Shown here in pieces: positions 1-64,000 of a stretch of DNA of 64,000 nucleotides. This stretch comes from Trichosphaerium sp. ATCC 40318 (Eukaryota; Protista; Tubulinea). The translations under genes were made by a program, and so were the position numbers. The DNA lies in NCBI GenBank assembly GCA_038496445.1, contig JALMLS010000255.1:434001-498000 (forward strand). The letters are read 5' to 3'. Numbering within the stretch: the stretch's first letter is position 1; each line of letters begins with the position of its first letter. The notes below the pieces were generated by a model. The model worked only from the letters and a program-made list of their open reading frames with translations. It did not search any database and was not told the origin of the DNA.

Positions 1-1771
1 TTTGCAGCTTGACGTGGGCAAGTAAGATCAAGTGGTACAAAGGCATCTAGAAGCTTTAATCCGAACATTTTAAGTGCTTTGCCGACTGAGATTGTCGTGT
101 TCGAAGGAGCAACCTATATGGTGTAAATTTCTAAATCTCTAGATTATTAAAATAATCATACCAACTCTGCAACCCCACCAAAGTCACAAGCGTTGTCACC
201 TTGGGTGGCCTTGTTTTTCTAAAATTAATTAAGATCTAGGATTTAATAAATCTCGTTGCTTACTTGATAGTAGGCATTGAAAGCCCAGTTGCAATGATCC
301 ACTATGACAAAGTAAATTTTGAAGAAACTTTAGAAAAAATATAAATCACTAACCAACGGTATCAGGATAGTAGAACTCGCCGCCAGGATTGATTGCGGAG
401 CAATTTAGATTCTTAGGGTTGCAAACCCATCCCAATGCGCTCTAAGAAGAACTTAAGTCTGATTTAGAGTACAAGTATGGCTTACAACAAGACTCGCTGA
501 AGAGGCATCTGGTTTAACATGGCAAACATATGACTTCTCACACACTTGCTTTGGGGCAATACACCTTGGGTCTGGTGGGACTGTTGTACTATGTTGTTGT
601 TTATAAACATAAGCCGCTAGTTCTAAGCGTACGTGAAACCATCAAAAGCCTTAAAACAGCATGAGAATTAACACAAAGTGAAAATAAAATAAAAAAAAGG
701 GACGCACCCAATTTGTCAAAACGTTTTGTTCCAAATCAAGCACAGAGATCTGACAAGGCCATTCTTCTGCTAATAAACCCAATTAGTATTCGTTAATAAA
801 TGTTACAACGTACCACTTGCTCGGGTCCATATATCAGCGTTAATGATACGGCCATCAACAGTAACCTGAAAAAAGAAAATGTTTGAAGAAGAACAATAAA
901 TAACGGCTCTGGGTGCGCTACTATCATTCTAAAAGGGCCCTACTCAACGCGTACCCTTGCTGACAAGAAATGGTTACATAATACACCATTAACCTACTCG
1001 TGGAGTTAAAAAAAACCGTCGCTTTAAAACACGTGTACATAATCTTGTCCAACATGTACTGCATTGTCTACAATCACTTGTGGGTACTCGACAGGAGGTG
1101 GGAAATCGTCTAAAAACACTATGAGCAATGACGTGCATTGTAAGAAAAAGATCTTCTTGTGCCTACCTGTGAGTTGCCATGTTGCGCAGTTTCCTTTTGA
1201 TTAAACTGTTAGACAAGTCAAACAAGAAGAGATTTATATACCGTTTGCGTCGTCAATGGAGAAGTGTGTTTTTGTTTCTTGGTAGTCACAGTAGTCACCA
1301 GGCCTCTTCGTATTTGGGTCCTTTAAATCTTGTTGGTTATACCTAGAACCAAGCTTTAACCAAAAACATGTGTTTGGAAAAGTCACACGAGAAAGGAATA
1401 AAAAAACGTTGATGAATGTTAGCTACGCCTACGTGTTAACGTAGGTATTGCGCAGTCCATTTCTGATAGAACAAACCAAAAATTGTTCTAACGACTAGGA
1501 ACTGACCTGCATGAATAGGTAGGGTAATAGTTGATGAGCTGACCGTAGTTGGAGATAATATCGTTACCATTCTTCACAGTGGAAACAGACTTTTTGAAAT
1601 AAAGTTAGGGAAAATGTCACGTGATAGATAACACTACGTAGTGCTTCGTACCCAGGTATGCCATGTTGGCGGAAATCCTTTACCTAGTTTTGGTGCCTGT
1701 GTTGGTTGCGTTGTTTGCGTTACAGCAATAGTGATAGTACATAAAAGGGCTAAGACGAAAGGCACGCTCAT
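1..1771 (-). CDS. Secreted multi-exon protein with C-terminal X8 (CBM43) glucan-binding domain; 3' end runs off the window
   Basis: ATG at 1771 gives signal peptide MSVPFVLALLCTITIAVTQ. Spliced exons at ~160-545 read CHVKPDASSASL..ALGWVCNPKNLNCSAINPGGEFYYP..DHCNWAFNAYY..KATQGDNACDFGGVAEL, matching the X8 Cys pattern. Confidence 0.75.
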
Positions 1772-1859
1772 TGTTATGTACGACTAGAAATAGTTTTTAA
1801 GAACTTGACTTAATAGGCTACTTTAAAAACATGCAAGTTTTCTTTATGTTATTGTTCAA

Positions 1860-4800
1860 CTACTTCAAGAGACATTGCTCTCTGATATAGTAGTACATAG
1901 TATACTTACATTGTTACCTTTGTAACCACGTACTCTCTTGAAAATGGTTGATGGTGTACCCCTAAAAAAGAGCATTCAAATCCTTTAAAATCTGCACACC
2001 TTGCAACAATAAAAACTCTTCTTTCGATTTAGCAAACGTTCGTTTCCAACAAACCGTCTGTTTATAATGTGTTCTTTGAATGTACCTAATCTTATCTATA
2101 TCCACAACTGGTCGTTTTCCTGTAACTTTACACCCTTCATTAACGTTACAACTGAAACTTCAACGTGAAAAAAATGGCTAATTAAACAGTGGTCATGTGT
2201 ACTCTGGATCTTTCATGAGCTGAAGTGCCTAGTGTTGAATAATCGTTTATTATAATACTATCCTAACAATAAAACAATTGCTGGATAACTCATAAGCATT
2301 CAGGGTGTCACAGCATGATTTACCTTTACAAAATAGTTAATTAACTTTGAAAAGTGAAAAACGAAACACCAGCACTTACTAGCGTTATTTTCTGTTTGAA
2401 TAACTAGTCCTTAAATATGTGACAATGAAGAGGATCTATTTCAGGTACTTTTTGATCTTTTGATAGTGTAGTGACTTCGGCTGAGAAGAAAAAAGAGCAT
2501 TAGCATTTAATCTCAAGTTTTCTAACCAAAAAGGGTTCCAACTTACTCTGAGAACAATCTGTATAATCCCACTCATTGTTGACATTACGTTTCATTGCGA
2601 ATACCCAAGCTACTCCATAACTTTCTACGTTATAAGATACCATCGGTTCATCTAGAAGAAATGTAAGTTCTTTCTCCAATTCTTTGGAAAAAAAAAGGTC
2701 TTGATTTTAAATGAATGCCACTGTACCCCATGACGAAAGTTTATGTTCAGGTTTTGTGAATTTTTGTCCGGGGTAGAAATAATGCTCTTCAGAAAAGCGG
2801 GACAGCGATACAAGGTCAGACAACTAAAGGGCATTAACAAACAAACAAAGAAAACAAACAACAAAAAAACAAGCTCATAGCTAAGCGTACCAAAGAGTTA
2901 TATTTCACAATCGCCTTGTTTCTATTTTTAGTGCCATTGAACATGACATAAAACCTGCCAAGAATTGTTACTAATCTGCAAAAAAAAAAAAACAAAAAAG
3001 ACTATACTTTTTATCATCGCTCTGAGCAAACCGTCTGCACGCTATTGGGCTATGTTTTTCAGTATCTATTTTAGTTTTGAGTCTATATTCTTCAAATAAA
3101 GCCATAGGATCTACAAGAATCTCTTCGATGCATCCCTTTGGAATGACCATAAGTTCACGTGATTTTTTTGACTCAAAAAAAGAAGCTAATGTACTTTGTT
3201 CCCCTTCTTGTTTGGATTCAAGCAAGTAACTGTAATTTTTTTAGGCTGTCTAGATCCCATACCAAAATCGTACAAACCAACGCGTTCACCGGCCTTAAAT
3301 TATTAAAGAGAGTTCCATCGGTGGGAAAAAAAAAAAGAGAGTTCAAAGAAAACAATGTACCTTAACTAACAGCCTTTGTGGATCTAACCACTGCAACTCT
3401 ATTCTCCAACTATATAGATATTGTACTCTAAACGTCTTTATATGGTCTAATGTATCAGGATTCAAGAACATAATATGATCACCTTGCCACTAATACTCAT
3501 AAAATAAGTTCAACGAAAAGCAAAGAGAAAAAAAAGTGTCTTAGTTTCCTAAAAATAACTTTAACGCACCAAAGTCAACTTGTCATATTTTAACATAACA
3601 GAATCTGAAGCTTGTGGAATACTTTTGCTTGCTACTTCCTTCGAATTAATGTAGTCCCATACACACATCCATGCTTTTTTTTTGCTGTCATATCTTACAC
3701 CAGCCGAGACAACCATCTATTCCTTCATTCAGCATTTTTGTTTTTCAAAAAAACTAACTTACCTGACTTCTAGAAGGGTCTACAGAACATCGGTACTATA
3801 AATATTGTAAGCTATTTTAGAGTGGGTACATGAAACTCCCGAAACGTACATAGTTCGTTGACCCATCGAGTATTGGAATTTTCATAGAAGTCTTCAATAC
3901 ACAAGGGTCTCCAATCTCGTATAAATTAATACAATTTCCTGCCTCTGTGCGAATCCTTCATTAAGGAAAACAACTTTAAACGTAATAAATAACATACTTG
4001 AATATATAGAGATAAGGTCACCGTTGTACCCAAGGATCTAAAGTAAACAGTTAATTTTAGAAGTTGTATTGAAAAAGTCTTTTTTTTTCTCGTGCCCCTG
4101 ATGCCTTTGTTTGATCTTCAAATATTAAATGCCTGTTATATTTCGTTAGCTAACAGTTCTTCGTAATAAAAATGGAACAGTCCTGAAACAAACATACATT
4201 TCTGACTGAGTTTCTAAATTAATAATCTTGAGCTCATTATAGATTTGTGTTCTATAATCATAACAATATACCAATATTCTTGCTGAGGAATCCTTATTGT
4301 ACATGCCGTTACTAACCCGAGCAAATATCAGTAACATAAAATAACATAGAACAAGAACAGATGACATACATATGAGAAGTACCACCCTTGACTATCAATT
4401 TGTTAGAAAATAAATGGAAAAAAAATTCGAGGTTTATGGTTTTTGTGTATTAGTGTGTTACGACGTACAAAATTGACCAAGCTCCTTAGGTTCTTCACCT
4501 TTCTTAAGATTAGACCATACACGCATATCTTTAAACTTATTATCCCATCTACTGTTTAATCTCTATCGACTTGTAAGTCATAAAAATAGAACAAAAAACC
4601 AATATATATTGGAACATGGCTCTTTTTCTCGAACCTGCGTGATATTCTTAAACTGTAAAGCTGCACATTTACTATCCTTTGTCCAAGGAATTGCTTCAAC
4701 TCTTTGTTGAATCGGGTCCACAAGGTGTGTCTCAATTACATTCCTCTAAAAAAGGTGTCATAATGCAAAACAACACGTGATTTTATCAAGGGTTTTTCAC

Positions 4801-5330
4801 TTACCACTTCGTGAGAACCACGTTGATGAAGAGATACCCATGTCACGGAGAGTTCAGGTAATGTAAGCGTTTCACAATTAATACCAAACTTGATTTCGCG
4901 TTAGTACGAAAAAATAAGTGCTGAAGCCTCTGCAAGGCCATACGCACCCTGCCCCTGTCACTAAGGAAACGTTAGAGTACACCTTGGGTCCAAACGTACC
5001 TTGTTTTGTAACCAGAAGCTAGCACAACAGGAGAAACCTTTCCATTCTTGATATTATGATCAACCATAGATAAACGAACACAAGCTTCTCTCCAATCAGT
5101 GATGTGCGCGTAATAACTAGATTCACGTTGGTAGAGAGCCTTTTTAGTGTTAATACTCTAAAACTTCCTTGTACTATTATTACCCTCCATAAGGATGGAT
5201 GTCCTGTTGACTGGTACCACGATCGGTTAACGCAAGCGCATTTCAAAGTATCAATAGGCTTTAACTCTAAAAAAATAGCAGTTAACAGCTCTGGTGGAAA
5301 CTCTGCTATGTGATGTGTTCGTGAGGCCAT
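1860..5330 (-). CDS. F-box protein, multi-exon, uncharacterised C-terminal region (3' extent approximate; could be two genes)
   Basis: N-terminus MASRTHHIAEFPPELLTAIFLELKPIDTLKCACVNRSWYQSTGHPSLW is a typical F-box, followed by many short exons with GT-AG introns. Confidence 0.6.
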
Positions 5331-5558
5331 CTGTACAAATAACACAACTTCCTTACTAATTTAAGTGAAGACACCAACAAGTTAAGAAAGAACAGTTCAC
5401 CTTGTACAGCGTTAATAACGTGCACTCTAGCAAGTCAAGTCATAAACACAAACAGCTATACCCTCCAAGATTGCTATACTTTACTACATTGGTACACACA
5501 AATCGCAAACAAGAGCGGTAATACAAAAAAAGCCAAAAAAAAAGGATGGAGAACACAA

Positions 5559-8035
5559 TCAACGCGGCTGCTTTTGATATCTTTGTGGTTGTGGTTGTGG
5601 TGCACCACCGCGATGAGACCGCTGCGGTTCTGGGCCACGTGCTCTTTGTTGTTGATATCCACCACGACGCGGAGGCGCTCTATAATCGTCACGCCTATAA
5701 TCGCGACCTTGGTCGTACGGACGAGAAGGTCCACGGTCAGCTCTGCCTCTTTGGTAACCACGGTTGTTGTAAGGTGGGCGCCGATTGTCTTGTGGTGGAG
5801 GACGGCGACTGTCTTGTGGTGGAGGGCGCCGACTATCATGTGATGGGCCACGGCTGCGACTAGGAGGACGATCGTGCTGAGAATAAGGATGATGGCGGTT
5901 ATTGTTACGCGGCCTGCTATCGACATTTCTTGGATCATATCTGTTTCCATTAGCTGCTTCACGACGGCTTTTTTCCCGTAGCTCCTTATTTCTCAACTTC
6001 GATGTGTACTCGTGGGAGCTCTGTTGGCATATAGGGATCTCTGAAGGCTTACAAGGCCTAGGATCTGTCCAAAAGTAATCAGCATCAAGCGCTTGCATTG
6101 CTGTAAGGCGCTTATTAGGATCTAAAGCAATTAGGCAATAAATAACACGATATTCTAAATCTACAAAAAAAAAATGCAAGTTTTCGCCTAGTTTTACGGC
6201 ATTAGAAACTTTTTTCTGAATCTAGTCTCTTTGATTGATGATTGATTCATTACCGAGTGTTATAAGACCTTCAATGAGTTTTAAAGCGTCATCAGGTATC
6301 CTAGAGCTATGTTTTAGATAACTACAGGTTCAGTAACAAAACGTACTTCTTCTCAACCATTTTCTTGCGGAAATTGTTCTGTTGGAACTTAAATTTGAAT
6401 TTACTATACAATGGTAGGTTTTCTGCATCTGGCCAACTCTCTTTTGTTGGTGTACCTTTATTACATAAGCATTAAGATCCCCAAAGAGTATTTATTGATA
6501 ATATCACCAAATAACGAAAACAAAAAAAGTGCGTACCACAAAGTCGCCAAATAAGATCAAGTTGGTCGATTTCGTTCTTTCCAGGGAACAGTGGCATCTT
6601 ATTTATCAACTCTGCCAAAATACAACCTACAGACCAACAATCGACTGAAGCCTATAAAAAATGAGCATAAAAACATCACAGCAACAACAACAAAACGCCA
6701 ACAAACCAAAAAAGCCGAATAAAACGAACAAATGTTTAAAAAATATGCGTTTACAAATTACAAAAGAATTTGATTGAAAAACACCGTACCTTGTAATTAT
6801 GTGATCCTAGTAGTAACTCGGGTGGTCTATACCACAACGTAATTACATTATTCGTATAGTTTCCTCCTTTTGATGAAATCGGACGCGCCAAACCAAAATC
6901 TGCCAGTTTCAATTCACCCCTGTTGTTGATCAACAGGTTCGATGCTAGAGAGCGCGTTTAGTCGCAACTAAAGCTTTCTCTGTGCTAGGGAGAGACCTTT
7001 GATGTCCCGATGGAGAACATTATTCTTATGTAGATAGTGGAGTCCTTCCAACAGCTGTTTGACATAGCATTTGATGTGTCTTGCCTTTAATTGCTTTATA
7101 AACGGTGACTCTATTAATCCTGCTAGATCATGGTCCATAAACTCTACACGAACAAAATGATCAGACAGAAAAAAGCAAAAATAACAGAGGAGGTCTGTGA
7201 CCTTGAAGGGCGAAAAAAAAATAAAAAAAATGGAAAGCAACTTTTTTAGTTTTGGTGAGAATCAATCAAGGGACGGGAGGCTTTTAAAAAAAAACAAGTT
7301 TTTAGACTGTTTTTAGCGCGTGGAGAACGACAAAGCTCTCAGTTTTGACGCTCAGTTAAGAACAGTCAAAAGGTTTGAGGGAAAAAAAAGAGTTTGCTTT
7401 AAAGTGTTTGATGTCTCTACCAAATACGAGATAGATTGCGCCTGGGCCGTCCTTCTCGGTGCTAGTCTTTTCTGTAACTATTTCTTTTAAATTGATAATG
7501 TTAGTGTGATTGAGTTCCTTTAGAATCTTTAACTCGCGAATGGCGGTTATAGGGAACTAATACGAGTAAATACAGGTGAAGTGAAGGTATTCGTTCTGCG
7601 GCAAAAATAAAAAGCAAAGAAGATTTGAACGTAAAGAGTTGGTTGTTTGCAAAGGAGGGAATGCACTGGTGTGAAGTGTTACGAAAACGATTTTTGGGTT
7701 TGTTTTTCTTTCAAATAACACAAGCTTAGAATTAGCAGTGTTCGTTATAAAATACGTGCGCCCTCTTTTTCGTTGTCCATGCGTATTTTCTTCAGAGCAA
7801 CTATTTCACCGGTTTCTCTGGACCTGGCCTTGTACACCTTACTGTAATGCGGTTAGCTTACTCAAATAAACGATTCGTGCCCATAGGTTCCTTCACCGAC
7901 TTGTTCTAATTTTTCAAAGGGAGTAACAGTGCGTGAACCCCAGTTTCTTTTATCCGGAACGATGTGGCGGCGCCCGTTTCGCTGCTCCTCTTCCTTATAC
8001 TTCTTTGGCGCATCTCTAGGCGGAAATTGAGACAT
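5559..8035 (-). CDS. CDK9: Cyclin-dependent kinase of the CDK9/CDKC class (PITAIRE) with Arg/Pro/Gly-rich C-terminal tail
   Basis: Exons encode [62 protein letters not shown] and [12 protein letters not shown]. Confidence 0.9.
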
Positions 8036-8222
8036 TACTTCAGTTGATAAGAGGAAGAGGGCTCTTAGCACGGGTGAGAAGACACCAAGTAGAAAAAATG
8101 GGAGGCTTAACAAAAAGTCAATTTTCGTCATTTTTTTTGCCCAGGCAAGCGAGGATCAAATCCAGCGCTGTAAGAAGAGCGCTCGCTCATAGTTACATTG
8201 ATTGTTTGATAAAGCACCTATC
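8036..8222. promoter_or_regulatory. Probable bidirectional promoter between CDK9 and mitochondrial uS15
   Basis: Only ~187 bp separate the divergent ATGs (8035 on -, 8223 on +). Confidence 0.5.
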
Positions 8223-10255
8223 ATGAGTTTGCTGCGATGCACAGGCCATCTAGCTGCTCGTTGTACGGTGAATGGTAAACGTTCTACAACAAGGAGGGTA
8301 TCTAAGATTCAAGGTGGGTATTTCTTTACCTTGAGACACTAACAAGCGTATAGTTCGTCGAGGAATACATACTACCGTAATTATTGCAGAGAAGGTACGC
8401 TATACTTCTCATTTACACTAAACTCGCTCCACTCTGCGTCAATGTCCATTTTTTAACGTATTTAACGCATTGAAAAGGATAAGGACACGACAAAAAACCT
8501 TGAGGACATTATGGCTTCGTTTTTAAGCGATAACCCTGACACTACATCTGAAGCAAAGCAAGCATCAGATTTTGCAGGAGAACTTGACTCTTGGTCCAGT
8601 TTGAGTGCGGACGAGCCAACCAAACGCAGTAAAAAGAAAAAGCCAAAGAAGAAAGGCAAAAAGGCGCCACAGTCTGCTGATGATGAACAAGAATACGACT
8701 TTTTTGCACAAGACAGCAAGAAACCGCGCTCAAGAACGGACCCTGCAGATACTGAAGACGTTCCAGAACAAGAAGCACCTTTTGATCCTGTAGCCGCGTT
8801 AGAAGGGTTTGAATCTGCTCACAAGATTCCAGAAAATCATCCAGAAGACAAACCAATGGACTGGAAACCTATTAAAAAGACTCTAGACAAGATGGGGTTA
8901 GACTCAACGCCAGCAGAAGATATTGCATACCACAAAAGCGCTATGGAGAGTCGATATTATGTACGTTGTTATTATGATCACGTAACTTTTGTGTGCAATG
9001 CAAGCGCATCTTCAGGACAAGTTTTCTGTTTTAACTTTTTTTTCTTTTTTTTCTTCTGTTTGACACTTTATTAAGAAAGGTGAAAAACCAGAAACGATGA
9101 GCTTACTTGATCAAATGATGCCTGAGACTGAAGATCCAGAAGAGGGCCTTTTTGATAAATACTTTGATAGCGAGTACGCGACCGTTTGTCTTGACGGTGT
9201 TTTAATTTTTTTTTGCTTTTTTTTTTTGATTTTCCGTTTTAGTGAAATGTCAGCTACTGGACTTCATGATCTTAAGCTATGGGATCTCTACCCAAAACAA
9301 ATTAAGAGGTGGATGATTTACACGAAAACTCCTTTGGGTGTGTATGATGCAAACGGTTTATGGGCTGCATCGGGAAGGACGCCTGTTACAAAGTATAATA
9401 AGCCTGAAGATAAAGGTGTAAACCATTTTGAATCAGTAGATGATGAGCTAGGTAGCCAGTATAGAACACGTGAATTACTAGAGATTCCTGTAGATGACGT
9501 TGAAGGTCTAATGGTGCGTCTGTTGTTTTGTTTTGATACTTTTTTTTTTACAAGTTGTCAGACTTGACACTAACTTAACTGTTATCTAGAGCAAAAAAAC
9601 CTTGAATAAAATATTTGAGGAAGAACAAAGAGCCTTGCCTCCTGATCTTCGCTCTCGCTTCAGATTTGGCGTAACCTGGGATGAATTAAAGGATATTCAC
9701 CCAAAAATTAAACGTCTTTTCTCAATGAAGAATGCAACACCTGGGTGAGTAGCTATACACGATTGTTTACAATGCAACCTATTGTGACTAACTTGTTCCT
9801 TTAGAGAAATTAGCGAAGCTAGGAAACGCGATTTAGTCGAGAGATATGGTAGATGGCCTGCTGACACTGGATACCCACCTGTCCAAGGTAAGTCCTACAA
9901 ATATCAAAATTTTTTTCTTGTTTTTTTTGACGCTTCTATGCTTACGTCCTCAATAGTTGCTACCTATACGTTTAAGATAAATAAACTCGAAGAGCATATG
10001 TCATCTAATAGACAAGATAAGGATAACAAGTACAGGCTAATGCGCATGAAAATTAGACGTAAAGGAATGTTAAAATACATGAAGGAAAAAGATCCTGCAA
10101 TGTATTATAGGTACGCTCTCTTGCTTCTCCGTACTGCAGGAGCCGTTGTTTTTTCTTCTTTCTTCTCTACTTTGTTGACTGGTGTTCGTAGGTTGGTACA
10201 AGAGCTTTCATTAAAGGATGATGTTAAATGCTGGAAGTACTTCACTATTGGCTAA
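8223..10255 (+). CDS. MRPS15: Mitochondrial ribosomal protein uS15m with long N-terminal extension
   Basis: Arg-rich presequence-like start MSLLRCTGHLAARCTVNGKRSTTRR. C-terminal exons RYGRWPADTGYPPVQ-VATYTFKINKLEEHMSSNRQDKDNKYRLMRMKIRRKGMLKYMKEKDPAMYY-RLVQELSL match the S15 domain. Confidence 0.8.
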
Positions 10256-10467
10256 AGCTTTTGGCGTTTTTCCAAAAAAACCAAACGAGTTTTCGTCATT
10301 ATCTTTTTTGTAAGTACCAATGGGAGCCATCCTTCTTGTACAGTGCATCACTGCTTTTTATGGGTGGTGATTAAATACAAGCCAATACGTGCCAATGTCT
10401 GTCATAGTGAGCTTTATTTGATTTTAAGTCAACTTTGACTTTTTACCAATTTTAACAACGTCAGTTG

Positions 10468-11989
10468 ATGCCAAGCATTGATTGCTCTAGTATTAGAGTT
10501 CGTATTGGCGTTGGTGTTGCGCTAGCGTTACTTGTAGCCTGTCTTATATGGGTGGAAATTTCTAGAAGTAGTTACGTCGTTGTTAGGCTTTTAATCTACT
10601 CACTGTACTACAGTAGCCGCGAATAATAGATTTGGTATAATTCACGAAAAATCGTGCTGTACCTGCGACAAAAAACCTATTGGCGTTCCTCAGTATATAT
10701 GCAGTGTAAATGCTAACATCACACGTACTTTAATACGTAGTAACGTAAATTGACACCCTTAGTGCGTAATACAAACCCAAAAGGTGTTTGGACGCCTCCA
10801 CTATTTTCTACCGATGGCCAAGGCATTTTAACAAAACCGTACGTCTTTTTTTCACTAAAAGTTGTACATTGACTTCAAAACCTCACTAACACTCCTTAGG
10901 AATGACACTCAGTCCATTTATTTAACTTATACGCATAATACAAAGGAATGTGATGCTACATTTAACTTTACAATTGACTTTGCTGAGAAACCAAAACTTC
11001 CTACCGCTGGTACTCTTTTACAACTATGAATTTCGCTTTGAATTTGTATTTGGTTTGTTAAACTATGTTCAGAAGAGACAAATACTATATGCCATGTTCC
11101 AGGGAAGGCTATAGAAGTATCAGAGAAAGTGTTTATGAGAACAGGTCCAAAAGATGGGTGGAATATTTTTGAAAAAGATACTAACTTGCTTGATGGTGTC
11201 ACTGAGGATACACTAAATGATGGTTACTTTTTTGAGGTTGCATCTGCAGAGAAGAATGAATCTATTGCGGCATGTGAAGAAGTTTATTTGGCGTATACAA
11301 AGCCCTTAATGGTTTATGGTAAATATAGTAACAATGTTTTTTTTCTAGTTGTAACTAAACTTGTTCTAGAGGAAGAAGTTCATACTACTGCACTTCGGGC
11401 GTGCGAAGGAGAGACTATTACAATAGCAGCAGTTCCTAGTGGTATGTTTTAATATAACCTAGACAAGAGTCAGAAAAGCTTTTTGTTGGAGAACTGTTGT
11501 TATAAAAACCGCACGTGATTATACTAAGTTGTATCCTTAGGAGGAATATGGGAAGTTGAGGAGTGCGATTCTTGTCAAATAAATGAAACAGTAGATACGA
11601 TAAGTATAAGAGGTTGGCAATTCAATGCAAGTGTATCAACAATGTTCCTGCCAGCAACTGTGAACTACACAAATTATTTAGTAAAATACACGCTTCAAAA
11701 TAATGGTGAATGCACGGACCGTCAGGTGAATAAGGTACGCTCCAAAGCTAGCACGAAACATTGTATAGTCTAACGTTGTTTATTGTAGTCTATTGAAGTA
11801 TCTCTATCTAATTGTAAATCGCATGGAGGTGATTCTCCATCTGAGGTTAAAAAAGCACATAGCATACCTTTTGTATCTATGATTTTTTTTATAGTCTTGC
11901 TTGTTGCTCTTGCTTCTCTCAGTTGGTTTAAAATAGACTACTTGACATCTGTAAGACCTGAATCTGAAGAAGACAAGGCGGTCCCTTGA
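10468..11989 (+). CDS. Uncharacterised membrane protein (N-terminal hydrophobic anchor, Cys/N-glycan-site-rich luminal part, C-terminal TM)
   Basis: MPSIDCSSIRVRIGVGVALALLVACLIW start; exons include ORF 11129-11452; ends IPFVSMIFFIVLLVALASLSWFKIDY..EEDKAVP*. Confidence 0.6.
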
Positions 11990-12861
11990 ATGTATATTTT
12001 TTAAAAGTACTATGTAAACAACAATACAAATAAATATTACTCACTACATACGCATATTTTTTTATCACGTGACGACTTTCGGTTTACTACAACATGCAAG
12101 TCGATTTTTGCGAGTATGTTGTTCTCATTTGTAGAACATGTAAAAATAGAAGCAGTCATAGAGGAAATGTGTCATTGAGTGTATTCGTGTCGCTCGAAGG
12201 AGTAAGTGTCACCTTAGATGCTTCATAACTGATAATGACCTGAAATAGCTTGTTGGTGTTCGTTGTATAGATCTGTCTTACTCTTTAATTAATTCAATAT
12301 CTCAGTAGCAGCTTTGCATTTCGGTTTAGTACTGGTTTTGTAAGAGCTTGTATAACTGATGCAATCAGGTACGCCAGTACATATACCCAAAACCCACGTG
12401 GGTTGTATGGTACGCTTCAATTTTGTCGCCAGATAGCATGTCTTGCAAAGCGCTTTGCTCCGCACAAAATGACACAAGTACGTCAAGTTTTTCATCTTAT
12501 GGAAAAGGTTGAACATTGGTTTGATTCGTAGCATTTGTAGAGCAATCGAGTTCAAGGTAAGTGGGTAAACTCGAAGTTGAAAATACAACCTTAAGTGTTG
12601 TCAGCATATCATTGGCGCAATGAGTATTACCTACAGGTACAAGATAGCTTAGAATAAGAATAAATTTTAGAATCGTGTACACCTCCTTAGAAAGTCTCAA
12701 GTCAGTGACATCTAAGCCAGCAGTTAAGTTAGAAAGACCTTTACTGAGCAGTTAAAAATAGAAGTACTGTCCAAACAACAGCTTTTTCGCACACGTAACG
12801 ATTTTGGCATAAGCAGGCTTTGTATTACATTTACGATCGATATTGTAACTAATAAACACAA

Positions 12862-13938
12862 ATGGGTTTCCACGGGATTATAATCGCAGTGGACGACGAT
12901 AAAATAGAGCAATGGCAAAATGGCAAGATTAAAGAAGAAGAAGTAAAAGACTTTGGAAGTGGTAAAAAAAAAGTTGTTCCTCAGTATAAAAATCATTCTA
13001 TGCGTTATTTCTTAGGTCTGTATCATTTCAATAATATAATGAGGGAAGACAACCTCTCAAAACTTAACAAACATATCACTGGAACTCCAGAAAAAACAGC
13101 AAAGTACATCGTTGTTAAAGCAAAGATTCACGCATTAACTAAAGAGGGCTCAGTTACTACGTATATAACACTTGTTGATAACAGTAATAACTATACTAAG
13201 GGCGTATATGCTGACTCAGAACCTCATCATGATAAGCTTGAGAGGGGTGGTTGGTATTATTTCGCGCTTGAAAAAAACTTGTATTGTTCAAGCAATTGGT
13301 TTGCAGTGCATGCTACATTGCGTGTCAAGGATACAAATAAGAGTGACCCAATTACGGCAATAGCTAATGGTATTGATATGTACGATCCTTTTGGTACTGG
13401 TATACCATTGGAGATAGTTCTGAAGATAGAGATGAACTTAGACGCACAAGGACTTGTATCATTATCACGTGTTTCAAAAAAGTTCCTAGCATTTGGAATT
13501 GTCTACAACGATGAGTTATGGAAGAGTTTACATCAGCGTACATGGGACATACTACCTCTTAAATTCGTAATAAAGAACTGGGGATACAAAAGAGCGTACT
13601 TTGAAAAGATGAAGGAAGATAACAAAACGTACAACGAGAAATTCTGTAGTGTTGGTGAGAGACTAGTTGGAATAGAATCTGTTGAAAAGCTTATGGAGCA
13701 CTGTGGTATTGATTTCTTTCCCAACGCTATTACCGGCAATACCGTTCAAACAGTGGGGCGTCGCTTAATGTATCTTAGACTCAATGTTGTTAAGTCTATT
13801 TATGAGGCATTGATGAGCCTTGTCGATGAAAAGGATATACGCAGTATATTTTTTAAACGAACAGTTTATGATAATTTAAAAGCGTTCTCATATATTTGTA
13901 TACAAAGAAAGAGAGGATTTATGTGGTGTCACATGTAA
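12862..13938 (+). CDS. Intronless 358-aa protein with an internal F-box-like motif and a possible OB-fold N-terminal half
   Basis: Longest uninterrupted ORF in the window. GIPLEIVLKIEMNLDAQGLVSLSRVSKKF..DELWKSL is F-box-like. Confidence 0.65.
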   Translation: MGFHGIIIAVDDDKIEQWQNGKIKEEEVKDFGSGKKKVVPQYKNHSMRYFLGLYHFNNIMREDNLSKLNKHITGTPEKTAKYIVVKAKIHALTKEGSVTTYITLVDNSNNYTKGVYADSEPHHDKLERGGWYYFALEKNLYCSSNWFAVHATLRVKDTNKSDPITAIANGIDMYDPFGTGIPLEIVLKIEMNLDAQGLVSLSRVSKKFLAFGIVYNDELWKSLHQRTWDILPLKFVIKNWGYKRAYFEKMKEDNKTYNEKFCSVGERLVGIESVEKLMEHCGIDFFPNAITGNTVQTVGRRLMYLRLNVVKSIYEALMSLVDEKDIRSIFFKRTVYDNLKAFSYICIQRKRGFMWCHM

Positions 13939-14367
13939 TTGTAGCAATATTGTTGTCTCCCTTGCGATGAGGGATACAAAATAAACACCAGAATAAGAAG
14001 TACTTGATAGTCCACATTCTACATAGTTTCAAGTTCTAAATGATTGCCCCAAACTGTTCTAGTAGAACCTAGCACTTCAAATTTTAGACAAGGTAGGTAA
14101 AAACTCTTCAAGACCTCTTTTTTATCTGTCACAAATCAAAAGTTTGCTTACAAAGCTCGATACTAATTTTGTAATAAACAGGTTGTCTTTAGAAAAAGAC
14201 TGCGTGATGCGCGGAAAAAATGGTTGCCTTTGTACACATCAGATGTACGAAATATCAAATCACGTGGTTTTTTTGAAATCACGAACTACTTTCTGTTTTT
14301 TTCCTTCTTGCAAAGGTTTGCAGACTTTATTTTCAAGTACTGGATATTTGTGAGTCGGATAGTGAGA

Positions 14368-14990
14368 CAGACAATGATAAATTGTTTGAGTGGATAGAAC
14401 CAAAAACCGTAAAGCGAAATCCTTTAAATGGTGCCATATCATTTTGCGCTTGGTTTTTAGACGACGTGCCTTTGAAACCAAAAAACTACCGTTAGAGAAA
14501 AGCCAAGACTTTCTTTTTTCAGGGAGCAAAGACGAAAACAGCCACAACAACATGGAGTATCGGCTTGAACTCTGTTTGGCCTTTATTGTAGAGGTATCCC
14601 ATTCGTAGGTGATAAGGGTTTACTGTTACCTCGTGCAGCTCCGTTGTGGTTTTTTTGTCTTTCTTCTCTCCACCAAATGCGTACACTAGCCACTAGTAAT
14701 CCTTTATAAAGGCTCTTACTCTTATTCCTTGTGAGTTCTTTGCTGCAACTTTGTTAGTTTTTGTCTGTTTACCCTCACTGCGATTGAATAGCGCAAGTAT
14801 ACCTCACAAGCACTAGAAGTTGGTCACTATTTTTTTACGCAAGAGTCCTCTGCTTACCACTCCACTGTTAGCGCTCTTCCACTGGTATAGTAGTACTATG
14901 CGCGTAGTAGCGTAGAAAGTATAGACATACACATTCTCCCGAAAACGGACATGTTGACTTGCACTTAAACGGCTTTTTTGCGTCTCGCTT
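14368..14990. repeat. Dispersed repeat, copy A (inverted relative to 62107-62892)
   Basis: For example, 14581 ctttattgtagaggtatcccattcgtaggtgataagggtttactgttacc is the reverse complement of ~62635-62684. The core is near-identical and the flanks more diverged. Confidence 0.9.
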
Positions 14991-15095
14991 ACAACGCTCC
15001 TGAAACGCATACAAATTATCGAGCTTGGCTCTGTTACGCCAATAAAGCCCACACAGGGGCAGAAACGTGTAACTCAGAAAGTAAACGCAACCTTT

Positions 15096-15809
15096 ATGAG
15101 TACGATGCTACAAGTACTATGTGTGCTTGTTTTTGCGATAGTAGTCCTATGTGCACCAGCTGAAGAGTGGGAATCGGATGTAACTCGTTGCACAAAGAAG
15201 CGAACACCGATTTACGATGAAAAGAGGGTACAAACAGGCGAATACTTGGATAAATTCACAAAAGTAAACGTATGGCAAGGCTACAGTGGGTTTGTTCGCG
15301 TAGAAATGTACACAGAGACAGTACGACCATTGAGCTAGGCGTTTTAGAAAGAACTTACTTTAAACTAGTGGATTAGCGCTAAGGACTTGCGTATGACGTG
15401 CCCAAAACCAACTCCTACGCCAAGACCTACACATAGGCCTACGCCTAGGGCTACACCTAGACCTACACCAACACCAAAGCCAAACAACGGTGGGAATCTA
15501 CCTCCAGTTCAAGAAACCTGTGTTGCTTCTTACTACGCTAATTACTTTAATGGAAGAAGAACTGCTGGTGGTAATCTATTTTATAACAGCGGTGTTTATT
15601 GTGCACATGGATGGCTTCCTTTTGGTACAAAAGTCTTTATTCATAACCTAGAAAATGGAAAAAACAGTCATTGTATTGTTGATGATAGAGGAGCTTTTAA
15701 TCAGCTTGGAAGATGTATTGATTTATCTCAGCGTACCTTTAGAGAGCTTGGACCTTTATCAGCGGGTCTTCACAGGAAGCTTCAATTGCGTTATGTATTA
15801 CCTAATTAA
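15096..15809 (+). CDS. Secreted RlpA-like double-psi beta-barrel (DPBB) protein with Pro/Thr linker; one intron ~15321-15368
   Basis: Signal peptide MSTMLQVLCVLVFAIVVLCA; PTPTPRPT linker; ASYYANYFNGRRTAGGNLF..CAHGWLPFGTKVFIHNLENGK..VDDRGAF..IDLSQRTFRELG matches the bacterial RlpA signature. Confidence 0.85.
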
Positions 15810-16107
15810 TCTTGTTTTTTTGATACAAAAACTATCAACAATAAATGTCCACTAGTGCAACACGTGTCAAGAAATTTTCATTCTTTCCCGTAATAAATGA
15901 GGTACAAAAAACGTGATTACAGATTTTTTTTGCGTCAAAATCTTTCAACTCATTGTTAGTTACAAAAAAAACAACTGAAACTTGTTTACCGACTTTTGGT
16001 CTTTGTTTAATTAGCGTACTTGAGCTTCAGAATTCTATTTGTGTTTCAGTAATGGTATCTGTTGCAAAGTCCGCGATCTGAGCATACTAGCTGCTGGATA
16101 CTTTATC

Positions 16108-16966
16108 TCACTTTTCCTGTTTAATTTTTTTCAATTGGCCATTCGCATACCAAATCTTGCGCTCGCCATGTTGTTTGTTATTTATATAATAACAACACTC
16201 GTTCAACTGACCATTGAAATGCCAGCGATTGTACTCTCCTTCTCTATGCCCATTGGCATACTTTTGCTTTTCCCATATCTGGCCATTATAGTACCAACGA
16301 GTGAAGTATCCTTCTAGTTTACCATTGATATAAAAGCAAAGTAAACACGGTTGGCCAGTTGTATACCATGTCTTTTTCACCCCATCTGGCTGGTTGTTAA
16401 CAAAGTGGCTGTGCGACATTAATTGTCCGTTTGCATGCCATTGGTAGCAATCTCCTTCACGTGAGCCCTCAACATAGTGACACTTCTTTTTCAATTTACC
16501 TTTGTCAGACCATGTCTTGTACTCTCCATTTAATTTGTTGGAAATAAAATTACATTTTACTACCAATATTCCACTTTCATCCCAACATTTGTACTCACCC
16601 TCACGTTTGTCATTTATATAATTGAACTCCTCCCACAACTGACCATTTTCGAACCAACGCTTGAATTCTCCATCACGTTGACCATCTCTCCAATACACTC
16701 TGCGTACTACAACCTTTTTTTTGGAGTGTATTCTGAGCCACGTACCATATTTATTCAACTGAGCATCAAACCTAGTGGTAATTGCGGTGTGTTTCGATAG
16801 TAATGGCCACTTTAAATACACTTCATAGTCCATGTCTATTATATCGAGCTGTAGCTCAACTGGGAGGCACAATAAATGGCCCTTGGTAGTTTTGCTAGTA
16901 CTTTTCTGTTTGTTGTTGTTAGAAAGTTAGGCTGTGTGGGCTTGTTACCTTCTCTAATTCTGTCAT
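16108..16966 (-). CDS. F-box-like + MORN-variant (YwqK-like) repeat protein with a single 5' intron
   Basis: Repeats of G.(Y/F)K.W..NGQL...C.Y.....(E/D)G. MTELEK (ATG 16966) splices gtaac..aacag in frame to KSTSKTTKGHLLCLPVELQLDII. Confidence 0.8.
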
Positions 16967-17058
16967 GGGTTTCAGTACGAAATTAAATTTGATACGACAA
17001 GCCTTGACTGGCCGTTGATTTTAGTCGGGACTTTTATTTTATTTTGGCACATATTTTT

Positions 17059-19655
17059 TTAGTACACAGTATAAGTTCCTCCAAGCATAAATGGATTGTA
17101 GTTGCTATCAGTGAGTGCAGCCCAGGCTACAAGAGAGCATTAGTTAACGTGATAATCAACGGTTAGTAAACAAGAGTACCTGTTGATGCAGCTGATAGGA
17201 AAGGATTCGCCCACCATCCAAAAGGAATGTAGTATCTAAAACAGGATTAACACTTCTTGGTATCTTTTTTTTTTTTGCGAAAGTTACCTCTTGTTAGCGT
17301 ATAAGATTCCTGTAGACGGTATGCGATTGATTGTATGTGTTTGTACTAGCTCGTTATCTATCTGTTCTCTCATAAAATCGGCCTCCTTTTGATATTGGGC
17401 TTGGTCGCTCGCGTTAGGAGAGAGGTTGGCGAAAACTCGGAGCTATGAAAGAAAGTTTGAGTTACTAACAACTTTGTTTAAAGAAAACGTACCATATTAA
17501 TAGCACCAAAACTCCATTCACCTATTTTTTGTTATCACGTGAAGTAGGAAAATTATCACGTGCCAGAAAAGACTTGGTCTTCTACATTGTTACTGTATCC
17601 AACACCTTTAGCCATACCACTCTCTGGGTTATAAGCGTAACCTCCAATTTTCTTTGTTGATTCCTAAAATAGCAAAATCAATAAGAGCCTTTTTTTTTAT
17701 GGTTCTTGTTTCTCTTACCCAAACGCCTGCAGCTGTTCCAGCACCTAGCCATTTATCTATGTTCACAGGACCGAGCACTGACATTACCCTACCATCAAAA
17801 TAAATACAGCAAGAATAAAAGAGGTGCTCGTACCATGTTTGACAATCAACAGCAAAGAAAGGTTCCTGTAAGACACGCAATTACTATTACTTGCAGCGAT
17901 GACATTCATTCATACCTTTACCCATGTCCATGTCTTTGTTTGTCCATCGTAAAAACCTCCTTGTCTGAAGTACTGATACTCAGGACTGTACGCTTCAATG
18001 CAGATAAGAATGAAGCACATACAATATTTTTCAAACGCACCAGATTTAAGGTACGTCTCAATGCTTGATGTCAAGTTTTGAATGATTGGGATGTATGACT
18101 GGTATGGTTTACTCGCTTTGGTAGTAAGAATGTGCTCAAGAATTTTTAGGCCACCATAAACGGACGCTTGGTTTTCGGTAGCTTGGAACAACGTAAGAAA
18201 AACTTGAGAAAGTAGAGGTGTTCTTACAAATTACATATCCGGCCAATCCGTCAAATTCGTACGTATTATGAGGAGCCTATGTAGTTAAATAAGCTGGAGA
18301 AGATAGTAGTAATAAATTATACTAATCTACATACATAGTGGATACCACCAACAGATTTAACAAGCATATAAGGAAGGGATGTTACAAAGTCAATAGAAAA
18401 TTGTAACTCCGAATCTGGAATGCTATCAATATCTTTACCATGACGAAGGTACGCCTAAAATAAACTTAATAGGAGTCGCTATATAAAATAATAGTATAAT
18501 ACCATCTGCAGAGGTGCTGTAAGACGAGCCCATGCGTTCTCACCAAGAATAGGTTTGTAATCATTCCAGCTCCAAAGTATTTTTAAATCAGGACATCTAA
18601 CATCATAGACGCCTTCAAGACTTTTTCCTCAGCGAATTAGTACACAAACAACAAACTAACAAGTTAACATACGCAAAAACGTTTGAAATAGCTCTAAAGA
18701 ACCAAGCATTTGGACGACCTAAACTGATAGGTGGATCATCTCTACAAAGATATCAGAATACCAATCATGTCTTTTTGTTCGAAGGTACCCGTAACAAAAA
18801 CCACATTTTCCTTGTTGTTGAGGATCAGTGCCTAAACAACCTCATCAGCAAATACGTAATAATATCAGTGTATCTTGAGAGTACATTGTCCCCATTTCGT
18901 GACTCCAGAACATGAAGCTGATGCCATTATCGACCCGTTGCCAAATTGACACGTGCGTACGCCTTTAAGGACTTTTGAAAGATAGGTCTGAAAGTTTCGT
19001 TAATATTGCATCTTTGCTGTTCACGTACTTGAGGTAAGTCATCGTTTCCCAATACCTCTAATGCGATACTCCATACAGCGCCATCGTAAATATTAAGACT
19101 AAACAACTTTAAGACTTTTTTCTCATTCCACTTTGTTTTAAAAAGGAAATTGCGCTCGTACCCAACTTTTGTTATCCAACGTTCTGTTTGGTATCTATTC
19201 CCGTGTATGAGTACAAACCATAAATGTCCAACTCAAACGTACTGATAAGCATCCAAAAGCTCAGGTTCAATCATTCTATTTTGGCAAGGAGGAACCTAAA
19301 CGTAAAATCACCTTCGTAAAAAAAAGCCCAAAACGTAAAAATTTATCACGTGACAAGACAAATCTTATGAACATTCAATACGTACCTTTTCACCAACCTT
19401 GGCTTTTCGAACAGGTGGTACGTGCTATTTTTCAATCAGTGGGAAATGTAAAACTTTCAATTTAGGGAGTACCATATCCGCTGGGACGTTGTCGTAGTAA
19501 TTAGCAGGGTACTCAAAGTACGACAGAGGGAAAACTGGGTCTGCATCGCAGTGAGGGGTGTAAAGGTTGTTTACAAGAAATTTCTGCCATTGGGTAGGGT
19601 CTGCGCAGTACGCGGAACAAAGAAAAATCGCAATGAGGAGTAATGATCGAGCCAT
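17059..19655 (-). CDS. Secreted uncharacterised protein, putative (alpha/alpha)6 six-hairpin glycosidase-like
   Basis: Signal peptide MARSLLLIAIFLCSAYCA. Spliced motifs GENAWARL, TENQASVYGGL, FAVDCQTW, EWSFGAINM, IPFGWWANP and YNPFMLGG. The fold assignment is inference. Confidence 0.65.
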
Positions 19656-19823
19656 GCGAAGAGATCTAAACTTAATTGCTGCTAAGCAAGCTTTCCTGAA
19701 AGTGTAGAATCGCCTAATTACCTCAGGTGTAGTTGATAGTGTCTGTATCAATACCATTGAGTAAGCTAACATTGAAGACTTAAAGCGGACTGTTTTCTTA
19801 CGCTTTTAAGTTAAAATGCTACC

Positions 19824-20887
19824 ATGGGTAACAACCAAGGAACAGAAACACCCAAGCGTATATCACTAGCGTCTATCATCGATTCTGATTGCTCTGGGCA
19901 TACAAAAGCAGTAACCGATTTCACAACATACATAAAAGAACACGGTTACGCATTGCTAGATGGCACTGATGAAGTTATAAACAATGTACAAGCGTATAAA
20001 CAAAGTGCCCAGCTTTTTTTCCAACAAAGCAGCCAAATTAAACAGAAATACGCTCAAGATATAAGATCAAATGACAGGACGCGAGGTTATAACATTACAG
20101 ACAAAAATAAAGAGTACATAAAGGTAATTCCACTTACGCTACACCCAAATAACACTAGAAGTGTAGATACAATGATGCAGATGGCATGATACCTGACACG
20201 GGCACATTTCGTGACAGCTTCAGAAGAGCGTTTTCAAGCATCAGATCCATGTCTTGGACTCTATTTTCACGTACTGCTGGCCTTGTGTTACGATAGAACC
20301 AAACTTATTTCAAGTAGATCTAGCAGCTACACAAATACTCCTAAATGACGGTACTACGCGGAAACTTCTTCCAGACGCCGATATGGTTGAAATCAATAAA
20401 GTACTTCAATACTTTTATTTGAAAAAGTGCCTAGAATCCTAACTATTCTTTAGATTGTCGATTCCAGATCATCTCTTGGTGCAATACACTACTTCGCACA
20501 ACAGCAGGTACTACAAACAACAAGCCTATGGGATTCACAAAGTGCTAGAAAGACAACGATGAAGAAAACAATGATACACGTGTTGCCTCTAAAGAGCATC
20601 GTGACACTGGGCTCTTCACTGTTGGTTTCGTAGCAGACACACCTGGACTAGAAATATATGGTACTGAGAGCATTAATGCAAGTTTCTCAAGTGTACTAGA
20701 TAAAAAGCAAGGGACTTTTATGTCAATAGAACAACTTGTCCCACCAGGAACGATTGCAGTTTGGCTAGGGGAGAAGATGCCTCTATTCAGCGGATCATCT
20801 AATTTTAATGCAACACCTCATAGAGTCATATTAAAAAGAGCAAAAGAGCGGTATGCTACTGTATTTCTTTTAGATGTAGGCTTGTAA
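19824..20887 (+). CDS. 2-oxoglutarate/Fe(II)-dependent oxygenase (isopenicillin N synthase-like)
   Basis: HGYALL N-terminal motif; KEHRDTGLFTV (HxD); GLEIY; WLGEKM..ATPHRV (distal His); RYATVF. The MGNNQG start could be myristoylated. Confidence 0.85.
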
Positions 20888-21380
20888 ATGTAATATAAAT
20901 GAAAATTCAAAAAAAATTATTAAGGCAACTGTCAGCAACATTGTTGCTTACATTATAGAACAGCTACGTAGACATCGATACCGATTAGGCTCGCTGTGAA
21001 CGTTATCGACAAAATTACTCATTGTGGTTATTAAAAAAACAAATGCTATCGCTCTTAGTAAACCACGTGCTTTGTATTATAGTTACGTAAGTTATTTGGT
21101 TTATTCCATAATGCGTAGTACGGTTACTCGTGTATATTTATCACTACATCGTGGTGTATGTCATAAGATAAACATGAAGCGATTGAAGTGAAAGCGGGTA
21201 CAATAATCCGAGTTGGAAAACTGTACAATGACCAAGAGGTTCAAAAGCCAGTAAGCGTTTGTGCACGCTCTGTTAAGGTCAGTACAACCAAAAAAGACTA
21301 TCATTCACTATTTAACCAACAAAGGTGACACGCAAGGAATAAGAATTACAATGACTAAAGTATTAAAACGTCGCCTCACT

Positions 21381-23055
21381 ATGTCGTCGCGTAAGAGAGG
21401 CGCTACTGGGGCTAGTCAGCCGTCTCTTTTGTTAAAAATTCCAATTATCTTTGGAAAGTCACAACAGCCACGCTATCATCTTATTGTAAGACATACATCT
21501 GCGCAGGTACGGGTTGAAAGTTTTTTTTAAATACTGCTACCACTTCGTCAATTACATCAAAAAGATCATTTGCTCGCTTTCTTGAGCACGTGGGATTCTT
21601 TAATTCACGTTTTTGAAACGTTTTTTATTTTAATTTTGCACGTTTTTTTCTTCATTACGCAAGTTTTTGTTGATGCACCATAGCGTCTTGGTGAATATGA
21701 CGCCGTTATTGCGTTGTTAAAATCAGATAAACTCATAAGCGTTCTGATACCTGTTGATGAACAAGATTTACATCAACAAGAGTTCGAGGTGAATGTCGCA
21801 TTCTTGGGCAAGATAAATGCGGGTACAACTTTTAGTTTTTCTTTCCGCATTCGCTTTCTTACAATTATGGAGGTAAAACGTTTGTCATGAATCTAATTAC
21901 TGGTGCTAACGCTGAAAACTTACCACACAAGAGTACAGAGGGCATATCTATAAAACGGTAAACGTTACACAAACCGATCTGAAGTATAATCTTGTTTTCT
22001 CAATCGCTTTTAGTTGGGTCATTTCAGGGAGCCTTCACGGCGCGTTAATGGGTACGATAAACGGAACTTCTTCGTTAAAAAACGTTTATTTGATTAACCA
22101 TAAAATACAGTTGACACTGAAGGCACAGACCGAATAGTCCCAAATCCGCTAAAAGAGTGTTTTGAATGTACAGTTTTTTTCTATTTCAACAAAATCGTAT
22201 TTAACTTGCCTTCAGCCGAAGGAGTAGCATCTTGGGGCAAATACCACGATTATATACAACAAACACTCGCTCTTAGTATATCTACACTACCTATATTAGG
22301 TACGCAGCTACAAAGCAATCACATAGCTCGACAAAGCTTACCATCCACGTGATTAAGAAAAATAAACTAAATCGACTTTTATCTAGTTACAACTGAACCT
22401 TCTGTGTCTATGAGACATCAAGCAATAAAAATTATGCAATATACTGGCGCTTGTATCGAGAAAGAAGGTGCCACTTTTTACAACCCACATGTTTGGTGCT
22501 TAACTGTTTTCTAACTTTCTATTGTTAGGAGCTACTAAACCGCCTATTCTTATTATAGTTTATAATTTCTACCAGTTTGCAAAGAGGAAGCAAGTCACAT
22601 CACTATTTAACGTAAGGAATCAGACAATTGAACATTTTTTTTTTTGGTGTTTTTTTTAAATTGAAAAAAATAATAGGCGTCTGTTGTTCAAGCGTTCAAT
22701 TGCCGGTATGATGATATTTTCACCTGTTATTACTCTACGTCACGCGTTAAAAATACGTTATTTCGTATATATCATGTGCCACTTGGTCGTGCAGGAACAA
22801 AAGCCGGTAAGGAACAAACAAAAAGTACAGGTCAAGAAAAATATTAATTTCGAAAAAAGGAGAGCATTTTAACGCAAATTCAATTAAGGCTCTAAAGAAC
22901 ATTATCAGTTTACAAGCGGATAAACGAGCACAAGCACCAAGCCCATCTATGCTAAAAGGTCTGAAGGTACGATATAATTATTCTATTCTGGGTTAACACT
23001 GAATCTAAAGGATGCTATTCAACAAAATGTTGTGAGAAATTATTTTGACAAGTGA
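21381..23055 (+). CDS. P-loop GTPase-like protein, multi-exon (start approximate)
   Basis: Spliced NVAFLGKINAG|KTFVMNLITG (G1), KSTEGISIK (G2) and VDTEGTD (G3, DTEG as in GBP/atlastin-type GTPases). Confidence 0.65.
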
Positions 23056-23279
23056 TACAAAGGACGAGGAAGGGATTGTGTTTTTTTATAAAGGCGTAGT
23101 TGTATTATGTAGATTTAAGTGTAACTCCTAGGACAATGTATAATACTCAGAAATATCTTGGGTAACCTCACTATCGTTACAAGGAAAATCCAACAGTCAA
23201 GTTTAATAAAGTTGATAAAAAATTAATGTATTCACGTTTCTGCACTTGTTCTTCTAAAGCCTTGCCATAGTATTTTTAC

Positions 23280-26200
23280 TTATTCCTCTCCTTCTTGTAC
23301 ACCAAATTTTCTGTCATATTTCACTTAAATCTTTATTAATAGTACAGGAAATGTTTCAACATCTCCAACGCAACCACTGGTTGAGTGTTTCGATTTCTTT
23401 TGATTCAACAACATCGTCATAAGTTTTCACTAGCTATACTGCTCTTATTACCCTTTGCAGTCTCTATTGGGTTTGTGGAGTCAGAGTATACGTCATTGAG
23501 TGTTTTGACAACACGATGTATCTTATACAAAAAAAGTCCATTTACGGTAATAGCTAAAAAACGCGAATTAGTAAGTCATGTACACCTTGGTGTAAAATCA
23601 ATCGTACCAGCACCCAGCATAGCAAAAGAAGATACTAATATAAACTGAGTATATCTTTCAATATCATCTGGAATCGATAGAGCGACACATATGATTGAGA
23701 AGAAGAGCACATTGTACACAGAATAGAATATAATTTTTGATTCGTTGTATAGTCTCAACGGTATCTCGCGTACTCTGTAAGCTAAGACCGCCCCAAATCC
23801 CAGTAGAACAGCCTATGTTAATTACTGCTGTGAAGTTGCATTTGAAAGTTGTACGTTTAATGCAACGAGAAATCCAGCCATTATTGTGAATGTTTGATTT
23901 GCAGTGCATTGATAGTAATTATAACTAACACGAATTTCATCAACTACTACAACCTGACGTCGTATGTCACCAAATGCTGTCTGTTTAAGAGATAAGATAG
24001 GAAACAACAGTATTTCAGTGTACCATAACTGCAAGGATAATGACGTGTACAATGACAAGACCTAGTACCCATGATAGCACTACCAAATTAGAAATTTGGA
24101 AAATTTCAGTTGTTTTGACGCTCCATAGTCTCTCAATACGAAATGTCATTTGAAACCTAATAAATACCATGGAGAGCATAATGTTACTATTGTGAACGTA
24201 CTTTTGCAAAGAAAGGTCTAAAAAAAAGTCACACTGAATAAGCACAAGTTAGTACATACCCAAACAGTAAAATGAAGCCTATATCAACTAGCCATGGTAG
24301 AGCAGAGCACGTGACATTTGTAACAACATTTGGTAGGAACACGAATACACTACAATATAATGTGATACTTCCTAGCAATAGAACACACATAAAAACAGGA
24401 GAAGATGCCTAAGAACCAATCAAAGTGAGAAAAAGGTCAAAAAGCAAACCTTGATAGAACGATTTAAGCCAGGTGAACACCCGAACAAGTACACTACAAG
24501 AGTAAATGCAAGCCAACACAAACTATTTAGGATAAGAATAGTAGATACTATAACCATCACTATCTCTGTCCAATGACCTGTTGATAAGCTTTAGGTCAAA
24601 CTGTTGCAAAGGTAGAAATTACTTACCAAACTGTGGATCAAAGATTCTTTCTTTCCAAGTGGGCATTGGGAATACAAGCTGTGTTTGTTGGATGGATACA
24701 GGTGAAACAAGCTTTGCTATGCCGTTTCTCACTTGAACCATAGTACTCTCTAGCTGTTGTTGATTAAGAGTATCCCACCCGAAGGTACCAATAACTGTAT
24801 CAATCTTCATTCGTATAAGCGTTTCTGTTAGTTCATTTTGCATAAACAAAAAGCCACTATCCTCAGTCTGAAAAAACGTGTTAACAACTATTACGGGTAA
24901 ACCAATCTACTACTAATACTTACAACGTTATTTGTAGTGGTACAAGTTCCTTCAAAGTTACTGATGCGCAATCTACCATTTGAATCAAGCTACACAAAAT
25001 AAGGTTAGTTTTTTTTTAAGATTCTTCGCACCTCAAATTTATAGTCCTTGTCCATTGCTTCAAGACCAATCTTGAGCATCAGCCCAGGTACAATGGCGTC
25101 AAACATAAGCGATTCCAATGTAGTATTCATTTGTGTCTTGAAGTCTTGTGAAAGATACGTCGCATTGTGGAAATACTCTGTGTTTGGAAAGTTTGTTTCG
25201 CTATCAAACTAAAGAAAAAACAGTAAATTAGTCTGTTTCAGCTGATCCGTCCGTACACTTCTGATGGCTGTTTCGTACTCCCAATATTTTCCAATATTTT
25301 TGGGGTATGGAGAAACAAAAGCACGCGGTGTATATCCCACTTCTTGCATAACTTCAACGATGTAATTTCCGTATGAATGGGTACAGTATATCCATACATC
25401 TGGGTCATGTTCTTTAATAGCACGAAGTGTCTCATTCTTAACATGTGACCTTACTTCATTGTAAAAAGTTCTATTACCGGCATAGCTATTTGGAGTATGT
25501 ATACCTGAAGAGTACCTTAGCACAACAAAAAAAATAAACAAAAGTGTACCGAAATTTAAGAGATTCATTGAGCCGGAAAGTGAGAGACCTTGCTTTTTCA
25601 TCTCTTGCACAAAATCCGGATGTAAGCAGCTTGTTTCTGTGTGGTTACTACGCTGAATGATGAATACAGTTTTGGCCCCAACAACTCGAAAGTTTGGTAA
25701 CACAATCCTAAACAAAGAGCACTAAGAGAGCTGTACAATGGTCTTGGGGTGCGTACTGAAATTCTTTACTATTAGATATACGTAAAGGTAAGACGCGTTT
25801 TCTTTGAAGTGGTATATCAGTGTCTTTGTTTATCCAACTCACTAGAACTGATATTAGAAACTTAGAGCATAGCAGCTAAAAATAAATGGTATCTTACATA
25901 ACATCCAACCTGCATCTTCTGTTACCTGAGCAGCAGCACGTGCCATACTTCCAGCGTAAGGACCAAAAAGAAACGAAGTCATTTTACTACCAATATGCTC
26001 CGTATAAATCTGTTCGACGTTTTCCGTACGGAACCCGTCGTCTTTTATATCATACTCAATAGTGAGTTGTAAATTACTATTCGGAAGCTATTTAAAAAGA
26101 TTAATCACGTGCGGAGAAATGGGTTATGCTACAATTTAGGACTCCCATTTGGAGATCTCAACCTAAAAGTGGCTGTAATACCGCCGTTATGATGCTTATG

Positions 26201-26592
26201 ATCTTTAAAAATTAGCGTTCGTAATAGCCGAAATTTGCTTTTATACGAAGTTCGCTCTCATATTCTACGTACGTTGATTGGGTGGTTTTGGATCCAACGC
26301 CTACTGTACTCGAAACCAAGCCTGTTCTGGTTAGATGTGCGTTTTATAAACCTTTAAAGCGTACAAGAAGTCATCGTTAGGTACAGCAAACCGCCTTCCG
26401 GTATTATTCAAAGGAAGGCTCAGCCCTTTACAAACACTCAAATTAATAATATGAAAAGTTAAACCAACTAGCGGCTGTAAACGTACCAACCCTAATTACG
26501 CCTGTTGTCGCACGCGACGTGCCACATAATATTGCGAAAACTAGTAGTCCAAAAAATATATTGGTATGCCTGGCACACTGGGAGGAGTTCAT
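23280..26592 (-). CDS. Class C (GABA-B-like/Grl-type) GPCR: periplasmic-binding-protein ectodomain + 7TM (3' end approximate)
   Basis: Signal peptide MNSSQCARHTNIFFGLLVFAILCG; FLFGPYAGSMARAAAQV ligand-binding motif; ASSPVFMCVLLLGS..TCSALPWLVDIGF..LFAK 7tm_3 pattern; YNESKIIFYSVYN. Confidence 0.85.
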
Positions 26593-26889
26593 GGCTATAT
26601 CACGGAAGTCTGTGTTGTTAAAGGCAACGAGCGTTGTGTTAGTTTTTGTAGTTTTAGTGCACCAACTTAACTATCTCGCAATCCTGTTTCTCATAGATAA
26701 ATTTAGGTTGTTCAGTTGTGGGAATCACTATGATCCTATGCTCTCCGGGTGATATGATAGGGTAAGACCCTACCAGGTCTTTTAGGTGCTAAGAGGTGCT
26801 ATGTAATGTACTGTACTCCTCTTCAAGATTAGTTGGCCTAATGAAGTGGATCCTTGTTTGGTTGCCAAGTTCTTATTGCAACAAGCAAA

Positions 26890-27630
26890 TGGTAACCAAC
26901 TTTACTTGTATGTACCAGCAGACCTTTTAATTGGTTTACCGTTATCTGTGTATGTGACACTGCTGGAAGACTCATAAGTATGGGAAAACCGTTGGTACAG
27001 ACCAAATAGTGTCACGAAGAGAATTTGAGGCGATCGGAATGGAGTATAATATGTAAGACATGGTACATGAATGGACAACGAAAATGGTTTTTTACAAGTA
27101 CCAATGGCAAGCTAGAAGGAGAGTGTAGTACATGGTACAATAATGGACAAATCCAAGAACTTGTTATGTACAAAGATGGAGGCTATAATGTGGTATGAGG
27201 ACGGAACAATCGAAGAAAGTGCAATTACAAAGACAACAAGAAAAATGGTGAGTTGTTTGTCACTATGAGTTTGGAAAAGTCACAGAACGATGCTTTTATA
27301 AAGATAATAAGAAAGAAGGTGACTTTAAAACGTGGGACAACCATGGCGAGCTGAAAGTACACTATTAAATGGAGAATGGAAAGAAGAATGGTGAGTGTAA
27401 AGAGTGGTATGGTAGCAGACAAATGAAAATACAATATGTTTACAAAAATGGTAAGGACAGATCAAAACCGAGTGAGTGTACATCAATGGTAAGAAGAATG
27501 GTAGGTTTAGAAAGTGGTATGTTAGTGGGATGTAGACGAAAAGTACGCGTGTATTAATGGAAAGAAAGACGGATGCTACAAACATACTTTATATGTACGT
27601 TGATGGGAAGTTATAAGCGCATAAGTTGTG
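26890..27630 (+). pseudogene. Degraded MORN-variant repeat gene (same family as 16108-16966)
   Basis: Frame-broken fragments GKLEGECSTWYNNGQIQE, KEGDFKTWDNHGELK and NGKKNGECKEWYGSRQMKIQYVYKNGK, with multiple stops and frameshifts. Confidence 0.75.
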
Positions 27631-27992
27631 ACGACTTGATGTGATAACCATTAATTATTTGCTTGCAACGAAACCTTGACTTGTTTACTTGTATGGAAAA
27701 AGAAATAAACTCTTTTTTAAAGGTGTTTATGTAACTGTGTCTGATGATTAATCATCAATAAAACTCAGTTGGTATTATCTCATCAATTTTTAAAAAAGAA
27801 TCACGTGATGGTAAGATCTTGTTCAAGTAAACGCTTTGCAAGTTTCTTTACTGCTATTGGAGCAATAGAATTCTATTTTCCTAAAAAACCGTCGTTTCGC
27901 ACGTTTCATTCACACGTGTTAAAGTCGAAATAAAACGAGATTTCACTGTAGCTTCTATTTTCGTTGTATGGATTCTTTATTGTATAGTTGCA

Positions 27993-30348
27993 CTACATAT
28001 TTGAGTAGTCAACTCGTTTTACACGGCGCTTTCGTTTTAAATCAAATTTTCCTTTGCTGAAATCCTTCCAAAACTGAGACTCTGACGGCCCATACACATC
28101 TGGCAGGAAAGTAAACAAGATCACAAGACAAAACCGAAAAAAATGTACCTTCTGTCGAGCATTCTTCTTCAATAAACTCAAGGGCTTCTGGAGTAGTTGA
28201 CGGTTCTTCTGTGTCAAGATTAAACTCAAACAAGGGTTGTGAGAGTGGCTCTTGTGATGGTAAAAAATGTTGAAAACGTTCTGGCAATACTGCTAAAAAA
28301 GTGAGAATTACCTTAAAAAAAAAGTATTGATGTTACTGTGTACCATCTGCATCCAACAATAAAGGTAGATCTTTTCTTCCGTTCAACACCAGTAGATTAC
28401 TTTCAAATGTCTTTAGAAACACTATATCATCAATAGTCTGATTTTGTCGAAGAATCAGACGGAACGCCCAGTACATTGGTTTACCAATATCACATATCGG
28501 TTCATCCAAGTTTATCACAACTTTTCTAATATTAATGGACTTGTAGAGGGCCATAAACACTGCCGTGATATGTAGAGTAGGATATCTGCTACTACCAATG
28601 TTTAAAACTGGTGTAGCATTGTTTTCATGAAATAAATAATCGCAGAACTCTTTGCTGCTCTTTTAAAAAAAAAAAGGTAAGGTGCGATACTTGTAGCATT
28701 GCGTACCAATATGGCTTTCTTCAAATTGCACACCAGGAATGTTCCATATCCCCTATTTGGATCAAAAGCCATATTTATGGCTTCGCGATGGTAAGCCATA
28801 AAGCTTTAAAAAAAAAAACCAAGTTAACAACTCAAAATAAATAATGTGGAATAGACGTACTGACAAATCTTGTCTATAGAGCAGAATGCTCTTTCAGCAG
28901 CTAGAGCCCTAGCTGCCTTCTTTCCTTTGCCCCACCCGTATTGCACGATTGGCACTATCATGGTAGGGCACGTGATCTACAAAAACGAGAGGTAAGTTGT
29001 TACTAATACCTGTTGATGTTTTATGTCGTACAGTTGCTTTCCACATAAATTTATGAATGTTTTTATAGTGGAATTCATAACGTTTCCCACAAAACGAACC
29101 TAACAACACAAATGAGAAAAATTCAATTAGAACATCAAAAAAAAAAAACCGTACTCATGTCCATGTCATATTCAGAATCGACTATTTTGTTTGAATACAG
29201 ATGTGCCAACTCTCGGATTGGCTCCTCTTTAAACTGCTGTCCTCGCAAGTTTATACAGCGTATGGCCTATAGAAACGAGTTAGAAAACTCTTTTAACTAC
29301 GGGACTCAAGGTGAACAAAAAGACGTACATGGATCTTCCAACTATGTTTTTTCTTTTTTTCATAGCCACCGAACTTTTTTTGTGCCACCTCTTGCCACAT
29401 GCCCTAAAGTAAATCCTTGTTAGATGACTGTAACTCAAAAAGCAAATATTATACGTACATTGTGTAGTTGTGTACAAGTCGTAGAAAGTCTCTCCACATC
29501 TTTGATAGCCAAAAACGGTGCTATTTGTTGCAACTTCTCTAGCGTTTTTGTACAACTTACAACCAAAGCAGCCTTTGTAATAAAAGAGTTAGTGAAAGTA
29601 ACTGTCATTTGTCTTTTGGTTGTAACGTACAGTAATAGCAAGCAGAGCTGTTTTAGCTGCATCCTGCTCTGCTTCTTTTTTTCTCCGTTTTGGATCGCCA
29701 CAATACTCTGTTTTTACCGGTTTGTACACTGTTACAGTTGACTATTGTTCTTGTTAGTGCATTATGCAATACTTGAGTCTGTAAAAACGTACAGCCCAAA
29801 GATCATAAGCACATATTTCAGTTTCATACTCTGGCAATGGTGATCCAACTCGCGCACAGTACTCTTGTAGTTTGTTTTTGAAACTCATAACACTAAAAGA
29901 CGTCTTAGAAAATCAGTTTCAGTAAGAGTGAAAGTTGCTAATGGCAGCTACAAAGCTTTTTTGTAATCCAAATTACTTTTGCGCGCTGAAAGCTGCAAAA
30001 TGAGTTGTTTTTCTCGAACTCGAAAAAATTATAAATAGCGCTCTACTCGGTAGAATAGTATGTGCGTAGCTTTTAAACTACATACACCTTCTCTAGAACG
30101 AGCCGCATCTAGATTTAGTCTTAATTACCGATAGATACCTGAATAAAGCCTTGTGTGGTCTGTTTGCGCGTGTGAGAATTGTTTCGGAGAGATGTTGTTT
30201 CACCAGCGTGCAACTGAACCGTTATTCCTTTTTTACCGCTTAAACGCTACTAAAAATAGAGAGCGGTATTATAGGGCATTCTAGCGTTTAAACAACCTGT
30301 TCAACACCTGTTGGGTTCCGTTTACTGAAAAAAAGCAATTTGCAACAT
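27993..30348 (-). CDS. Uncharacterised multi-exon protein (boundaries approximate)
   Basis: Chain of minus-strand exon-sized ORFs (28333-28560, 28602-28799, 29280-29555) separated by GT-AG introns. No family recognised. Confidence 0.45.
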
Positions 30349-30585
30349 CGGAAATCAGAGATCGGAAACAAATTCGCTTGAAATGTCAGCTCACGATTCA
30401 TCTATTTGTACTCACCTAACTGTGCTCAAGGCAATCCAAGTTACAACGTAATGAGGATAAATCAAGGAGAGACAATGACTGCTCGGAAATAGAGCTACCT
30501 GTCTTTCGTCGTATTGGTAGCTTTAATGTTCTGTAAAAAAAAGGTGGTGTTGCTTAGAATTTATTGTAACTGTGCTATGTAGTGG

Positions 30586-31705
30586 CTAGCTCTCATCACC
30601 AGAAGTCAAGTCTATTTCTTCATCGTCATCACTAGTACGTGGTAGTTCTGGTGTCGATCTATCATCCATCTCAGTTCCTTCTAAGTCATCCGAAGGTGTT
30701 GTATTGTTCCTTCCTTTTCTTTTTTTAGAGACTACAATAACTACAATGATAACTACTAGAACGATAAAGCACGCGACACCTAGCACTTGTGAGACATCAT
30801 TAACCATATTAAACGGGAAAAGTAACCTACCAATAAGGATGTAAAGCCACAGGAGGCTTGAAGAATCATCACCGCCATCGATAGTAGCTTCAGTTGGTCC
30901 TGTAGCTATTCCACCACAGCCAAGAATATTAATATCTGGCATACTTTCAGAGATAGTGGCAAGTGTAGTTTCATTACACAATGAACTTTCCAAATCGCCT
31001 TCACCAACTGTATCGGAAGAAATAATAGTATTGACAGTGTTCGATACTTGGCGTTTTGTGGTTGGAGAAACACTCTCAACTATCAAGGAAGTGGATGATT
31101 CAATACCAGTCTTTAACTGAGATGCTATTTCATCGATTGTCAAAACACGTGTTTGATCCAGTGCAAGTTGAACCTTTAAATAAGTCAGCTGAAAGTAGAA
31201 GTTGTTGGTCTTACTGTAGCGGAAGATGACGTAGAAGGTTCTTGACTTGATTCTACTGTAAGAATGATTAGTTCAGTTGAATAGATGATCATTAATACCC
31301 GGTACTTGTGGAGCAGAGGGAACTAGAGTAACTGACGGCGGTTGTTGCTCTTCACAAAATTGTGCTGAAGCAAAACTATTGAAGTTTAGCAAGCATTGAT
31401 ATGGCGGCATGGTACCTATCCTCATTCGCAATAGAATAACTGATAGCACCCGTTTCTGTATTTGTTACTACCGCACCAAATCCTTGAATCGTTCCAGTTT
31501 GTAGTATGCCTACATCAAAGGAACACTCTATAGTTTCTCCTTCGAGAATAGTTGACGAAACAATGACGTGCTGTGGTTGTCTGCAAAAGATGGTACATCC
31601 TTAAATCAGAATTAGCAACGCAAGTAATTGCAAACTATGAGAAGCAACGTACAGAAGTAGAACAAGAGATCGTGCCAGTTAATATCCGATTGTTTCTGGG
31701 AATCC
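30586..31705 (-). CDS. Single-pass type I membrane protein (C-terminal part; no clear start or signal exon found)
   Basis: Ser/Thr-rich ectodomain, TM SLLWLYILI-VLGVACFIVLVVIIVVIVV followed by SKKRK, then an acidic tail. Confidence 0.6.
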
Positions 31706-32184
31706 TATTTCTATGTTCAAAGGCTCTCTAAATCGCCTCGATTGCGGTTTAAAAAAACAATAGATTATGATCACGTGGTTTTCCCGACATCAACAAATAA
31801 TTAATTCAATGTGTAGGTATGCTATAGATATGTCCATACACGTGAGTGCTACATTGTAGTCGACGCGGTTTTGTGTTTTAAATGCATCAATTTTGTAGGT
31901 ACAAGTTTCAATAAATTCAAAACCCAAAAAATGGTTAGAGCGCCACAATAAAAATAGTCAAAAACGCGATTTCAGGGTGAACATAAGCGCTTTACACCAA
32001 TTTCGCTAGCTTTTCTAGCTTTCGCCTCTTTTTTTGTGTTTTGGAAGCCTAAAGCACGTATACAACGGTTTCACGCGTATAGATCTCTCTTTAGAGTGTT
32101 TTGGGCTTTGGTTGGAAAAATCATCTGTTTTTAGTATTAAAAGCTTCTTGTCCTCAGTCCAGGTGTGGTAACGGTATATATGGC

Positions 32185-32730
32185 TTAATTACAACGTTTT
32201 ACGAGCTTTGGACAACACCAGAGCGTGTTCAAAGCGCAAATAAAATAACTTTCCTGTTTAGGCAATACTACTGAAAAGTAAAACTCGGGATTTTTGGAAA
32301 ACAATTTATTGTGTGCATTATACACTTTCATACTTTCCACAGTTGGTACATGGCGTAAAAAAGAGCGTTTAAGCCAAATGTGAAATGCGTACATAGCTCT
32401 AGGAAGATTTTTGTAGGTAGTCCTAATTAGGGAATATATTCTGAGCCTACCTACTTTTAATGCTGTACGTGTAATATCTAGTAGAATACTATTCGGTACA
32501 TACATTGGTAGTGATGAAAACATGTTTGGTTTCTCAGAAACTCCATATTCTGGTGGGTTTTCTTCAGAAAACTGTTGGAATTTATACATTACGCAAGGCT
32601 GTACAGACTTGAAACCCTTCTTAACATGTGTTAAATAACGTTTATATGCGTTACAGATATTTAAACGCTTGTACACGCTTGCCCTAAATCGGTACTGGGA
32701 ACTCAATTGGCTACAACAACAGCAAACCAT
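32185..32730 (-). CDS. Hypothetical protein (181-aa open frame; may be the last exon of a gene or a pseudogene)
   Basis: Long stop-free ORF in AT-rich DNA with no recognised motif. Confidence 0.35.
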   Translation of the reverse strand: MVCCCCSQLSSQYRFRASVYKRLNICNAYKRYLTHVKKGFKSVQPCVMYKFQQFSEENPPEYGVSEKPNMFSSLPMYVPNSILLDITRTALKVGRLRIYSLIRTTYKNLPRAMYAFHIWLKRSFLRHVPTVESMKVYNAHNKLFSKNPEFYFSVVLPKQESYFICALNTLWCCPKLVKRCN

Positions 32731-33878
32731 CGTTTTACACGTTTTCCGAGTGATAAACGTCGTTTAAAGGTACATTGTACATGCACGTTCATATTTTGGT
32801 ACCATAAACTTTGTTTAGCCCATAACGCATAAATTTAATTGCAAGAACTATGTACGGCTTGTAAAGACTCAAATCATCTATTCTCAATGAAGCTCAGTTA
32901 GTGCTTTTGAAGTTTAACAAAACATATGAACAATAAAACCTATTTATAGCCTCTGTCTTCGTATGTTTGTTTCTTGTTTTGCCAGACATTAACTGAGGTA
33001 ATTATTGGGCTGAGATTTAACCTCTGTACGTTTGTGTCAAGATAGATAGAAACTTTTCAAGTTCAGCCTTTACAGACAACAGTGTAAATCACAGTGAATA
33101 ATCTATTTACGCATGGAAAGTGTACTACAATCGTCGTTGAGGTTTTTTAAGTACTAGTTAAACAAACATGTTTCCTGAGACTTCAAAAGCGATCAAATAC
33201 CCTTTTTACGCGTAAACGGTTTAAAGTAAACCCCTATCGATACTAGTGCCAATAGAGTTCAAGCGTTTATGCACCTTCACTTTCACGAAAAAGCTTACAA
33301 TTGACAGGAAGTACAATTTCTGAGCGTAAAATTCAGATCTATGGCAACAACTTTTGTTTTGTAGAGTGGCTACACAAAACGTCATTCTCTTCTGGTTTTC
33401 AGAAATTATGTCTTTGTACCCTTTAATACTTTGTTTACGTATCAGCTTCTATTTTGTTTAGCCAGTTACTTTTGAAAAGTATGCTTCGGCGAACTTTGCA
33501 TTTGTGAAAAAACCATCGTTGGTTAAGAGTCTTTTAATCACTTGTGTGTACCATGGTTTAAATCATCAAGATCTTTTTGCTGCGCAGCTTTGTTTCGGGC
33601 AGCTAAAAGTTGGGAGAAAGAGGGAACCAAAAAACACAGCTACGCAACAACTTAAAACTGTTTAGCACGCTGAAAACAGTCCACAAAGCCAAAAAAGGGA
33701 AATCAGAATGCGTATTAAAAAAAACTATTTACTACGCAAACTCCGGACTCATAAAAACTCAAATGTGCTTCAATTGTACATTAAAGCTAGTGCGATGAAT
33801 GCACGGTCTCATAGTGTTAAGTCACTTTCCATATTGATTTTAACGACTTACCATCATAAACCGTTTAATCTGCAAGTG

Positions 33879-34929
33879 ATGGAACAACACGGGAGTGACA
33901 TGTTGTCGACACTGCCAGACGAGTTGCTGTTCTTCCTGCTTTCGTTTTTAGACATCATTGGGTCTCTTGCCTTTACGTGCAAGAGGCTAAGAGCCGTGGC
34001 CAGGTGCTACAGTACGACCAGAACGAACAGTTGCAAGGTTTGCTCACTAATTTAGACCGGTCCATCACTATGAGAAGCGGTGTCCTAAATTACCCAGTAC
34101 TACACTGGGCTGTAGGTACGTGGCGCATACCCACAAATCGTTTTTGAAGCTCCTAACTTTTTGTAAAGACGTTTTACACATGGCAGAGGTTAGCCAAGAT
34201 AACCTCCTATGCATGTTGGAGAACATGTTCTGTGCCACAACGGCACAACCCAAAGATTGCTGGTTTGTTTGGCAAAGTACTCGCTTCATTTCTCGGAAGC
34301 TCATTCATTTGCGGTGCTTTATCCCAGGTGAACATTTCCCAGGCACGCCTCTTTGTTTGTTTTGTTTTTTTTTTGATTTTCGAAAACCGATTTTTACAAT
34401 CGTTTTTTTTTTTTTTGTTTTTTTTTTTTTGAGTAGTTGTATTCAAGGAATAATATTTTGCGTAGGCAATCGGTATTCAATCGCTACATACATCAAAATG
34501 TACAACGAAAGGTGTAAAATAGAGCGCGCCCGCGCGTTGTCACTCATGTATCTGGTTGAAAGACAAGGATTCCTTGTTTCATCAAGCGTAATGAACATGT
34601 GCACTATTGGCCCAATAGTATTGTACAGGACGAATGTGGTCCTTGGAGACCTATATGAGGCGTTAGTAGAGCTTGATAACCACATGTTTGAGCAATCATA
34701 CAATTGCTTTGAGGGTTTTTTTTTTAGAGTTGGTGAAACGTACACGTTGGGCGCTCTTGTACATGCTGATTACATCGTTGCAATCATGGACATGAATTAT
34801 TATCAAGAATATCTATGGGAAAACCGCCGATACCCATCTGAGATAGTTTCAAGACGTCAATTTGAGGAGACACTTTTGGTAAAATTTAAAAGATACCGGC
34901 CAGGTCGAGAAAAAAAAGACTCTGAATAA
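33879..34929 (+). CDS. F-box protein, multi-exon
   Basis: MEQHGSDMLSTLPDELLFFLLSFLDIIGSLAFTCKRLRAVARC F-box; long terminal exon to the stop at 34929. Confidence 0.7.
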
Positions 34930-35774
34930 TAAAAGATTTAAGTTCTGTTTCGTTGGTTTTTTTCTTTGAGTAGTTTCCTATTACACATAGCAAATGCTCT
35001 CTAGTCTCATTGAATTTAAAGTCTTTAGAATTTGTTTGCCTGTTCTTGTCAACAACTTTATCTCACGTAAAACGTTTAAGTTGTTTTTACGTTCTCAACG
35101 AAATTGTTTACGAGGCTTTTTTTCTTTAGTGTTGTCTTGCTTGCTGATTTTCTCGCTGGTTTACTTGTCTTGCGCGCAGGCGCTTTCTTCTTTGAGCGCG
35201 TGGCGCGTTTTGTCGTTTTGGTTCATACACCTCTGACAGCTCTCAGAGCTATGCTCCAGGAATCTTCAATGCCACTATCTTCTGATTCTTCTTCGTCCCG
35301 CTTGCGCTATGCAAGATTAGTTACTTCTAGAGGAATGCTACAGGATATTGTTATGGACTCTACTTCCAAGTGGCAACGAGTAGTCCTTCTGAGCATGCCG
35401 AGGTGCCGGGCTGCTACCATAGTCACGTGATCTATTCGGTTGTCTAAAGTAAATCGAGCATGCTCAAAACTGCTTGGCACTGACTACATAACGTATGAAT
35501 GCATCAAAGCAGTTTTTACACTGTTTGATGCCGCCTCAAGTAAAACAACATTTGGCTGAACCGTTTTCTTGCTGTTTATGGTGTTTTCGCCGTTTATGAT
35601 GTGGTAGAGCGTCAGAGATTGTTAATAACCAGTAGAATTGTTTGGGTACTTATTTAGGTAAAACGTCATCCAAAACAGACATAGCCAACACTAGGGTAAT
35701 GAATCCACATGAACGAACTTGCGTTAAGATCGTTGCTTGTATATTATTAAGTCAGTTTCTCGAAACTTGGCAAG

Positions 35775-38228
35775 ATGAGAGCCGCTTTACTTCTTGCGCG
35801 TATGTATACAAAATTATGATATGTACGATTAACTGTTCGTAGTTTTTGTTTCATGTGCGCTACCCGCTGTAAACGCAGTCAAAAATGTTGTACTTATTGT
35901 ATCTGGTACGACCACGTGGTTAAAGCAATTTATAAATAAACGGTCTGTTTTCTAGATGACATGCGCCCAGAACTTAACAAGGCCTATGGAGCTAATTGGA
36001 TGTATACTCCTAACTTTGACAAACTAGCAGATGAAAGTTTGGTGTACGTAAAATGACCCAGAAAGTTCTTTTTTCGCATTGTTTTCTTCCCCTTTTTTCA
36101 TTCGAAGAGTTGTTTAACTTTTATATAGCTTTAACCGGGCTTATACTCAATTTGCTATTTGCTCTGCATCTAGGAATTCTTTTTTGTCAGGTAGACGACC
36201 AGATAGAACAAAAGTATGGAACTTTATCAATGGTACGAAAAAGAAATTCCAACAATATTTTTGCTAAGAAAGTTCGGACAGATTTTCGCCAAGCAGGTCC
36301 TGATTGGACTTCATTTCCTGAACATTTTAAAAAGAACGGATACACTACTCTAGGTTGTGGTAAAATATATCACCCAGGTCATCCTCCAAACAATGACGAA
36401 CCATTATCTTGGAGTCAAGATAAGCCGTGAGTATTTAGCAGCCACTACAACCTCTATAACTGATCTTAACTGTTTTGTGAAGTTACGGAAAACAAAGCCC
36501 TGATGGATGCAAGGGTACAAACATATCATTTTGTCAAGTAAACACACAGGAGAGAAACAAGTACGAAAAAAAAGAAGAAAAAAGCACATTCATTAATGTG
36601 ATTTTTTTTAGTCCTATATTTAACGATTATAAAATGGCCCAATGCGCAATATCAAACTTGGAGTACGCAGTGAAAAAGGTATTTTGCCATAACTATTATA
36701 ATCATCGGTGCTGATACTTATTAATGAAACAGGGCGATCCATTCTTTATTGCACTTGGTCTTCACTATCCACATCTCAACTGGCATGGTACACAACATTT
36801 TGTTTATTTCCAAGTTACATACAATACTTTGTTAGTTCCTACGTGGGCTGTGGACTACTATAAGAATGTAAAACCTCCAAAGTATCCTTACCCACCTAAA
36901 GAAATGCCGTTGATAGCTTTCACGGAGGAGGTGGACGGTAAAGAGTACTTGGGAGTTGAGTATGTTGATTCCAATACCAAACGAAGCTTACTGTTTGCTT
37001 TTAGGTACTTGAACGGGACCATTATACGATATCACGTTCCTAGTCCAGCCAATTGGACTTACATGCCTGATTGGTTTATGGAAGACCTTAGAAGAGGGTA
37101 TTACTCTGCTATATCTCTTAGCGATCATCACGCAGGATTAATGGTGCACAACAACGAATAAACAAAATTCTAACTCTTTTTTTAAAGTTAGCTGCAATTG
37201 ATAGACTTGGCATCGCTAATGATACTGTTGTTGTCTTCACTGCAGATCATGGATACCAGGTACTCTAGTCATTTATGTGCCCGATATTTAAAGAGTTGTT
37301 TAAAGCTCGGAGAACATGCTGAATGGGCAAAACATACGAACTTCGAATTGGCAACAAGAGTACCTATGATGATACGTGCACCTTGGCTTCCAAATTCTAT
37401 TGGAAAAAAAACGCAACATTTCTCCGAACTTCAAGATCTTTACAAGTACGAAAACATTATTTAATAGAATAATAATCATTACAACCGCTTATAATAAATA
37501 GGACTGTCTCTAAACTGGCTGGACTACCAGAACCAGAAAAGGGTACGACTTCTCGAAAACGTGTACTTTCCGCTTTTTTTCTTCTTTCTTTTCGGATCAG
37601 AAGCTGGGATTTTGTTTGATTTCTTTTTTGTGTTCTTATTGTCGCAACGTTTAATAACTAATATTGTCTAGGCGTTGAGGGAATGGATTTGTCGCCACTA
37701 CTAGATAATCCTTCTGGAAAGGCTATCAGAGAAGTAGCATTCTCTCAGTACTCTCGATGTCCAGAAAAAGATCAACCGTACGCCACAATCCTCTTTAATA
37801 GCAAGCTAATAATGTAGTGTTTACTATCACCCTAATTGTGAAGGTGTTGAAGCTAAAGATATCGGTGTGATGGGATACTCTGTACGTACTGATCAATGGC
37901 GTTACACAGAATGGTTCAAGTGGAACGGTACGCGGAAAAAAACTAAAACCAACACCTCTTGTGATTGTTATTTTCTCAAATGTCACTTTAAGGTACTGAG
38001 TTAAGAGCTGAATGGAGCGAACCATCTATTGGCGTCGAGTTTTATTCTCATGTTGGAGACCTTGGTACTGACTTCGATGCATTTGAGAATGAGAATGTTG
38101 CTTCTGATCCAAAGAATGCAAAGTTGATGGCTGTGCACAGAAATATTCTTCTGAAGCATTTCAAAGATGAAGAAGCAGAATCTTTCGGTGCTCTTGATGA
38201 TATTTTAACTTCAATGGATGGCAACTAA
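35775..38228 (+). CDS. Secreted/lysosomal sulfatase, iduronate-2-sulfatase-like
   Basis: KNVVLIVS-DDMRPEL..TPNFDKLA, FNRAYTQFAICSASRNSFLSGRRPD, HFKKNGYTTLGCGKIYH, LGLHYPH, DHGY-LGEHAEWAKHTNFELATRVPM and MGYSVRT. Confidence 0.9.
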
Positions 38229-38899
38229 TTTTGCAATCTACCCAAATTAAACGGCTATTACTTCCAACCAAACAGTTTTATGGTTATTTTTTACTATTCA
38301 GTTTCTGTCCAAATTCAGCCACCTTTGTTTAGAATTTAATTCTCTAACGGGCATATTCTCAAACCTTGAGACTCAAATACGTACAACGCTCAGTTCAAAT
38401 GCCACTTTATGTTACCTTTAGCTAGTTTCACGCATTGAGAACCATTTCGGAAAAGTTGTTTCTTAACACGTGCAAACGATTACTACTTTCTGTTAAGCAC
38501 TAAAATATGCACTTTGAATCGTATATCAGTACATTTTTTTAGTCCCCGTTGCAGCGTGCAACACCATGTGTTCAACGGTGCCCAATATGGTCTTCCTGTA
38601 ATGCAGTTTAATCGTATTAGGTTCGGTGGTTGATGCACATAGCACAGTACATGAAAGCCGAGTTGCAGTAATTCCGCTTATTGTGTACGTACAATATCTA
38701 TGGCTATATTATTTACGATGGTGCATCTTTCCGTGCATATTTAAAGATTAAGCAGTATCAGGGCATTAAATTGACGATAGTTGAAGGATGGAAAGCTTAC
38801 ATCGATGTATCCGAGAGGTTTGATGTGATCTCAAAGCAAATTCAGCTTTTCTCGATTTTCTTAATTGTACTTCAGGAGAGTGAAAGCTTCAAGCGGTAA

Positions 38900-39230
38900 C
38901 GTGTACATACACTTGACAGTTAAAGGTGCGAAAAAGTGACAACGGAATTAAACCACTTATATGTGAAATTACAGTTCAGGATGTCAGGGGTAAATGAGGG
39001 TATCAAAGCATTAAAAAGTTCATAGCAATGATATTAGTGTTACAAGTTACAGATGAGGTTTTCAAAGCTTTAAAAGGTAGTTGTAGCGTATCCTGATAAC
39101 TTCAGTTACAGATGAGGGTATTAAAAAGTGGTCACAATATCAGATAGGAAGCTGTATTCAGCGTAGATCTGGCTACTACTTCAGTGTATGGGTACATGTG
39201 TTTCGAAAAGCAAAGTGGTACGATGGCAAG
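38900..39230 (+). pseudogene. Degenerate leucine-rich-repeat gene relic
   Basis: Three diverged units of (gtt)acagatgagggtat-/-caaagcattaaaa encode VNEGIKALK, VTDEVFKALK and VTDEGIKK in broken frames (Cys-containing LRR-like). Confidence 0.55.
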
Positions 39231-39236
39231 AATTAT

Positions 39237-41051
39237 TTAAGATAATGAAACAAACTTATGAACCCTAAATACAGGTTCTTTCGAGTACTTTTTAACGATC
39301 CCAGAATCGAGTTTAACTGAGTTTGGTGTTTCAGTTTCTGTCCATTTGAATTTCTGAACAGAAGCAGCCACAACTTTGTATAGAACTGTCATCGCGATTC
39401 TCTCTCCAGGGCATCTTCTCAAACCTTGGCCGAATGGGTACACTCTTTGACTAGGCTTTTCCCATCGAGTTGGATCAAATACCATAGGTTGATCCCACAT
39501 GTCACTGTGACACTCTGCTTGATGCAAAAACAGTAAGATAGCCTTTGCTTATTGTTAAATCATTAATAGATTGGTAGCACTTACTCCCTTCGGTATTGTG
39601 TATCCTCCTATTTGAACGCTTTCTCTGGCTTGGTGCGGTGTGAGAAGGGGTACCACAGGCTTGATGCGAAAAAGTTCTTGGATAAAGTAGTGTAGATACG
39701 TGATTTCTTGTAAATCCTACACACATTACAACTTGAAAAGCCCTTTCAACAACTAACCTTGAGAGACATCAAGTCTATATTTTTATCTCCAATTGCAACT
39801 CTAAGTTTTTCTTGTATTCTTTGATGTTTTGCAAGCATTGCGAAAGCACTAAGGAAGTAGTCAATCCTCAAGAAATTTCTAACTAAAATGCACATGCGTT
39901 TGAAGTGTGTTGGAAGTTGTGTCAACGCCTGCAGCAACAAGCTCGTCCAGAAAACCAATGAGCTCTCCATCAGTGATATCAGGTATGGTTGTTAGCAATA
40001 CGTCAAGCCAATGTCTCGTTTTATTAGGAGAATAGGTAGAACGTGCTTCCTTAATAAACTTCCCAAAGATGAAGTCTCTTCTTGTCACAACACTTTCGAT
40101 TTCCTTTACCTGAAGAACCATGTTATTTAAAGCATTGTAGTCTATTGCACTTACCCTATTACTCTCCAGGAAAGATAACATTGGAAATATGTCGCGTAAG
40201 AATGGCTCATCAGCAATTTTTATGAGTTTTATTGTAACTCCAAAAATGCCAGCCATGTCTTTATCTTGATTATTGTATGACTTAACGTCAAGTAACAAAG
40301 ACGTTATTGTATTGACTGTGAAAGCGTATGAGATATCTTTAGCTGTAACTTGTTGTTTATCTTGGGAACGTTGATTGAAAGTTATGAAATTGTCTTTGAT
40401 TACATTGTTTAGAACTCTATTGACTTGCTGTGTAAACTGTTAGGAATGATTGTATCGTACAATTCTCACCTTCATTCCCTTTTGAGAAGTCAATTCATTC
40501 TTGAATAAAGTTCTGTACCGTGTGTGGTTTGCATTTAGATTAGATAGAACGCACCCTAGAAAGGATTTAGAAATTAAGACAACATACGTTTGTTTGTCAA
40601 ACCTCCTTTTGGATCAGTTCTGTATATCATCTGAAAAGCATAAAAGTCCTCCATAGGTCTATCTGAAAGAACTCGTCTGTGTTTTATTAGTGCTTCTTTA
40701 ACCAATGATCCAGAGAGAAACACAAGCTGAAAAGACTAAGTTAAAGAAATCATATGATACAAAAAAAACCAAAGGGATGCTACTTTTTTCGGTCCGAAGT
40801 CCATGCTGTAAATATCACCAAGCTTTTTTCCGTAGTATACAGCAGTGCTAGTACGTTTTAATATAAATGTATCGAAATTAATGTACTTACTCCACCATTC
40901 TCTTCGGATCTGACCAAAGATGAAGATGCCCAATTATTGGTAGGCTTATTGGACTTGGAGGCAGTTTGTCTAATCTTCGTCTAATGTTCTTGTACAAAGT
41001 AGACAACGCTATTGATACTATCACAGCCGAAAACAAAACTAACCCTATCAT
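39237..41051 (-). CDS. Cytochrome P450
   Basis: N-terminal anchor + LPPSPISLPIIGHL, I-helix AAGVDTT, ExxR (ELFR), FDPTRW and heme motif PFGQGLRRCPG. Confidence 0.93.
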
Positions 41052-41689
41052 TACGTCCCTTTTCTGGACACGTGTATCGTTAAATAAACGTTTGAAAAAA
41101 TGGTTGATATCAGCATTTAGTTGTTAAAGTAAGGTTCATTGAATGTTCGGAGCCAGGAACAAAAGATAACTACTATGAGAGCTCAAAGATTAGAAAAGGA
41201 ATAAGCAAGTAATTGTAAATGCTACATTGTTGAATTGATGATAATCACGTGAAACAAGCATGAATATTCTGGAAGATTATTAGAACATCAAGCCAAGGAA
41301 GTCGTTGTGTTAAATTGTCTGAAAAGAAAAAAAAGACAAAGAACAGGCTGGATAAATGTATCTATTCTACTTTGTAATTTGCTAGCAAGGAGAGGTATTT
41401 ACTACGATGCCACTCTTGCCTCTAGTCTCTCAAATTGTCTCGTCTTCAGGCGAAACTTTCTAAATGGGAAGAAAAAATTGCTCGTTTTTCACTTGAAACA
41501 GCATCAAACAGTGAAAAGTAAGTCATCAAAATTACTACCGCTGAGAAGTTTAAAGTACAAAGAGCAGTGCTTGCATAAGGTAAGAAAAAACAGCAAGTAT
41601 TCTTACCTGGTATGATGAGGATGTACAACTATAACAAGTGCTATTTTAAGGACGACAAAGGGAACGCAAATAAAAGGTTGTGAAAAAAA

Positions 41690-44104
41690 TGTTTAATTTA
41701 TTTATCTATCTCTACACAATGGGATTGCCATTCTTTGACACTTGGTATTGGCACCAAAACAAATGTTTGGTGTGTGGGTTAAGTGATCAGGACACCATCT
41801 ACTTTGATGGACTGTACTGTTTAAAATAGAGAAAGTTGCAGTCAATACTTTGACATACCCATGACATTCAAAAGAGTCGTATTGGCTTTGAAGATGTTTA
41901 CTCACAACAATATTTAACATTTTCCTTCCTTCAACCGAGCAACCCCCCTCTCCAGAGGCACGGGAAACTCGAAACTTTAGAAGTGATTAAGTTCTAAAGT
42001 CCAGCCGCAGTGATTGAAAGAATTCCTACTGAAAAATACTGAAGCTCTTATATAGTGGCTTGCCTACCAACCCGTTACTCTTTGAAATTACAGGCATGAT
42101 TTCACAAGCAAGTGAAACCAAGTACTGAATTGCCCCTTTCCCTACACTTGCACAATAACATTTTAGATAACAATTGAATACACTACTCAGTGCCAACACA
42201 CTGTGGGTAATACGTTCGGTATGATACTTGGGAGTAACCCTGTTCTCTGTCAAACGTAACCGTATATATATGGTGCCCCAACTTTCATTGTGGTTGGATG
42301 TGAGTATATTCAGTGCCATCCCTCCAGGTACTTAAGAGTATTGTTCCCTTTAGAGGTAAAATGAGAGAATAAACACACTTGCACAATAACATTTTAGATA
42401 ACAATTGAATACACTACTCAGTGCCGACACACTGTGGGTAATACGTTCGGTATGATACTTGGGGGTAACCCTGTTCTCTGTCAAACGTAACCGTATATAT
42501 ATGGTGCCCCAACTTTCGTTGTGGTCGGATGTGTAGTATATTCAGTGCCATCCCTCCAAGGTACTTAAGAGTATTGTTCCCTTTGGAGGTAAAATGTATT
42601 GAATGTGTTTATTCTCTGCAACATACAAGGACTGAGCCCTTGTACATTGCTGTGCATGTCAATTCCTAAGGTGTAAGTTAGTTAACGATAAACTTATAAT
42701 CACGACTTTGAATACCTCAACTAGAATCTGTCTTGCCAAAATCTTGGTACCAACCTAAACATACCCCCCTTATCCCAAGTTTGCTCCACCTGTGTATTGA
42801 ACCAGAACTGGAAACACCATATCTACTTTCCTATAAAACATTGGTCAGTCATACATTTATGTGATTTTGTTGCCCACTGAGGGCTTCAATTACATACCTT
42901 TATAATACCACCCTTCTCTCCCTAATTGATGTACTTGGCTTGGGTGCCTTTCCATCAATTAGTTCTTGAGACACATCGATGTCTATCCCACAAGTACTTG
43001 GACATGTGCCTTTCCTTGTTGGGTAAAACTTGATGAGCTGCTGGATGACATGGCACCTCTTAGGGTACCTGCCAATTCATGATGAACCTATGACTCGATT
43101 AGCATTTCTACACTTCAAATGAGTGTTATAATGATAGAAGAGGACATATGTTAATACATACATAGATAGATAGTTGTCGCCCACTGTGGGCTTCAACTTC
43201 ATGACTGGAGGTCTCGATTAACATTTCTACGCCTCAAAATGTGCGTTATAATGATAGAAGAGAACCCATTCTCAGGGTGGACACAGCATTAAAGCTGTAG
43301 TACCACTCACTCAACAACCAATGAGTAGTGTCATTGATGGATGTACTAAGAGACAAGCTAAACTCGCCCTTTTCTATCCTTCACAAAGTGTTCTGTAGTT
43401 ACAGAGACACAATTGTATCACCTCAGACAGGAGGTGCTCGAGCCAGTCGATTACCACTGCCTATGCCATGTTTTTTACGCATTTTACATAGGTGGCTTAT
43501 GTGATAGAAGACCCAACTACAAGGGGTAAAGAGAAGCAACTTCTAGGGGCACACACTACACAAAATAATTTGTGTTTGGTATTTTTTTCTTTTTTTTTTT
43601 TTTGTGTGACTTGAAGTCTTTCTTCTTTTATGCTATATTAGGCTACACGGTTGTAAGACTGAACCTATTGAATGAAAATATCGAGTTTTCACGGCACATA
43701 CAATACCAATGTGACTCTCATAGCTCGCTGCATGCACGTCGTATTCTGTAGTTGGGTTTTAAAAAAACCAACACAACTTATTGGTTGTGCCTCTGTGCTT
43801 TGTGGTGCCTTTTGTGGTTGTACTTGCAAAAAGCAAGGGAGATTTTCTTCTCTGTCACAGACGCCCCTTACATACAACAAATTGGTGTTTTCGAGAGTCT
43901 ACTACTAGAACCGAGCATTCTTTATTTACTTTTAGAGTTTACACTTCACTGAAATATCTATTTTAAATACTCAAATATGGATAATGCACATTTCCAAAAC
44001 GCCACAAACCCTTGTGCTAGCTATTTTCGTGACTTGAGTACCGTTTCAGCGATGTTTTGGTTCGTAAAACGTGCAACTAAACGATAACTACTTTTTTCTG
44101 CTTG
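41690..44104. mobile_element. Non-coding repeated element, copy 1 (~2.4 kb; includes a ~525 bp segment absent from copy 2)
   Basis: High-identity direct repeat of 55550-57459 with the same ends in unrelated flanks. (TTTA)n left end, internal poly-T at ~43582-43603, no credible ORF, no TSD seen. The repeat is certain; mobility is inferred. Confidence 0.75.
42144..42596. repeat. Internal tandem duplication (~220 bp x2) within element copy 1
   Basis: 42144-42363 and 42375-42596 both run acacttgcacaataacattttagataac...gaggtaaaatg. Confidence 0.95.
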
Positions 44105-44899
44105 AATGCTCAAGAAAAACTATATTGCTTTGAAAACGTTACCGCATCGTGTAAAGAATAGATTCAAACGCTTTTTTGGTTGTTCACGGAATGCTCGAAA
44201 ATGAAAATTATGCCATAAAATTCAGAAACTGTGAACATAATCCTATTTTAAGCATTTGCTGTGTAACTGCAATCAAAACTATCACGTGAACAAAGCTAAA
44301 AATAGTGAAAAACTTCCGCCTTTGCTACCACCTGTGTAACGGAGAGGATATAACAAGAGGAATGGTATACGTAAGTTAAGTTTATACATATTAATAAGTT
44401 ATAGGTTGCTATATAGCAATACATCCCTCTCACAGAGCCATAGTCTCGGGTCATTAATTGAATATCTCCATGCTACAACCATACAAGAGCGCTTCTAAAT
44501 GGTAAAAACCTGTACATTAAGGCGTAGCATGATTCAACAGGGTCAAATGAAATGCCAACTGCTTCCCACTAAAAACACCACCCTTGGTACATAGTCTGTG
44601 GTATTCATTAAATTCATGAAGGTTCTCGTTGTTGTCATATTGAAAAATCAAGTGAGCTTTACTATAATTATTAACGTTGGGTTTGCTCAGCATATTTTGA
44701 TTGTAGTTGAGCCACATACTGTCTAATCATCACCAAGAAGGCAAGTGAATTTGTTCGTCACTTGTTTGAGGTAGTTTTATAAAACAATAGGGTCAAAAAA
44801 ACTGTCGTAAATCTTGAACACAATTAAAAGTTGCACTACCAATTTGCATTGTTTTCAAGGAACCCAAAACTAACTCTACTGACTTTACCTTTATGTTCT

Positions 44900-45501
44900 T
44901 TCAAACGTAAAGAACGATAATGAGCTCAAAGCGTATGAGATTGTAGCGTACTACGATTATGGATTAGGATGCTAATATCAGCTCTACACGAAAACTCCGT
45001 CATGAGCGCGATGTAGGTGAGGCTAAGTTGACTTATAATTATCGTTAGGATAGAGAGGATTTCAATAATGTTAGCCTTTGACTGTGAGAGTATACAGATA
45101 CAATGTGCACTCAAGAACAAATGATAGAAGGTTTATGCCCTTGATTAAGCATCAGTTTCCTAGATGTTACAAGGCGTATGATAAGAACGGTTACCCTTAT
45201 GAACGTGATTTTTATATCAAGGGAGAATCTGAAAGGAGTATGAGAAACAACAAGCTAGTCTACGAAAAAGCGAGGAAGTAATTACGAAACAAGACGATGA
45301 GATTAAGGAAAAAAAACAGAAAGAAGTCAAAAAGAAAAAAAAAGAAACAAAGAAAGTTGAAGACGATGACCTTGATTTGTCCTTTAGCTCCTCTGACGAT
45401 GATGATGACAGCTTATTAGTGCATCTTGGTGATTTAGACATAGATGAGTCCAAGGTAACAATGGACGATCTGGATGCTATGCTTGATGAAGCTCTGAAGT
45501 G
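44900..45501 (+). CDS. 3' part of a hypothetical gene with Lys-rich/acidic C-terminus (possibly disrupted)
   Basis: KEYEKQQASLRKSEEV..KKKKKETKKVEDDDLDLSFSSSDDDDD..MLDEALK* ends at 45501. An in-frame TGA lies just upstream (45230-45232) unless it is spliced out. Confidence 0.35.
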
Positions 45502-45629
45502 AAACCTGTAGCAATAATAAATTCCGTTTGTTTTTTTCTTTTTGGCAATGTTTCTTTGTATATAAATTCTATTGCGACGGTTTAGAGTACACTCAAACAA
45601 GTTAAATTTTTAATTTTCCTCTTGTTTTT

Positions 45630-48147
45630 ATGCTAAGACTCCGACATTTTTTCTGAAACAGTTTGTTTTGCAAAAAAAATGCTTTGCTGTCGGTACTTTT
45701 CCTCGGCATAGCACTAACGAATCGCAAAATGGTTTTTATACCTATAATTATAGAATACTAGCTACATGGTCAAAACAACACTTGAAGTTTAAGACGGTTC
45801 TGAGGTGAGTAAAAACGTCTCAAAGATTCTCGAAATCGTTTCAAAACCGATCACCCGACTTAACAGCACTCAAGGAGCCTGACATTTGGTGTTGTTATTG
45901 ATAAAGCTGTGTATGAGAGCACCTTTGTGTATATTTGTGGTGATTTTAGTCGTAACGCCTCTTTGTATATCAGAATGTACCTATCGTAACCAAAACACAT
46001 AATCTTACTATAAGTAGTTATACTGAACCAAGTGGGGTCGTTTGGTAAATTTACAAAAGATATCGTACCACAACGTACGGTTTTTTGTTTATAATCTATA
46101 TAACGCCAATCTACGTGCAGCTGGAGAGTTTAAACACCCCAATGCGTTAGCAGTAACTCTTGATAATCTATTGGTGGTAGCAGATGCTGGTTTTCTCAAT
46201 TTCTATGCTCTAAATGGTGCGTTAGCTATTTGAAAGTACAAATGCCATTGGAACACACAATTACAAAAAAACCGGTTTAATACAACACTAGGTACATTTA
46301 TACAACGCATATCGTCTTGGACGTTGTTCAACGGCGTCACCAGCACTTTTGCAAGTGGTAGCCCAACAGGTGTTGCCGTAGCTCCCGACGGTTCAATATA
46401 CGCGTCAAAGGGACAAAACCCGCTCATTGTAAGCAGTTGTAACCAATACGTTAATTGTTTTTCGCGTTTAACTAACACGTGAACAGGTGAAATTCGACGC
46501 ACAGCGTAACTTTAGCGGTGGTTTTGACGTTAGTACGTACTGTAACAGAAAAGTTTTTGGAGACTTATTTTCTTTTTCACATAGTCGCGGGAATAGCTGA
46601 AGATGCAAGCCTGTACCAGCTTGCAATCGATCCTGATGGGAAGTCAATTGCTATCACGGTAGGTTCACCAAGAGCAAGCGAATCTGGAGTAGTTATACTA
46701 AGCTTGGATGGTATGGGAATAGCGTAACGCTAAAAAATGAAATAACCTTTTCTGTCAAGGCAAATTTCGTGCTCTTATTGGCTCTGCTGCAGGCGAAATA
46801 CATCCTCACGTAGCTACTAAAAGTATTAAATTCATCTCATTTAAACTAGGGATGCCTGTGGTTATCGTCTACCGTATTGTTAGCCACAGTGCCTCACGGC
46901 AAAGAGCCTGGCATATACTTTTTTAATGCTATTGATGGTATGGTAATCTGTACTTCCTACAAATGTTGATGATGTCTAGGTAGTCTTATACACGCACATA
47001 AGCACTCAGCTCCTTCATATGGAGCTGTAGCACTACACTCTCATGATAGAATACTTACACTTAATCAACATAATGTTTCGCTTTTTGAGCTATCTTCCAT
47101 TGGTAAATTCATTGATGTTATATTTCACAGTGTGTTCTATGATGCTATTGCAATTACGTATGCACCTCAAGAACATAAAGTAATTGTTGCAGACCGACAG
47201 GGACCTACACCTATCCGTATATTCTCAAATGGCACAGGTACAACTTAATGGTATTTGCGTAATGTAATTGGAATTTAGCCATGCCTGTACCTCCTTCGAA
47301 ACCGCCTACAACTGCTCCACCATTCGATGAATCAGTGCCTACAACACCTCCTACATATATAGATCTTTGTGCTAGAGCGCCAGAGATAGAAGGAGCTACA
47401 TGTAGCGCTGGAACTTGGACTGTTAGAAACCAAACTATTTACAACAAAACGGTTTCTTTGTTGGGCAATATAGTGGTTTTTGAAGGTGCGTTAACTAACT
47501 TACATCTTTGCTGAGTTAATAATTGGCTTAAGGTACATTTGCCACACATGATGCAGTTATTAAACTTGACGATGATACAACAATCACACTTACAGGGTGC
47601 CCTGTTTTTCAACAAAACACTGTTTTTCTTGTTGAAGGACGTTTGTCAAAGATTAATTTAATGTCTTTTGGCGAACAATGTTCAGTTAAAGTGATTAATA
47701 CGACAAGTATTCTTGTCAAGAAAGGTGCTATAGTTGGTTGCATAGAGATAGGTATGGCTAATGTTTAATGACTTTTACAGGTTCTAATGAATACAACTTA
47801 GATAAGAATACAATCACTGTTTCGTTTGATTTGTCGTGTCGTGTCAGTGAAATATTAGGCACTGACCAGGACATTCCAGTAGCTCTGATCATCGCACCTG
47901 TAGTCCTAGCAATCGTTGTCATTGGTCTAGTATTTGTAGCTATATTTGTTACGCCTGTAAGAAACCGTATAAAGCATCCATTCAATAAGTACGCTTATCA
48001 AAAATCATTGGTACTTAATATTTTATTCTTAACGACGTATGTAGGTCAATAAATTACATCTCGCCTGGTTCTACAGCTCATCCCATAGACCAAACAAATG
48101 TTATGCAAATACCACTTGACTTAAGTAGCGAGGAGGAGTCTCTATAA
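45630..48147 (+). CDS. NHL-repeat-like beta-propeller type I membrane protein (start approximate)
   Basis: GEFKHPNALAVTLDNLLVVAD and GSPTGVAVAPDGSIYA repeats; Pro/Thr stalk PVPPSKPPTTAPP; TM IPVALIIAPVVLAIVVIGLVFVAIFV followed by RNRIK. Confidence 0.7.
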
Positions 48148-48762
48148 AGTACACTGTTGCAAACAAAATACATTTATCTGTTTGGTACTAAAACCTCGAA
48201 ATAATAATATTAAAACGGGTGGTGACTTAATCATGGTCTCACATTCCGAATAAAAAATCCTTGTATCTTTAAATCACCGCCTTGCAATAGAATTAATGGA
48301 TGGTCTACACTTATAAATTTCTCACGAACTCCGAAATTGGCGAGTTTTCTATTTATTACTTTGCCCAAAAGAAGTTCAAGCCCAACCAATACCCAGATTC
48401 ACGACTCCTACGCATGTAGATGCCATAAAGAGGGAATCTTTAAAGTTAGCATAAGAACTGTCAAGTATTTGTGAAAAGTGTTACAAGAATGAACAGCACA
48501 TACTCAAAACCATGACGAAAAACAATCGAGTAGCCTTACATATTTTTTGTGTTTTTTGTATCACAAAGTTTCTCTTCCTATTTTGTATAGTTGTCGTACA
48601 TGTAATGCGCTAAGCTATGTCCTAAAGAATGCCAGGGTTCGGCTATTTTTAACAGAAATGTAGAACAACCAGAAATTTGAGGTAAATTGGAATAAAGACA
48701 GAAAACTACTAGTCTTTGTGTTTTCTACACGTCACCAACATAAAAACAAACTTTTAAACGTA

Positions 48763-51700
48763 ATGTTTAATAAACAACGCTTCGCGTTTGTTGGTTTTAA
48801 AGCGAAAGACAGTAATAAACTAAAAGATGCAATAAAAGCGCAAGGAGGTCTTGTTGATTACCTAGTATCGTCTAAGGTACCATTTACAAGCGGCTATAAA
48901 TAATAGTGTATTAACGTATTTCAAAACAGACATCAACGGTTGTTTGCACTCCAGACGCCATTAACTTACACAGCCTAAAAATTAGCTCCGCAAAGAGCAA
49001 AGTACGCGTCTTTTTACTTTTACCAGTTATTAACCTCGTCAAGGGCATACCAATCGTTACCCGTAACTACATAGAAGACAGCATCAAGAATGGCACACCA
49101 CAAAATAAGGAACTTTACTCTGTCACTGCAACAGCCGCAGCTACAAAAAGCATATCAAATCTAGTACGTTAATGATAAAGACTCGCTTTGTAACAGTTTT
49201 TAGGCACTTGACGATGAACCAGCTAGAAAACGTCTCAAAACGGACGAAAAAACATTAGATGCAATGGATATTGACACGCAGGATTCTAACGGTGAAAACA
49301 AGGGAAAAAAGGTTGGTATCACGAAAGTTTTGCAAAACTTTGTTTCATCCCATAAAATTACTTCAAGTTGAGCTAATCACGCTATTCAAGGTTGTCAAAA
49401 GGCGAAAAATTGTAAATAAAGGAAAATGGAACACTGCACGTGTTTTCATTTCGTCTACATTCAAAGATATGCATGGTACGCGAACAGAGAACAACACAGA
49501 TTTTTTTTGTTTAGCTTGCGTTTTTTGACTCTTTTTAATAGGTGAACGTGATTACTTGACTAGATATGTATTCCCCGAGCTTCAAGAGCGTTGTAATCGG
49601 TACACCTGACATACTCTTTGCATTTTACTGTAACCTGTTTTACCGTAACTTGTTTTTCGGTTAATTTTCTTACGTCGTTCTTAGCATCCGTGTTCACGTC
49701 CACCCTGTCGATTTACGCTGGGGTGTCACTGCAGAAGATACAGAAAATGCCCTAGAATTATGCCTCACAGAAGTTGACAGTTGTCGTCCCTTCTTTATTG
49801 GTATTCTGGGCGAGCGTTACGGTTGGCGCCCTGAAAGATACAGCGTAAGCCTATTTTTAAACGCGTATTTCAAGAGTTTCTTATTTTTTCGTTAGGTTCC
49901 TGATGAGCCTCGCTTCGATTGGTTAAAGATTTTGCCTGCCGGCAAGTCAGTAACGCATATGGAGATAATATACGGTGTGCTTCAAGACCCAGAAAAGAGC
50001 CGACACGTGATGTGTGTTAGGGATCCTGTAAGTGTTTGTCAAACTAAATAATCACAGTTTGTCTGTTGCTAATAAGCCTTTCTAGAATTTTATGCAAAAC
50101 GTCCCTGGGTCTCACATTGCTGATTTCAAAGGAGAGAGCCCTGAGCACCAATACGAATTACAAGAACTGAAAGAGGAATTAAAGACAAAGTGCAATGTTT
50201 TTGAATACCCTTGCACATGGCAAGGTGTTGTTGATGGTAAACCAATGGTATCTGGACTTGAGAAGTTTGGTGAGCATGTTCTGGAGACCATGTGGACACA
50301 ACTACAAGAAGAGGTTCGAGAACTTTTAAAGCATGTCAGTTACCGTTTGCTCATCTTTTTTTAATTAGTTTGGCACCGGCGCTGAGTCTCAAGATCCGCT
50401 TCAAATTGAGCGGGATTACCATGATAGATTTATTGAGTCTCATTCACAGCACTTTGTTGGTCGTGAGGCGCTTATTAACACAATTAAAACATACGCAAAT
50501 GATACTTCTGGTAGTAACAAACCAATGGTTATTATTGGTGAACCTGGATCAGGTATGTTTATCTAATCCTTTACAAATTTTTTGACAATAAACTAAAAAA
50601 CGTGATTAACTTTTTTCAGGTAAAACGTCTCTCGTGTCGTACTTTTCTCGAAAGTACGCCGAGGCTATGAAGGCTAGGGATGATGTTTTTGTACTCATAC
50701 ATTTCGTTGGTGCTGCTCCGGACTCAACGAATATTCGTCACGTGCTGGATAGACTAGTTCGTGAAATAATAATCGGTACTTTTTTTTAACCTTTTCTCAC
50801 AGTATCTAACTACGGTTGTTTTAGCGTATGACATTGACGATGTCAGTGTACCTCAAGAGTACAAAGAACTCCAATCTCTTTTCCTCAAGCTCATTAAAGA
50901 GATTGGAAGTGATGAACAACATGCTGATAAACCTAGACTTGTTCTTATTATTGATGCACTGAATCAACTTGTACGATCCTTTTCTACGTCAATTAGACAT
51001 TTATTTTAAATGGTATTTTGCGTTAACTGGTTAAATAGGATGACACTTACCATGCCCACTCTTTGGATTGGTTGCCAGAGCAAATCCCTGAGCGTGTTCG
51101 CATTATAGTATCAACATTGAAGGGAGACGTTTATGATGCTCTCAAACGTCGTGAACGTCAAGAACTAGTTGTTGGCGCTCTTTCAGATATGGTAAGTAAC
51201 TTTTTTAATGTATGTAGATTTTAATATTCGTACGCTTTAGGAAAGAGAAGAAATTGTACGACAAACACTGTGGGAGTACAGGAAAAAATTGGATAAAAGA
51301 CAAATGCGTCTTCTACTGTCAAAGGCTGAAGCCTATAAACCGTTGTATCTCATCATCACGTGTGAAGAGTTACGCGTACACGGTGTTTTTGAAGAGTTGA
51401 CAAACAAGATAAAGTCTCTTCCTGGCACAGTACCAAAGCTTCTTGAAGAAGTTCTGGTTCGTCTTGAAACAGATCACGGCAAGAAAGTTATTCGTGATAT
51501 TCTATCACTATTGACAATCTCTCGTGGTGGTCTTCTTGAGTCTGAACTTTTGGGTGTACTTGGAGATAGAAGCGGTCCAATGCCACAGTCCGCGTGGTCT
51601 AGGATATACCGTGCTGTTAAGAATTACTTGCGTCCTCCTGGTGAAAGTGGTGAAGGTAATGAGCAGAATTATTCATCTTTATCTTCTTATTTGTTTTTTT

Positions 51701-54700
51701 AAGGTGTACTGGATTTCTTCCATCAGCAGATGCCTAAAGCTGTAAAATTAAGATACCTTACTCCGGATAAATCGTACACATCTTCGTCTCACCTCAAACT
51801 GGCCAAGTACTTTCACGAGAAAGCTGATCCAGCCCTTGATGGTACGCTTTTTTTTAACCTTCCTCAGTTGTTCTGACGTCTTCTCTTAGGATCATGGGAA
51901 GCCGGTCACAAGAGAGGGTTAGCTTTCACTGCGTATCATATGGTCTACGGTCGCGATTGGAAATCGCTAAACACTGCACTGTGTAACCTTGGTTTCATCG
52001 AATCGAAATGTGAACTCGGCATGACATATGATTTGGTTGCAGATTATCTGTTAGTAGCAGCACATAAAGAAATGATCAACAATGCAAAGGTGCGCCCTCA
52101 AATACTTATCATAGCACCTTGTTTACTCCAAGGAAATATTATCTAAGTGCCGTGAATACAGTCACTGATTTTATTTTTAGATTACAAAGCCAATTGTTGA
52201 GTACCAGCGTTTTGTTCAAGCGCGTGCACATGTTTTATCCAAGTTTTCTGATATGACATTCTCAATGGCTGCTGCACTTCCTAATAGTTCTATTGTCGCT
52301 AAGGAAGCACATCATAGATATTACCAGTCACGAAGGGAGTCGCGACCTTGGTTGAAGTGGACGAATAAGCCAACTTTGGCTAATCCTTGCATCATGACTT
52401 TGTCTGGACATCAATTTGTTGTCCGTGATGCTTGGCATTCGCCTACTGAAGCCAGAATTGCTTCAGTATCGTACGTGTTTTGAGTTTGTTTATTTCCAAC
52501 ACGCTTTGCTTATTTTTTTCTTTTCAGAGATGATACGTCTGTTAAAATATGGAATTCTACTACTGGTGAAGAGTTGTCGTCTCTTAAAGGTCACAACAAT
52601 AGTGTTGTATGCTGTGGGTTCTCCACAGATGGTAAAACACTGGCTACAGGCGGATATGACAAGACAATAAAGGTGAGATTTTAGAAAAAAAGGAAACCAA
52701 TGTGAATCTTTTCTCATTTTTCTAGCTATGGAACGTTGATACTGGAGCCGAAAAAGGGACAATTAGAGGTCATATTGGCGTAATTACTTGCTTGAACTTT
52801 TATATTGGTGCAGATAGAAAGGAGTATTTAATGTCAAGCAGTTATGATAAATCTATAAAGCAGTGGGATCTCAGCACGCTCACTGAAGTCAAATCGTTCG
52901 TAAGTTTTTTTTTTTGCAACAGTTAACTGAAGAAGTGTATTGCGTCTTGGCTTATTTTCCTCTTTTTTTGTAGTTGGGTCATAAAAAGAGAATCACATAT
53001 ATATCTACTCACGGAGAGTACCTGGCTAGCGGTGCAGAAGACAATACAATTATGATTTGGTCATTAAAAACAGGCTCTGCAATTCGTACCTTAGAAGGTC
53101 ATACAAACACCATTAATTCTGTTGCATGGAGTCCAGATGGTAAGCAACTAATTGCTGCATCTGAAGATAGAACCTTAACAGTTTGGAACACAATATCATG
53201 GCTAAAAGAAAAGACACTTACAGTAAGTAATTTTCAACAATATTTTCTTCTTCTTCCTTCGACTGAGCTAACTTCTCTTGTTCAGGGTCACAAAGATGGT
53301 GTTGCTTCCGGTAGTTTCTCACATGATGGCACAAAGATCATTTCGTCGTCACATGATAACGTCATCTCAATCTGGGACGCTAAAACAGGTGCAGTCAAAG
53401 CCGGTTTGATTGGTCATACTGGTACTGTGTTCAAGGTATGTTATTCACTTTATTCTGTTTTTCTTTATTCATATCCTTTGAATTACTTCTAATTGATATT
53501 ATAGGCACGGTTTACACCAGACGATAAATTCATAGTATCATGCAGTTTCGATAGAACTGTTAAAATTTGGGAAGTGAGAGACAAAGTAGAAGTTGTTGGA
53601 CACTCTGCACGTGTCCTAGCGTCTAGCTTCTCCCCTGATGGCAAACTATTGGCAACAGGTGCTAGGGATAAGAGTATTAAAGTATGGTCAGTTGAGGACG
53701 GAAAGGAACTGAGAATGTTCACTGGTCATGCGTCAAATGTGTTTGGCGTTGCTTGGTCATCTGACGGAAAGTTTATTGCATCATCCTCAAGAGATAATAC
53801 AACAAAAGTACGTATCCTTGTACCCTTGAAATAGTATCTAACGTATCACATTAGATATGGGAAGTAGTTACAGGACGATGCGTAACTTCATTGAGCGACC
53901 ACAGCAACATCGTTTCTGGTAAGTATTTTGGGTTTTTTTCTTGTTGAAAAAAAAAACCAATCTTCAATTCAAGGCTCTCAAAAGCTTTGAAATAAATTAT
54001 TGCTGGTGTTCGTTTTTTAACTGGTCTATTGTCTAGATGTTGCTTGGTCTCCTGATGGAAAGCATATCCTAACTGTCAGTTTCGATAAAACAGCTAGAAT
54101 CTATGATGCTAGTAATCCTCAAGATATTACTCCTATTGGTACCTTATTTGGGCATCGTGCAGCGCTAAGGCGTTGCCGATACTCTCATGATGGTAGAAGA
54201 GCAGCAACAGCTTCTGATGATCATACAGTAAAGCTCTGGGCTACCCGTAAGGGAACGCTTAACTATGGCAAGATGTATGTAAAGGTTGCCACCTTTTCTG
54301 GTCATGCAAAGCCTGTAACTACACTTGCATTCTCTATTGATGATAAAAGGGTAATAACTGGTGGTGAAGACGAGATTTTAATTGTACGTCAACACTCGAT
54401 TGGAAGAGAAAAAGTATAAAAAGCGCTTTGTGCTTTTTTGGTTTTTCTCTTCTTTGTTTTGTAGTTTGTTTATTGACTTGCTTTTTTAGGAATGGGACGC
54501 TCGTAATGCAAGACAACTTGCCACTCTTAAGAAGCATACAGCAACAGTAACAGATGTACAATATACCTCTGATGGTAAATACATTTTGTCAGGTAGTACC
54601 GACAGTTCAGTCATTTTATGGAATACAGAGACTAAACAACCTGATTGCTCTTTTGCATGTATGAACAGGATATGTACTGTTTCATGTTCTGGTCGTCATC

Positions 54701-54768
54701 AAAATTTTGCTGTTGGTGATGGTGCAGGAACTCTCGTACTATTGAAGCCAGTTGGTCTAAACAAATAA
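48763..54768 (+). CDS. TEP1-like STAND NTPase: BRCT + DUF4062 + NACHT + WD40 repeats
   Basis: BRCT-like LKDAIKAQGG..GIPIVTRNYIEDSIK; WNTARVFISSTFKDMHGERDYL..VDLRWGV..PFFIGILGERYGW; Walker A GEPGSGKT; Walker B LVLIIDALNQL; more than ten GH..WD repeats. Confidence 0.88.
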
Positions 54769-55549
54769 ACAAACAAAACAGCCAAAAAAACACAAAAGAA
54801 AATGGAAAAAAATAAAAACCTTGTATCATTACCTCGACTTAACATAAAATCACGTGATTTTTTTTTTTTTGTTATACAACTTAAAGGTTTACATAGATTT
54901 AATTGAAAGGCCTTAATAGTGAGGATAAGATTGTATAAATGAAAAAAGTTCACTTCGTGCAATGATGTAATTGGTGGAAAGCTTGTTCTTCCTTAAGTAT
55001 TACAGCATAAGAACTGCAGTCTTAGTGATTTTACAGTTTAAGAAACCATTAAAAATACCAAAGCAGAGATAGTACAAAACGATTTTTTATATTTATTTAC
55101 ATGCACAAAAAAGTCAACAAAAAAAAAAAGAGAACAAAAAAACTCGAGTCAATAGACTTCTTCGAGATAGACCGAAATTGGTCCGTTGTCTACAAGTTTA
55201 GGTTCATTGGTCTGTGCGTATTTGGTAAAAAAATGATTGTAAAGGTGTCAAATGGTCGATGATCTAGTGCGGAGTCACTATTGACATAAATCTGTAGTTG
55301 TTGACCGTAGGGTGCTGTTCTTTAATTTTGAAAAATGAAACGGATAAAAGTAAAAAAAAAAACTGAAGCGCAAGTTAACATGACAAGTTTTCACATAAAA
55401 ATTTTGTCAAGGCCATTTGATAGCTGCAATTTCAATCTTAAAGAACTTCTCTCAACGCTCAGACGTATCACTTGAACTGAAGTTGTGTATTGCAGGAGTA
55501 TTTACTACGGATATGCACAGGTGTAAATCTATGTGACACTACAATTCTA

Positions 55550-57459
55550 AAATGTTATATTTATGTTTATTTATTTATCTACACAATGGGATTGACATTC
55601 TTAAGAATGGAGATCACTGAGGCTTGACACTTGGCATTGGCACCAAAACAAATGTTTGGTGTGTGGGTTAAGTGATCAGGACACCATCTACTTTGATGGA
55701 TTGTACTGTTTAAAATAGAGAAAGTTGCAGTCAATACTTTGACATACCCATGACATTCAAAAGAGTCGTATTGGCTTTGAAGATGTTTACTCACAACAAT
55801 ATTTAACATTTTCCTTAATTCAACCGAGCAACCCCCCTCTCCAGAGGCACGGGAAACTCGAAACCTTAGAAGTGATTAAGTTCTAAAGTCCAGCCGCAGT
55901 GATTGAAAGAATTCCTACTGAAAAATACTGAAGCTCTTATATAGTGGCCTGCCTACCAACCCGTTACTCTTTGAAATTACAGGCATGATTTCACAAGCAA
56001 GTGAAACCAAGTACTGAATTGCTCCTTTCCCTAGCATAAGTTAGTTAACAATAAACTTATAATCACGACTTTGAGTACCTCAACTAGAATCTGTCTTGCC
56101 AAAATCTTGGTACCAACCTAAACATCCCCCTTATCCCAAGTTTGCTCCACCTGTGTATTGAACCAGAACTGGAAACACCATATCTACTTTCCTATAAAAC
56201 ATTGGTCAGTCATACATTTATGTGATTTTGTTGCCCACTGAGGGCTTCAATTACATACCTTTATAATACCATCCTTCTCTCCCTAATTGATGTACTTGGC
56301 TTGGGTACCTTTCCGTCAATTAGTTCTTGAGACACATCGATGTCTATCCCCCACAAGTACTTGGACATGTGCCTTTCCTTGTTGGGTAAAACTTGTTGAG
56401 GTGCTGATGACATGGCACCTCTTAGGGTACCTGCCAAATTCATGATGAACCTATGACTCGATTAGCATTTCTACACTTCAAATGAGTGTTATAATGATAG
56501 AAGAGGACATATGTTAATACATAGATAGATAGTTGTCGCCCACTATGGGCTTCAACTTCATGACTGGAGGTCTCGATTAACATTTCTACGCCTCAAAATG
56601 TGCGTTATAATGATAGAAGAGAACCCATTCTCAGGGTGGACACAGCATTAAAGCTGTAGTACCACTCACTCAATAACCAATGAGTAGTGTCATTGATGGA
56701 TGTACTAAGAGACAAGCTAAACTCGCCCTTTTCTATCCTTCACAAAGTGTTCTGTAGTTACAGATACACTATTGTATCACCTCAGACAGGAGGTGCTTTG
56801 AGCCAGTCGATTACCACTGCCTATGCCATGTTTTTTACGCATTTTACATAGGTGGCTTATGTGGTAGAAGACCCAACTACAAGGGGTAAAGAGAAGTAAC
56901 TTCTAGGGGCACACTACACAAAATAATTTGTGTTTGGTATTTTTTTCTTTTTTTTTTTTTTTGTGTGACTTGAAGTCTTTCTTCTTTTATGCTATATTAG
57001 GCTACACGGTTGTAAGACTGAACCTATTGAATGAAAATATCGAGTTTTCACGGCACATACAATACCAATGTGACTCTCATAGCTCACTGCATACACATCG
57101 TGTTCTCCAGTTGTGAAGTTGAACAAAAACCCAAAACACAACTATTGGTTGTGCCTCTGTGCTCTGCGCTGCCTTTTTGTACTTGCAAAAAGCAACAAAG
57201 ATTTGCTTCTTTGTCGCAGGAGCCCTTACATACAACAAATTGGTGTTTTCGAGGGTCTACTACTAGAACCGAGCATTCTTTATTTACTTTTAGAGTTTAC
57301 ACTTCACTGAAATATCTATTTTAAATACTCAAATATGGATAATGCACATTTCCAAAACGCCACAAACCCTTGTGTTAGCTATTTTCGTGACTTGAGTACC
57401 GTTTCAGCGATGTTTTGGTTCGTAGAACGTGCAACTAAGCGATAACTTTTTTCCGCTTG
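55550..57459. mobile_element. Non-coding repeated element, copy 2 (~1.9 kb)
   Basis: Direct repeat of 41690-44104. It lacks the copy-1 segment ~42144-42668 (junction at ~56033, ttcc(c)ta microhomology) and has a ~20-nt insertion at ~55602. Confidence 0.75.
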
Positions 57460-57479
57460 CATCCCCAAACTTGCTCTAG

Positions 57480-57680
57480 TAGTAATGCCACTGTTTTAAT
57501 AGCTCTGTTATTGAGTATAACCGACACGTACATGCTCAAACACCAGATATGTTGCTAAGTACTATAGTACAACCACAACAAACAGTTGCAAGGTTTGCTC
57601 ACTAGTTTAGAACGTTCCCTCATATTGAGAAGCGGTATTAGATTACCCAGTACTACACTGGACCGTAGGTACGTGTCCTG
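57480..57680 (+). pseudogene. Fragment homologous to the F-box gene at 33879-34929
   Basis: aacagttgcaaggtttgctcactagtttaga..gagaagcggt..ttacccagtactacactgg..gtaggtacgtg matches ~34026-34122, including intron-like sequence. Confidence 0.8.
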
Positions 57681-57719
57681 CCATACATATCTCAAGCAAA
57701 AGGACTGTCTTATATAAAG

Positions 57720-60700
57720 ATGATGCGCTTGTTGGGTAACATTGTAGAATTCTAAACTAAAACGCTTGCACGTGTCACTTTAATTTCCTTTCACAGACAA
57801 CTAAACACGCTTCTGTTTTAAATTCGTTTTTTCAGCAACAAAAAAAGAATGTGGCAGGTTCCATTTGGAATTCTGTCTCTGACAAAGGTGGCCTCTTCGC
57901 TATGTCAAAAAGAGCATTAAAAAAAAATAACTTTACACAAAATATCTGCAGTCAGTTTGCCTTTTGTCCTGTTCAGCAAAATAGTTCACCGAATTATAGT
58001 CGCTAAGGAGTCGAGGTTATACAACTTTCAGAGCATAAACGGGTAACCGTTTGTAGCAGAAAAGTAAGACCTCCACGTGATGAAGTATCAGACAAGGAAT
58101 ATCGTTGAAAAAAGATAGTTCAGTTAAATTAAACACAACTATTAAAACGTGTAGGGAAGGAAAAACACTATGCGTAACGTTGTCAAGGCTATCAAAAAAG
58201 GTAAAACTTCGTTTTAGTGCCTGATAACCTAAAATACTGTAAATAGGCGTAAACAAAGTAGAAATCGGTTTATCTAAGCCTATACCACCCGCACCAGCGC
58301 CGCCAGCCGAAAAACAAAAGAAAACGCATGGATCTTTAGCACCTATGCCTCCAGCACCCCCTATAACGAAAAAGCAAGTTAAACGGCCTACAAAATCATC
58401 TACGAAGTCTAAAGTTGTAAACCCGTCTACGTTCACAAAAAGTACTGTTAGCGCATTTGGGGTTTCTAAAAGAGATGTAGGTAAAGGAGATATACTGTTT
58501 AAAGACTGGGAACAAGTGGGAGTTGATGAAATCAAAGCTTCATCAAAAACTGCCAATGTACTATTAAGAACACCATCAGTTCTTCTCTTTGCTAAGTATA
58601 TAACAGGGAATGTATTTCGTTAATACACCAACTGGCACAGTGATCGTAAGCACGTGCTCGAATGTCATACAGGCACGTTAGAAAATCAATAGTGTTTTTT
58701 GAAAAAAGTTTGTTTTCTCTTTTTGTCTAAAAAGTAGTTTTATAGAGACTCTACACTTCGGAATTGGCACGTATGTTAAACGTAGACGTACCTGGGATGC
58801 GTGTTGTTGATAAAGATAATAACACTGGAGAATATAGTAGTGTAAAGAAGATGATTGCTAAATTGAATACTACTAAGTCAACGATTGATGATTCTCTCAA
58901 TCACCCTCAGTATCTCATTGTGGAGGTTGTCATGATAACTCGATAGGAAGTACTAATAGCTTAAATAGTGCATAGTAGGAAAGAATATTGTTGATTGTAA
59001 CCCTGAAGTCATCAATTTCGCTTTTGGAACACAAAACAAGTACATTTCATTGAAAGTGTGAACTTGTTAAGTGTACTAAAGATATTAGGTTCATTGGAGA
59101 CAAGCGTTCCTCTAGAAAATACCTACGGCTTTTTGGCAGGTTCTTGGGATATAATATGATTGTCAAAGCAGCGGAGTCAAATGTATGATAACAAACAAAA
59201 TAATTCTAACACTTTTTCACTTAGAACAGTTTAAAGCACATCATTATTGAAATTGGTGCTGACGAGGGCGGGATGCCTTGGTAAAAACCTTCTTTATTGT
59301 TGAAGTGCCTTACATAGTTTGTAGCATTCGCATTGTAAGCACACGGAACGTGCTTGGGTACGTAATTTTTGCCTTCCTTTTTTTTAACATACTATCAGTT
59401 GTAATAACAAGCCTAATGGCTTGGAGTTTATAAAAAATGCATTGAAATCAATAACAAGAGATCCTTCTATAGAATTAGAGGCTATCAAAGACATACGTTT
59501 AGATATACAGAAAGCTACAAGTACATAATGTAAGGTTCTCCTTTTTTTCTTATGTTCTTTTTAGGTTTTGACTTTGGTTTAAGCGGTTCACTTCAGGTTT
59601 ATAACTCTTCACTTCTATTACATCTAATAGTAACTACATAGATTCAACTTGGCATACTAGAATTATTCTCAGATGCCTCGGTACTACCGAGTTTTGATGC
59701 CACTATAAAAGACAATTTGTCATCACTTGTTGCCGATAATGAAACATGGACTAGAGCTATTGAGTCCATTAATACTTCCCATTTAAGTAACGCTATACAA
59801 GCTTTCACTCCGTATAACGATAAAAGTCAACAAGTACTTTCGATGTGGCCTACAACAAAAGACTTTGGAGAGTACAATACACAGATATGCGCATCAGAAT
59901 TGAAATATACAAACGTCAAAATTCTAGTACTACAAGAACGTGCAATGTACGCTGTGGATGGTGTCAAATTTATAAGGGAATTGGTGTCCAAAGAAGATCG
60001 TAAACCAGGTAAACATTAATATATTACAGCTGTTCTCGTTGGTATTGAACTAACTTGTTCTTTTATTAAGACTTTATCATAATGCCAGAATATGGCATAA
60101 GCTACTCTGGCCGTGTTGATGATACTAGTGATTTTGTTGTTGAGTATTCTTCACTTGCAAAAGAGCTTAGTGCTTATATGGTACTTGGTAGTGTCATGGA
60201 ACGCCAAGGTGTTAAAACACACAACACGAGCGTTATTATAGGAGCTGACGGTTCTTTTCTTGGCAAATATCGCAAAAGGAAGCCTCTGTGTACGTTCCTT
60301 TGGTTTCTTTATTTTTCTTTATTTCGTTTAGCGTTTTGTTAATACTCACCAGCTTCTCCTCTTTAGCAAACCACTTAACACCTGGTACAGAGCTTGCTGT
60401 GTTTGATAGCAAGTTTGGAAAGTTCGGCGTGCTCATTTGCTTCGACATTGAAAACAGTGATGTGTTTCAAGAAAACATTGATAAAAAACCATTCTTGCTT
60501 CTTAATCCTGTACTCATCCCAGTTCCTTCTCTTAAACAACAAAATGAATATATACAACGATCATGGAGAACAGCATTGGATACTATGGCAAGGAAATTTG
60601 AAGCCTTAGCAACCAAACACAAGTTTACTGTTGTACGATGTGATAAGCCATTTGGGAGTGTTTTTGGTACAACATACATCTCACTGAGATTATAACTTTA

Positions 60701-61913
60701 TATAGGTTCTTCACAAGTAATAGGACAGTACCGTACGGTGACTGCGCCTTCAAGGAATGCCTGTCATTTCTATGCCTATGTTGACATTGACGAAACCAAT
60801 CAGTTTCAGGTAAGGGATGTTAAATAATTAGTATCTAAGCGTTGTTATTAGGGTAGCACACCTTCGAGTATTCGTACAGCTCCAGAAGATAATACAGGGA
60901 ACAGATACACCGTAAGATTTGCTGATACATCAGGGTTGAGCGCTTGTTTGACTTCAAAGTTTGCCTATGTTATAAACAATGACGGCATTGCAAAAGTAGA
61001 CTTGTACCTAATGATTACAGTAAAGGAACACAAATGCGAAAGGCCTATTAGAATAATCCAGTACGTTGTAAAACCTTTGTACAACTTGCGTTTTGAATAG
61101 ACCTATTTACTGATTTCTAGGATCAAAGATCACTTGGTTGTAATGTTCTCCAATACAATACAAATCATTTCAGAAGATTTCGACTTGATCAAAGAAGTGA
61201 CAACACCTACTAAAAATGTGGACGTTAAGCTTCTCGGAAAGGATAAAATTGTAGTATTGACGGAAACATCAATACGTATGACATCTTTTATCCTCGCTAC
61301 CCAGTATTCACGCAAATTTAGGCGTTTATTCAGAAGTACTAGATGAAGTACAAAGTACGGATGATATTCTTGAAGGAAATAACAAGAAGTTGGCAACGCT
61401 GGGGGACAATATTGCGGTTTCACATTTGAATGGTATTACTATTTACAAAACCAACACAGCCAACATCAAGGAAGTCTACACCACTGATAGTATTAAGTGT
61501 TCTGATATATCATCCCTTTCTTTCTGTAGTGCAAGCAAAATATTGATAGCTGATAAACAAGGAAAGTTATATGTTCATGAACTATCAAGTGCGTATTAGT
61601 TATTTGACTGTTGTTAATAGAATCACTAGAAGGTCCCACCTCAAGTCCGTCTTTTAGTATCTCACCAAATTCTATAATTGGAATGTATCCCGTCTCTCAA
61701 GATGTAGTGTTAGCTGTTTCTTCGGATGGTGTGCGAGTAGTTAGATTTGGTCATTCGCCAGTTCAGCACCACATACAAGTTGACTCTGGTGATGTTCTGG
61801 GTTATTGTTGTCACTCTCATAGACTTGCTATTATTGGTACTAAACGTATGGCTATCATTGACTTTACTCAAAACTACCAAAAAAAGAACCTGAAAGACGT
61901 CCTGGTTTGTTAA
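57720..61913 (+). CDS. Multidomain protein: Pro-rich linker + actin-fragmin-kinase-like domain + carbon-nitrogen hydrolase (nitrilase) + degenerate beta-propeller (start approximate)
   Basis: ETLHFGIARMLNVDVPGMRVV..LNHPQYLIVE..TWTRAIESIN (AFK-like). Nitrilase triad MPEYG / GKYRKRKP / GKFGVLICFDIE. C-terminal beta-strand repeats. Open frame 59717-60019 bridges the AFK-like and nitrilase parts. Confidence 0.7.
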
Positions 61914-62106
61914 CCACATCTCAAACTACTTCTGTACAAATATAGTGTTTTTTTCTTTTGAGCTTTGGGAGTTGTATGTTCACGTGACCTCACAATGAGT
62001 CACGTGATTTATTTAAAAGCTGAAAACGTCACCTAAATTAACCACGTTAAGGATAACGTGAGATGGTTTAGTTCATAACACTGGCGTCAAAGACCCCTTT
62101 GTCAAA

Positions 62107-62892
62107 CAAGCGGGAGAGGCAAAATGCCGAAACGTGTAAGTGCAAGTCGGCATATCCTTTTCACGAGCTATGCTTTCTAGACTACTACGTAGAGTACTAC
62201 TATGACAGTGGAAGAACGCTAACGGTGTTAAGCAAGAGGAAACAAAACCGTTGTAGCGAGTAAATACTTCAGCGAGAAGCAATAACAGTAGTTGCAATGC
62301 CAATATCAATTGATGCACTTATAACGCGATACTCAATCTAATGCGCACAGCACTCTTTCGCACAGTACTCTTTCGCAATGTATGGACGAATGAAGTACTC
62401 ACAAAACTAATGAGTAATCTTGCGGAAAGAAAACAGTTACCAACTTCTAGTGCTTGTGAGGTATACTTGCGCTATTCAATCGCGCAGTGAGGGTAAACAG
62501 ACAAAAACTAACAAAGCTGCAGCAAAGAACTCACAAGGAATAAGAGTAAGAGCCTTTACAAAGGATTACTAGTGGCTAGTGTACGCATTTGGTGGAGAGA
62601 ATAAAGACAAAAAAACCACAACGGAGCTGCACGAGGTAACAGTAAACCCTTATCACCTACGAATGGGATACCTCTACAATAAAGGCCAAACAGAGTTCAA
62701 GCCGATACTCCATGTTGTTGTGGTTGTTTTCGTCTTTGCTCCCTGAAAAACGAAAGTCACGACTTTTCTAAAGGGTAGTTTTATGGTTTCAAAGGCACAT
62801 GTCTAAAAACCAAGCGCAAAAGGATGGGCACCATTTACAGTATTTCGCTTTACGGTTTTCTACTCAAAACAATTGTTAATTTATCATTGTCT
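62107..62892. repeat. Dispersed repeat, copy B (inverted relative to 14368-14990), with ~180 bp extra at 62241-62417
   Basis: Reverse-complement alignment to 14368-14845 (62420-62892) and to 14846-14990 (62107-62240). Confidence 0.9.
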
Positions 62893-63096
62893 ATACTTCG
62901 CTATTAAGTGCTTAGATCCGCGTTTTCTTTGCCAAAGTCCAATTACAGCTGAAAACAGCGTCTGAGAAGAGAATTGTTTCCTGGACGAGCGCTTTTGCAT
63001 CCAGTTTAACCGGTTAAATGTCAACTTAATATTCCGCGTATCACCTCGAAGGCAGCTGGTGTTAACAAGCGTCGATAAAACAATTATTTGGAACCA

Positions 63097-64000
63097 ATGC
63101 AATTAGTGATAGCTGTTTTCGCGTTTGTTCTTGTTGGCTTTACTGTTGGTACGCCAAGTGCGCGTAATTAGATAGTAACAACGCCCTGTAGCGCAAGACA
63201 CTACCGGTGTTGTTTTCCCTCCTGAATTGCAAGGAAAACGAGGCCCATGCGTACTAAATAACCTGACGGAACCAATTGTGCGTTATTTCGATAGTTGCAG
63301 TATTTAAAGTTGTCTAACCCTAAAAAAGGCTGTACCTGGTCTACAACTATGTACTGAGTACAGAGCTCGGTCATGCTGCACATTAGAACAAGAAAACGAA
63401 TTTACTGATCCCTCAATTGCCGATTTTTTAATTTTACCAACTCTTGGTACTCTATTAGCTCATACTTAGTAACAGCAATACCAATTCGTTTTAGGAAGCG
63501 ATGGGTGCTACGAAAACTTCAGAAGAGCGTTGTGTTATTGGGTTTGTAACCCTGACGATAGAACCTTTATTCGTTTTACTGTACGTGATTTTCAACGGTT
63601 TATTGTATTAATAGTCTTGTTAGAGCGCTGATAATTTTACAATTAATGTTGCAGAGCCTCATGCCGCTAAGGTTTATAGTTCTTGCTCTGGACGTTGTAT
63701 TCGTGCTGGCACAATATCTGAGACCATCAGACAACGTTATGCAGGTACAATAAGCGTCATTGCATGTCAAAAAAAACCAAATTGTTTTTGTTTCAACTAA
63801 GCAATTACTAGATGGCATTACTTTCTTGAACTCCCTTACCTCCAGTGCTGTTCCTGGTTATACGTACGCGATTTTATAAGAGTTGTTTCGCGTTGAGATA
63901 GCTGGTGGCTTGAGACTGACGCGATTTTTAAGGCCTTCTATTGATACTCCGGCCCAAACGTATACACTCGATGATGGTGGCCTAAATTTGGTGAACGACA
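63097..64000 (+). CDS. Secreted Cys-rich protein with NPC1 N-terminal/folate-receptor-like domain (partial)
   Basis: Signal peptide MQLVIAVFAFVLVGFTV; exon GSDGCYENFRRALCYWVCNPDDRTF and HAAKVYSSC resemble the NPC1_N/FOLR Cys pattern. Confidence 0.55.

Follow-up and report, generated by a model that had tools for sequence, protein, structure and literature searches.

Three hairpins with a common two-sided basal motif in a duplicated, apparently transcribed element of Trichosphaerium

Introduction

Three short hairpins in DNA of Trichosphaerium sp. ATCC 40318 were described in a first-pass annotation as sharing an invariant GATTA/TAGAA internal loop while the helices around it covary, a combination that was taken to be typical of a protein-binding or tertiary RNA module. 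The locus raises the question of whether such a module exists and, if it does, in which molecule, on which strand and to what end. We addressed this question computationally in a 64-kb window of contig JALMLS010000255.1 (the window being the whole stretch of DNA that was analysed) and in public sequence collections.

Results

The Shared Motif and Its Occurrence in the Window

The three hairpins, here called H1, H2 and H3, were found on the + strand exactly where the annotation had placed them (43094–43142, 43213–43262 and 43446–43512). Each has UCGAUUA on its 5′ arm and UGAUAGAAGA on its 3′ arm. The shared motif comprises 17 bases (7 + 10 nt), is two-sided and lies at the base of the hairpin. 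The pattern TCGATTA-N(20–50)-TGATAGAAGA matched exactly at five places in the window (43095, 43214, 43447, 56458 and 56573), each of them on the + strand, against a chance expectation of 0.00 estimated from 100 dinucleotide-preserving shuffles. A sixth site, at 56806–56872, differs by a single base (TGGTAGAAGA).

Both strands of the window were also scanned with a descriptor composed of a 3-bp closing stem, GATTA, 10–80 nt, TAGAA and the complementary side of the closing stem. With zero mismatches, the scan returned these six sites and no others, and elsewhere in the window matches with one mismatch occurred at the rate seen in shuffled sequence. We conclude that the motif is genuine, restricted to one strand and limited to a single duplicated element.

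The Duplicated Element

A self-BLAST of the window aligned 41735–44104 to 55624–57459 at 95–98% identity, with copy 2 lying 13.9 kb downstream of copy 1. The features of the element other than the hairpins are as follows.

41710..44104, no strand: duplicated segment, copy 1, extending beyond the stretch that public run X1 covers, by ~30 nt upstream and ~500 nt downstream
55590..57459, no strand: duplicated segment, copy 2, without the 530-bp block 42144–42674 of copy 1 and with a 22-nt insertion at the equivalent of ~41735
41741..~43548, presumed + strand: stretch covered by public run X1, with no long ORF and with the hairpins in its 3′ third
42872..42889, + strand: second small repeated hairpin, GCCCACUGAGGGC + UUCAA, 222 nt upstream of H1
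43179–43196, + strand: sister copy of the second small hairpin, 17 nt upstream of H2
43585..43606, + strand: run of T, just past the end of the X1-covered stretch

Within 42144–42674, copy 1 alone contains an extra 231-bp tandem duplication. All three hairpins are present again in copy 2, as the annotation had noted, H1 and H2 being identical and H3 differing by one base. At 95–98% identity, copy 2 is a recent duplicate, which leaves three independent hairpin instances in place of the six that the annotation had counted. The second small hairpin had four matches against zero expected, and both of its copies recur in copy 2.

No long ORF was found in the element. None of eight ORF translations from the element was present in the protein collection (exact look-up), and searches with a 97-aa ORF and a 58-aa ORF, the latter overlapping H3, yielded no homologues. 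Among the ORFs around the element, no Pfam domain was detected except a P450 fragment at 39882–40298, and those in and around it gave no transposase or reverse-transcriptase match. The window contains other dispersed repeats.

Hairpin Structure and Folding

The stems listed in the annotation were all present: CTC/GAG, CATT/AATG and ACAC/GTGT in H1, ACGC/GCGT in H2, and, in H3, GTC/GAC and CAC/GTG together with a long stem that includes U.G and G.U pairs. The six hairpins are arranged as follows.

43094..43142, + strand: H1, 49 nt, with CUC/GAG closing stem, GA/AA mismatch, U.G, UA/UA, G.A mismatch and CAUU/AAUG; apical part with 3 × 3 loop, ACACUU/GAGUGU stem and 5-nt loop
43213..43262, + strand: H2, 50 nt, with ACGC/GCGU in place of the ACAC/GUGU of H1; 88% identity to H1
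43446..43512, + strand: H3, 67 nt, with 7 + 10-nt basal motif, GUC/GAC closing stem and CAC/GUG; apical part longer and unrelated to that of H1/H2, with a 9-bp stem containing U.G and G.U and a loop containing U6
56457..56505, + strand: H1 in copy 2, no difference from copy 1
56572..56621, + strand: H2 in copy 2, no difference from copy 1
56806..56872, + strand: H3 in copy 2, one change, equivalent to 43504 A>G, by which the C.A beside the motif becomes C-G

Pairs were counted with a script that lays both arms in register. From the outside inward, all six sites read N-N′, U-A, C-G, G.A, A.A, U.G, U-A, A-U, the outermost N-N′ being C-G in H1/H2 and G-C in H3. Inside the A-U there is one variable position (G.A in H1, A.A in H2, C.A in H3 of copy 1 and C-G in H3 of copy 2), followed by C-G, A-U, and then U-A in H1/H2 or C-G in H3. 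The GATTA/TAGAA region is a 2 × 2 purine mismatch (GA opposite AA), or a 3 × 3 mismatch if the U.G is taken as unpaired. The 2 × 2 mismatch is closed by C-G and U.G, after which comes a two-pair U-A/A-U clamp. Of the invariant internal loop that had been described, the common motif thus stands, whereas the size does not: a tandem mismatch of 2 × 2, at most 3 × 3, takes the place of a 5 × 5 purine-rich loop.

Folding with ViennaRNA recovered the expected stems for H1 and H2. The minimum-energy fold of the copy 2 H3 was exactly the proposed architecture, including the 2 × 2 loop (−17.7 kcal/mol, z −2.3). The closing stem of the copy 1 H3 was missing from the minimum-energy fold, so H3 is the weakest of the three hairpins; such omission of a closing stem is common where loops are closed by non-canonical pairs. 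Minimum free energies on the + and − strands, respectively, were −9.7 and −5.7 kcal/mol for H1, −9.0 and −6.2 kcal/mol for H2, and −13.3 and −12.2 kcal/mol for the copy 1 H3; for the copy 2 H3 the − strand value was −14.8 kcal/mol. Folding z-scores of the hairpins were modest (−1.1 to −2.3). A 700-nt region folded equally well on both strands (z −3.7 and −3.8).

Conservation among the Hairpins

The annotation had also claimed compensatory changes around a fixed loop. Three pairs in total changed on both sides and remained paired: in H3 relative to H1/H2, the outer C-G became G-C and the inner U-A became C-G, and between H1 and H2 an A-U became G-C. Another double change, from U-A in H1 to C × U in H2, broke the pair beside the apical loop, and the chance of random pairing is ~0.37 for each of the H3 covariations. 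The covariation is real but statistically thin, and the claim as worded is overstated, with three retained pairs set against one broken pair.

Comparison of the two copies of the element revealed 22 change events in 42674–43600. The 166 nt of hairpins contained one change versus 3.9 expected, a deficit that is not significant (P ~0.1). This sole hairpin change, 43504 A>G, repairs a mismatch (C.A to C-G).

The extent of the similarity between hairpins was more informative on what may be under constraint. The BLAST block common to H1 and H2 corresponds exactly to the hairpin span (43094–43142 versus 43213–43262, 88% identity). In their 30-nt flanks, 17 of 30 positions agree, as compared to 16.6 ± 1.7 for random 30-mers of the same composition. 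The 17 motif bases of H1/H2 all recur in H3, whose interior is unrelated and whose flanks are near the random level (16–20 of 30 versus 16.6), with one exception, the H2–H3 downstream comparison (20 of 30, ~2 sd above random). That H1 and H2 are alike within the hairpin and not beyond it, and that H3 resembles them in the motif alone, points to constraint on the motif, putatively as a structural or recognition module. Such precise sparing of a hairpin, or of the motif alone, should not be the outcome of neutral decay after duplication. It is also possible that the hairpins were copied as cassettes and the apical part of H3 was swapped in one event. With three independent copies to compare, the evidence for conserved RNA structure is thin.

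Evidence for Transcription and Its Direction

Public run X1 dates from 2015; its library kind was guessed as RNA, and its contigs carry no strand. X1 contained 20% of the sampled words. Coverage by its contigs was zero at 40200–41578 and again at 43549–46100, on either side of the covered stretch. The summed depth was 150–212 at the left end and 4–13 over the hairpins, about 10 times lower. The contigs were short and included variants: a copy-2-like form skipping 529 nt, two other forms skipping 101 and 133 nt, and an H2-like hairpin with five additional bases in the apical loop. X1 therefore contains several versions of the element.

Given coverage confined to 41741–~43548, the silent flanks and the variants, the hairpins are probably part of a multi-copy non-coding transcript of ~1.8 kb, within its 3′ third. 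This placement takes X1 to be an RNA library, the + strand to be the transcribed one and the covered stretch to represent a single ~1.8-kb molecule, all of which we infer. If X1 is RNA, the element gives rise to a discrete, well-expressed, multi-copy non-coding transcript of ~1.8 kb; if X1 is DNA, the depth pattern means a high-copy repeat and not expression. The left boundary of the coverage, 41741, coincides with the 22-nt indel where the two genomic copies diverge, so that it may mark a break in the assembly and not the place where transcription starts.

The + strand is, in our view, fairly likely to be the functional one. It gives the more stable fold for every hairpin, and the U.G and G.U pairs of H1 and H3 become C.A mismatches on the − strand. 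A TATA-like T-rich tract before 41741 and a GU/U-rich tract after the right end also favour the + strand. The run of T at 43585..43606 could be a downstream U-rich 3′-end element of a + strand RNA or the oligo-dT promoter tract of the next gene. The − strand is favoured by the depth gradient, which resembles the 3′ bias of oligo-dT-primed libraries, by AAUAAA-like words left of 41741 and by the equally good folding of the 700-nt region.

Search for Relatives

The covariance-model search proposed in the annotation was run within the window, with a model built from H1 and H2. The model re-found H1 and H2 in both copies and yielded nothing new: H3 scored 10.7 bits (E 3.9), which is within noise, and nothing else in the window was better than E 0.6. 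As H3 falls at the noise level, the model is too narrow, the three hairpins sharing little beyond the 17-nt module.

Outside the window, a metagenome scan with the specific pattern returned zero matches. A relaxed pattern returned 70 metagenome and at least 107 viral matches, whose flanks pair in 31% (metagenome) and 25% (viral) of cases versus ~37% expected at random. Flank pairing being no commoner than by chance, these matches are random or belong to unrelated coding sequence. The neighbouring P450 exon, used to look for syntenic loci, had no match at E ≤ 1e-10. Nine unclassified lncRNAs, in three groups, are described in the Physarum genome paper; four 12–21-mers of the element were absent from its supplement. 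A full-text literature search for two motif words found nothing relevant. As far as these searches reached, the element is apparently lineage-restricted.

Comparison with Known RNA Classes

Rfam models at gathering thresholds had zero matches in the whole window, and with E up to 10 they gave nothing but noise in 41500–44200 (E 3.9 and above). No tRNAs were found.

In box C/D snoRNAs, a terminal stem is adjoined by RUGAUGA close to the 5′ end and by CUGA close to the 3′ end. TGATGA occurs at 43031 and 43080, but there is no CTGA in 43081–43600 and no Rfam C/D match above noise, and the class was rejected. The boxes of the hairpins read CGAUUA and UGAUAGAAGA, unlike boxes C and D. The likeness to the terminal core motif of these snoRNAs consists of short conserved two-strand boxes at the base of a covarying terminal stem, tandem purine mismatches and a variable interior; the hairpins differ in being without the 3-nt bulge and in having A.A, not A.G, as the second mismatch. 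A K-turn has a 3-nt bulge followed by tandem sheared G.A/A.G, and its non-bulged GA abuts the canonical stem. By inspection, the symmetric series C-G, G.A, A.A, U.G, U-A, A-U, without a bulge, does not correspond to a K-turn, nor does the 2 × 2 loop in the minimum-energy fold of the copy 2 H3.

The sarcin-ricin motif or loop E consists of AGUA opposite GAA with a bulged G, and was rejected, also by inspection, on account of the 5′ strand, which reads GAU(UA) and has no AGUA. In common with loop E and with tandem sheared G.A loops, the hairpins have a GAA-containing strand facing a purine-containing strand between Watson–Crick flanks; unlike in loop E, the opposite strand is GAU, the loop is symmetric (2 × 2 or 3 × 3) and there is no bulged G.

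In miRNA precursors, the stem is long enough for a ~21-nt duplex and the mature arm is conserved. H1 and H2 have ~13 standard pairs in 49–50 nt, with conservation at the base and not along an arm, which speaks against this class. Box H/ACA snoRNAs are hairpins in which the guide pocket varies; an H (ANANNA) or ACA box lies 3′ of the stem, and the RNA matches a target in rRNA. There was no Rfam match for this class, and the hairpins display the opposite of a guide pocket, with a conserved internal loop and variable helices.

The Class I RNAs of Dictyostelium (RF01414) are 42–65 nt long and have a terminal stem with an adjoining motif (Kjellin et al. 2021, PMC7919456). The motif is on the 5′ side and is 11 nt long, the RNAs themselves start with a conserved AAG and end with CUGU, and they are encoded by separate genes with a DUSE ~60 nt upstream (PMC7919456). 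RF01414 did not match 41500–44200 even at E up to 10, and the hairpin termini read NUC...GAN; the hairpins were therefore not assigned to this class. Neither was an upstream element found at a fixed distance: for the repeated small hairpin, the interval is 222 nt in the case of H1 and 17 nt in that of H2. Both kinds of RNA are built of small units (42–65 nt versus 49–67 nt here) with a short stem joining the ends, a motif adjacent to the stem and a variable remainder, and both kinds may be of amoebozoan origin. They differ in that the Class I motif is one-sided and its units are separate genes, whereas the motif described here is two-sided (7 + 10 nt) and its units lie within a ~1.8-kb covered stretch.

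At the level of the whole element, a transposable element was considered and rejected: the two copies in the window have neither terminal inverted or direct repeats nor long terminal repeats, and inspection of the ends of the homology revealed no poly-A tail or target-site duplication. Telomerase RNA, considered because of a TEP1-like neighbour, was rejected as no telomere-template-like word occurs in the element. The sole CCCTAA-type match in the window, a weak one, is at 63312.

Discussion

Our preferred reading, put forward tentatively and short of being called probable, is that one structured module exists in three paralogous copies, the stem-loops, on a ~1.8-kb, ORF-poor, multi-copy and apparently transcribed element, and that the basal module is a repeated recognition site for one RNA-binding protein. 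Each module would begin with a short closing helix, N-U-C/G-A-N′. The G.A and A.A of the tandem mismatch would come next, forming non-canonical purine pairs and closed by U.G; further in, the U-A/A-U clamp of two pairs would be followed by a single position at which a mismatch is tolerated and by an apical helix that varies. The basal module would be read by the protein, and, with its site repeated along the RNA, the RNA could be a multivalent scaffold or decoy. Proteins and tertiary contacts typically dock at tandem purine mismatches that are clamped by Watson–Crick pairs, and a protein-binding or tertiary role of the putative module, as suggested in the annotation, would be in line with this. 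As one RNA would carry this module at the base of three hairpins that are otherwise unlike, a reiterated binding site is the most economical reading.

A rather unlikely alternative is that there is no function at the RNA level and that the element is a dispersed repeat, either transposon-like or a fast-evolving modular non-coding locus, with palindromic cassettes that arose by internal duplication and with the apical part of H3 replaced in one insertion or deletion. The element does occur twice within 14 kb, the X1 variants have module-sized indels (529, 101 and 133 nt), other dispersed repeats are present in the window, and depths of 150–212 beside silent flanks would indicate a high-copy repeat if X1 is DNA; the weak statistics of the covariation and of the substitution deficit fit as well. 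A mobile origin would sit poorly with the lack of terminal repeats (TIR or LTR), of a visible target-site duplication or poly-A tail, and of transposase or reverse-transcriptase matches among the ORFs in and around the element. Two further observations are hard to obtain by neutral drift: the similarity of H1 and H2 ends exactly at the hairpin, with random flanks beyond, and all 17 motif bases survive in the otherwise diverged H3.

It is unlikely, too, that the hairpins are processing cassettes, in which the basal module would mark endonuclease excision of ~50–70-nt small RNAs from a polycistronic precursor, in an architecture analogous to that of small RNAs with a terminal stem and an adjacent conserved box. 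The module is conserved at the hairpin base, and the conserved block stops exactly at the closing stem; the hairpin lengths of 49, 50 and 67 nt resemble those of the Dictyostelium Class I RNAs (42–65 nt; PMC7919456). The ~10-fold lower depth over the hairpins would fit a short-lived precursor, but is equally explained by paralogues that share the left part only. Against such cassettes stand the absence of C/D boxes, the lack of any Rfam or RF01414 match even at E up to 10, and H1 and H2 stems that, at ~13 bp, are too short for Dicer-type products.

Finally, it is improbable that the − strand or the DNA itself is functional, with GAUUA/UAGAA being the wrong strand of a pyrimidine-rich loop or of a pair of DNA sites (TGATAG is GATA-like): the contigs are directionless, the highest depth is at the left, which would be the 3′ end of a − strand RNA as in oligo-dT-primed libraries, AAUAAA-like words occur on that strand ~40 nt left of 41741 and the 700-nt region folds as well on it, but each hairpin loses stability there and the U.G and G.U pairs of H1 and H3 turn into C.A mismatches, coverage ends at 41741 before the AAUAAA words with no A-run loose end reported, and DNA sites need neither flanking complementarity nor an apical stem per unit.

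Returning to the reiterated recognition site, it is possible, if doubtful, that the C-GA-U/G-AA-G mismatch with its UA clamp represents an undescribed protein-recognition RNA module on an abundant, modular and fast-evolving family of lncRNAs in a slime-mould-like protist, the RNA serving as a multivalent scaffold or sponge by analogy with roX, the Xist A-repeat or CsrB. As it stands, the module is a well-defined yet small and unreplicated candidate, and it opens no long-standing question. If it is a true recognition element, the 17-nt motif provides a handle on an apparently abundant, lineage-specific lncRNA family in a poorly studied protist lineage.

Reiterated protein-binding hairpins are familiar from the five IREs in the 3′UTR of the transferrin receptor, the Xist A-repeat, the roX boxes and the GGA hairpins of CsrB/RsmZ. 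There is no sequence relationship between these and the hairpins described here, which number three, and whose presumed host transcript is lineage-restricted in the searches made. What they have in common is that several copies of a small motif lie on one transcript, with the motif sequence fixed and the surrounding helices varying. The element is plausibly a new, lineage-restricted example of a well-known type, the non-coding RNA composed of reiterated small hairpins, and, if the proposed reading is true, it adds one more case of function arising from such repetition.

Small hairpins and palindromes in the element

Besides H1, H2 and H3, the hairpins that carry GAUUA on the 5' side and UAGAA on the 3' side, the element contains a second small repeated hairpin, GCCCACUG(A/U)GGGC followed by UUCAA. 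Four matches to it were detected against zero expected (positions in the window):

42872-42889, copy 1 of the duplicated segment
43179-43196, copy 1
56233-56250, copy 2
56538-56555, copy 2

This hairpin lies 5' of H1 and of H2, at unequal distances, and its loop is altered in the second instance in copy 2. A near-palindrome, GAGACACAAUUGUAUC, occupies 43403-43419 in copy 1 (56765-56781 in copy 2); copy 2 differs by two substitutions, 43406 G>T and 43411 A>T, and with these the sequence becomes a 6-bp hairpin free of mismatches, GAUACA-CUAU-UGUAUC. A 9-bp hairpin at 41972-42000 (ACUUUAGAA / UUCUAAAGU, loop GUGAUUAAG) contains both UAGAAG and GAUUA, but in reversed order and in a structural context unlike that of H1-H3, and the presence of these words is probably a coincidence.

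Duplication beyond the covered stretch

The duplication extends approximately 500 bp past the stretch covered by run X1, a public library tentatively taken to be RNA, to 43590-44104 in copy 1 and 56960-57459 in copy 2, where X1 coverage was absent. This part begins with a 137-nt block without a single difference between the copies (43590-43726), followed by a hypervariable block (43727-43864) and then a near-identical one. A gene lying downstream, behind the T-run (43585-43606), might have its promoter or its first exon within this part. Two inverted-repeat pairs, 43508-43521 with 43747-43760 (93% complementary) and 43314-43331 with 43771-43788 (89%), join the 3' part of the element to a stretch past the T-run.

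Genomic neighbourhood and internal tandem duplication

Dispersed repeats were found at 14403-14850 and 62412-62859 (inverted, 94%) and at 34004-34122 and 57559-57675 (86%), the latter adjoining the end of copy 2. An exon-like ORF at 39882-40298 (-) matched cytochrome P450 (Pfam E 5.6e-08); X1 coverage of this gene region was absent in the part compared with X1 (from 40200). Within copy 1, a 231-bp unit is present as a tandem duplicate with 97% identity (42144-42674 in the window) and is absent from copy 2. One X1 contig possessed the copy-2-like junction, skipping 529 nt, and thus forms with and without the 42144-42674 block are both present in the X1 library.

Follow-up and report, generated by a model that had tools for sequence, protein, structure and literature searches.

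Sequences derived from ribosomal DNA (rDNA) are known to lie scattered through genomes, and spacer-promoter transcripts as well as RNAs of the pRNA type are established (PMC6562748). Degraded pieces of rDNA and of its intergenic spacer (IGS) outside the arrays have been reviewed for the human genome, and the non-coding RNAs of the spacer include spacer-promoter transcripts and pRNA in mouse and Xenopus as well as Pol II transcripts of the yeast IGS (PMC6562748). The element described here shares with rDNA orphons that spacer sequence of the rRNA genes lies away from these genes, has been multiplied locally and diverges from the canonical spacer. Different from these however, about 800 bp of it are rDNA-like and are fused to 1.2 kb of unrelated sequence with an intron and a poly(A) signal, and the unit is apparently expressed as a spliced RNA of its own. 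With the spacer RNAs it would have in common an RNA that is free of open reading frames (ORFs), carries spacer sequence in the sense of the pre-rRNA and starts near a conserved spacer element. Yet the spacer RNAs arise within the arrays of rDNA, for the most part through Pol I, and remain unspliced, whereas this unit lies among protein-coding genes and its RNA appears to be spliced and is probably polyadenylated. Transposons that have captured pieces of rDNA spacer likewise carry spacer-derived non-coding sequence moved from its original context, but the copies on the present contig lack a transposase, terminal inverted repeats and target-site duplications. The case thus apparently differs from the known rDNA orphans and spacer RNAs in being a chimera outside the rDNA which is spliced and has been multiplied as a gene-like unit.

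The window, that is the whole stretch of 64,000 nucleotides that was analysed, comprises positions 434001-498000 of contig C14 in an assembly of 70.3 Mb, and all coordinates given below without a contig name are window positions. Its DNA is eukaryotic, with introns and a GC content of about 38%. An earlier note on this DNA had described a repeat without ORFs at this place, and self-comparison together with an ORF check bears out a repeat of about 2 kb: 41735-42144 and 55624-56033 are 98% identical, and 42674-44104 and 56037-57459 are 95% identical. It is no simple duplicate, though, as had been assumed. The assembly-wide search returned eight copies (A to H) of 88-98% identity and in both orientations, all of them on the one contig and within some 170 kb between C14:345,982 and 517,297. 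Copies E and F are the two inside the window, and F, previously put at 55550-56960, actually occupies about 55566-57095. In an alignment of the eight copies with their flanks identity drops sharply at about 41690 and at about 43700-43740, the mean pairwise difference being 0.03-0.085 inside the unit as compared to 0.23-0.39 directly outside on both sides. The poly-T run, at which the element had been thought to end, lies inside it: homology runs on for about 500 bp past the run, all eight copies being 95-100% identical across it as far as about 43735, and copies E, F and H remain alike further, to 44104-44224. The parts of the unit are as follows.

41690-43735, minus strand: copy E, the low-divergence unit as delimited by the divergence profile and the coverage of run contigs (putative transcription unit plus about 150-190 bp upstream).
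55566-57095 (approximate), minus strand: copy F, of the deletion type; its homology to E extends to 57459, and the counterpart of 42144-42674 is absent.
42144-42674, no strand assigned: optional 530-bp segment with two 231-bp tandem units (42144-42374 and 42375-42605), present in copies A, B, D, E and H and absent from C, F and G.
43575-43603, no strand assigned: T-run on the plus strand (A-run on the minus strand), internal, with homology on both sides in all eight copies and in diverged relatives.
43736-44104, no strand assigned: faster-diverging flank, of one version in E, F and H and of a second version in A, B, C, D and G.

Variants by insertion or deletion are common within the element; copies A and B carry an extra module of 119 bp, and a 22-nt deletion is private to copy E. 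The flanks are still partly alignable, but the copies group differently there than in the core. A and B, for instance, agree to 93-100% in the core but to 72-86% in the 3' flank. This mosaic of relationships fits gene conversion or recombination between the local copies. In A, B, C, D and G the flank carries on sequence that resembles rDNA spacer. Remnants of a larger duplication adjoin copy C.

Do these copies encode a protein? The longest ORFs have at most 97 amino acids and the frames are interrupted by insertions and deletions between copies; no ORF was found to be conserved across the copies, nor between copies across the junction region, and a Pfam search with the five longest ORFs gave nothing above thresholds. 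A coding exon in the rDNA-linked relatives that are described below was considered as well and rejected, as the open frames differ from copy to copy.

A discrete unit with no long ORF that sits between unrelated flanks in both orientations, and that has relatives scattered over other contigs, might be a non-autonomous transposable element, for example Mutator-like or Helitron-like with captured cargo, which moved by local hops and whose transcription is incidental. However, no terminal inverted repeats were seen around copy E, the inverted repeats within 40500-45500 being A/T runs only, and no target-site duplication was seen at the copy ends, which are ragged and copy-specific. Furthermore, the A/T run is internal and is thus not the tail of a retroposon, a host NACHT-WD40 gene, and neither gag-pol nor any other retroelement ORF, was found between E and F, the flanks of the other copies contain unrelated ORFs, and all eight near-identical copies are found within 170 kb. 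We consider a transposable element quite unlikely. Several narrower classes were rejected one by one. E and F are no pair of long terminal repeats (LTRs), and the whole is no LTR retrotransposon, because the interior is the host NACHT-WD40 gene and the other copies are of mixed orientation and irregular spacing. A minus-strand retroposon that ends at the A-run was dismissed because all relatives span the run, and a non-LTR retroposon or SINE because the A/T run is internal, a tRNA-like head is lacking (ARAGORN found no tRNA-like gene) and the intron is retained in the genomic copies. A DNA transposon, MITE or MULE is contradicted by the lack of terminal inverted repeats and by the ragged, copy-specific ends. 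Finally, a Helitron-like 3' hairpin at 43823-43837 proved to be sequence specific to E, F and H, the family continuing differently there. The suggestion that the element gives rise to the RNA of a non-autonomous retroelement is therefore not upheld, as the hallmarks of a retroelement are absent.

The origin of the right-hand part of the unit is evident from its relatives elsewhere in the assembly.

42925-43735, minus strand: part homologous to the spacer upstream of an 18S gene (blastn, nhmmer).

In blastn, these approximately 800 bp match positions 602-2475 of a locus which we call L029 (C572:1-3107) with 74-92% identity, and a profile of the eight copies matches positions 566-2476 of the same locus, on the strand opposite to the plus strand of the element, with E-values down to 1.6e-38 (nhmmer). 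An 18S gene starts at position 2998 of L029 on its plus strand (RF01960, 72 bits). The stretch 42925-43735 is therefore a homologue of spacer DNA (5'ETS, promoter or IGS) that precedes 18S by 0.5-2.4 kb, and the minus strand of the window is the rRNA-sense strand. Relatives of a 301-nt query (43440-43740) occur on more than 20 contigs, in many cases at a distance of 5-12 kb from the end of the contig; a search for TTAGGG repeats as a test for subtelomeres gave just three matches in the genome. On 14 contigs (C34, C75, C123, C125, C166, C257, C46, C233, C572, C176, C177, C464, C469 and C592) a full-length 5.8S match, in every case of 27.8 bits and thus below the Rfam cut-off, lies about 5 kb from the relative and always on the opposite strand to it. 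No rRNA gene adjoins the element itself inasmuch as no Rfam family reached its gathering score in the 64-kb window. The left 1.2 kb (41690-42900), on the other hand, matched in the own-genome search the eight copies only, apart from a piece of about 105 bp on three other contigs. With an rDNA-like right part and a left part confined to the eight copies the unit is a chimera. On the grounds of sequence homology, then, the element is an orphan sequence partly derived from rDNA spacer. The left 1.2 kb may likewise be of rDNA origin, in which case the copies would be plain rDNA fragments.

Short modules, which are found again in the rDNA-linked spacers, make up the rDNA-like part, and these are followed by a block that stands out by its conservation.

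43095-43141, no strand assigned: short hairpin module a (TCGATTA ... stem-loop ... TTATAATGATAGAAGA), with the stem ACAC/GTGT.
43214-43261, no strand assigned: short hairpin module b, with the stem ACGC/GCGT as in the rDNA-linked copies.
43447-43511, no strand assigned: long module, block 1 (TCGATTACCACTGCCTATG ... CATAGG ... GATAGAAGA), kept in all rDNA-linked and dispersed relatives.
43604-43700, minus strand: block 3, the island with the strongest conservation in the family (ATTAGGCTACACGGTTGTAAGACTG ... GAAAATATCGAGTTTTC), a candidate promoter or control region.

The short module, with its two sites in copy E, consists of TCGATTA(A/G)CATTTCT, a stem-loop and TTATAATGATAGAAGA, and a hairpin of the form CCCACTG(N)GGGCTT is another recurring module. 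The stem of the short module reads ACAC/GTGT in four instances and ACGC/GCGT in seven and is broken in none, so that one of its pairs is G-C in seven sequences and A-U in four. This covariation is genuine, but its scale is that of a hairpin of about 50 nt, and as it is symmetric it indicates no strand. The same kind of array is found upstream of the organism's own 18S genes, with the modules TCGATTA ... stem-loop ... GATAGAAGA and CCCACTGTGGGCTT and with covarying stems, whereas in the present unit there are three modules only, outside the rDNA and within a larger unit that appears to be transcribed. Block 3, which in L029 is located 2.3-2.4 kb upstream of 18S, is invariant or nearly so among copies that are just about 75% alike overall, and this is why we regard it as a candidate promoter or control region.

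The element had originally attracted attention for its dense hairpins and had been proposed to specify a plus-strand RNA, large and structured, for example the RNA of a retroelement, that is some 1.9 kb long and ends at the poly-T run. Two observations behind this proposal stand: the short palindromic stems are present in the sequence, many of them local, and the plus strand folds better than dinucleotide shuffles (z of -3.4 for 41690-42650 and of -2.4 for 42651-43603, each half of about 950 nt being compared with 20 shuffles). The minus strand, however, folds better than the plus strand in both halves (z of -7.3 and -3.2, respectively). In 200-nt windows too the mean z is about -0.9 on plus and about -1.4 on minus inside the element, whereas the flanks lie at about 0 or higher. 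The strong fold of the minus strand is due in large measure to inverted 14-mers that sit where the optional tandem segment is joined to the rest. Nor could the stems that had been listed decide the strand, since they are perfect palindromes and carry no strand information.

Covariation among the copies, which had itself been named as a check on the proposal, was not found for a large fold. RNAalifold on the eight copies showed a compensatory change in 0 of 280 and in 1 of 116 predicted pairs, numbers that have low power as the copies diverge by 2-12%, and its covariation terms were positive and so count against the fold. The differences that had been taken to keep pairing are one-sided wobble changes, and on the plus strand they are not commoner than changes which break pairs, with 21 variable pairs kept as against 38 broken. 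For the minus strand the numbers are 47 kept and 31 broken, which is weak evidence but speaks against the choice of the plus strand. Covariation was seen solely in the short spacer-derived modules. Moreover, a block of 530 bp of the proposed fold is absent from three of the eight copies, the poly-T run is internal, and the opposite strand is the one with the splice and poly(A) signals. Rfam gave no match in the window at gathering score and, with E-values of up to 5 allowed, two chance-level matches to bacterial sRNAs on the A-run and nothing credible. Nothing supports one large conserved RNA fold, and a plus-strand structured RNA of the kind proposed would greatly surprise us. But why is the element so rich in hairpins? 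Its hairpin-rich third, at least, consists of repeat modules of the rDNA spacer.

Among public runs the sequence occurs in small ones only, and evidence on transcription comes from Logan contigs of these runs, whose library type is unrecorded; that they are RNA is a tool's guess for one run (X1) and our inference for the others. Over 40500-45500 the contigs of four runs cover 41689-43548 exclusively, with zero coverage of the unique flanks and a word depth of up to about 160. From genomic DNA with eight copies one would hardly expect such depth beside flanks that are bare of coverage, which leads us to infer that the runs are RNA. Run X1 has a depth of 5-17 at 42.8-43.5 kb and of 150-224 at 41.8-42.2 kb, a gradient that has the pattern of a 3'-biased poly(A) library of a minus-strand RNA. 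A contig of run X2 is identical to copy E, including the 22-nt deletion, and stops at 41689 without entering the unique flank of E. Two kinds of joint occur in the contigs, one of 42664 to 42715 (in a contig of X6) and one of 42140 to 42715 (in contigs of X2 and X3), and hence in three runs from two coded organisms. Both joints have CT..AC ends on the plus strand, that is GT..AG on the minus strand, and both excise one and the same minus-strand intron, from two copy types. Neither joined form is present in the assembly, even with up to three mismatches allowed. The contigs by their nature show neither strand nor true start or end; the parts that they suggest are the following.

42716-43548, minus strand: putative exon 1, minimum extent; the contigs reach 43548.
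42666-42715, minus strand: spliceosomal-type intron of 50 nt (GTATTC ... TTAACTAAC ... CCTTAG) with a CTAAC branch motif, from the joints in run contigs.
56031-56078, minus strand: intron of copy F (deletion type), 48 nt, the counterpart of the copy E intron.
41690-42665, minus strand: putative exon 2 (3' exon), in which the depth of the X1 contigs is highest.
41697-41702, minus strand: AATAAA (TTTATT on the plus strand), a candidate poly(A) signal; most copies have TTTATT at this site.

The GT, the CTAAC and the AG are kept in all eight copies, while the remaining intron sequence belongs to the more variable stretches of the unit, although in copies as young as these the retention of splice signals is weak evidence of selection. 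The 5' splice site GTATTC differs from the consensus; the adjacent protein-coding gene contains a comparable intron of about 70 nt with GTATGT ... CTAAT ... TAG. The AATAAA sits 8-13 nt before the end of coverage at 41689. Together the GT-AG intron, the AATAAA and the rise in depth toward 41.8-42.2 kb point to transcription of the minus strand, and the element is probably transcribed and spliced from that strand. Hence of the earlier suggestion of a novel long non-coding RNA one part can be retained, in that an RNA without ORF is probably made, while the strand, the ends and the large structured RNA that went with it are unsupported.

An alternative account would hold that the element is an inert DNA repeat with no dedicated transcript, made up of orphan spacer fragments that multiplied by segmental duplication and were homogenised by gene conversion. 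The run contigs would then stem from related strains whose DNA carries the element in amplified form, and the joints would be deletion variants. The unrecorded library type of the runs leaves room for this account, and the duplication remnants that adjoin copy C, the frequent indel variants in the element and the mosaic relationships of the copies, which match recombination, are as it would have them; the joints, too, might reflect deletions or processed copies that related strains carry in their DNA. Then again, a depth of up to about 160 with flanks at zero would need hundreds of copies as against the eight assembled, and the contig identical to copy E ends at 41689, short of the unique flank of E. 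Moreover, both clean joints are GT..AG on the same strand with a CTAAC branch site and define one intron in two copy types. An inert repeat is, on balance, an unlikely explanation.

Taken together, the repeat anatomy, the rDNA homology with the orientation that it shows, the absence of covariation in support of a large fold and the joints in the run contigs lead us to suggest that the element belongs to a local set of eight copies of a chimeric unit which lacks a long ORF, each copy being most likely a spliced transcription unit of the minus strand (probability roughly 0.55). In minus-strand sense, its upstream third derives from the hairpin-repeat spacer in front of 18S; the other 1.2 kb, apart from the piece of about 105 bp, have no match elsewhere in the assembly. 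Transcription would start near the conserved block and the A-run, at about 43550-43640, and exon 1 would contain three spacer-type hairpin modules. A GT-AG intron of 48-50 nt would be removed, and exon 2, which holds the 530-bp tandem segment in some copies and lacks it in others, would end shortly past the AATAAA at about 41690. This would yield an RNA of about 1.3-1.8 kb, in which no ORF is conserved across the copies. The unit presumably spread by local duplication, with its copies kept alike by gene conversion, and its excess of hairpins may have two sources, the inherited spacer modules of about 50-65 nt and inverted and tandem rearrangements at the DNA level. As to the polymerase, splicing and the 3' bias speak for Pol II, but the upstream block, by its origin, speaks for a Pol I promoter. 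Should the conserved block indeed be such a promoter, efficient splicing and polyadenylation would be unusual, and this counts against the model.

The most economical view of the unit is that of a young, locally amplified and expressed orphan with no demonstrated role. The finding shows how modules of the rDNA spacer may come to be part of a non-coding unit away from the rDNA, one that is apparently expressed and spliced and that multiplies locally. It also removes the giant structured RNA as a false lead. A bolder proposal is that the eight copies form a functional family of spliced, polyadenylated long non-coding RNAs which display hairpin modules of the 5'ETS or spacer type in trans and serve as decoys or guides for factors that recognise these modules, for example in rDNA silencing or in the processing of pre-rRNA. 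We regard such a role as a distinctly long shot. If true, it would link a gene cluster outside the rDNA to the control of dispersed rDNA units at chromosome ends. An RNA from this unit that acts on rDNA would be a new kind of trans-acting spacer RNA; one without such action would leave the unit an ordinary orphan rDNA sequence, and a warning that hairpin repeats of the spacer mimic the signatures of non-coding RNA.

One further repeat lies beside the unit, largely in the flank of copy E, and is separate from it.

43940-44107, no strand assigned: separate dispersed repeat of about 165 bp, with more than 40 matches of 73-86% identity on many contigs, elsewhere often present as tandem dimers.

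The spacers upstream of separate rDNA units are just 72-83% alike among several contigs of the assembly (loci L055-L068), whereas the 5.8S genes of these units appear identical. Homogenisation of the spacers is thus poor, with the exception of short conserved islands. Many contig ends bear rDNA units whose direction of transcription is toward the end (contigs C34, C46, C75, C123, C125, C166, C176, C177, C233, C257, C464, C469, C481, C572 and C592), and two of these contigs, C469 and C481, carry two 5.8S genes apiece in inverted orientation with 14-16 kb between them. The 5.8S matches have the same score throughout, 27.8 bits, which lies below the Rfam cut-off of 42 bits.

A relative of window 43446-43821, which lies within and just beyond the rDNA-spacer-like part of copy E of the ORF-less unit, is contained together with its continuation in two additional repeat subfamilies (75-77% identity). 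These subfamilies, one comprising loci L014, L016, L018 and L019 and the other L015, L017 and L020, are each more than 2-3 kb in length and show a within-subfamily likeness of 89-98%.

When L033:2713-3738 is compared with L035:7-3962, corresponding to about 399.7-400.7 kb and 471.0-475.0 kb of the window's own contig, remnants are found on the upstream side of copy C that share 76-97% identity with the region upstream of copy E, on its sulfatase/P450 side. These remnants indicate an older, more extensive segmental duplication, now eroded.

Apart from the unit itself, the window contains the following features.

14403-14850 and 62412-62859: inverted repeat pair, 450 bp, 94% identical
34004-34122 and 57559-57675: direct repeat, 120 bp, 86% identity
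43940-44107 and about 57298-57459: dispersed repeat, ~165 bp, separate from the unit; also at loci L021-L028
50092-53831: gene of NACHT-WD40 type (NWD/TEP1-like), its introns short, in the interval separating copy E from copy F

The ~165-bp repeat gives more than 40 matches of 73-86% identity spread over many contigs, frequently arranged as tandem dimers, and its orientation beside copies B and C is opposite to that beside copies E, F and H. The arms of the inverted repeat pair are 47.5 kb apart, with the region of copies E and F between them, and the direct repeat has one member close to the sulfatase gene and the other immediately past copy F.
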